Shown piece by piece: positions 1 through 56,905 of a stretch of DNA of 56,905 nucleotides; position 1 is the first letter of the stretch; each line of letters begins with the position of its first letter. The stretch lies in contig NC_068982.1 in the NCBI RefSeq assembly GCF_001194135.2, positions 147,881,740 to 147,938,644 of the forward strand, in the 5' to 3' direction. The DNA comes from Octopus bimaculoides. Lineage: Eukaryota. Below the pieces are notes generated by a model. It searched no databases. It was not told the origin of the DNA and saw only the letters and a list, made by a program, of their open reading frames with translations. Position numbers and translations under genes: made by a program.

Positions 1-52
<52 letters not shown>
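1..52. repeat. (CA)n microsatellite
   Basis: Pure CA run at window start. Confidence 0.98.
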
Positions 53-56
<4 letters not shown>

Positions 57-58
<2 letters not shown>

Positions 59-118
59 GAGTTTCGGTCTAACAAATCCACTCGCAAAGCTTTGGTCGTC
101 CGGAGATTATAGTCGTAG
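57..118 (-). mobile_element. CORE-like tRNA-SINE fragment
   Basis: gtttcggtctaacaaatccactcgcaaagctttggtcgtcc is a diverged reverse complement of the SINE body at 41140-41200. Confidence 0.7.
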
Positions 119-120
119 AT

Positions 121-606
121 AATCTAGAATGCATGCCCAAAGAAGTTGCACAACTCTACCGCAACGTATCATCAGATGAAAGGATGAGCCTATAGGAGTA
201 GAAGACTATGCATGGATATGTTACTGGAAAGCTCCGTGATGACAGTAACATTGATCATCAAAGCTGTTTATCATGGACCAATAGCCAGATTACTGCCTCC
301 CACTTTGAAGGATATGGGTTTGCAATACAAGAACAGGAAATATCAACCAAGTACCTGATGCACAAAAGGGATAGAGATCCAGGAAAAGACGTAAAATGTG
401 ACAACCGATGCCGACTTTGTAGAGTTAGCACTGAAAATATCACCTACATCATAAGCAGTTGTCCGAAAATGTCATCACAGTTATATTTACTGATGAGACA
501 TTATGTTGTAGCTAGGACACTCTATAATGAGATCTGTCGGAAGAATGTCCCAGTGAAGACCTCAGTAAAATGTAAGCACAACAGACCTGATATAATGATT
601 TTCTAA
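121..606 (+). pseudogene. R4/Dong-clade non-LTR retrotransposon remnant (C-terminal zinc knuckle + start of REL endonuclease)
   Basis: ORF 208-606: EGYGFAIQEQEISTKY, CRLC-x7-Y-x4-C (degenerate CCHC), MRHYVVAR (RHD box), HNRPDIM (REL PD motif). Confidence 0.88.
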
Positions 607-753
607 GTGATAAATATGTAAAGGCAATTTACTTAATATTTATTTTTCACTGATGTCATTACTGTTATTTCTTTATTTTCAGCAAACAAAGGGCACGAAA
701 AAAAGCTACACCTTTGCATTATGTTATATATACAATAATAATAAAGGACGTTA

Positions 754-899
754 CCGTATATACGTTTACAAACCAAGGACGTTATATAGACCTCCTTCAC
801 TCAAGTTAGAGAAAGGGTGCGTATTATACACAAGGTTTAGGTTTTTCAGAGGTACAGCCCCCTAAAAATCCCCTGCGTATTATACTCAAGGATTTACGG
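754..899. mobile_element. Tc2/pogo-like MITE
   Basis: TA|CCGTATATAC ... GATTTACGG|TA terminal inverted ends with TA duplication; internal repeat tgcgtattatac(a/t)caagg at about 818 and 874. Confidence 0.65.
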
Positions 900-963
900 T
901 ATATAAATACATATATGATATATAATTGCGCGCGCGTATGTGTGTGTGTAAACATATATATGC

Positions 964-994
<31 letters not shown>

Positions 995-1014
995 TGTGTG
1001 TGTTGAATTCACTC

Positions 1015-1790
1015 GAGATCGAAACATTGATATGTTATAGCCAGAGCCATTGATCAACCAGCGGTTCACATAGCTAGTACCATATGAGATGTTGGATGGA
1101 TTAGCGAGAGACAACTGAAACCTCTACATCAAACTGAAACTGAAACCTGGATCAGAGCTATTAATATCCCAATAAGAAAAATATTAATATTGTATTTCTT
1201 TATGAGCCTAATCATTATGCTAAATTGGAGAACATTACGTCCGAAGATCTTCACCAATAACTACTCCTATCTTCTCAAGAAACCATCGAAGAACACTCGA
1301 TCAGCCTAAAAGAGTCACTGACCCAAGTTGTAAAAGAGTTTCTCGGATTTACCAAAATTTGCCACCAAGGCCTTTCTGAAGAAATCAATCCTGAAAGTAC
1401 AACACTCTAAAAACAGAAACGATAAGCTCGTCTTCATTCACTCAATGTACAATCTGCAATTACCAAAAAGAGGAAAATATATTAAACTGTCAAATGCAAA
1501 ATTCAAAGCAACATCTCTGTAGTCCAAGAAGATTGATGGATTCCGATAGCAAGAGATTTCCAGCATTATTCTGTCCCAGCAGTCTTGAGAAACTTTTATG
1601 CTACAATCAAAGCCATCAATGGTCCTACTTTGTCTGCTATAACTCCACTCAAATCAACAAATGGGTCAACAGATTTTAAAGATGAAGATGAAGTTGCTAT
1701 CCCTAGCTATTAGACAATATTTTCGAACTCTTCTCGATTACCCAATGAAATTCAATGCTGCTGCCATCGACCGGACTCCTAATTGTTCTT
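1015..1790 (+). pseudogene. RTE (BovB-like) LINE remnant, end of APE endonuclease to pre-RT linker
   Basis: Frameshifted peptides YVIARAIDQPAVHI, SLKESLTQVVKEFLGFTKICHQ and LRNFYATIKAINGPT...PLKSTNGST match the RTE linker pattern (LGFTKRRHQDWF; FYAAIKAVYGP). Confidence 0.75.
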
Positions 1791-1838
1791 TATTATAAGA
1801 TTGATTATTTAAATCTCGTTGGAAATATGCATATTCTT

Positions 1839-1935
1839 CTGATGAGGGGTTTAGCTGGTTACTTCATTCTGTGCTGTAGACAATGTGTACAAATCTGCAG
1901 CAAATATGCAGCAGTCCTAGAAACAGCTGTAAAGC
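1839..1935 (+). other. Degenerate Penelope-type hammerhead-like motif (CTGATGA...GAAAC)
   Basis: ctgatgagggg at 1839 and cctagaaacagctgtaaag at 1916; stem II is long and imperfect. Confidence 0.25.
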
Positions 1936-2746
1936 ACTTTACATTTCATTTCAATCACTTGCCATTTTAACCAGTTACATCACAGATTTTACTTACATAC
2001 CTAGGTCAAATCAACACTAAGATTGCTTTTCTATTTTATCCTGGAGTGAACCAGTGTACACCTAAACCATTATTAGCTTTCACCCTCCGCATCAGTCCTG
2101 GTTTCCTGTTGTATTTATACTATATAATATGCTATACTATATATATGTATCATTCTTCAGTATGCTATATAAATATGCTGTACAGTGATTTTATGCGTTG
2201 AGACTACCTTGAACCCAACATCAGCTCGCCCACTACATTGCCTGTGACTAACATTTATTTATGCGGATCCTGCATCCCTGCACTTAAAGAAAGAAAAAGA
2301 AAAGCAAAAATGAAAACGTGCTTGCCAACTTTTACATATAAGCCCTTTCCTCTGTAATAATTTGTGTTAGTTGTTAAAGGTGACAAATCCCTTAGTTCTT
2401 TAGGAGCGCATTTTTTTTTTATATTACTCACTTCCAATGTATTCAAATTTCCTTATAGACACAAGGAGCGCAATTTTTAGGAAGATTTAGTTGCTATTTC
2501 TTGAGTGGTAGCGTAGAAGCTCTTGTCGGCTCAGCAACTTGTGTGTGAAATATGTAGTTGAAAGAGATGCAGGTCGGGCATAATGAGAGAAAAAAATCAA
2601 TACTCTTGCATTTAGAACTCATTTTACTACCGTAACACAATATTGCTTCTGACAGTAATAGAGATGTGAGCATAACAAAGACATAGGAAACCGAAAGTCC
2701 AAAATGACCCCAAGAATCGATATCAAAACTAACATATAGTCAACAT

Positions 2747-2785
<39 letters not shown>

Positions 2786-3801
2786 TTATGATCCTGATTC
2801 TAATTTTAATGGCTTTTCTTATTCTTCTCGTTTACCTTACCTTTTTTACTCAATATAAATGTCCGCTTAGTTGTTTAATACGATATATTGCAAAATAACT
2901 TAAATATTTATCACACTTTTCCATTTGAATGGTTTATTCAATTTACCACAATCTCCCATCAACACGTTTACATACCCCTTTGATCTTTTGACGTAAGCAA
3001 CCTTTATTTAGGATATGTATAGTCCTAGTTTTTGCAGTTACTCATTGTAAGTATTATTAGTGAATTCATGTAAATTTAATTTTAACAGCTTACCTTACCA
3101 TTATTATTAACATACATAACTATCCTTAATTAATCTATGTTTACCTGTAATAACTTGGTTTTTACCAAACAAGAACTTGCATCACTTTTTACTCTACATC
3201 TATGTGGGTATATACCTCCATGCATCTGTGACCTTTAGGGTCATTAGGACCTGCATATGCATACAGATCTCATCCAACAACTGGGAGTTTCTGGGCACCT
3301 CAACGTACTATATCATAAAAATTATTACGAGTTAATTGTAAACATCCGAAATACTGTACTTGGCCGAGACCGTTACAGAAGCTATCTCATATATTGTGGC
3401 ACCAGCCTGTGCGTAGATGTGTGGAGAATTAACTCGGCTTGCTGTTCGTTTCGTCCTCGTTCTTGAAGGCACGGAATATATTGCAATATACCTAATCCCA
3501 GTTGATGGAAACTACATTACTGCATACTTCGGTCTAGGCTTTTTTTTACTTCCATTCATAAGAGCGCATCGAAAGAGATTTGTAACTTTCACCTTTTCTT
3601 GAAACTTTAACATGGAACAGACAATTGGTCCATATTAAAAACGAGAGAAGTTCCCAGAGTGAGGGAATGTTACAATCCTACCACTCTTGCTGTTGAGCTC
3701 GAGGGCCCTGTTTCCATCGGTGACAGGATGCAGGATTTGAACTCAGAATGCAGGAGCTGAACAGTAGCGTCAAGACATTCTATCCAATGCTTCAGCACAC
3801 A

Positions 3802-3840
<39 letters not shown>

Positions 3841-4260
3841 GCGCGTGAGTGGACAGACAAAGAAAAAAGGTACTCATCAAATTTAGCAGAAGTTACATGC
3901 ATTATTTAAAACCGTTGGATCCGACTCTATGCGACTTAAAGTTTCGCAGGCCTCTAGCAGAAACCTGTTTCATTANNNNNNNNNNNNNNNNNNNNNNNNN
4001 NNNNNNNNNNNNNNNNNNNNNNNNNNNNNNNNNNNNNNNNNNNNNNNNNNNNNNNNNNNNNNNNNNNNNNNNNNNNNNNNNNNNNNNNNNNNNNNNNNNN
4101 NNNNNNNNNNNNNNNNNNNNNNNNNNNNNNNNNNNNNNNNNNNNNNNNNNNNNNNNNNNNNNNNNNNNNNNNNNNNNNNNNNNNNNNNNNNNNNNNNNNN
4201 NNNNNNNNNNNNNNNNNNNNNNNNNNNNNNNNNNNNNNNNNNNNNNNNNNNNNNNNNNNN

Positions 4261-4311
<51 letters not shown>

Positions 4312-4491
4312 CTGTTTTAAATAATATATACATATGTACGCATGTACATATAGCAACATATAGCGGCCATAATGTGTATTGTAATGTGTTTGTGTATCTA
4401 TGTAGATGTGTATATATGTGTGTGTATGTGTGTGTACACACACTTATAAACATAACTATATTTTTACACACGCACACTCACTCTCCCTCTC

Positions 4492-4553
<62 letters not shown>

Positions 4554-6159
4554 TTTATGGCAACTCAGGTAACCCATCCAAGTGTGAACTTAATCCCTTT
4601 CACGGTAGAAAAACCTTCAAAGTAAATGGAATCAAAATCTTGCACATGATGTAGTCGAATGCTGGACTATTCAACAGAATCTGGTTAATGTGTTAATATG
4701 GAAATGGGTGAGTGAATCTTTAGTGAAAAGAAAAGAAAAAAATCCTTTGCCCTTGTTGTTGGTTCGAGAGAAAGGTGAGTAAAATCTGATAGCATTAGCG
4801 AATGTTATCAGGACGAGCAGGACAATGATGATGATGACGACGATGATGATAAAATACATAAATAAGTAAGCTAAAAAAAAAAAGTGAGCGCAATAGAAGC
4901 AATGTCAAGGGTCAGAGAAACTGTATTCAGAAGCAGCCACGCTAAACTAACTAATTATGGGCGAAAATTATTAGTATGTCTAACGTTGTATTTAAAGACA
5001 AACGCGACTGGGTACCATCGTTTCATAGCTACGGGAACAAAGCGATTATATCCGTTCTTTTCCCGACATAAATAAGTAAATAACACACACACGCACACAC
5101 CTGCGCGCGCGCACATACACACACACAATCATACACACACATTGACCAATTTAAACAAACGTACTTGGTTTACCTTTGTCGAGGCTGCGTTTTCCCCCCG
5201 AGATTTCGTGCACCCAAGATTTTTTGTTTTTATATTTATCTATTTATATTTTATTTATATTTATTTATTTTCTGCTTTATAAGGTGCTTAAGATGCTCAG
5301 CTGGGTGTGAAGAAAAGGGTTGGAGACAAGTGTTATGCAGTGTTTTTGTTTTTAATTATGTTTTTGTTCGAGTTTTTTTTTCTTTTGTTTCCTCTGGTAG
5401 TTTTCTTCTATTTGATTTTGGTTTTTAAAGCTTGGCTTAGCTTTAGATATCTGTAAACCGAGCTAATGCTGAATATATGAAGGGTTCTAATCACAGGGTA
5501 GCTAATGGAAGGACCACAATACAACAGAGTTACTCGTCAGTAGCAATAACAATAACTACGCCGATAGCAACATTATCAACAACATAAATAACAACAACAG
5601 CAGCTACAAAATCAACAAATAAAACAACACCAAGCATCAGAGGCATGTAGGAGATGGAAATGGCGGTGGTGGTAATGATGGCGGTGGCGGTGATGATGGC
5701 GGTGGTGGTGGGGATGATGGCGGTGGCGGTTGCGATGGTGATGGTGCTTATGTATACCACTCCAATGTCCTTAGATGACTAAGACTTTATCGGAGCGGTT
5801 AGAAGTTAATTGTACGCGAAACAACAGGGTCTTAAACATCCCTAATAAGCACCGGAAGCCCGCGTTAGGTACAAATTGATCACTCATTCATTCTCTAATT
5901 CAGTCAGTTATTCTTCCCCGTCACTCACTCAGCTAATTCCCCACCCATTAATCCACTCATTCATACTCGCTTTCTTTTTATCTATTTCACTTGACTCTTT
6001 TTCTTCTTTACACTTACCTTATCTCTTCGCTGACGTACATGGTTGAGCTAATATTTATGGTAAGAAGCCAGGAAGCTCGGAATTTAAAGTGATTCAGTAT
6101 ATGTAATATATTGGCACCTGTGCGACAGCGTTACGTTTTTAATCATTATTATTATTATT

Positions 6160-6295
6160 TCAAAACCCACCGAGGTCGAATTTGCCTTTCAACATTTCGG
6201 AGTCTATAAAATAAGTACCCGTACAACATCAGTCTCCATGTAATCAACTTTCTGCCACCCCTAAAATCACTGGCCTTTGTGCTACAATTTGAAAC

Positions 6296-6354
<59 letters not shown>

Positions 6355-7154
6355 TTCAAATCCCACCGTGGTTGACTTTGCCCTTCATCCGTTCGGGGTC
6401 GCTGTAATCGAGTAGCACCTTACCCCAAAATTTCGGACCGTCTACCTATAGTAGAAGGAGATATTAGAGCCGTTAGCACGCCGGGAAAAATGCTTTGTGA
6501 TATTTCGTCCGTGTTTACGTTCTGAGTTCAAATTCCGCTGATGTCTACTTTGCCTCCCATCATTTCGGGACTCGATGAAATAAGTACCAATAAAATATTG
6601 GGGAGGTCAATGTAATCAACTAACCTCTTGCCCAAAATTTTATGCCTTGTGCCTATAGTGGAAAGTATTATTATTGCTGTTGAAGACAGCGAGATGGCAG
6701 AATCGTTAGTGCACCGGACAAACTGGTTAGTGGTATTTCTTCCAGCTCTTTACATTTGAGCTCAAATACTGCTGAGGTCGACTTTGTTTCATCTTTTGAC
6801 AGATGGTGCAATAAGTTTGGGAATCGATGAAATAAGAGCGCTGGTGTCGATGTTACCGATTAGAACCTTCTCCAATATTTCAGACCTTGTAAGGTTGCGA
6901 GCTAGCAGAAAAGTTAGTACGCCGGGCGAAATGTTTAGCAATATTTCGTTTGTCTTTACATTACGAGTTCAAATTCCGCCGAGGTCGACTTTGCCTTTCA
7001 TCCTTTCGGGGTCGATAAATTAAGTACTAGTTGCGTACTGGGATCGATCTAATTGACTGGGCCCCTCCCCAAAAACTTCGGGCCTTGTGCCTAGAGTAGA
7101 AATGAATATTTCAGACCTTGTGCCAGTAGTAGAAAGAATAATCATTATTATTAT
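6160..7154 (+). mobile_element. Head-to-tail array of five tRNA-derived Nin/Deu-domain-like SINE copies with (ATT)n tails
   Basis: Recurrent gagttcaaattccgccgaggtcgactttgcctttcatcctttcggggtcgataaa-type module; units at about 6160, 6355, 6467, 6680 and 6891; (ATT)n 6297-6352. Confidence 0.85.
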
Positions 7155-8149
7155 AGCTAGTTAAACAGAAGCAAAGCCCATACCCTTTACAGGCCCTCTA
7201 AGACCGTTGTGCTTGATGCTATTGATCTCCCACTTTGTAACAAGTGAATGAAACGTGCGTGTATACAGAATTCAAGAAAGTCTACCTTCTCAAAAAACAA
7301 AAACAAAAAACAAAAAAAAAACTGAGCGTAGAGTATAATGTAGAGGCGTGGTAGTGGTGGTAGACACAACATAGATGATGAGAGGAGAAGAAACGAATGA
7401 GCCGGGAGTATCTAAGTGAAGTTGGTTCGAAATCAGCCAACTTCGAAGATCAGACACTTTTTTTGGTACAGGCCAATGGTGATGGCACTTAAAAGAAAAA
7501 TGAGACATATTTCGAGCTAACGACAGGTATGCTGTGCAGTCAAAATTTTCTTCAGATTAAATCATGCAATCTTGATATGAAAAAAGCTGTTCTAGAACAA
7601 TTAGTAATGTGTGTCTCCAAAGTAAAACTTAATAGACTTCACTAAATGACTCCAACTTGCAGAAAAACTACACAAAATATGTAAATGGGTGCCAGGTAAA
7701 GGTTTTTTTAAGGATATTTTACTTTAATAAATCCTGTTAAGCTTTCCAGCTTTTTCGGAATGGTAAATTGTTTCATTGTTCGTCTCAGCGTCAGAATATC
7801 CAAATGTCACGAACATCATCGTTGTCGTAGACGTTCTCTGTCCGTGTCTGACTGTCTGTCTTTCTGTTTGTCTCTCTGTCCCTCTCTCTCTCACTTTCTC
7901 TTTTCATTCTCTTTCTCTCCATCCTTTTCTGTCCCCTCTCTTTCTTTGCAGATATACACTAATTGTGAGCTGTCTGATGATTGGTATGTTGTAACATTCG
8001 ATAATTTTATACTATATTAAATGTTGTATCCAATGAGATAGTGCAGAGAGTCGACTTGTTTAGATGATTGACACAAATTATTTGAATATACTGATAAATT
8101 TCTCAATAATTATAAATAATATAAACTACGCTCCATCCGCCGATTGAGC

Positions 8150-8400
8150 AGTTTAATGAAGATTGAAGGGAAAATGATAAGATAAGCATGGCCCCCACAG
8201 GAGGATGCTTTCGAGGTCCGTGGTGATGGATGCAGTGAAGATTTCCCATGTGAGGTCCAGGTTTCTTGTGGATGACGTATAGTTGAGGAAGGCGGTTATG
8301 GAAGAATGAGATGCTGTATCAGCTACGTCTGAATGAGTATTAATGGAAGTGACTGCATGTGGATCATTGATATATAGATGGCTGACTATGGGGATAACTA
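8150..8400 (-). pseudogene. CR1/L2-type reverse transcriptase fragment
   Basis: Minus-strand peptide LYINDPHAVTSINTHSDVADTASHSS...DLESILLWG resembles FINDL...YADD...DLENILSWG. Confidence 0.65.
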
Positions 8401-8489
8401 CTGAAGATTTGGCATGCTATAGTTGATTGAGGGTGAGACAGAGAAAGCTCTGTCAACATACACCACCGTGGTAATATTTGATCAACAAA

Positions 8490-8655
8490 TTACAATTTTG
8501 AAATCAGTCCTGTGAAGTACTGAGTTGGTCAAACGTGCCCCTCTTTGTGATTCTTGCCGCGATGTGGGTCCATTTGGTATCTCAGTTACAAAATCGTCTC
8601 CATGTTCTTTCAACACATCCACATATTCTTCTCGTAGAACTCTAATGAACCCAAC
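8490..8655 (-). pseudogene. CR1-type LINE ORF2 C-terminus
   Basis: VDVLKEHGDDFVTEIPNGPTSRQESQRGARLTNSVLH resembles the CR1 tail VDVFKxxLDxFLxxVPDEPT...NSLLHQ. Confidence 0.65.
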
Positions 8656-8888
8656 CTCAAACACACATATGTATATGTACACATACATACATACGTAGGA
8701 ATGCGTACATTTATGTATGTATGTTTGTATGTATGTGCGTATATTCATCTGTCTGTCTCTGTTTGTCTGTCTGTTTGTCTGTCTGTCTCTGTCTGTCTGT
8801 TTGTCTATGTATATATATACATGTATATGTATGTATGTACGTATGTACTACGTATGTATGTGTGTGTGTGTGTGTGTGTGTTTGCGTG

Positions 8889-8931
<43 letters not shown>

Positions 8932-9013
8932 AGTCAATTCAAAGAACAAACAATTAAAAAACAGAGAGCAAAAGAGAAAAAATGAATGTGACGCTCGATG
9001 AGAGTTGTTAAAA

Positions 9014-9036
9014 TTTCGAGCATAGCTCTTCGTCAG
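9014..9036 (-). ncRNA. Minimal hammerhead ribozyme core of Penelope type
   Basis: Reverse strand reads CTGACGA-A-GAGC-TAT-GCTC-GAAA: both catalytic boxes with a perfect 4-bp stem II. Confidence 0.55.
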
Positions 9037-9403
9037 AAAGAGAAAAGTCCAAAGAGGAAGGAGTGTGTATAATTTTGAATCAATTATTAGTTTAAATTTT
9101 ACTTCATCGCTTGGTTCAGTCAACGATTTTGACAAGGCGACGAGTCAAACTTTCAAAGTCCCAGCCAAATGTTGATTATCATCAAAGTTGAATCAACTAA
9201 GGGCATACAGAGAGAAAGAAAAGGCGAATGCGTATATGTGAATTAATATATACACGAGTGTATTAGTCTGCATACACACACTCACACACATAATTTATAT
9301 AAACATATGTATATATGCAACTATTAATAAGTATGTGTATATACATTTATATCTATAATCGTATATGTATGAATGTGTAAATATATACGTGTATATATAC
9401 ATA

Positions 9404-9461
<58 letters not shown>

Positions 9462-10032
9462 NNNNNNNNNNNNNNNNNNNNNNNNNNNNNNNNNNNNNNN
9501 NNNNNNNNNNNNNNNNNNNNNNNNNNNNNNNNNNNNNNNNNNNNNNNNNNNNNNNNNNNNNNNNNNNNNNNNNNNNNNNNNNNNNNNNNNNNNNNNNNNN
9601 NNNNNNNNNNNNNNNNNNNNNNNNNNNNNNNNNNNNNNNNNNNNNNNNNNNNNNNNNNNNNNNNNNNNNNNNNNNNNNNNNNNNNNNNNNNNNNNNNNNN
9701 NNNNNNNNNNNNNNNNNNNNNNNNNNNNNNNNNNNNNNNNNNNNNNNNNNNNNNNNNNNNNNNNNNNNNNNNNNNNNNNNNNNNNNNNNNNNNNNNNNNN
9801 NNNNNNNNNNNNNNNNNNNNNNNNNNNNNNNNNNNNNNNNNNNNNNNNNNNNNNNNNNNNNNNNNNNNNNNNNNNNNNNNNNNNNNNNNNNNNNNNNNNN
9901 NNNNNNNNNNNNNNNNNNNNNNNNNNNNNNNNNNNNNNNNNNNNNNNNNNNNNNNNNNNNNNNNNNNNNNNNNNNNNNNNNNNNNNNNNNNNNNNNNNNN
10001 NNNNNNNNNNNNNNNNNNNNNNNNNNNNNNNN

Positions 10033-10079
<47 letters not shown>

Positions 10080-10809
10080 GAGAATATACAAATAATAACA
10101 ACAGACGAGGACAGGTGGTGTAAATAACAAAAGGATATATATACATATGTATACATACATATATATGTATATATACATATACATATATATATATATACAC
10201 ACATATTTATATATGGATATGGATGTATGCATGTATCTATACATGTATGTATGTATGTATGCATATATATATATGTCTTTTGTTTTTTTGTAAATTCTCT
10301 CTCTCTACATATACATACATGCAGGTATTTGTGTGTGTGTGTGTGTGTACGCCTAATTGTATACGTATATAAAGAAAGGGTGTAAAAATTCATCTTGGCA
10401 CAGCCCTTACAATATGGATGTTACGGTGGATTTCCTGCTGAGACAACAAACGGCCTATTCTGACCCCGACAACTCAAAGTGAGGATACGCTTGACCAGAA
10501 ACGATGTCACCCTGACGGGGATAGGGGAGCTCTGACCATCAATCATAGACCCCCACAGCGTGTTCTGACTACCTTGCAGAAAATCCTCTTTATTAGTATG
10601 TTGTTGAGGTGGAGAAGGTTACCCAAATATCTTTCTCTTATTCTCCTTGTCTCTCTCTCTATTTCTGTCTCTCCCTCTCCCTGTGTGTGTGTATTCATGC
10701 TTGTCCATATATAGTATATATGCATATATATATGTATATATATATATATATACGCATATATACATACATAAATATATGTATGTGTACATATATGTATACA
10801 TATTATATA

Positions 10810-10857
<48 letters not shown>

Positions 10858-11276
10858 TATATGTGTGTGTGTGTGTGTATATATANNNNNNNNNNNNNNN
10901 NNNNNNNNNNNNNNNNNNNNNNNNNNNNNNNNNNNNNNNNNNNNNNNNNNNNNNNNNNNNNNNNNNNNNNNNNNNNNNNNNNNNNNNNNNNNNNNNNNNN
11001 NNNNNNNNNNNNNNNNNNNNNNNNNNNNNNNNNNNNNNNNNNNNNNNNNNNNNNNNNNNNNNNNNNNNNNNNNNNNNNNNNNNNNNNNNNNNNNNNNNNN
11101 NNNNNNNNNNNNNNNNNNNNNNNNNNNNNNNNNNNNNNNNNNNNNNNNNNNNNNNNNNNNNNNNNNNNNNNNNNNNNNNNNNNNNNNNNNNNNNNNNNNN
11201 NNNNNNNNNNNNNNNNNNNNNNNNNNNNNNNNNNNNNNNNNNNNNNNNNNNNNNNNNNNNNNNNNNNNNNNNNNNN

Positions 11277-11400
11277 ATACCGAAGTTCAGAAATAGCAGC
11301 TAAAAAAGCTGAGAATCCCACAGATAGCATCACTTAGTTACAAGTGATGCTATCTGTGGGATTCTCAGCTTTTTTAGCTGCTATTTCTGAACTTCGGTAT
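11277..11400. repeat. Perfect 59-bp inverted repeat with 6-nt loop
   Basis: Arm 11277-11335 is the exact reverse complement of 11342-11400; loop agttac; the left arm abuts an N-gap. Confidence 0.97.
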
Positions 11401-12402
11401 ATGGTGAAGCAAATATTTGCTGATCCCTTAATTATATATTTATAAATATATATGAGCTTTTAAATAAGTTCTCCACCAATAATGGTGCTTTCATACCGAT
11501 GGGCTTGGTAAAAATTGTTAATTGTTAATTGGTTTATTAATTAATAAATTGATAATCCTTTACCCTTTTAATTTGTAATATATATATATAGATAGATAGA
11601 TATATGAATACACATATATGTATCTATATTCATATGCATATATTTGTGTTGATACACATATTTCGTTCTATATTAATACACGTATATGTATATAAGTCCA
11701 TTTGTGCGTGATGTGATGTGTATGTTTGTATGTGTGCGTGTAGTGTATCATATATACCTATACACATATACACACACATGTATACATGCACATACACAAA
11801 CATGTACATAGAAATACGTGTAATGATACTTGAATGTGTATACGATACCCACATATGTAGACAGCTATGTACGTTTTTATATATACATACTTATGTATAT
11901 GTGTGTGTGTGTGTGTGTTTGTGTGTGTATAGATATGCATATATTGACATGCGTGTGCGTGTGAGTGTGCGTAGATAGATACAGATTATAGGGAGTCAAA
12001 CATCAATTTCTCAACAGAAACATTGATTAATCATATTGCATTCATTTAAACGTTCACAGCAGTGAGATTCACGCCACATTGAGTATCAAGAAAAAATTTT
12101 GGTATATATATATATATCGAACCTGGTTTCTTTCTCTTGTGTTATCTCGTCACTAAATGATTTAGTCTGTAGCAAAACACGATATGATTTATCAAAAGAT
12201 AAGCAAGGGCACTATTATCATTGATGTGGCGAGAGATAAGCGGCATTCAGTGGAAAATTCTTCGAAACTAGTATGTGATTGCGACAAAGAAAGGTGAGCC
12301 GCATTTTTGATAAGAAGACAATTATCCAAAGAGCGAATGTGATAATGGCTTCAATCCTTTCTGCAATAGGCAAAAGGCCTGAATTCTGGTGGGGCGGGCG
12401 CA

Positions 12403-12492
12403 AATTGATTACTTCCTCGGTGGAATTTGATCTCAGAGCATAGCGACGGGCGAAATACCGCTAAGCATTTCGTCTAGCGTCCTAACGATTCT
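12403..12492 (-). mobile_element. Nin/Deu-like SINE 5' head fragment
   Basis: cctcggtggaatttgatctcagagc...gaaataccgctaagcatttcgtc...ctaacgattct is the reverse complement of the head seen at 6895-6985. Confidence 0.7.
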
Positions 12493-12934
12493 AAGTATAA
12501 GGTTATAAGTATAAGGTTTACTATATTTTATTATATTTTATTCACTCGAATGTCTTGCTCGCGTACAAATCAACGTGCTTTCATGTAAGAATATTTTTTC
12601 GTGGTTTTAGGCTTCTTCTGTCATTTTTAGCATGTAAGAAATCCACATGATGGGTTTCTCTTCGTGTATGTTTCATACACTATTATAATTTTAAAATATT
12701 TATGTCTTCTGACTCTTATTGCGCATGCTAGCCACTGGTAAATAATTATTTCATAATTTTTACCCTTATATTTATAGTTATGTATATAAATACGTTTTTT
12801 TTCTTAGCTTTATTTTAAATCAAAATTTTAAAACAAGTTTTATACATTATTATCAATCAAAGGGATACTAATTTGTTCACATTTTGACTATAGAGGATAA
12901 AAAGATAGATAGAGATCCTTCCCAAATCATATAA

Positions 12935-13160
12935 ACTCATAGAGCCGTTTTCCCGGTTTCCATGGCATTTATACTCCCCACCTGGACGGGACGCCGATTC
13001 GTCGCAGGATTACTCATTTTTGCCAGCTGAGTGGAATGGAGCAACGCGAAATGAAGTGTTTTGCCCAAGAACAGAATGCATCATCCAGTCCAGGAATCAA
13101 AACAAGAACTTTACGATCATGAGTCCAACACACTCTAACCGCTAATCCACGTGCCTCCAC
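12935..13160 (-). mobile_element. tRNA-CORE-Meta-like SINE, near full length
   Basis: Reverse complement of the family at 34224 and 36745; head gtggaggcacgtggattagcggttag, middle gagtaatcctgcgacgaatcggcgtcccgtccagg. Confidence 0.8.
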
Positions 13161-25395: not shown

Positions 25396-28030
25396 GCATG
25401 TGTACAGTCCTCCAATGCAGTTTTTTGTCCACATTTTTTGTAATGGAGATTATTAGCTGGAAGAGAGAAGGAGGAAGTAGGGGAGAGGGGGACAATAGAC
25501 AGAGAGAGGGGAGTAAAGAAAGAAGGAAAGAAAGGAAGAAAGCAGGAAATTAAGACAGACAGATAGACAGATCAACAGAGACAGTGATAGAATGTTAAAT
25601 CAACTGGGAAACGGTAAGCAAACAGTCATAAAAACAGAATGACTGTTAGACAGACGGACATAGAAAGAGAATCAGAGACATGAAAGACTGCATTTGTGTA
25701 TATTAAATGTAAAGTTAAAGAATGGTAGGATAAAAAAAATATAGGATTAGAATGTTGAAACGATAAAAGAAAAAAGAAAAGATTATCAGGAAGTACATGA
25801 TGCCTGTGTCTTGGTGTCATATCTATGTCCACTATGACGTTTGAGATATGCAAATGTATTCTAAGAATACATCTTTAGACGAGATAATAAATATATTAAT
25901 TGTTCGCTTACTAGAGTTTTATGACAACGAAATTCTCTTTGAGTGTGAAATAACTACATCAATTTGACTAAATCAACGTGACTAAAATATCTTGGAATTC
26001 CATACACGTTTCAAAAGCTACATACACGATATAAGGTAAATTACACTTCCTAGTTCCAGAACGGTTCAATTTTGGTGCAGCAGTAGCAGTGGCAACAAAA
26101 CTGCAGCAGCAGCAGCAGCAGCTGTAGTGTGGTATCATGGAGTCTATGTAAATCACGATATTTTGCTATTGCTGTTGTTGTGTTGTCTCTGTTCTTTAAC
26201 CTCAGTTTATCTGATCGATCAGGCATATGATGAGACATGTCATGTGACCATTCCACTCCTAACAGTTCCATCCTGTTAATGGATATCTAGAACAACATTC
26301 ACCAACGTATATTTTTATTTCGGCGTGAGCAATTTCACTGAGACTTAACTGCTTTTTCTAACAGGTCGAAAAACCACGTAAACGTCTTCAGTGAAGCAAA
26401 CGTTATGCTCAAAACGATGCGACATAACTTCCGTGCTCCGGAAAGGTCACATTTGCTATTGTGTATCTATTACTCCATTGGATAACCTGTTTAACCATTT
26501 AGTGTGACATTATGACTGAGATTGTTAATGGCGATAGCCTTGCACACCTGGAAAGAAATGATTGCACCAGGTATTTCTTTTTAAAGATCTTCCTCTTAAT
26601 TTGATCTTCGAAAATGTCCAGCTGGATAAATAACATGTGTTATACAAACGGCCGCGAGAAACAGTATATAAAAAAAGTATAGATCCATCCATCCATTCAT
26701 TCATACATCCATCCACCCATCCATTCATCCATCCATTCTTACATACATACATACATACATACATGCATGCATGNNNNNNNNNNTATATATATATATATAT
26801 ATATATCTATATATATATATATTGTGACTCTCATTGGATTTTATAAAGTTATTTATTCTAAGTAAGACAGTATATCTTGCATTACTTTAAAAATATCTTT
26901 TATTATTATAACGTTTAAAGACAACAAATGTTTCGCAATCGACATATTGGCATTTCGACATATCTGGATCCGATCTGCTTCGGTACCTTATTTCAGACTG
27001 TTTGTTTGCCAGTTAATGTTTTGAGAAAGATATTTGACGAAAACGAGGCGCTAAGTAATTTTATCCCTTAGTTTCATCGACCTTTTAAACAATGATATTT
27101 CAAATGGTACCACAATTAACTATGTATAACGAAAACTTTATATCTATTATTGAAATCGTAAATCTCTTTTTACACATATTGCAACAAACTGACTGCTTTG
27201 GATGGGCCACATTTAGCTAATCGAACAAAGCAGCAACACTGGTGGGAAAGAAATTTAGATACAACATGGATTTTGTCAGTTGTGTTTAGTTTCCCAATAT
27301 TTTCGTAATAAATCACATTAAATTACTAAGAACACAAAATATTACAGATTACATCGATACAGCGGAAACTTCATTCATTGATTATCTATACAATGAAACT
27401 ATTAAACTGTAAAAAAGGGCTACATAGACAAGTTAACTGCATAATATATCATAGCAATAGCCTTTAACCCATAAAATCCTCTGCTACTACGAGTTCAACT
27501 ATCACATCGATGATCTACACTTATTATACTTAACATGACCAACAGTAGCAGAACAGCAACAGCAGCAATAATTACCATAAAGACATTAAATTCTAAACTG
27601 ATTGCTCTAGATATTATTGGTACTGTTGTTTATCTCCTGCACGAGAAAACCTTGGACCGAAGATCTTCCGTCCGCGGCCATCTCATGTTTTTAAGGTCAT
27701 ACAAAATCATTTTATTTAATATTTCTTTTCTAAAGATTCCTGGTGAGAAGAAGGATATTCAGTGACTGCATACATTCCTCAAGGAGAGAGACACGGCAGC
27801 TGAAACAAGCTCAAGATAGCTATGGTTGTTAGAAGACTGCAAATGCAACTCTTCCGCAGTCGAAAACTAGTTCAGTTATTGCTGCACCACTCAGGCAAAG
27901 CGTGCAGGGACATCACCAATACATGTTTAATTCGCCTCTCAAACAGCAGTTGATCCATTACCTTAAATCTAATTCAACAGCAGGTTAATACAAAATATAA
28001 TAGAAGATAGGCGTGGACATGACTAAAACC

Positions 28031-28182
28031 GGGGGCACGGCTGTGTGGTTAAGAAGCTCACTTTGCAGCCACGTGGTTTCGGGTTCAGTTCCACTGCATT
28101 TAACCTTGGCTAAATGTCTTCTAATTAGCCCAAGGTATAAAAAAAAGTGTCTTCTGAGTGAATTTGGTAGACTGGAAGCCCG

Positions 28183-28226
<44 letters not shown>
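28031..28226 (+). mobile_element. CORE-like tRNA-SINE 5' half running into (TA)n and a gap
   Basis: gcacggctgtgtggttaagaagc...gggttcagttccactgc...ccttggctaaatgtcttct...gaagcccgt(TA)n; diverged copy of 41041-41226. Confidence 0.75.
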
Positions 28227-29829
28227 NNNNNNNNNNNNNNNNNNNNNNNNNNNNNNNNNNNNNNNNNNNNNNNNNNNNNNNNNNNNNNNNNNNNNNNNNN
28301 NNNNNNNNNNNNNNNNNNNNNNNNNNNNNNNNNNNNNNNNNNNNNNNNNNNNNNNNNNNNNNNNNNNNNNNNNNNNNNNNNNNNNNNNNNNNNNNNNNNN
28401 NNNNNNNNNNNNNNNNNNNNNNNNNNNNNNNNNNNNNNNNNNNNNNNNNNNNNNNNNNNNNNNNNNNNNNNNNNNNNNNNNNNNNNNNNNNNNNNNNNNN
28501 NNNNNNNNNNNNNNNNNNNNNNNNNNNNNNNNNNNNNNNNNNNNNNNNNNNNNNNNNNNNNNNNNNNNNNNNNNNNNNNNNNNNNNNNNNNNNNNNNNNN
28601 NNNNNNNNNNNNNNNNNNNNNNNNNNNNNNNNNNNNNNNNNNNNNNNNNNNNNNNNNNNNNNNNNNNNNNNNNNNNNNNNNNNNNNNNNNNNNNNNNNNN
28701 NNNNNNNNNNNNNNNNNNNNNNNNNNNNNNNNNNNNNNNNNNNNNNNNNNNNNNNNNNNNNNNNNNNNNNNNNNNNNNNNNNNNNNNNNNNNNNNNNNNN
28801 NNNNNNNNNNNNNNNNNNNNNNNNNNNNNNNNNNNNNNNNNNNNNNNNNNNNNNNNNNNNNNNNNNNNNNNNNNNNNNNNNNNNNNNNNNNNNNNNNNNN
28901 NNNNNNNNNNNNNNNNNNNNNNNNNNNNNNNNNNNNNNNNNNNNNNNNNNNNNNNNNNNNNNNNNNNNNNNNNNNNNNNNNNNNNNNNNNNNNNNNNNNN
29001 NNNNNNNNNNNNNNNNNNNTAAATGAATGAATGAATAAATGAATATACCTTAACCCCCAAATCATTCTAAACCCTAATCACTCCCTCACTCATTCTCCCT
29101 ATTTTTGATATTATCTAAGCTTGTCTTATTTTTTCTGTTTTTCATATTTTAATAAAATCACTTCTTCTTCTTCTCCTCCGCCTCCTTCTTCACCACCACC
29201 ACCACCACGACCATCACCATCATCATCATCATCATTCAGCGTGTTAACAACCTTTACAAATAGAAACCCATCACCTCTGACGCTTTACAACCTAAACCGA
29301 CCCCCCACCTCCACCCAAATCACCCTCTACCCCATAACACAGCATCATCCACGCCTTCACCACCATCACCACTGACCCCCACCACCACCACCACCACCAC
29401 TCCCGTTGTGTTGCTGTCACCCACCACCCTGCCTATCAAAATTTCTTCGTGTCACTATGGAACGTCAATCACTTTTCCAGATCAATAGTCACGTCGGTTG
29501 ACGGACCTTGTGAGGTATAACGCTAAGAAAGGAAAAGCTGAAGATAGATTATGATGATAATGATGATGATAATGGACAAAAGGTGGACGAGAGGGGTTAA
29601 GCAGGGCTAAAGTGATGGGACAGGTAAGTAGATTTTATATGATTAGTAAGGAACAGCTCACGTACAATACCTCAAACTTCATACCCCGTCCACTGTCTGT
29701 CCATAGAGGTATGTGACACCCTGTTAGCCAGTAGGGTGGCGTTACGGTGGAGAATAGAAACCTTGTGATGTGGATAGGAACTACAATATAGGTGGTGGTG
29801 GTGATGATTCTGATGAAGATGAGGTTGAC

Positions 29830-29831
29830 GC

Positions 29832-29922
<91 letters not shown>

Positions 29923-29955
29923 AACGACGACAATGATGATGATGATGATGATGGT
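29830..29955. repeat. Compound (GCT)n/(GAT)n microsatellite
   Basis: Direct reading; explains the poly-A/poly-D/poly-M ORFs. Confidence 0.95.
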
Positions 29956-31211
29956 AGGGTTGGTGTTGGGGTTGGTCGATATTGCTCTGTTGGAGTGGTT
30001 TTAATGATTGAAGTAGAAAAGTAAAATAAATAAATGAACAAACGACCGGTTAAATTTATGTGTTCGCGCAGACACAAACATATATGTGTGCACACGCACA
30101 CATATACTGTAAAACGAGCCAAAGAGAGCCCCCCCACACCTATTTAGTCGCTTGACCTGCTAAAAGTAGCAGCCAAATCTTCATCAAAATATATTCGTGA
30201 TAGTCATGGATGGAGCATTTATTTTTATTGTAGGTCTGTCTGGTCGGCTTGAGATTAAGGATTAGCAATAACAATAACACACACACATGAATACACATAC
30301 ATATACACGCACACTATCTTTCTCTCTCTCTCTCACACAAACACTACATACACATTCACACGCNNNNNNNNNNTCTCTCTCTCACACAAACACTACATAC
30401 ACATTCACACGCATACACATACATATATGTGCACGTGTATCTGGTTGTGTGCGCGCGCACGAGTTTCCGGATTCATTGTTGAACAAATAAAAGAGCCTAC
30501 AAGATGTCATTCGATCTACTAATAACAAAGGATAAAGAACCCCTTAATTTAGCGAGTTTGAATATGAGGAGATAAAAAAAAGTGTAAAGTGTGAACTGAA
30601 TTCCAAGCTTTCAACAAAGAGTGCTAATACCATTTCTTTTTCACTGACGAAACCAATACGTATCCACAGGTCATCAAAATGTTGTGGCCTTAAAAGACTA
30701 CGATGTGATGTGTCACTTTCATACTAAGTACTCAAAAGAATATGTTAATTTCTCAGTTGATTCGAGAAGGATAAAGTCGATGAATTGATAAGTGAAATGA
30801 AGAAACAAACGAACAAAAACAAACTATAATAAATAGATATTTATTACTAATGACTATATCGCTATAATTAGCTACATTATCCCCCATAAAATTGATATGT
30901 ATAACAATTATTTTCCGGGAGAAATCACTAAGGATTGCATAATTGACTCCCCTGCAGCTAATAAAACCAGAAAAGTTCAGTATTAGAATTTAATCCTATC
31001 TCGTATTGTCAGACAATAGAAGATATTGCAAAAAAATTGTTGGAAACATTCGTTCATAGTTTTTTTAAATACGATTCAAAATTTTGCATTCTTTTCAAAG
31101 GCACTTGATGAGAGCTGTGATGTCGGTGATACAGCAAAACTATTTACATTCTTGGCATAATGAACACTTTTAAATTGATGGTTGGGCTAGTGGCAATGCA
31201 GCCACTGAAAA

Positions 31212-32383
31212 GGAATGTAGATAATTTTGCCACCGGTGAATTCGCCACCGGAAATTTCGCCACTGAATTTCGCCCCAGTAATTTCATTGCTGGTAATTTC
31301 GCCACCCGAAACTTTGCCACTGGTAACTTCTGGTATTTTTGGTCCTACAATTTCATCATAATAAGCATATTCTATACTTGGGACATACAACACACACAGA
31401 GTAGTCATCACATCGAAGTAGTCTAGACAGCAAGTAGTGCGATATCATCGGCATATTTTTATTTGCAAAATATATCTCATAAGTACTAAACCATCATAGT
31501 TCTGACACATCTCACGATAAAAAAAAGAAGAAAAATGAGTAAACAACACATATTTTGTAGTTTTAAGCATTCAATATGGATTTAACGCGGCAAGCAACAC
31601 ATTACAAATTCAATATTGTTCGAAATAACAAACTTATAGTACAGCAGTTCATTGAAGACGAAACTCTGAAATACATTCGAATAATTTTTCGAGCAAATCG
31701 CAATTTTCGTATCTCCTGCGCCAGATAAATTCACAGAGATATGAATCTTTCCTTTGCAGGGACATCACCAATACATGTTTCCACCACGCTACTATTTACT
31801 CATAAAATGCATTTTGTTTCTGCAAAATTTTATGTTAGTGATAATACCATTCTCTTGTAAGTAATAAATAGCATTCTCTTCTTTATGTATCTCCATAATG
31901 GATGCAAGGTTACAGGAACTTACTGCTATAATCAAACAGATCGATAAAATATCCAGATAGAAAGCATATCGGTAAAATATCCAAATAAAAAACATCGGCG
32001 AAATATCCAAATAGATGGGTAAAAATTTCCAAAAATATGGGCACAAACATCAGAACAAGTATCAACACGTGTGCGTAAAATATTGTTCTGCATAATATTG
32101 TGACCAAACAGGTAATATCAAAAATACATTTTGAATTTTATTGAAACCATTCCATTAGCTCCATATTATCTTGAACAATAGAAAATTTGTTTATGATCTA
32201 TTCATTGCTTGAGATATCCGACAAAAACCAAGTTGAAATGAGCTTGAGTGGACAATAGTGACACAATTACTAGGGGCGAAATTACCAATCGTGAAATTAC
32301 CGGGAACGAATTTTCCGATGTCGAAATTACCAGGGACGAATTATCCGGTGCCGGAATTACCCTTGTCGAAACTATCGAGCACC
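31212..32383 (-). mobile_element. Internally deleted Merlin (IS1016/IS1595-related) DNA transposon
   Basis: GG...CC termini; about 7 x 15-bp tandem units (ggtaatttcgccacc-like) in inverted orientation at each end; 8-bp flanks actgaaaa/gccgaaaa; minus peptides EENAIYYLQENGIITNIKFCRN...W*CPC and DSYLCEFIWRRRY. Confidence 0.75.
31649..31896 (-). pseudogene. Merlin transposase remnant: N-terminal zinc-ribbon region fused to C-terminus, DDE core missing
   Basis: MEIHKEENAIYYLQ...CPCK directly followed (frame change near 31748) by DSYLCEFIWRRRYENCDLLEKLFECISEF. Confidence 0.7.
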
Positions 32384-34143
32384 GCCGAAAAGCACAGCAG
32401 AATACGACTTGTTTGGTGTGCTGAATACAAAGCAAATAAATAAGCTTAAGATGGGTGGGTGGAGGGGGGACTGATTGATTAATAACAGACAGATACCCAA
32501 GTTTTACTAGAAAAACAAAGAGTATTAAAAGAGATTTAGGATAAGGTTAATTAAATAAATACTGAACTGAACATCAACTTGCTGCACTGCATCAAGCATC
32601 AACAATACCTATGTACAAAATATTTAATGCTTGATTATATAGTAAACACAGTTATGAATATTGTAATTTGTATTATATTACAAAGCAAGGCTGAAATCAT
32701 AGGATGACTAAGCATAGGGGAAATTTTCAGAATAGTAAGGAATTTGAAAAGTAAAAACAATTTTGGGGGGAAACAAAGAAAAATTTTATGATCTGACATC
32801 CCACATCAGTGAGAAATCAGTACTCTCTCTCTAATATATATATATATATATATANNNNNNNNNNNNNNNNNNNNNNNNNNNNNNNNNNNNNNNNNNNNNN
32901 NNNNNNNNNNNNNNNNNNNNNNNNNNNNNNNNNNNNNNNNNNNNNNNNNNNNNNNNNNNNNNNNNNNNNNNNNNNNNNNNNNNNNNNNNNNNNNNNNNNN
33001 NNNNNNNNNNNNNNNNNNNNNNNNNNNNNNNNNNNNNNNNNNNNNNNNNNNNNNNNNNNNNNNNNNNNNNNNNNNNNNNNNNNNNNNNNNNNNNNNNNNN
33101 NNNNNNNNNNNNNNNNNNNNNNNNNNNNNNNNNNNTATATAAAGAGCGTACTATTTGATGCAAGTCTGATGAAGTGAAACTCAAATGTAAAAAATCGCAA
33201 ATATAAACTTTACACATGAAATTTCACGACTAATGGCGTTAACAGCAGAGTAGTATAGAAACAATTGTAACTGGTAATTAGAGATGTGTTGAACTCTTTC
33301 TTCATCTTCTTCATTGTTCTCTCTCACACTGGGACAAACACAGACACAAAGACACGCCCGCACACACACATATATTAGTATGTGTGTGCGCGCGCTCGAG
33401 TGCATGGATGTATATGTCTATATTGCTCATTATGCATGCATAAATGTTTAGTTACGAGAGATAGAGGATATGACAGATAACAAATAAAATAGTGAATGAA
33501 AATCACAAGTCCACTGTGTCCTATATGCAAGATATATATAATTATTGCTAATTAGTAAGGTATGTGCAAGAATTTATATAATGGGGAGGAACAACAGTGA
33601 GTTATAATTTGATTTGTATTTTATGCACCACAGAAGGATAAAACGCAAATTTGTCGCTGGCAGGATCTCAGTTTGGTGCATAAACAAATGTAATTAACTA
33701 TCAAAAGGGATTTTGTCCGTCATTGATGAAAATTACCCAATCCACCGCCCCAAACAGGAGAAATATCGTGGTCAATGGACAGACACATCGGCGTTGAATG
33801 TTAGTCATTATATACGTGTTATATTTTTGTTTCGCCTAAAATATAATTCTCAATTATATGTAATGAAGCAATTAAGGGTAAATGTATCGATATGTTTGTG
33901 GACCACACGTGTAATTTGTAATCTCCTGGCGAACTAAATACGTAGGTCAGGAACAGCACACTTATCGGTCGAATCCATTCGACTGACTCCTGTAACGCTT
34001 TTTAGAAAGAGACTGAATCTCAAACTAATTTATGCTACTGACTGAAGTCGATAGCAATGATTAGCTGTTGGTACTTACCTTTGACACAGAAAGTTAGGCA
34101 ACTGACTAATTAGCTTAAATACTCGAATAAAATATATATAGTT

Positions 34144-34177
<34 letters not shown>

Positions 34178-34223
34178 ATAAGCATTTGCATAAATGTGCA
34201 TGTGTGTGTGTGTGTGTGTATGT

Positions 34224-34393
34224 GTGGAGGCGCGTGGCTTAGTGGTTAGGGTGTCAGCACCATGATCGTAAGATTGTGGCTTCGATTCCTGGACCGGACG
34301 ACGCGTTGTGTTCTTGAGCAAAACACTTCATTTCTCGTTGCTCCAGTCCGCTCAGCTGGCAAAAATGAGTAACGCAGCGATGGACTGGCGTCC
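34224..34393 (+). mobile_element. tRNA-CORE-Meta-like SINE, cut by gap
   Basis: ggaggcgcgtggcttagtggttagg A-box; ttcgattcc B-box; gagtaacgcagcgatggactggcgtcc. Confidence 0.85.
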
Positions 34394-35339
34394 NNNNNNN
34401 NNNNNNNNNNNNNNNNNNNNNNNNNNNNNNNNNNNNNNNNNNNNNNNNNNNNNNNNNNNNNNNNNNNNNNNNNNNNNNNNNNNNNNNNNNNNNNNNNNNN
34501 NNNNNNNNNNNNNNNNNNNNNNNNNNNNNNNNNNNNNNNNNNNNNNNNNNNNNNNNNNNNNNNNNNNNNNNNNNNNNNNNNNNNNNNNNNNNNNNNNNNN
34601 NNNNNNNNNNNNNNNNNNNNNNNNNNNNNNNNNNNNNNNNNNNNNNNNNNNNNNNNNNNNNNNNNNNNNNNNNNNNNNNNNNNNNNNNNNNNNNNNNNNN
34701 NNNNNNNNNNNNNNNNNNNNNNNNNNNNNNNNNNNNNNNNNNNNNNNNNNNNNNNNNNNNNNNNNNNNNNNNNNNNNNNNNNNNNNNNNNNNNNNNNNNN
34801 NNNNNNNNNNNNNNNNNNNNNNNNNNNNNNNNNNNNNNNNNNNNNNNNNNNNNNNNNNNNNNNNNNNNNNNNNNNNNNNNNNNNNNNNNNNNNNNNNNNN
34901 NNNNNNNNNNNNNNNNNNNNNNNNNNNNNNNNNNNNNNNNNNNNNNNNNNNNNNNNNNNNNNNNNNNNNNNNNNNNNNNNNNNNNNNNNNNNNNNNNNNN
35001 NNNNNNNNNNNNNNNNNNNNNNNNNNNNNNNNNNNNNNNNNNNNNNNNNNNNNNNNNNNNNNNNNNNNNNNNNNNNNNNNNNNNNNNNNNNNNNNNNNNN
35101 NNNNNNNNNNNNNNNNNNNNNNNNNNNNNNNNNNNNNNNNNNNNNNNNNNNNNNNNNNNNNNNNNNNNNNNNNNNNNNNNNNNNNNNNNNNNNNNNNNNN
35201 NNNNNNNNNNNNNNNNNNNNNNNNNNNNNNNNNNNNNNNNNNNNNNNNNNNNNNNNNNNNNNNNNNNNNNNNNNNNNNNNNNNNNNNNNNNNNNNNNNNN
35301 NNNNNNNNNNNNNNNNNNNNNNNNNNNNNNNNNNNNNNN

Positions 35340-35375
<36 letters not shown>

Positions 35376-35995
35376 GGAAACGAAAGTTATAGCACCGGTC
35401 CCGCTCCGATCCCCCGATCTCCCTGAACGACAGCTCAAGTCTTTTCTGCAAGCGTCAACTTGCAACAGTACAAGCTGAAGTTTAATGGCTTAAATCTCAA
35501 CTGTCTTGGAGGGCTTGTGATGATCATGGGCGCTACCATTACCTCCAGAGCCGTCAAGTGAAAATATACGCAGATATCTATTGCATGCCGACTTGTAACT
35601 TCTCTGCTACTCTCATAGGCATGGTGTCAGACATTCACTGTGGTTTTCAGGTAGAATCTTATATTTCGTAAAGCGTATAATTTTTCATTCGCTAACAAGC
35701 CATAAGATACCTTGCTCTCCTTTTCATGCAATTCTCAGCAAAACAATAAATCACCCGGATATTTAAAAAAGAAAAAAAAATCCAATAACTTATTAAATGC
35801 ATTAATCAGCTATAGTAGGTCGAACCAATCGACTGGATTCTCTTAAAATTGTATGATATGAAATAATAATGTACACATATATCAAATATAATTATGTGAA
35901 AGCTGTAAAATTCTCATGTGAAAGCTAACTTATAACTGCAAATAAAAATATCTACGTGAATTTGATGGCGGTGGTGAGAGATGAATCGTATAACC

Positions 35996-36240
35996 CAATG
36001 GTTCTCAACCAGGGTCTATATGACCTATAAGGGCCCACATAGAATTTTGTTGTTAAAATTTATGTGCAGTAAAGTGGTTATAATTCTACCATACACAAAT
36101 AAAAAAAAAAAATTTATAGAATTCCTAATAACATGTAATTTTAAAAACTCCTATAAGGTTTTTTTTTTTAAATATCAAGTAGATGTGAGGGTCCATAGAA
36201 AACAAAGGGATCCATAGGTAAAAAGGGTTGCGAACCTCTG
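35996..36240. mobile_element. hAT-Charlie MITE
   Basis: TIRs caatggttctcaacc / ggttgcgaacctctg; 8-bp flanks gtataacc / ttataatc (6/8). Confidence 0.75.
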
Positions 36241-36310
36241 TTATAATCCACCAAAATTTTGCAGATTCTACTAAATGCCGAGTTTAGATTGAATAAGAAA
36301 GATTATAGGG

Positions 36311-36640
36311 CAGGCCTGACCAACTCGAATTATATTGCGGGCCACTTTTATCATGGAAAGCTTTTTGAGTGCCGCTTGTACACTGACAGAATTGAAAGCA
36401 GTTTGCTTTCTCATGATATTATTACAATAATGAATGAATGATCGTTGATTCAACATGAAACATTATCATTGCAAAAACAGTAGTATCTTTTTTTTGACTT
36501 ATCATAACAATGCTTAATTTTTGACAAAATTTTTAAAATGTTTGTTTAAATAAACCCATTTCAAGAAAGTATCAAGCGGGCCGCAAGATAAAAGTCTGCG
36601 GGGCGCATGCGGCCCGCAGGCCTCAGGTTGGCCATCCTTG
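36311..36640. mobile_element. hAT MITE
   Basis: TIRs caggcctgaccaac / gttggccatccttg; subterminal gcggcccgc/gcgggccgc; 8-bp flanks ttataggg / ttatagag (7/8). Confidence 0.78.
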
Positions 36641-36744
36641 TTATAGAGCTTCAATACAATTTGTATTTAACACGTCAAGCTAACAAAACACAAGACAAAC
36701 ATATAGTATTTTCACTACTTATATCTGTACAATACATCTGCCCT

Positions 36745-37005
36745 GTGGAGGTGCGTGGCTTAGTGGTTAGGACTTTGGATTCATGATTGTAAGATGGTAG
36801 TTTCCATTCCTGAACCGGATGACACGTTATGTTCTTGAGCAAAACACTTTATTCCACGTTGCTCCAGTCCACTCGGCTGACAAAAATGAGTAATCCTGCG
36901 ACGGACCGGCATCCTGTCCAGGTGGGGAATACACACACCATGAAACCGGGAAACCGGCCCTTATGGGTCAGTATGACTCAAGAAGGTAACTTTACCTCTA
37001 CCTCT
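36745..37005 (+). mobile_element. tRNA-CORE-Meta-like SINE, full length
   Basis: Same family as 12935 and 34224, including catgaaaccgggaaaccggccc and the ctttacct tail. Confidence 0.82.
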
Positions 37006-37326
37006 GCTTCTAATTAAATGTGTCTGCCCATTTAAGAATGGACGATGTCTCTTTTACGCTTTAGACATGACACTGCGTCATTGCTGTAACGCAGTCACTT
37101 AATCTTATGCTCACATTTTATTATTGTGTAAATTACCCCCCCCCCCCCCCTCTTGACAGGCATCAGTATTGTACCAAAGGATCATAGCACTAACGTGGTG
37201 TACACCAGCACACAAGCAGATTCAATATTGTATAGAAAATAATAAAAAAAAATGCATATGTGGAGTAGAGTACGTTCTACAATCTCCTTCTCACACTCTG
37301 TTGCTCCTACTCTCTCTTTGCTCATC

Positions 37327-37357
<31 letters not shown>

Positions 37358-37750
37358 ATACACCATGAAACACACACACTTACATATATGCAAGGTCGTC
37401 TCAATCAGAGTTCACCATTATGTAACTTCACCTAGAAACCTTTCCAATGTAAAAGACAAGACCGATAAAGCTTTACAACCGTGAAGTCACACGTTGGCTT
37501 CAGAATACAAAGAGACAGCAGGGCAAATCATCTGACAATCTAACAATTCCATCAAATCACTACCCTGAAATGATTCTTTATTTTTTACTGACTCCGAAAG
37601 GATGAAAGGTAATGTTGACTACCATGGGATTTAAACTCAGAGTGCAAAGAGCCAGAATTTATGGTGCATGACTTTCTCTCCGACTCACTATCGGCTCTAC
37701 CTCATACATACATACATACATACATACATACATACATACATACATACATA

Positions 37751-38849
37751 AAGATAGAGTAACCCGAGAATATTACACCAGACTTAGGAAAATATGGCAT
37801 CGGAACTCTCCACTTACAACAAAACAATATCCCACAATGTATTTGCAGTACCTGTGCTGATCCCAACATTTGGGACAGGTATCAAAACCCGTAAAATCTT
37901 GACGACAACTGGGAACTTTCACAGAAACAGTGATGTTGACAGGCTCTACCTAAGAAGAAATGAAGGTGGTAGAAGCCTAAGATCACTGCAGGTGGCTTTC
38001 GGATGCCGTATGGTATCACTCAGACAGCATCTGCTAAACAACAGCAGCAAAAATAGAAATATAAATGTAGTGCTGAAAAGTGAAGTGAGCAACATTGTAC
38101 GAGTTGGCTGAGTTCCTCACGAAGCACTCTCTTCCTGATGAACTCCTATACAGCCCCAAAACAGCTAGGCTCTCTTACCTCAGAGAAGACCTGGATGGAA
38201 AGAAAGCACTCAACATACAAAAAAAAAAAAATGTCATCACGGTACCTAAAATGTCGTCAGGGTACTATCTCCCTATGCGGCACGATTTTGTTGCTAAACG
38301 CAAAACAGACTGTCCTGAAATAAACTTAGAAAATCCCTGTTATGGAATACATTCATAAACACCAACTCAAGGAATACTGATGGAATATTCCTATCAAAAC
38401 TTCTGTTAAATGTAAATATAACAGGCCGGATATTGTTGTTTGGGACAGAGGGGCAAAATTGTGTACCATCATAGAGGCCAGCTCCCTGTAGATATAAATA
38501 TCTCTTTGAAAATCAAAGAAAAAGAGGACAACTGCTTTGAAACCTCCAGTTTCTATATCCAGACTATGAATTCATATTCATACCAATAGTAACTGGAGCA
38601 CTAGGCTTTGTTAGTAAATGCATAAAGGAGAATCTGGATAAACTGGGATTTTCAGAAAGAGAAATCAACCGGCTAATTCGTACATTACCAGTGCAATCAG
38701 TGAATGGAACAGTAAAAATATGCAAGACTTTTCTCAAGTTCTAAAAATGAATTTGTCTGTGTTAACTACATCCCAAAGATGGAACCTTGTATCTTTGTTG
38801 GCTCGCTCCTCAATGGAAGATTTATATGCTTAAAAAATAGAAGAGATAT

Positions 38850-38850
<1 letters not shown>
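37751..38850 (+). pseudogene. 5'-truncated R4-clade LINE subfamily A with REL domain and 3' UTR
   Basis: SELSTYNKTISHNVFAVPVL; NSDVDRLYLRRNEGGR; MRHDFVAK; YNRPDIVVWDR...IIEAS (PD-(D/E)xK); IPIVTGALG; TVKICKTFLKF* (stop 38742-38744); the 5' end abuts (CATA)n at 37703-37750. Confidence 0.88.
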
Positions 38851-38881
<31 letters not shown>

Positions 38882-39379
38882 NNNNNNNNNNNNNNNNNNN
38901 NNNNNNNNNNNNNNNNNNNNNNNNNNNNNNNNNNNNNNNNNNNNNNNNNNNNNNNNNNNNNNNNNNNNNNNNNNNNNNNNNNNNNNNNNNNNNNNNNNNN
39001 NNNNNNNNNNNNNNNNNNNNNNNNNNNNNNNNNNNNNNNNNNNNNNNNNNNNNNNNNNNNNNNNNNNNNNNNNNNNNNNNNNNNNNNNNNNNNNNNNNNN
39101 NNNNNNNNNNNNNNNNNNNNNNNNNNNNNNNNNNNNNNNNNNNNNNNNNNNNNNNNNNNNNNNNNNNNNNNNNNNNNNNNNNNNNNNNNNNNNNNNNNNN
39201 NNNNNNNNNNNNNNNNNNNNNNATATATAGCTATCTGTACGTTGTATGCATTGGCGATATTGAAGCCACAGGTGCTAACTACTCTTTAGAATATATACAA
39301 AACTTACATCATTTCCTGAATTGGACAAATATGAATATTATAGCTGAAAGTGAGATTGTCACAGTCCAGAATAAGGGGA

Positions 39380-39720
39380 CATTACTACATCAGTTCCCAG
39401 TACAAGGGATTCTTTAGTGTTTAGTGCACTTCCAAAGAATTTAGAAGACTGACACGCCGTGGATGATTCTTTAGTTTATTGTAGCCATCACAGTTAAGAT
39501 CAAGTTGAAATGCCGGCATCATATATATGGATATTACAATTTGGAAGATGAACAAATGAAACGCAGAATAGGGCTGCCGCTTCAAAATGCCTCCCTTAAT
39601 CATAAGCTAGCATATAACTAACTACCGACGATAGCCATACAAACAATAAAGTCCCAGATTTGCTGCAGACAGAGACATGGTTGAATTGAAATCAGAAGAT
39701 TACAAGAAATAATGTAGTAT
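39380..39720 (+). pseudogene. CR1-type LINE 3' end, degenerate
   Basis: FSALPKNLEDxHAVD and ...RIGxAASKCLL resemble the CR1 tail FNxLPKxLRDLHGVD...RAAASNSL. Confidence 0.5.
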
Positions 39721-40098
39721 AGAAAGGTACTCGTCCACCTACTTTGTAGGTGAACCAACAGTCCTTTAAATCGGCTTTATTCTTTTCACTGAATATTGAA
39801 AGCTAAAATCGATATTAGTAGGATTTAATATCAAGAAGTAAACGAACGTGACTTCAATATCTTCCGTTGGGAATTTTGTTCGCCGTTCAGCTGACTCTGC
39901 CATTCAGTCGTGCTCAGTTGAACAACTGAGTTTTGAAATAGGCTCAGATCCTCAAATTTAGGGATCTGGAATAGTTTATTATATTGACCTCAAATGCCAT
40001 GAATGACAAATAAAACAAAAATGTAATAAAAACACAATTCAGAGAAATAAACATTAAAAGCAAATTATGAGCAAATTTATAAATAGTGAAATTCTAAC

Positions 40099-40415
40099 CT
40101 CCTCAATATCCATTTTTATTGCCCTGTCCGGTGTTAAGAATGAATCGAAACTTGATCCGACAGCGTAGTTGGCCACACTGACGTCACAAGAGGGCTTTTC
40201 TAGTCCTCTTTCCTCTTTGATTTCTGTCTTTTCTGTCCCCACCGCCACCAATGGGACATCAACCGTCGTCGCCGTCGTCGCCACCGCCACCGCCGCCGCC
40301 GCAGCCGTTGCTACTGCTGATGTTGCTGCCGGTGCCGCTGCCGGAGTCGTTCCCACTTCTGCTAGCTTTGTAGCAGTGAAGGCGGCAGCTTCGATGTGGT
40401 TAGTAGCAATGGTGG
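40099..40415 (-). CDS. Candidate internal host exon (317 bp, phase 1 to 0), unknown Ala/Thr-rich protein
   Basis: Acceptor tctttctctgtgttcactaattcag|, donor GAG|gttag; open frame TIATNHIEAAAF...KTEIKEERGLEKPSCDVSVANYAVGSSFDSFLTPDRAIKMDIEE; GC above background. Confidence 0.4.
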
Positions 40416-41040
40416 CTGAATTAGTGAACACAGAGAAAGACTGTTTGTTATTGTCGCTAGTGGTGGTGGTGGTGGAGTGATAGGGGTTGTGGTGGTAGTG
40501 GTGTTAGTGATTGTAGCTGTGGTGATAGTTTTGTATGTAGAGGTAGTGTAGATAATAGTGTAAGTGATGTTAGAAGGCTTTGACGGCGGTAGTAGTGTTG
40601 GTAGTGGTGGTGATAGTAGTGGTGGTAACAGTGGTAGCGGAGGTAATGAGAGTGTCGGGGCTGGAAGTAGTGATAGTGTTGGTTGTAGTGGTAGTGATGG
40701 TGGTGATAATGGTGTTAGAGTTTGTGTTGGTGTGATAGTAATAGAGTTGTAAGCAGTTGGTTAATAGTGTTGGTGGGAACAGTCGCACTTGCGTCGGTCG
40801 TAGCGCTGGTTATAATGGTGGCAGTGGAGGCAGTGGTGGTAGTGGCGGTAGTGACGGTTGCAGTAGTAGTGGTGGTGGTACTGGTGGCGTTGATGATTGA
40901 CAGCTTATTAATACCACTAGTAATGGCCGTTGTTTAATTGAAAGACCTGAAAAGAAGCGAAAAATATATTTAAAAATATATATACATATATAAACAAAAC
41001 GTTAAAAGTTTAAAAGTTTACTCATGAAAGTTAACCAATA

Positions 41041-41226
41041 TAGGCGTAGGAGTGGCTGTGTGGTAAGTAGCTTGCTTACCAACCACATGGTTCCGGGTTC
41101 AGTCCCACTGCGTGGCATCTTGGGCGAGTGTCTTCTACTATAGCCTCGGGCCGACCAAAGCCTTGTGAGTGGATTTAGTAAGCGGAAACTGAAAGAAGCC
41201 CGTCGTATATATATATATATATATAT
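41041..41226 (+). mobile_element. CORE-like tRNA-SINE 5' half running into (TA)n and a gap
   Basis: ggcgtaggagtggctgtgtggtaag A-box; gggttcagtccc B-box; ggcatcttgggcgagtgtcttct CORE-like; gaagcccgtcg(TA)n. Confidence 0.88.
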
Positions 41227-41844
41227 NNNNNNNNNNNNNNNNNNNNNNNNNNNNNNNNNNNNNNNNNNNNNNNNNNNNNNNNNNNNNNNNNNNNNNNNNN
41301 NNNNNNNNNNNNNNNNNNNNNNNNNNNNNNNNNNNNNNNNNNNNNNNNNNNNNNNNNNNNNNNNNNNNNNNNNNNNNNNNNNNNNNNNNNNNNNNNNNNN
41401 NNNNNNNNNNNNNNNNNNNNNNNNNNNNNNNNNNNNNNNNNNNNNNNNNNNNNNNNNNNNNNNNNNNNNNNNNNNNNNNNNNNNNNNNNNNNNNNNNNNN
41501 NNNNNNNNNNNNNNNNNNNNNNNNNNNNNNNNNNNNNNNNNNNNNNNNNNNNNNNNNNNNNNNNNNNNNNNNNNNNNNNNNNNNNNNNNNNNNNNNNNNN
41601 NNNNNNNNNNNNNNNNNNNNNNNNNNNNNNNNNNNNNNNNNNNNNNNNNNNNNNNNNNNNNNNNNNNNNNNNNNNNNNNNNNNNNNNNNNNNNNNNNNNN
41701 NNNNNNNNNNNNNNNNNNNNNTATCCAGTAGAAGTATTATACGTATTTCCAGGTTTGTGCTTGGGCATCTGTCGTGTGTGAAAATATAGAAATTAAAAAA
41801 TAAATGTCCGACCGTACCTCTTCTTGTTCAGTCCAATTTTATAT

Positions 41845-42195
41845 ATGTAAGTATGTATGTATGTATGTATGTCTCCTATTTTTAATTATTATATATCTTC
41901 CACTGAGGAGGGAGCTGGTTTCCAACAAAGATACAAGGCTCTGTCTTCGGGATGTAGTTAACACAGACAAATTCACATTTGGAACCTGAGAAAAGTTTTG
42001 CATATTTTTACTGTTCCACTCACAGATTTCACTTGTAATGTACAAATTAGTCAGTCGATTTCTCTTTCTGAAAATCCCAGTTTATCCTGAATCTCCTTTA
42101 AGCATTTACTAACAAAACTGAGTGCTCCAATTATTATTGGTATGAATATGAATTCATAGTCTGGATTATTATTGGTATGATTATGAATTCATAGT
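41845..42195 (-). pseudogene. R4 subfamily A 3' end (ORF end, 3' UTR, CATA tail)
   Basis: PDYEFIFIPIIIGALSFVSKC...GTVKICKTFLRF; UTR matches 38745-38850; tail gagacatacatacatacatac. Confidence 0.88.
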
Positions 42196-42560
42196 TTGTA
42201 TGTGTGTCATTCTTCAGTTTTATTTCAAGATTTTTTGCCAACAGAGAAAGAACCGGTTTCTAACCCAGATCCAAGACTCCTTCATAGGAATTTCAACATC
42301 AATAACAGAGTATTTTTCTTTGTATGTATGTATGCATGTATGTGCAGATTTGTATGTTTTGTGTATGTATTCACATGCTTATAGTGGCATATATAGACAT
42401 GTTCATGTATATGTTTAAATGTTAAACTTCTGGAAAGTTTTACAGATTTTACAGTAGTCTTCGAATTAGCTTTCTCCTTTATGGTTTTGAGAAGCCTAAT
42501 TTCTCAAGATTGGTATTTAGGCAATGTGTTACATATCCCAGGGTCACAATAGTTACAGGT
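42196..42560 (-). pseudogene. R4 subfamily B 3' end (ORF end, 3' UTR with internal CATA tract)
   Basis: IPVTIVTLGYVTHCLNTNLEKLGFS...RKLIRRL..TVKICKTFQKFNI*; terminal UTR matches 17737-17850 and 51560-51665. Confidence 0.85.
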
Positions 42561-43054
42561 ATATATATATATATATATATATATATNNNNNNNNNNNNNN
42601 NNNNNNNNNNNNNNNNNNNNNNNNNNNNNNNNNNNNNNNNNNNNNNNNNNNNNNNNNNNNNNNNNNNNNNNNNNNNNNNNNNNNNNNNNNNNNNNNNNNN
42701 NNNNNNNNNNNNNNNNNNNNNNNNNNNNNNNNNNNNNNNNNNNNNNNNNNNNNNNNNNNNNNNNNNNNNNNNNNNNNNNNNNNNNNNNNNNNNNNNNNNN
42801 NNNNNNNNNNNNNNNNNNNNNNNNNNNNNNNNNNNNNNNNNNNNNNNNNNNNNNNNNNNNNNNNNNNNNNNNNNNNNNNNNNNNNNNNNNNNNNNNNNNN
42901 NNNNNNNNNNNNNNNNNNNNNNNNNNNNNNNNNNNNNNNNNNNNNNNNNNNNNNNNNNNNNNNNNNNNNNNNNNNNNNNNNNNNNNNNNNNNNNNNNNNN
43001 NNNNNNNNNNNNNNNNNNNNNNNNNNNNNNNNNATATATATATATATATATATA

Positions 43055-43406
43055 CTCTTTTACTTGTTCCAGTCATTTGACTGCGGCCATGCTGGAGCAC
43101 CGCCTTTATAGTCGAGCAAATCGACTCCAGTGCTTATTCTTTGTAAGCCTATTACTATTGTTTTCTTTTTTGTCGAACGGCTAAGTTACGAGGACGTAAA
43201 CACACCAGCGTTGGTTGTCAAGCGATGCTGAGAGGACAAACAGACACACAAACATATATACACACATACACACATATACGTATATACATATACGACGGGC
43301 TTCTTCCAGTTTCCGTCTCCCAAATATACTCACAGGGCTTTGGTCGGCTCGAGGCTATAGTAGAAGACACTTACCCAAGGTGCCACGCAGTGGGACTGAA
43401 ACCGGT
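43055..43406 (-). mobile_element. CORE-like SINE, nearly complete (head truncated)
   Basis: 3' tail, short internal CA/TA tract (43235-43292) and CORE body are contiguous. Confidence 0.88.
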
Positions 43407-43411
43407 ATATA

Positions 43412-43601
43412 TTCTTTTATTCTTTTATTTGTTTCAGTCATTTGACTGCGGCCATGCTGGAGCACCGCCTTTAGTCGACCAAATCGACCCTAGGAGTCAT
43501 TCTTTTTCTTTGTAATCCTAGTACTTATTCTATCGGCCTCCTTTGCCGAACCGCTAAGTTACAGAGACGTAAACACACCAACATCGGTTGTCAAGCGATG
43601 G
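43412..43601 (-). mobile_element. CORE-like SINE 3' half, second copy
   Basis: tttgtttcagtcatttgactgcggccatgctggagcacc...ggttgtcaagcgatgg. Confidence 0.85.
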
Positions 43602-45018
43602 TACGTGAATGCGTTCCCGCACACGCGCGTTTATCGCCATTTTAACGTGGGTGCTTCCTAAAAGATGACGATACTGCTGTTTTAACCCCGGGAAGACATC
43701 CCCTTTAGCTAGTTTATTCAGTGTGCTTTTTCTCTCGATAATATGCATATTTAATATCTCTCTACATGCATCTGTGTGTGTGTGAGTTTATATGTCCATG
43801 TACGTATATCAGAATCCGGTGTACAAAAGCAACTCTAATATATTATGTACATTTTAAAATGCATAGTGTAAAACGCGATGCAGTGCATCCAAGTTAATTA
43901 ATCTACATTATCATCGCATATACGTTTAGGCAAATCACTTAGACCAGATGAGCTGAGTTCTCCGTAGATGCTAAAAATGACTACAAGGTGGTCATCTATT
44001 CATGGACAGAGGTTAACTAGACTTTCTCTCACGAAGGTCAAATCGATCTCACATTTTCTGTCTACGGAGAGATAAACACCATGATGTAACCTCTTAGTTT
44101 ACTTCACACAGCGATGCTAAAATTGTATGTTTATTAAAAAAAAGGTATACCTTACATTTCAATTTATCCAAAAACGCTGCGTTTTCTACTATGATTTAAG
44201 TAGGTAACTATATATTAAAACCCGTAGCACGGCTTCACACAGGTATTTATTATTTATTTTCCATTCCAATCACTACCTCTATTTACCTTCCAATGATGAT
44301 CGCTAGTATTCACTCGGATACCACCATGAAACCATAGTATTGATTTAATTATATAGCTATCCACCACACACAAACGCATACATACGCACACACGCTCACA
44401 CATACGTATACACACTCATTAATTCACACTAGCATACATATTCTGTACTCTTTCTTGCGCTCTCTCTTTCTTTTCCTCTCGCATTTACTCTTTCTCTTAA
44501 TATGCATCTGTTCGTTCGTATGTGTGTGTCTCCTTGTGTAAATGCGTGTTTACATGATCGTATATATAAGTATACATTTACAAATAAGTAAAGGTTTTGC
44601 TAGTTATCATTCTCCAATTCTCATGAACACCCATTTAAATTATTTAATACCTCAGAAAGTAATCAGAACGTATGAGGTGTGAATTCATGCTTATGTAACA
44701 CAACGTTTTAAAGTGGCTCCATCTTCCTTTACCAGGAAGTAATTATCTCCCTTTTGGTTTACCATCCTCAGAAATTCTACAGTCGCGATTTAACTAGCTT
44801 TCCGGGTAAGGAAGAATGTTAACATCAAAAATATTCTACAGTAAGACGAAAATTATTTTAAACATTAAAAATTTTATTTCGTATTTAGTATCCATTAGTT
44901 TTCCTGATTTACTGTCTCTTATATATAATGTGTATGTGTGTGTGCGTGCGTGCGTGTGTGTGTGTGTGCGTGTGTGCGTGCGTGTGTGTGTGTGTGTTTG
45001 TGTGTGTATGTACGTGTA

Positions 45019-45050
<32 letters not shown>

Positions 45051-45143
45051 CATGCTTGCGTGTGTGTTTGCGTGTAGGTGCATGCATACATATATACATA
45101 TCTGCTACATACGTACATACATATATGTATATAGGCACATATA

Positions 45144-45480
45144 CAGTAATCCCTCCACTACCGCGGGTGTTACGTTCTAAAACACACCGCCATAGGTGAA
45201 AATCCGCGAAGTAGAAACAATACTGTATATTTTTTATAATTTGTATATATTTATTCTATTATAATTGCAAAGCAACACCACACACTCGCCTCCAGAGTTT
45301 CCTTTTCCATACAGTATGTGCGATACTTTGTTTACTCATCTACGATATTCTACGAATACTCTTTTGATATATTTTAATTAATGTGTTATACAGTGCAATA
45401 CTGTACTGTATTTGTATTTAGTAATTTATTTATTAATTTTTAGGCGTTACCACAGAAATAATTAAAACCTAAAAAGCTAT
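45144..45480 (+). mobile_element. Tigger/pogo-like element, left end
   Basis: TA|CAGTAATCCCTCCACTACCGCGGGTGTTACGTTC...AATCCGCGAAGTAG; right TIR not found. Confidence 0.6.
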
Positions 45481-45599
45481 ACATATACAATTACGCGCAC
45501 TCGTGCGTCTACATCTGGAAATATACATGCACACATTGTGTTACGCTCATACCCCATGCACGCAAATTTTGCCACATGCATGTATATATGATGGACTTT

Positions 45600-45886
45600 T
45601 CCGTAGTCGACCACGTATAAGGGTTGAGCTTTTGTTGAATGACCTGTACAAATGATTTGTTTCTAGTGATCAAATGTATGCGCTGTACGCTGGCTCACGC
45701 CCACCATCAAATCAACTTTGCTTACATAGGGTCACAGTGGACCACGCGTCAGGTGTCAGAATGATGGCAAAACAGCGTGAGATGAAGTGTCTTTGTTCAA
45801 GAACACAACACACGATCCGGTCTAGGAACAGAAACCATGATATCGCAATCAAGCGTGCAACACCCCAACCACTAGGCCATGCGTCC
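45600..45886 (-). mobile_element. tRNA-CORE-like SINE, diverged
   Basis: gtgagatgaagtgtctttgttcaagaacacaacac...aaccactaggccatgcgtcc is the reverse complement of the 34224-type head. Confidence 0.65.
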
Positions 45887-45906
45887 CCTCTGTCTCTGTC
45901 TGTCTA

Positions 45907-45937
<31 letters not shown>

Positions 45938-47051
45938 TATATATATATATATATATNNNNNNNNNNNNNNNNNNNNNNNNNNNNNNNNNNNNNNNNNNNN
46001 NNNNNNNNNNNNNNNNNNNNNNNNNNNNNNNNNNNNNNNNNNNNNNNNNNNNNNNNNNNNNNNNNNNNNNNNNNNNNNNNNNNNNNNNNNNNNNNNNNNN
46101 NNNNNNNNNNNNNNNNNNNNNNNNNNNNNNNNNNNNNNNNNNNNNNNNNNNNNNNNNNNNNNNNNNNNNNNNNNNNNNNNNNNNNNNNNNNNNNNNNNNN
46201 NNNNNNNNNNNNNNNNNNNNNNNNNNNNNNNNNNNNNNNNNNNNNNNNNNNNNNNNNNNNNNNNNNNNNNNNNNNNNNNNNNNNNNNNNNNNNNNNNNNN
46301 NNNNNNNNNNNNNNNNNNNNNNNNNNNNNNNNNNNNNNNNNNNNNNNNNNNNNNNNNNNNNNNNNNNNNNNNNNNNNNNNNNNNNNNNNNNNNNNNNNNN
46401 NNNNNNNNNNNNNNNNNNNNNNNNNNNNNNNNNNNNNNNNNNNNNNNNNNNNNNNNNNNNNNNNNNNNNNNNNNNNNNNNNNNNNNNNNNNNNNNNNNNN
46501 NNNNNNNNNNNNNNNNNNNNNNNNNNNNNNNNNNNNNNNNNNNNNNNNNNNNNNNNNNNNNNNNNNNNNNNNNNNNNNNNNNNNNNNNNNNNNNNNNNNN
46601 NNNNNNNNNNNNNNNNNNNNNNNNNNNNNNNNNNNNNNNNNNNNNNNNNNNNNNNNNNNNNNNNNNNNNNNNNNNNNNNNNNNNNNNNNNNNNNNNNNNN
46701 NNNNNNNNNNNNNNNNNNNNNNNNNNNNNNNNNNNNNNNNNNNNNNNNNNNNNNNNNNNNNNNNNNNNNNNNNNNNNNNNNNNNNNNNNNNNNNNNNNNN
46801 NNNNNNNNNNNNNNNNNNNNNNNNATATATATATATATACATACATGTACACAAAGATACGTACGTACATGCAGACTTATTATACTCACACATTATTATT
46901 CATTTCTTACATTATAAAGTTATATATGTTCAAGCGTACAGGAACGCGCAAACAAACAATTACACAAGTATATACGCAAACACATAGAAGTTGCAATCAG
47001 TCATGCACAATACAAACGAATGAAAATGTATCCATTCAAAAATATATATAG

Positions 47052-47478
47052 TCGCTGGCATGGTTGTGTAGTTAAGAAACTTATATTGCAACTGCTAATT
47101 TTAGTTTCACTGCTCCTATGTGGCACCTTGACCTGGTGTCTTTTACGATAGAATCAAGCCAACTAATGTTTGTCAATGAATTTGGAGGGCAGAAATAGTA
47201 AACCCATTGTATATGTGTATGTATGTATTTGTGTGTGCGTGCGTTTGTGTGTGTGTGTGTTTGTAATGTTTTTGTGCCCATTACCGCATGACAACTGATG
47301 TTCGTTTGTTTACGTCCCCTTAACTTAGTGGTTCTGCAATAGGTAACGATAGAATAAGCACCAGACTTTAAAAAAAGACGTACTGTTGTTCTGGTATCGA
47401 TTTGCTCAACTAAACCCTTCAAGAGGTAGCTGAAAGCATGACCGTAGTTCAATGACTAAAATGAGTCAAGGATAAAAA
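47052..47478 (+). mobile_element. Old full-length CORE-like SINE with internal (TG)n
   Basis: Head, gtggcaccttg CORE-like box, (TG)n tract and the tttacgtccc...agcatgaccgtagttcaatgactaaa tail in order. Confidence 0.7.
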
Positions 47479-47524
47479 AATTACATATCAAAGAATCGAT
47501 GGTGGGAGTGGATGAGGGTATATA

Positions 47525-47966
47525 ATATATTCTTTTATACTCAAGGCACAAGGCCCGAAATTCTGGGGGAGGGGGCCAGTCGATTAGATCGACCCTCGTA
47601 CGCAACTAGTACTTAATTTATCGACCCCAAAAGGATGAACGGCAAAGTCGACCTCAGCGGAATTTGAGCTCAGAACACAAAGACAGACGAAATACTGCTA
47701 AACACTTCGCCCGGCATGCTAACGTTTCTTATTTCTTTATTGCTCTCAAGGGGCTAAACATAGAGGGGACAAACAAGGACAGACAAAGGGATTAAGTCGA
47801 TTACATCGACCCCAGTGCGCAAGCAACTGGTACTTAATTTATCGACCCCGAAAGGATGAAAGGCAAAGTCGACCTCGGCGGAATTTGAACTCAGAACGTA
47901 AAGACAGACGAAATACTGATAAGCATCTCGCCCGGTGTGCTAACGTTTCTGCCAGATCGCCGCCCT
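47525..47966 (-). mobile_element. Dimeric Nin/Deu-like SINE, two monomers with different 3' tails
   Basis: Two copies of gtacttaatttatcgacccc...ggcaaagtcgacctc...gaattt; one ends in ccttgtgcc..agtataaaag, the other in ccctttgtctgtccttgtttgtcccctctatgtttagcccc...aataaagaaataag. Confidence 0.85.
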
Positions 47967-48379
47967 AGAGTATATGAAATATTGATGGGGTTGAATATGA
48001 GCTAAAGTGTAGATGAAGACCCCGGCAAGAGTTAGACACCAAAAGTAAGTCAACGCATAAAGGTATGTATGTGCACTCACATGAGTATGTCTGTGTGCAT
48101 ATGTGTGTGTAGAGAGAGATGAAGAGAGAGAGAGGGGAAGAGCGAAAGAGATGCAATATACACACTTATATGTGTGTCACAAATTTCAGTTTCAACCAAT
48201 GTGAAATGTATGGGGAGTTGATAGCGTCTTGGTCTTCCTTTCCTTTCTAATACTCCTTTATCGATTGTTTTTGCATAGAAAGAAATGCTTTTTGGATAAG
48301 TAATACTGTGTATTTACAAATAGTTAATTTTATCTCTTAAAACTGTATCACTGGTGTAGAAAAATTCTTCTGTAATATA

Positions 48380-48910
48380 GATATGACAGAGAAATAAAGG
48401 AGAAGTCCTTTTGCTAGAATGACACAGAGAAAACAAATTGAAAAGAAAGCACTCATTGAAAAGAAATTGTCACTAGACTATTGTATGGTACAGAATATAT
48501 TTTAAAGCTGACGATGTGTGTGTTCAAGACTCGTTTAACTTTGTCAGTTAACAGCTAATTTATATATACAAGTTTTAATTTGGTAGATCTTACGTAAGTA
48601 AATTAAAACCACTATACTTCTTCAAAACACAAAAATGAAAGGATACTGGAATCAACATAATTTGGCTGAGGCTAATTAAATTCATGATTTGAAGAAGTGT
48701 TTTTACTGAAATGTCTGTACAAAATAGAGAAATGAAGTATGTAAGAGAGAGAAAAGGCAAAATGGAAACGCTATTTTGTGGTGTTAAAAACGTTATCTCG
48801 CAGAGAATAAGAATGTTTCCTGCAGTTGAAATCTCAATAGTTAAAGAATCGTTGGAAGTCCATTTCGATAAAAAACATATTACAATTAAAATTTTTAGGA
48901 AGTTTCAAGA
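48380..48910 (+). pseudogene. Penelope-like GIY-YIG region remnant, very decayed
   Basis: LDYCMVQNIF (cf. CPLDGxCxxxNVIY), NHYTSSKHKNER (cf. NHxxSFKHxxxR), LNSxR...NF. Confidence 0.4.
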
Positions 48911-49527
48911 CAAACTAATTAATTAGTGACGTATAGAGAAAACTGATGGTTTTCAATCTAGACAAAATGTATTACGATCTCAGGAAAAGTAAATAAAATG
49001 AAAATCTTTGTCATATAATTCTTCTGATGCGTAAATGAAGGTGCATTATAATATTTCTTACACAACTTCCTTCTACACACTATTAATCCTACACACAGTA
49101 CAGGGTAAAATTCTTGAAAACCCTTACATATAGCCAAACACTTCATTGCAAAAAGATGTCAGCTCTTTTTATTGTAGTAGTAAAGGTCAAAACATGACAG
49201 AGAGAGACAAACAGACAGACGCCCATACAATAAGGTTTTAGTAAAAGAGATATAAACTGCTTAATTATTCTGTTATAATAAGGAAATTAATTCTACACTA
49301 TAACCTGTTTTTAAAACAAAACAAAATGAGAGAATGTAGATTAACATAGCAATTAACGATTCCGCCGGTTAGTGACATACTAATTATAATTAAAGTATAT
49401 AATCAAAATATTATAGTACTGGTGAGTTTAATTAATACAATTCATTCCTTGTGGGTGTATAATGAAAGATCAGTGAGTTAGACACTAATCAATATACATA
49501 CATACATACACAGACGCACACACAAAT

Positions 49528-49528
49528 A

Positions 49529-49624
<96 letters not shown>

Positions 49625-49625
49625 T
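49528..49625. repeat. (TCTA)n followed by (TA)n
   Basis: Direct reading. Confidence 0.95.
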
Positions 49626-50149
49626 ATGCATATGCACACACACACATATATATATATAAATATATCTATATATATACACACATCTACATATAAATACGTG
49701 TGTGTGTGCGTAAGAAGCAAGAATACAAAGAGCTTGTTAAATGTTCTTGGCTCTCCAAGAAGTATTACTAGCGAAGTGAACAAGGTTGATTTCGTCTGAC
49801 AATGAAAACTGGTCAGCATAATCGTTTTGCTCAAGGTCTGAATTGTTGCTGCTCTTGTTTAACCCTTGATCAGCCTTGATGTTACATATATCTGACCTAA
49901 ACATATTCTACCCGTAACCATTTCGATGTCTCTCTTTTGCATTCTTTCTTATATTATTCCATGCGTCCTTTCTAAAAGCTAGCAGCATGAGATATGTAGG
50001 AGTTTTGATTGCTATCTCTAACAGGTCGTACAACTACGTAAATATTCCTTAATAGTGTTGCTTAACCCAGGTCTACTCCGATCAAGCACATCTATATTCA
50101 AAGGCATTCCAATCCTGGCCGTTCCGTTTTATTTTGAAACAGTAGTTTA

Positions 50150-50800
50150 TTTGCATACAATCTACAGATACAACCAGATAAAATCTGCACCCGTCAGACA
50201 TCAGTAAAAGAATGCATTCCATTTCAAGGCCGATCACCTTGTTACTGGCCCTAAGTAATTGCCTTTCTATCCACTTATAATCAATTTTGGCTGGTATGAA
50301 AAAAAAAGTAGTAACTTTTAAACTTTGCAACTAGCTCTTGATAAAGTCCATCGTAGCAGGTCTGTAGGAGGCGACTTGCTCCACATGTAATGAGCGAGTG
50401 AAAACAATGAATCTTGACGCACTCCAGTTCTACATTTTGTCCGACCTTATTCGTCTCAACTGGTGTTCTTTCCATTCTATCATCTAACCTTGCCGAAAGG
50501 AATGAATCACTGGAATCACTTTTCTCTGATTTGCTTCATACTGGGAATCTAGGACTACATTATCCAATGTGCACTGACCGTTTTCAATGCATTACAGTGT
50601 TTGAGGTAGTTTTGACGGTGTTTTTTTTTTTCAGTAGTTGTAACGAAATCTTTGGTCAGAACTCGAGTTTGTTGTTTAGATTAGAATCTTAGGATCTGAT
50701 GGCAAGATGTTGTGGCCAACGATCCTGAAATCCCGATATCTCAACATTTCAAGATGCTATTCCGTGCAGTCTTAACCAATATTTTAAACAGCAGGCTGCG
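50150..50800 (-). pseudogene. RTE-like reverse transcriptase remnant
   Basis: Minus-strand fragments KQIREK, TGVRQDSLFS (cf. TGVRQGCVLSP) and LLRASNKVIGLEM (cf. LxxASxKVGLxIN) in the expected order. Confidence 0.4.
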
Positions 50801-51084
50801 ATTCGAGTGAATTTGGCAATACTGATCATCCTTAATTCTTATTCTTCAAATCGACTTTCTGCACTTGCCAAAGAAGTGATAAATGAATTACTCAATAAGT
50901 ATTTAATTTAAATAAATTTGCTTTGAACGCATGATTCATGCTTGCAACAAATTACATATCGATTTTATACTTATCATGTCTCTGAATTATTTGATTATTT
51001 AACTGTTAATTTCATGCCTTTAGATATAAAAAAATAAATAAAGACAAGGCTTTCGAATTTGCATAAATTTGTAAAATGTATAAA

Positions 51085-51114
51085 TACAACAACAACAACA
51101 ACAACAACAACAGC

Positions 51115-51180
<66 letters not shown>

Positions 51181-51210
51181 TATTATTATTATCATTATTA
51201 TTATTATAAT
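51085..51210. repeat. (AAC)n-(AAT)n-(ATT)n compound microsatellite
   Basis: Direct reading. Confidence 0.95.
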
Positions 51211-51534
51211 AAAATTGTAAATGAAAAAACTTTAATGCTTATATTGAGTTATAAAATTTGTTTTCTTGCTTAAAAATGAATTAAGTTGGTCAGATTATTT
51301 GCAAGTTGCTTACACGTCCCTTATCTATTTAGCTACTAAAACGCTTATTGACAACGAGGTTATATTTAACTTCTGTTCTTTTACAGGTTTTTCTTATTGG
51401 ACATAGCTATGCTTGGACAGCTAACTTCAAGTTGTTTAGTCAAATATCGATCCACAATGCATCGTCTGATACTTTATTAACTAACGATTACCTTAGTACA
51501 TTTAAAGGGCCTAACTAGGTAGATTACATACCAC

Positions 51535-51670
51535 GAGGTATGTATGTATATATGGAAGTCATTATTCAGTTTTATTTTAAGATTTCTTGCTAATAGAAAA
51601 AGAGCCGGTTTTTAACCTAGATCCATAGCTCCTTCATTGGAGTTTCAACATCAACAGGGTGTTTTTAATA
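51535..51670 (-). mobile_element. R4 subfamily B terminal 3' UTR
   Basis: gtcattattcagttttattttaagatttcttgc...gagccggtttttaacctagatccatagctc; flanked by gtatgtatgtat. Confidence 0.8.
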
Positions 51671-51894
51671 TCTTCTGAGTTTTTACATCAATGGCTCGGA
51701 ATTTATGATGCACCTGTTGATGCGGAAAAATCATGCCCTGGCACAGAGTTTACAATTATCGGTGCACCTAAGTGAAGACCTTATAAATTTTATAATTAAA
51801 TAGCAACTGTACGGTGACCCAAAATCACAATGTTTGACTACATATTGTGATCTCTGGGTATAATCTGAGGGCTTCATATGTAACACCTTATGCT

Positions 51895-51918
51895 TCGTGG
51901 CTTCTGGACCACCCTGTA
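51895..51918. mobile_element. Isolated Tc1/mariner-like right TIR
   Basis: cttctggaccaccctg|TA (reverse TA|CAGGGTGGTCC); no partner seen. Confidence 0.3.
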
Positions 51919-52309
51919 ATAGTGTGGATAATTGCTATTAACAGGTAGTAAGGCAGTATCGAGCCCTTGTCCGTAACACAATTTCAGTTCACTTTGTTTT
52001 ATATTTCAAATATACTTGAATATTTATCTGTCACCCTTATAATGTTTTTGACCACATTCTGATATTGCTAGTGAAGGTCTTATATTTTAAGACGTTTTTA
52101 TGACGTGCGGAATGAATAATATGACACTTAGGACCTGCAGGAAAGAGAAACAGAAAATAATTTTTCTCAATTTTTTTTGACCAATGATCACAGTATAGTT
52201 TTTGTCGCTTGTATATCACAACTGCTGTTTTATTTCTGAAATGATTAGTTTGGAGAATATAAAAATTAATTTTGAAGTCATTTATGTGTAAAATCCGTAC
52301 CATTTGTTT

Positions 52310-52803
52310 GTTTATTTTACTTTTTACTCTTTTACTTGTTTCAGTCATTTGACTGCGGCCATGCTGGAGCACCGCCTTTAGTCGAGCAAATCGACCCCGG
52401 GACTAATTTTTTGTAAGCCTAGTACTTTTGCCGAACCGCTAAGTTAGGAGGCGTAAACACACCAGCATCTGTTGTCAAGCGATGATGGGGGGACAAACAC
52501 AGACGCAGAAACATATTCTTCGAAACGCTTAGTTTTAGAATGGTGGCAGCTGATGAAGGAAATGTTCTCTATATGGCCTGTGTGTTTTCTGTGCTTTGTT
52601 TATGTTCTGTTTTTCATTTTGTCCACATTTTTATTTTGTGACGTCCTGTACCCAGATATGCATCTATATATACATGTAGATGTAGGTATGTACATACATG
52701 TACGCATATATGCATATACTCACATATTATTTATATATATATGAACCCAGAACCATGTGGTTGGTAAGCAAGCTACTTTCCACACAGCCACTCCTGCGCC
52801 TAT
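52310..52803 (-). mobile_element. CORE-like SINE whose central part is replaced by about 236 bp of foreign sequence
   Basis: Tail 52310-52505 and tRNA head 52742-52803 are recognisable; the CORE body is absent and the insert carries GAAAC...CTGATGAAGG. Confidence 0.75.
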
Positions 52804-55166
52804 TTGTTTATTTATAATGAAAATGAAGATAGGAATCCATATAAAAATAATTTCCTCAAGATTTGGAGGCAGCGAGTGAGCTTCAAAATTGACGAGCAGT
52901 CTGCAAGGGCATATTTTTTTGTTTCAAAAAAGAAAAAGTGGCTGGAAACACGACTTAATTTGGTCCAAAGTTCACTGCCTTGAATCGAAGACAAGAGTGT
53001 CACAGCTTATCACGGAAGACTTTGTTATAACCTAGTAGAAAGATATTTTAGATGAAAACTTCCAGAGTAGGTCTTATTTACTTTTAAATAACTGAATATT
53101 TATAAACTATAGATTTACACGGTTTCATTGAAAAAATTAAAAGTAGAAAATTAATTGAAATTCTATTATCGATAGAACTTTGCAAAGTGAATAAAAGTTG
53201 TTGCTGTCACCGCCACGGCCGTCTTCACCACTGTTGTCGTCACCACCACTACCTCCACAACCATCACTCTCGCCACCACCGCCATCGCTGCCACTTCCCG
53301 TCACCGCCTTCGCTACCGCCATTGTCGCCGTTGTCGTCATCGTTCATGAGCACCACACACACATTAGATAGACCACGGAACTCGTGCGAGTTCGACTGAC
53401 TTGCTATTATTAGCAGCCAAATTTCTCTAAATCACACCGTAATTTCTTAGAAATATGCAGCTTATATCGGATCTTTGGCAACCATGATGTTCCAGAAATA
53501 CGAGATGAGTTGATCCGGTCTGCCACTCACGTGGAACAATGTACAGTTGACGTAGAAACAACAAAGCATTGGGACAATAAACAGAACAGGGTTTGAACCT
53601 ATGTATCAGAAATCTGAATTATCAGAGTTAACAAAAGCAGCAACAGTAACCATTTTCCATTGGTTGGTAATGCTATGACGTAAACCCAAATCTTTTTTTT
53701 TTTAGAGCGTGTATCCATATTTACTTTACTTGTCCCTCTACTCTAGTGTTCTCTTATTCATTATTCATTTCTAATACGGCTTTAAAAGAAGATTTTTTTT
53801 TTTTTTTTTAATCTATTTTGTATGTCTGCTTACATACAGCTTATTGCAGAGTATTAAAACAATGCGAAAGTAACTAAGTACATAAGAAGAAAAACAAAAT
53901 TGATTCTAGTCATTAGACAAACTTGAAAATGCTCAAACGTTGTTTACCCAAGCACCTGCACCCTGGAGCAGATCTCTTTTTCTATATTGTCGTTTGTACG
54001 AAACATGCGTTACGTTAGTGTAATCTGGCTTTGAAAACACTCCTTTTCCATTATTATGTGTAGCAAACGGCTTTATATTCTCATACAGCTGAATACATAC
54101 AATGCAGAAATAGAAATCTGTAAAATGTCACTTTCATCCACACCGCACCTCAAAAACTCCGCTCTATGATATGTAATTCCCGCTCGGTTGGTTGGTCGCT
54201 CACTCACCCACTCACTCACTCACTCAGTCACTCACTCACTCACGCATTCATACTTCCTTGCCCATTCTCTCTCTCTCTCTCTCTCTCTCTNNNNNNNNNN
54301 NNNNNNNNNNNNNNNNNNNNNNNNNNNNNNNNNNNNNNNNNNNNNNNNNNNNNNNNNNNNNNNNNNNNNNNNNNNNNNNNNNNNNNNNNNNNNNNNNNNN
54401 NNNNNNNNNNNNNNNNNNNNNNNNNNNNNNNNNNNNNNNNNNNNNNNNNNNNNNNNNNNNNNNNNNNNNNNNNNNNNNNNNNNNNNNNNNNNNNNNNNNN
54501 NNNNNNNNNNNNNNNNNNNNNNNNNNNNNNNNNNNNNNNNNNNNNNNNNNNNNNNNNNNNNNNNNNNNNNNNNNNNNNNNNNNNNNNNNNNNNNNNNNNN
54601 NNNNNNNNNNNNNNNNNNNNNNNNNNNNNNNNNNNNNNNNNNNNNNNNNNNNNNNNNNNNNNNNNNNNNNNNNNNNNNNNNNNNNNNNNNNNNNNNNNNN
54701 NNNNNNNNNNNNNNNNNNNNNNNNNNNNNNNNNNNNNNNNNNNNNNNNNNNNNNNNNNNNNNNNNNNNNNNNNNNNNNNNNNNNNNNNNNNNNNNNNNNN
54801 NNNNNNNNNNNNNNNNNNNNNNNNNNNNNNNNNNNNNNNNNNNNNNNNNNNNNNNNNNNNNNNNNNNNNNNNNNNNNNNNNNNNNNNNNNNNNNNNNNNN
54901 NNNNNNNNNNNNNNNNNNNNNNNNNNNNNNNNNNNNNNNNNNNNNNNNNNNNNNNNNNNNNNNNNNNNNNNNNNNNNNNNNNNNNNNNNNNNNNNNNNNN
55001 NNNNNNNNNNNNNNNNNNNNNNNNNNNNNNNNNNNNNNNNNNNNNNNNNNNNNNNNNNNNNNNNNNNNNNNNNNNNNNNNNNNNNNNNNNNNNNNNNNNN
55101 NNNNNNNNNNNNNNNNNNNNNNNNNNNNNNNNNNNNNNNNNNNNNNNNNNNNNNNNNNNNNNNNNN

Positions 55167-55204
<38 letters not shown>

Positions 55205-55254
55205 TTTATTGTGAAGGTCGAAATGTGTATTGTAAGGTACAAACAAGAGGATGA

Positions 55255-55388
55255 CAGTACTGCTGTTAGAACAGCAGAAATAATGGGTAAATTACCCCTT
55301 GGGGGATGTGGGTTCGAGTCCCATGGCTGTTTGTTGAAAAATTTTCCGCTATTTACCCACTATTTCTGCAGTTCTAACGGCAGTACTG
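55255..55388. other. 134-bp fold-back element: 38-bp inverted arms around a tRNA T-arm/B-box
   Basis: Arms 55255-55292 and 55351-55388 (35/38 complementary); loop contains gtggGTTCGAGTCccat. Confidence 0.85.
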
Positions 55389-55774
55389 CGTTCCCCAAAA
55401 TATCTTCTTGTTTGTATTGTACAATATATATGTGTGTATATATATATTTGAGGAAGATCTCTGGTTTACCATCCAAGTAAGAAGTGCAAAAGATTGGCTT
55501 AACTGCTACGTCACACGTAGCTGTGAAATTTCTTTCCTTTTTTCCCTCATTTTTTTCTGTTTTCCTTTTTTATTTTTTCTATTGTTTATTTTTATTTTTC
55601 CTTTTTTATTTTTTTATTTTTTCACTTTTTTCTATCTCATATCTCGACTTCATAAACGAACACATTTTATTGTTCATTTAATGGCTTACCAATGCATACA
55701 GTGAGTCTGTTTGCCCTAGGTATCGGGAAGGTGCTGGGAAAGAAAGGGAAGCAAAATCGAAATAATAATGATAA

Positions 55775-56025
55775 TAATGAATGACCTTCCGAGGCACAAG
55801 CCAGGGCAAGATTGTTTGTGGGAGGCAACCAGTCGCCCATGCATACCAGCCTCCCCTCTCCACTCCACTGATGTTATCCAAGGGAAAGGCAAAGGCCGAT
55901 ACAGCTTGGCACCTGTGACGTCGCAACTCATTTCTACAGATGAGTGAACTGGAGCAACGTGAAATAAAGTGTCTTGCTCAAGAACACAACACACAGCCCG
56001 GTCCGGGAATCGAACTCACAACCTA
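55775..56025 (-). mobile_element. tRNA-CORE-like SINE of another tail type, head cut by the adjacent LINE
   Basis: Reverse: gagttcgattcccggacc...gttcttgagcaagacactttatttcacgttgctccag...gcgacgtcacaggtgccaagctgtatcggcc. Confidence 0.75.
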
Positions 56026-56026
56026 G

Positions 56027-56343
56027 CATATATGGGTATGCCACTAGCCCAGAAGGAATATAAGAGACGCCACGACACTATAGCCAGGTTTGTCCATTGG
56101 ACCCTTTGCCACAAGTATGGTCTTGATAAAGAAAAAAATTGGTACGACCACAAACCCGAAAATGATAATGATAATGCAAAGATCCTGTGGGATTTTATGA
56201 TTCAGTGCGACCATGAGATAGAAAATAGGAAGTCAGACATAGTCTTAATTGAGAAAGAAAATAAACTATGCTAGATCATAGATATAGCATGCCCAGCTGA
56301 CAACAAGGTATGCGATAGGGAAGAAAGAAGAGTCCATAGGTGT
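56027..56343 (+). pseudogene. Dong-like R4-clade LINE fragment (REL domain)
   Basis: LAQKEYKRRHDTIARFVHW...WYDHKPE...KILWDFMIQCDHEIENRKSDIVLIEK...IIDIACP. Confidence 0.9.
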
Positions 56344-56344
56344 A

Positions 56345-56815
56345 TGTGTGCCTTAGGTATGTGCTGTAGTTTGTTGTGATGCTCTTATAGCTACTGTATT
56401 GAAAGTGTTTTACGTAGGATGTGTGCAGTACCTTGTAGTGCTATTTTCTGCATATTATATATATTTGTAAGTCCTGGTGTTTTTGTTATGTATTTGTCTG
56501 AATATTTTTTTATCATACCTAATGCGCCCACTATGATAGGAATTGTTTCTGTTTTTAGACTCCACATTCGAGTTACCTCTATTTCAAGGTCTTTGTATTT
56601 TGAAAGTTTCTCCATTTCTTTTAGAGAAACTTTGTCATCTCTTGGTACTGATACACCAATTAGAAAACACTTTCTTCTTCATGATCTCTGACAACTATGT
56701 CTGGCCTATTGGCCTTAATTTCTCTATCTGTGTATATTGGCATATAACATAGTATTGTTAATTTCTCTTTTTCTATGACCTTTTCTGGCGTGTGTTATTC
56801 CATAGTGCTGGCATA
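56345..56815 (-). pseudogene. Dong-like R4-clade LINE 3' end (REL C-terminus and partial 3' UTR)
   Basis: TDREIKANRPDIVV; VSVPRDDKVSLKEMEKLSKYKDLEIEVTRMW...IPIIVGALG...QKIALQGTAHILRK; stop at 56391; the 5' end abuts (TGA)n/(TAA)n. Confidence 0.92.
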
Positions 56816-56817
56816 GT

Positions 56818-56905
<88 letters not shown>
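56818..56905. repeat. (ATC)n-(ATT)n compound microsatellite
   Basis: Direct reading. Confidence 0.97.

What the first reader, a model, noticed from the sequence alone, without database searches (positions are those of the whole stretch)
37703..38860. R4-clade REL retrotransposon lineage apparently targeting (CATA)n tetranucleotide repeats
Seen: this truncated copy starts right after about 12 pure CATA units in its own sense. Related 3' ends fall in CATA-type sequence at 25190 (aacatacatacat), 41850, 42200, 17850 and 51540; this copy's own tail at 38848 has drifted to (CA)n. Established: R4-clade REL elements are often sequence-specific (rDNA for R4, TAA repeats for Dong). Inference: this lineage uses (CATA)n/(TATG)n as a target, which I do not recall being described, and may both exploit and seed the abundant TATG tracts. 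Only one clean 5' junction is available here.
Basis: partly seen in the sequence, partly recalled or inferred. Interest (0 to 1): 0.8.

Follow-up and report, generated by a model that had tools for sequence, protein, structure and literature searches.

The report
Octopus Dong-like retrotransposons targeting (ACAT)n microsatellites
Dead copies of a Dong-type jumping gene in this octopus sequence sit inside (CATA)n simple repeats in one fixed orientation, and intact relatives in other animals have the same repeat on both sides, so the lineage targets this repeat; that is a new target motif for a known kind of repeat-specific element, not a new kind of element.

Summary
A pure (CATA)12 tract (37703-37750) directly abuts the 5' end of a degenerate, 5'-truncated retrotransposon copy (37751-38845). 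That copy encodes the C-terminal part of a reverse transcriptase plus a restriction-like endonuclease.

The inference is supported, and by more than one junction:
- **Window junctions.** Four of six readable 5' junctions in the window abut same-sense ACAT-type repeat, against a background of 0.25-1.4% of positions (P about 3-6e-7). All seven 3' ends run into ACAT-type, or (CA)n-rich ACAY-type, tails.
- **Relatives elsewhere.** Eight contigs from other, unidentified organisms carry related elements 0.4-3.9 kb long. Each is flanked on both sides by same-sense (ACAT)n.
- **Sister families.** These are flanked by (ACTT)n, (TAA)n or (ATG)n.

The lineage is therefore a Dong-like, microsatellite-specific LINE whose target motif is (ACAT)n. 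[quoted passage not shown]

The papers I could search describe (TAA)n as the Dong target. They report ACAY targeting only for Waldo, a different clade with a different nuclease. I could not check Repbase or Dfam.

The idea that the elements seed the repeats was not supported. My verdict is a new target variant of a known kind, of moderate interest.

The parts
37480..37702 (-). Old, diverged tRNA-derived SINE. Its head abuts the (CATA)12 tract. It shows that copy A does not continue upstream.
   Evidence: blastn and alignment with SINE copies at 47513-, 47734-, 7123rc and 6318rc
37703..37750 (+). (CATA)12, 100% pure. This is the retained upstream part of the target microsatellite at copy A's 5' junction.
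   Evidence: TRF; sequence
37751..38845 (+). Copy A, a dead 5'-truncated Dong-like element. It holds the RT C-terminal/linker region, a CCHC region that is mostly deleted, the REL motif NRPDIVVWD...IIE at 38420-38479, the ORF end KICKTFLKF with its stop at 38742-38744, and a 3' UTR at 38745-38845.
   Evidence: three-frame translation; tblastn; 68 homologues
38846..38881 (+). Copy A's 3' tail, ATATACACG(CA)n. It is ACAY-like rather than pure ACAT. The N gap at 38882-39222 cuts it.
41873..42195 (-). Copy B. It belongs to the same family as A (86% identity over the last ~300 bp) and is 5'-truncated. It carries a 31-bp tandem duplication at its 5' end.
   Evidence: blastn; sequence
41841..41872 (-). 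Copy B's 3' flank in its own sense, ACATACATACATACATACATACTTACATATAT, followed by unique DNA.
42196..42207 (-). ACACACATACAA. This is the remnant of the repeat between the 111-bp unit and copy B. It serves as the unit's 3' flank and as B's 5' flank.
42208..42320 (-). A 113-bp copy of the short unit (last ~12 codons plus 3' UTR of a sister family), preceded by ...CATACATACATACA.
   Evidence: blastn, 88% to the 17740 copy; alignment
42321..42414 (-). Degenerate CATA-rich 3' UTR/tail of copy C, ending in pure CATA units.
42415..42586 (-). Copy C, the 3' end of a more distant family. Its ORF ends ...KICKTFQKFNI*. The N gap at 42587 cuts its 5' side.
   Evidence: tblastn; sequence
17640..17739 (+). 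(ACAT)~25 array containing a 10-N gap. It lies directly upstream of a short unit, and no other element lies upstream of the array.
   Evidence: TRF
17740..17850 (+). A 111-bp short unit. Its 3' flank is ACATACATACATGCATA(TA)n, at 17851-17885.
51560..51668 (-). Third copy of the short unit. Its 3' flank is ACTTCCATATATACATACATAC, at 51559-51538. Its 5' flank is not CATA.
23394..25176 (+). Copy D, a distant family (~38% aa identity to A) with a readable CCHC (CRHC...H...C). The gap at 23256-23375 cuts its 5' side. It carries ~555 bp of unrelated DNA at 24241-24795.
   Evidence: tblastn; sequence
25177..25188 (+). Copy D's tail, ACATACATACAT. About 200 bp of opposite-sense (TATG)n follows at 25199-25401.
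118..603 (+). Copy E, a related family. It is 70% aa identical to O. bimaculoides protein P0036 and 85% DNA identical to L001. No CATA lies at its 5' side; (CA)29 lies ~60 bp upstream.

Best explanation
The region holds relics of a Dong-like non-LTR retrotransposon lineage that carries a restriction-like endonuclease (RLE). The lineage integrates, in one fixed orientation, into (ACAT)n = (CATA)n microsatellites.

**What is shown**
- Elements and fragments are embedded in same-sense ACAT repeat at both junctions.
- Independent truncated copies pile up head-to-tail inside one repeat tract.
- Intact relatives are 3.8-3.9 kb long with a single ORF of about 1,150 aa. The ORF order is N-terminal Myb/SANT-like domain, RT, CCHC knuckle, PD-(D/E) endonuclease.
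- The unique part of the element almost always ends in G, followed directly by ACAT.

**What is inferred, from R2 and Dong biology**
1. The Myb-like domain, with the rest of the protein, recognises the repeat duplex.
2. The RLE nicks the (ATGT)n strand.
3. The freed 3' end primes reverse transcription of the element RNA (target-primed reverse transcription). Pairing with ACAU repeats read through at the RNA 3' end probably helps.
4. Incomplete reverse transcription gives the 5'-truncated copies seen here.
5. Second-strand cleavage leaves repeat on the 5' side, usually ending ...CATACA or ...CATA.

New copies bring or preserve repeat at their 3' end, and that repeat is itself a target. This explains the tandem clusters. 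All copies in the window are dead.
For: **Window junctions**
- 5' junctions are A 12/12, unit17740 12/12, unit42320 12/12 and B 10/12 ACAT-type. Background is 0.25% for 12/12 and 1.4% for 10/12 or better.
- 3' flanks are ACAT-type, or CA-rich ACAY-like, for all 7 ends.
- The same-orientation cluster reads C, CATA-rich stretch, unit, ACACACATACAA, B, (ACAT)6.
- Upstream of A's tract is a SINE, and upstream of the 17640 array is unique DNA. These repeats are therefore not tails of other copies.

**Relatives with (ACAT)n on both sides**
- L004: (ATAC)73, a 1,999-bp element, (ACAT)73, a 396-bp element, (ACAT)51.
- L005: 3,894 bp. L012: 3,784 bp. L040: 2,990 bp. L041: 3,900 bp.
- L046: (ACAT)23, element, (ATAC)232.
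- L047: also flanked on both sides.
- Sources.

**Sister families with other repeats**
- (ACTT)n on both sides in L008, L042 and L043. (TAA)n, (ATG)n and (AT)n on the 3' side in L020-L024.

**Tree, architecture and literature**
- Octopus copies A and D fall in a bootstrap-100 clade among ACAT-type families.
- Architecture: RVT_1; CCHC and NRPD...E consensus; conserved N-terminal Myb-like block, as described for R4/Dong in PMC7998251.
- R2 proteins are the best PDB hits, E = 1e-27 to 1e-20.
- Dong's (TAA)n specificity is documented in PMC3812793 and PMC7998251.
Against: - The window holds only seven 3' ends and six readable 5' junctions from this lineage. Two of the 5' junctions (unit51.6k and E) are not CATA.
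- Two of the four positive 5' junctions lie in one cluster, so their upstream repeat is the tail of the preceding copy.
- Copy A's own tail is mostly (CA)n and runs into an assembly gap.
- No empty (pre-insertion) allele was available.
- The both-sides evidence comes from unidentified non-octopus organisms. No protein more than 70% identical to the window copies exists in the database.
- Nothing here separates protein-level sequence recognition from simple annealing of a repeat-bearing RNA tail.
- No 5' HDV-like ribozyme was detected in relatives.
Confidence: 0.85

Rival explanations
1. The CATA repeat is only a self-encoded 3' tail, as in many LINEs. Insertion is essentially random, and the 5' adjacency of copy A is a coincidence in a genome rich in simple repeats.
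For: All copies carry ACAT-type 3' tails. The window is rich in simple repeats, with 110 TRF rows. Two 5' junctions lack CATA.
Against: Perfect same-sense 12-nt flanks occur at 0.25% of positions, yet at 3 of 6 5' junctions (P = 3.3e-7). The tracts upstream of A and of unit17740 are not preceded by another element. Relatives on eight contigs have long same-sense arrays on both sides.
Confidence: 0.03
2. Passive association. The elements insert anywhere but are retained, or accumulate, in repeat-rich regions of low recombination. Alternatively, the microsatellites grow out of element ends after insertion (seeding).
For: Waldo-A/B in Drosophila are thought to accumulate passively near CA repeats (PMC3812793). 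ACAT-type arrays are the commonest tetranucleotide repeat in the window.
Against: The junctions are exact, base-for-base abutments in one relative orientation in every case: 10 of 10 5' arrays and all 3' arrays. Random truncation points have no CATA sequence from which a 5' array could grow. Different families and truncation lengths share one tract. Three large arrays have no element beside them, so arrays exist without elements.
Confidence: 0.04
3. The target preference is real, but the protein does not read the sequence. An RNA whose 3' end carries (ACAU)n anneals to nicked or breathing (ATGT)n DNA, so the tail, not the Myb-like domain or the endonuclease, dictates where reverse transcription can start.
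For: Every copy ends in the repeat. The register at the 3' junction (G then ACAT) marks only the end of unique sequence. Target motifs differ between closely related families, ACAT versus ACTT, which a change of tail could achieve quickly.
Against: In R2 the N-terminal ZF/Myb region and the RLE determine site choice, and R4/Dong carry a conserved N-terminal Myb/SANT-like domain (PMC7998251). That domain is conserved in all full-length relatives here. This is indirect evidence only; nothing here tests the point.
Confidence: 0.15

Closest known systems
Dong (Bombyx mori) and Dong-like elements of insects, molluscs and cnidarians (R4 clade)
   Same: [quoted passage not shown] Oriented insertion inside a microsatellite, with frequent 5' truncation and tandem pile-ups. 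A B. mori Dong-like protein (P0063) and the (TAA)n-flanked loci L020/L021 align over their full length with the relatives used here.
   Different: [quoted passage not shown] Here the target is the tetranucleotide (ACAT)n. The octopus copies fall in a separate, well-supported clade at about 30% aa identity to the (TAA) group.
R4 (Ascaris and other nematodes)
   Same: Same clade by published classification, with the same RT-CCHC-RLE layout and strict target specificity.
   Different: R4 targets one site in 28S rDNA, not a microsatellite. No R4 reference sequence was available for direct comparison.
Waldo (WaldoAg1/2, WaldoFs1; R1 clade)
   Same: Targets ACAY microsatellites, which include ACAT (PMC3812793). 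This is the closest match in target sequence.
   Different: Waldo has an N-terminal apurinic-like endonuclease (APE) and belongs to the R1 clade. The elements here have a C-terminal restriction-like endonuclease, and their best PDB hits are R2 proteins. The target choice is convergent, not shared ancestry.
Togen ((TG)n-specific, NeSL-related) and microsatellite-specific HERO families
   Same: RLE LINEs specific for simple repeats (PMC4640811).
   Different: They belong to different clades and use different repeat motifs. The HERO report is a Repbase Reports note that I could not read, so I do not know its motif.
R2
   Same: Best solved-structure relatives (9nl2, 9dou, 8gh6). R2 is the mechanistic model for RLE nicking and target-primed reverse transcription.
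   Different: R2 has N-terminal zinc fingers plus Myb and targets 28S rDNA. No N-terminal zinc finger is seen in the relatives here.

Membership tests
RLE-encoding non-LTR retrotransposons (R2 group) | Reverse transcriptase domain | tested here: met
   RVT_1 is found in full-length relatives, E = 1e-22 to 1e-26. Window copy A retains only the region C-terminal to the RT core, because it is 5'-truncated.
RLE-encoding non-LTR retrotransposons (R2 group) | CCHC knuckle followed by a PD-(D/E)-type restriction-like endonuclease, C-terminal to RT | tested here: met
   The family consensus is KCRLCK..EDI.HII.SC and HNRPDIV.WD...K.C.IIE.SCP.D.N. Copy A has NRPDIVVWDRGAKLCTIIE, with its CCHC mostly deleted. 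Copy D has CRHC...H...C.
RLE-encoding non-LTR retrotransposons (R2 group) | Sequence similarity to experimentally characterised R2 proteins | tested here: met
   phmmer of the L005 ORF against the PDB hits R2 proteins 9nl2, 9nl3, 9dou, 8gh6 and 8ibw at E = 3.5e-27 to 1.8e-20.
R4/Dong clade | [quoted passage not shown] | tested here: met
   Met in full-length relatives: one ORF of ~1,150 aa with a conserved block NR.Y..F.W..ELN.DL...GYM.R.K..W...HPE, shared with the (TAA)-type loci. This matches PMC7998251. It cannot be tested in the window copies, which are all 5'-truncated.
R4/Dong clade | RT phylogeny groups with R4 and Dong references, apart from R2, HERO, NeSL and CRE | not tested
   No reference sequences were available. 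Indirect support only: an NJ tree places the lineage as sister to a clade holding a B. mori Dong-like protein and (TAA)n-flanked loci. Published octopus annotations call the abundant RLE LINEs Dong-R4, and HERO also occurs in octopus (PMC13282606, PMC9115989).
R4/Dong clade | Oriented insertion into one specific repeated target | tested here: met
   Same-sense (ACAT)n lies at both junctions.
R4/Dong clade | HDV-like self-cleaving ribozyme at the 5' end (shown for R4 and Dong, PMC3774820) | tested here: inconclusive
   An Rfam E-value scan of 8 loci with full-length or 5'-complete relatives found none. A strict home-made descriptor also found none. Pseudoknotted ribozymes are easily missed. The window has no 5'-complete copy.
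Dong sensu stricto ((TAA)n-specific) | Target is (TAA)n | tested here: not met
   Copies A-D and the three short units are flanked by ACAT-type repeat. A different fragment, G (56394-56812, minus strand), belongs to the (TAA)-type clade and lies next to (GAT)n(AAT)n.
Waldo (R1 clade, ACAY-specific) | N-terminal APE-type endonuclease | tested here: not met
   The endonuclease is C-terminal and restriction-like. No Exo_endo_phos hit appears in full-length relatives.
LINEs with a self-encoded microsatellite tail and non-specific insertion (RTE-, CR1- or I-like behaviour) | 5' flanks unrelated to the tail repeat | tested here: not met
   4 of 6 window 5' junctions, and all 9 5' junctions of the (ACAT)-type relatives, abut same-sense ACAT repeat.

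The most novel reading that the evidence does not exclude
The ACAT-type and ACTT-type families form a large, animal-wide radiation of Dong-like elements that the open literature has not described. Within it the target motif has switched repeatedly, sometimes by a single base (ACAT to ACTT), under a conserved N-terminal Myb-like domain. In octopus this lineage, together with 111-bp non-autonomous riders made of its 3' end, helps shape the dominant tetranucleotide repeat landscape. Because it lands inside microsatellites, where assemblies break and short reads do not map, its recent activity (for example in octopus brain studies) has been systematically under-counted.
Probability: 0.25. Interest if true: 0.65.

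Novelty: new variant of a known kind. Interest (0 to 1): 0.45.

Why it matters
- **Target range.** The finding extends the target repertoire of the R4/Dong group from rDNA and (TAA)n to a tetranucleotide repeat. One protein architecture has been retuned to ACAT, ACTT, TAA and ATG repeats. RLE LINEs of the R2 type are being developed as site-specific insertion tools. A natural series of close relatives whose targets differ by one base is a useful system for asking how the Myb-like domain and the endonuclease read DNA.
- **Octopus genomics.** Dong-R4 has the most recently active LINE insertions listed in the O. vulgaris annotation (PMC13282606). A short-read survey of O. bimaculoides nevertheless found almost no new Dong insertions (PMC9115989). 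Insertion inside microsatellites would make such events hard to map. In this window at least four of the 19 assembly gaps (those at 17688, 38882, 42587 and 55166) directly adjoin a simple repeat.
- **Repeat annotation.** ACAT arrays next to unexplained ~110-bp units may be element remnants.

Tried and rejected
1. **Element continuing upstream through the CATA tract.** One tblastn hit (P0064) suggested this. I rejected it because the upstream DNA is a SINE.
2. **More octopus copies by protein look-up.** No database protein is more than 70% identical to the window copies. The one O. bimaculoides locus (L001) holds a copy truncated at both ends beside a 6.7-kb gap and gave no junctions.
3. **HDV-like 5' ribozyme in relatives.** The Rfam scan gave only mir-297 and snoRNA false positives on the repeats. 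A strict descriptor gave nothing. The 5' UTRs show no obvious shared motif.
4. **Conserved 3' UTR hairpin.** RNAalifold predicted a weak stem with no compensatory changes, so I make no claim.
5. **Seeding of orphan arrays.** The flanks of the arrays at 8826-8929, 17025-17155 and 22962-23026 show no DNA or protein similarity to the elements.
6. **Literature search for a described (ACAT)n-specific R4/Dong or HERO family.** I found none in seven searches or in the papers I read. Repbase Reports and Dfam were not searchable.
7. **Hydractinia locus L045.** The copy is truncated and uninformative.

Full report
**What is at the coordinates**

The window is AT-rich (36% GC), full of simple repeats and broken by 19 N gaps. 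It shares DNA-level repeats with a fetched Octopus bimaculoides chromosome segment: copy E at 85% identity, plus several SINEs. It is therefore octopus or a close relative.

At 37703-37750 TRF reports (CATA)12.0 at 100% purity. From 37751 a degenerate reading frame, with several frameshifts and stops, matches the region just after the reverse-transcriptase core of a large protein family. The match starts at 'DRVTREYYTRLRKIW' and includes 'SDVDRLYLRRNEGGRSL'. It continues through a partly deleted CCHC region to a restriction-like endonuclease motif, 'NRPDIVVWDRGAKLCTIIE' (38420-38479). It ends with 'KICKTFLKF' and a stop codon at 38742-38744. A 101-bp 3' UTR ends at 38845. The tail after it is ATATACACG(CA)n, and an assembly gap cuts it at 38882.

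One tblastn alignment ran through the CATA tract into upstream DNA. That DNA aligns with four other copies of a tRNA-type SINE in the window. The element therefore truly begins at 37751, and the tract is a 5' flank.

**Other copies in the window**

tblastn with 171 related proteins and blastn with the element found these fragments:
- **Copy B** (42195-41873, minus strand). It is 86% identical to A and is followed by (ACAT)~6.
- **Copy C** (42586-42415, minus strand). It is cut by a gap on its 5' side and is followed by about 100 bp of degenerate CATA-rich sequence.
- **Copy D** (23394-25176, plus strand). It is about 38% identical to A at the protein level and is followed by ACATACATACAT.
- **Copy E** (118-603).
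- **A pair of fragments from a different subclade**, at 56014-56812.

The unit aligns with the 3' UTR of A and B and includes the last ~12 codons of a sister family's ORF.

The junction table shows:
- 5' flanks are CATACATACATA (A), TACATACATACA (unit at 17740), TACATACATACA (unit at 42320) and ACACACATACAA (B). Unit51.6k and E have unrelated flanks.
- 3' flanks begin ACAT... in four cases. In the others they are ACAY-like or degenerate.
- On the minus strand, 42586-41841 reads: C, CATA-rich stretch, unit, ACACACATACAA, B, (ACAT)6, unique DNA. Three independent truncated copies thus share one orientation in one repeat tract.

**Chance**

Only 0.25% of window positions on either strand have a perfect 12-nt ACAT-type sequence immediately upstream, and 1.4% match at 10 of 12 or better. 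Three of six junctions at 12/12 gives P = 3.3e-7. Four of six at 10/12 or better gives P = 5.9e-7. Counting only junctions whose upstream repeat cannot be another copy's tail (two of four) gives P = 3.9e-5.

**Relatives elsewhere**

No database protein is more than 70% identical to the window copies, so I could not fetch more octopus copies. More distant relatives (30-60% aa identity) were fetched with flanks from ENA, JGI and NCBI assemblies. The pattern is consistent.

| Flanking repeat | Loci |
|---|---|
| Same-sense (ACAT)n on both sides | L004 (two elements: 1,999 bp and 396 bp, between arrays of 73, 73 and 51 units), L005 (3,894 bp), L012 (3,784 bp), L040 (2,990 bp, in tandem with further copies), L041 (3,900 bp), L046 (arrays of 23 and 232 units), L047 |
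| (ACTT)n on both sides | L008, L042, L043 |
| (ACTT)n on one visible side | seven further contigs |
| (TAA)n-type, (ATG)n or (AT)n on the 3' side | L020-L024, L033 |
| (ATA)n on both sides | L036 |

The unique part of the ACAT-type elements almost always ends in G, directly followed by ACAT. The upstream array usually ends ...CATACA or ...CATA.

**Architecture and placement**

Full-length relatives have one ORF of about 1,150 aa:
- an RVT_1 domain;
- the CCHC and NRPD...E consensus;
- a conserved N-terminal block that matches the Myb/SANT-like domain reported for R4/Dong (PMC7998251);
- no N-terminal zinc finger.

Their best solved-structure relatives are R2 proteins.

In a neighbour-joining tree of 420 aligned columns with 100 bootstraps, octopus copies A and D and the O. 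bimaculoides protein P0036 fall in a bootstrap-100 clade. That clade also holds the ACAT-type families L005, P0002 (L047), P0081 (L040) and P0077 (L041), plus the main ACTT group. The ACAT-type L012 and L004 are sister to it.

The other major clade holds a Bombyx mori Dong-like protein. Its locus carries three tandem copies and an AATAA/TAA-like tail. That clade also holds the (TAA)n, (ATG)n and (AT)n loci, a second ACTT group, and P0112 (L046), which is again ACAT-type.

ACAT targeting is therefore widespread and possibly ancestral in the octopus-containing clade. Internal nodes are weakly supported, and I had no R4, Dong, HERO or NeSL reference sequences. Clade membership is supported but not formally tested.

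**Mechanism**

Shown here: oriented, exact embedding in (ACAT)n; 5' truncation; and pile-up in tails.

Inferred from R2 and Dong work (PMC3774820, PMC7998251, PMC4640811):
1. The Myb-like domain and the rest of the protein recognise the repeat.
2. The endonuclease nicks the (ATGT)n strand.
3. Target-primed reverse transcription follows, probably helped by pairing with repeat read through at the RNA 3' end.
4. Full-length transcripts may be released from upstream repeat by a 5' ribozyme.

I could not detect such a ribozyme. Nothing here separates protein-level specificity from annealing of the RNA tail. No target-site duplication can be read inside a microsatellite.

**Known or new**

- It gives 28S rDNA for R4, (TG)n for Togen and unspecified microsatellites for some HERO families (PMC4640811).
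- It reports ACAY repeats as a target only for Waldo, an APE-bearing R1-clade element (PMC3812793).
- Octopus repeat papers list Dong-R4 as abundant and recently active but do not discuss its target (PMC13282606, PMC9115989, PMC10294476).
- I found no description of an (ACAT)n-specific R4/Dong lineage.
- The pattern is so common in public assemblies that curators of Repbase or Dfam, which I could not consult, may already have noted it.

I rate it a new target variant of a known kind.

**Not supported**

The suggestion that the elements seed the abundant TATG tracts has no support here. Three large ACAT-type arrays have no recognisable element next to them. The data fit pre-existing repeats being used as targets, with tails adding more target locally.

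**Verdict**

The mechanism is inferred by analogy. Novelty is moderate and interest is 0.45.

Noticed in passing
17740-17850 (+), 42320-42208 (-), 51668-51560 (-): Three copies of a ~111-bp unit, 85-88% identical. The unit is the last ~12 codons plus the 3' UTR of a sister Dong-like family. All three start at essentially the same base, which suggests a discrete non-autonomous mini-element or a transcribed truncated master copy rather than random truncation.
   Followed up: partly
56014-56433 (+) and 56394-56812 (-): Two inverted, abutting fragments of a different Dong-like subclade. Their best hits are P0054 and P0060, which cluster with the Bombyx (TAA)-type group. In its own sense, the minus-strand fragment's 5' end lies 5 bp from (AAT)19(GAT)10 (56818-56905). 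This may be a classical (TAA)-type Dong in the same window.
   Followed up: partly
22962-23256 and 37480-37750: Two unrelated tRNA-derived SINEs have their heads within 5 bp of a (CATA)n tract: (CATA)16 then a plus-strand SINE from about 23031, and a minus-strand SINE whose head meets (CATA)12 at 37702. The relative orientations differ, so this may be coincidence.
   Followed up: no
42130-42195 (-): Copy B starts with a 31-bp direct duplication of its own 5' end (ACTATGAATTCATAATCATACCAATAATAAT, CCAG, then the same 31 bp with one mismatch). This looks like a template-switch or repair scar at the 5' junction.
   Followed up: no
24241-24795 and 25177-25401: Copy D carries about 555 bp with no similarity to the family between its CCHC and endonuclease regions. 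Its short (ACAT)3 tail is followed, after about 10 bp, by ~200 bp of opposite-sense (TATG)n.
   Followed up: no
118-603; L001 10286-10814: Copy E and the O. bimaculoides copy in L001 (85% DNA identity, rising to 97% over the last 59 bp) both stop at the same point inside the endonuclease motif (...KPDIMI). This suggests a family whose master copy was already 3'-truncated or interrupted.
   Followed up: no
gaps at 17688, 38882, 42587, 55166 and others: These assembly gaps sit directly inside or next to simple repeats, for example inside the (ACAT) array at 17688, after (CA)n at 38881, and next to (TA)n at 42587 and 55166. Junctions of repeat-targeting elements are therefore preferentially lost from this assembly.
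   Followed up: no
L002, L006-L010, L013, L014, L019, L042, L043: A large set of related families is flanked by (ACTT)n, one base different from ACAT. They appear in at least two places in the tree. L002 has (ACTT)15 on its 5' side but (ACTC)22 on its 3' side.
   Followed up: partly
L040, L044, L046: Related elements form head-to-tail tandem runs separated only by the target repeat. One (ATAC)n spacer in L046 is 926 bp long. The Bombyx locus L044 holds three tandem Dong-like copies.
   Followed up: partly
L020 107-190: The 5' end of a (TAA)-type relative begins with a sequence that looks tRNA-like (GGGCTGGTGGCTCGATCGGTAAGGGCG...GTTCGAACCC).
   Followed up: no
L005 2-70 and 4058-4122; L012 47-103 and 3876-3942: Rfam mir-297 matches, at E down to 1.5e-6 but below the gathering score, fall entirely on (ACAT)n arrays. 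They are repeat-driven false positives to watch for in annotation.
   Followed up: yes
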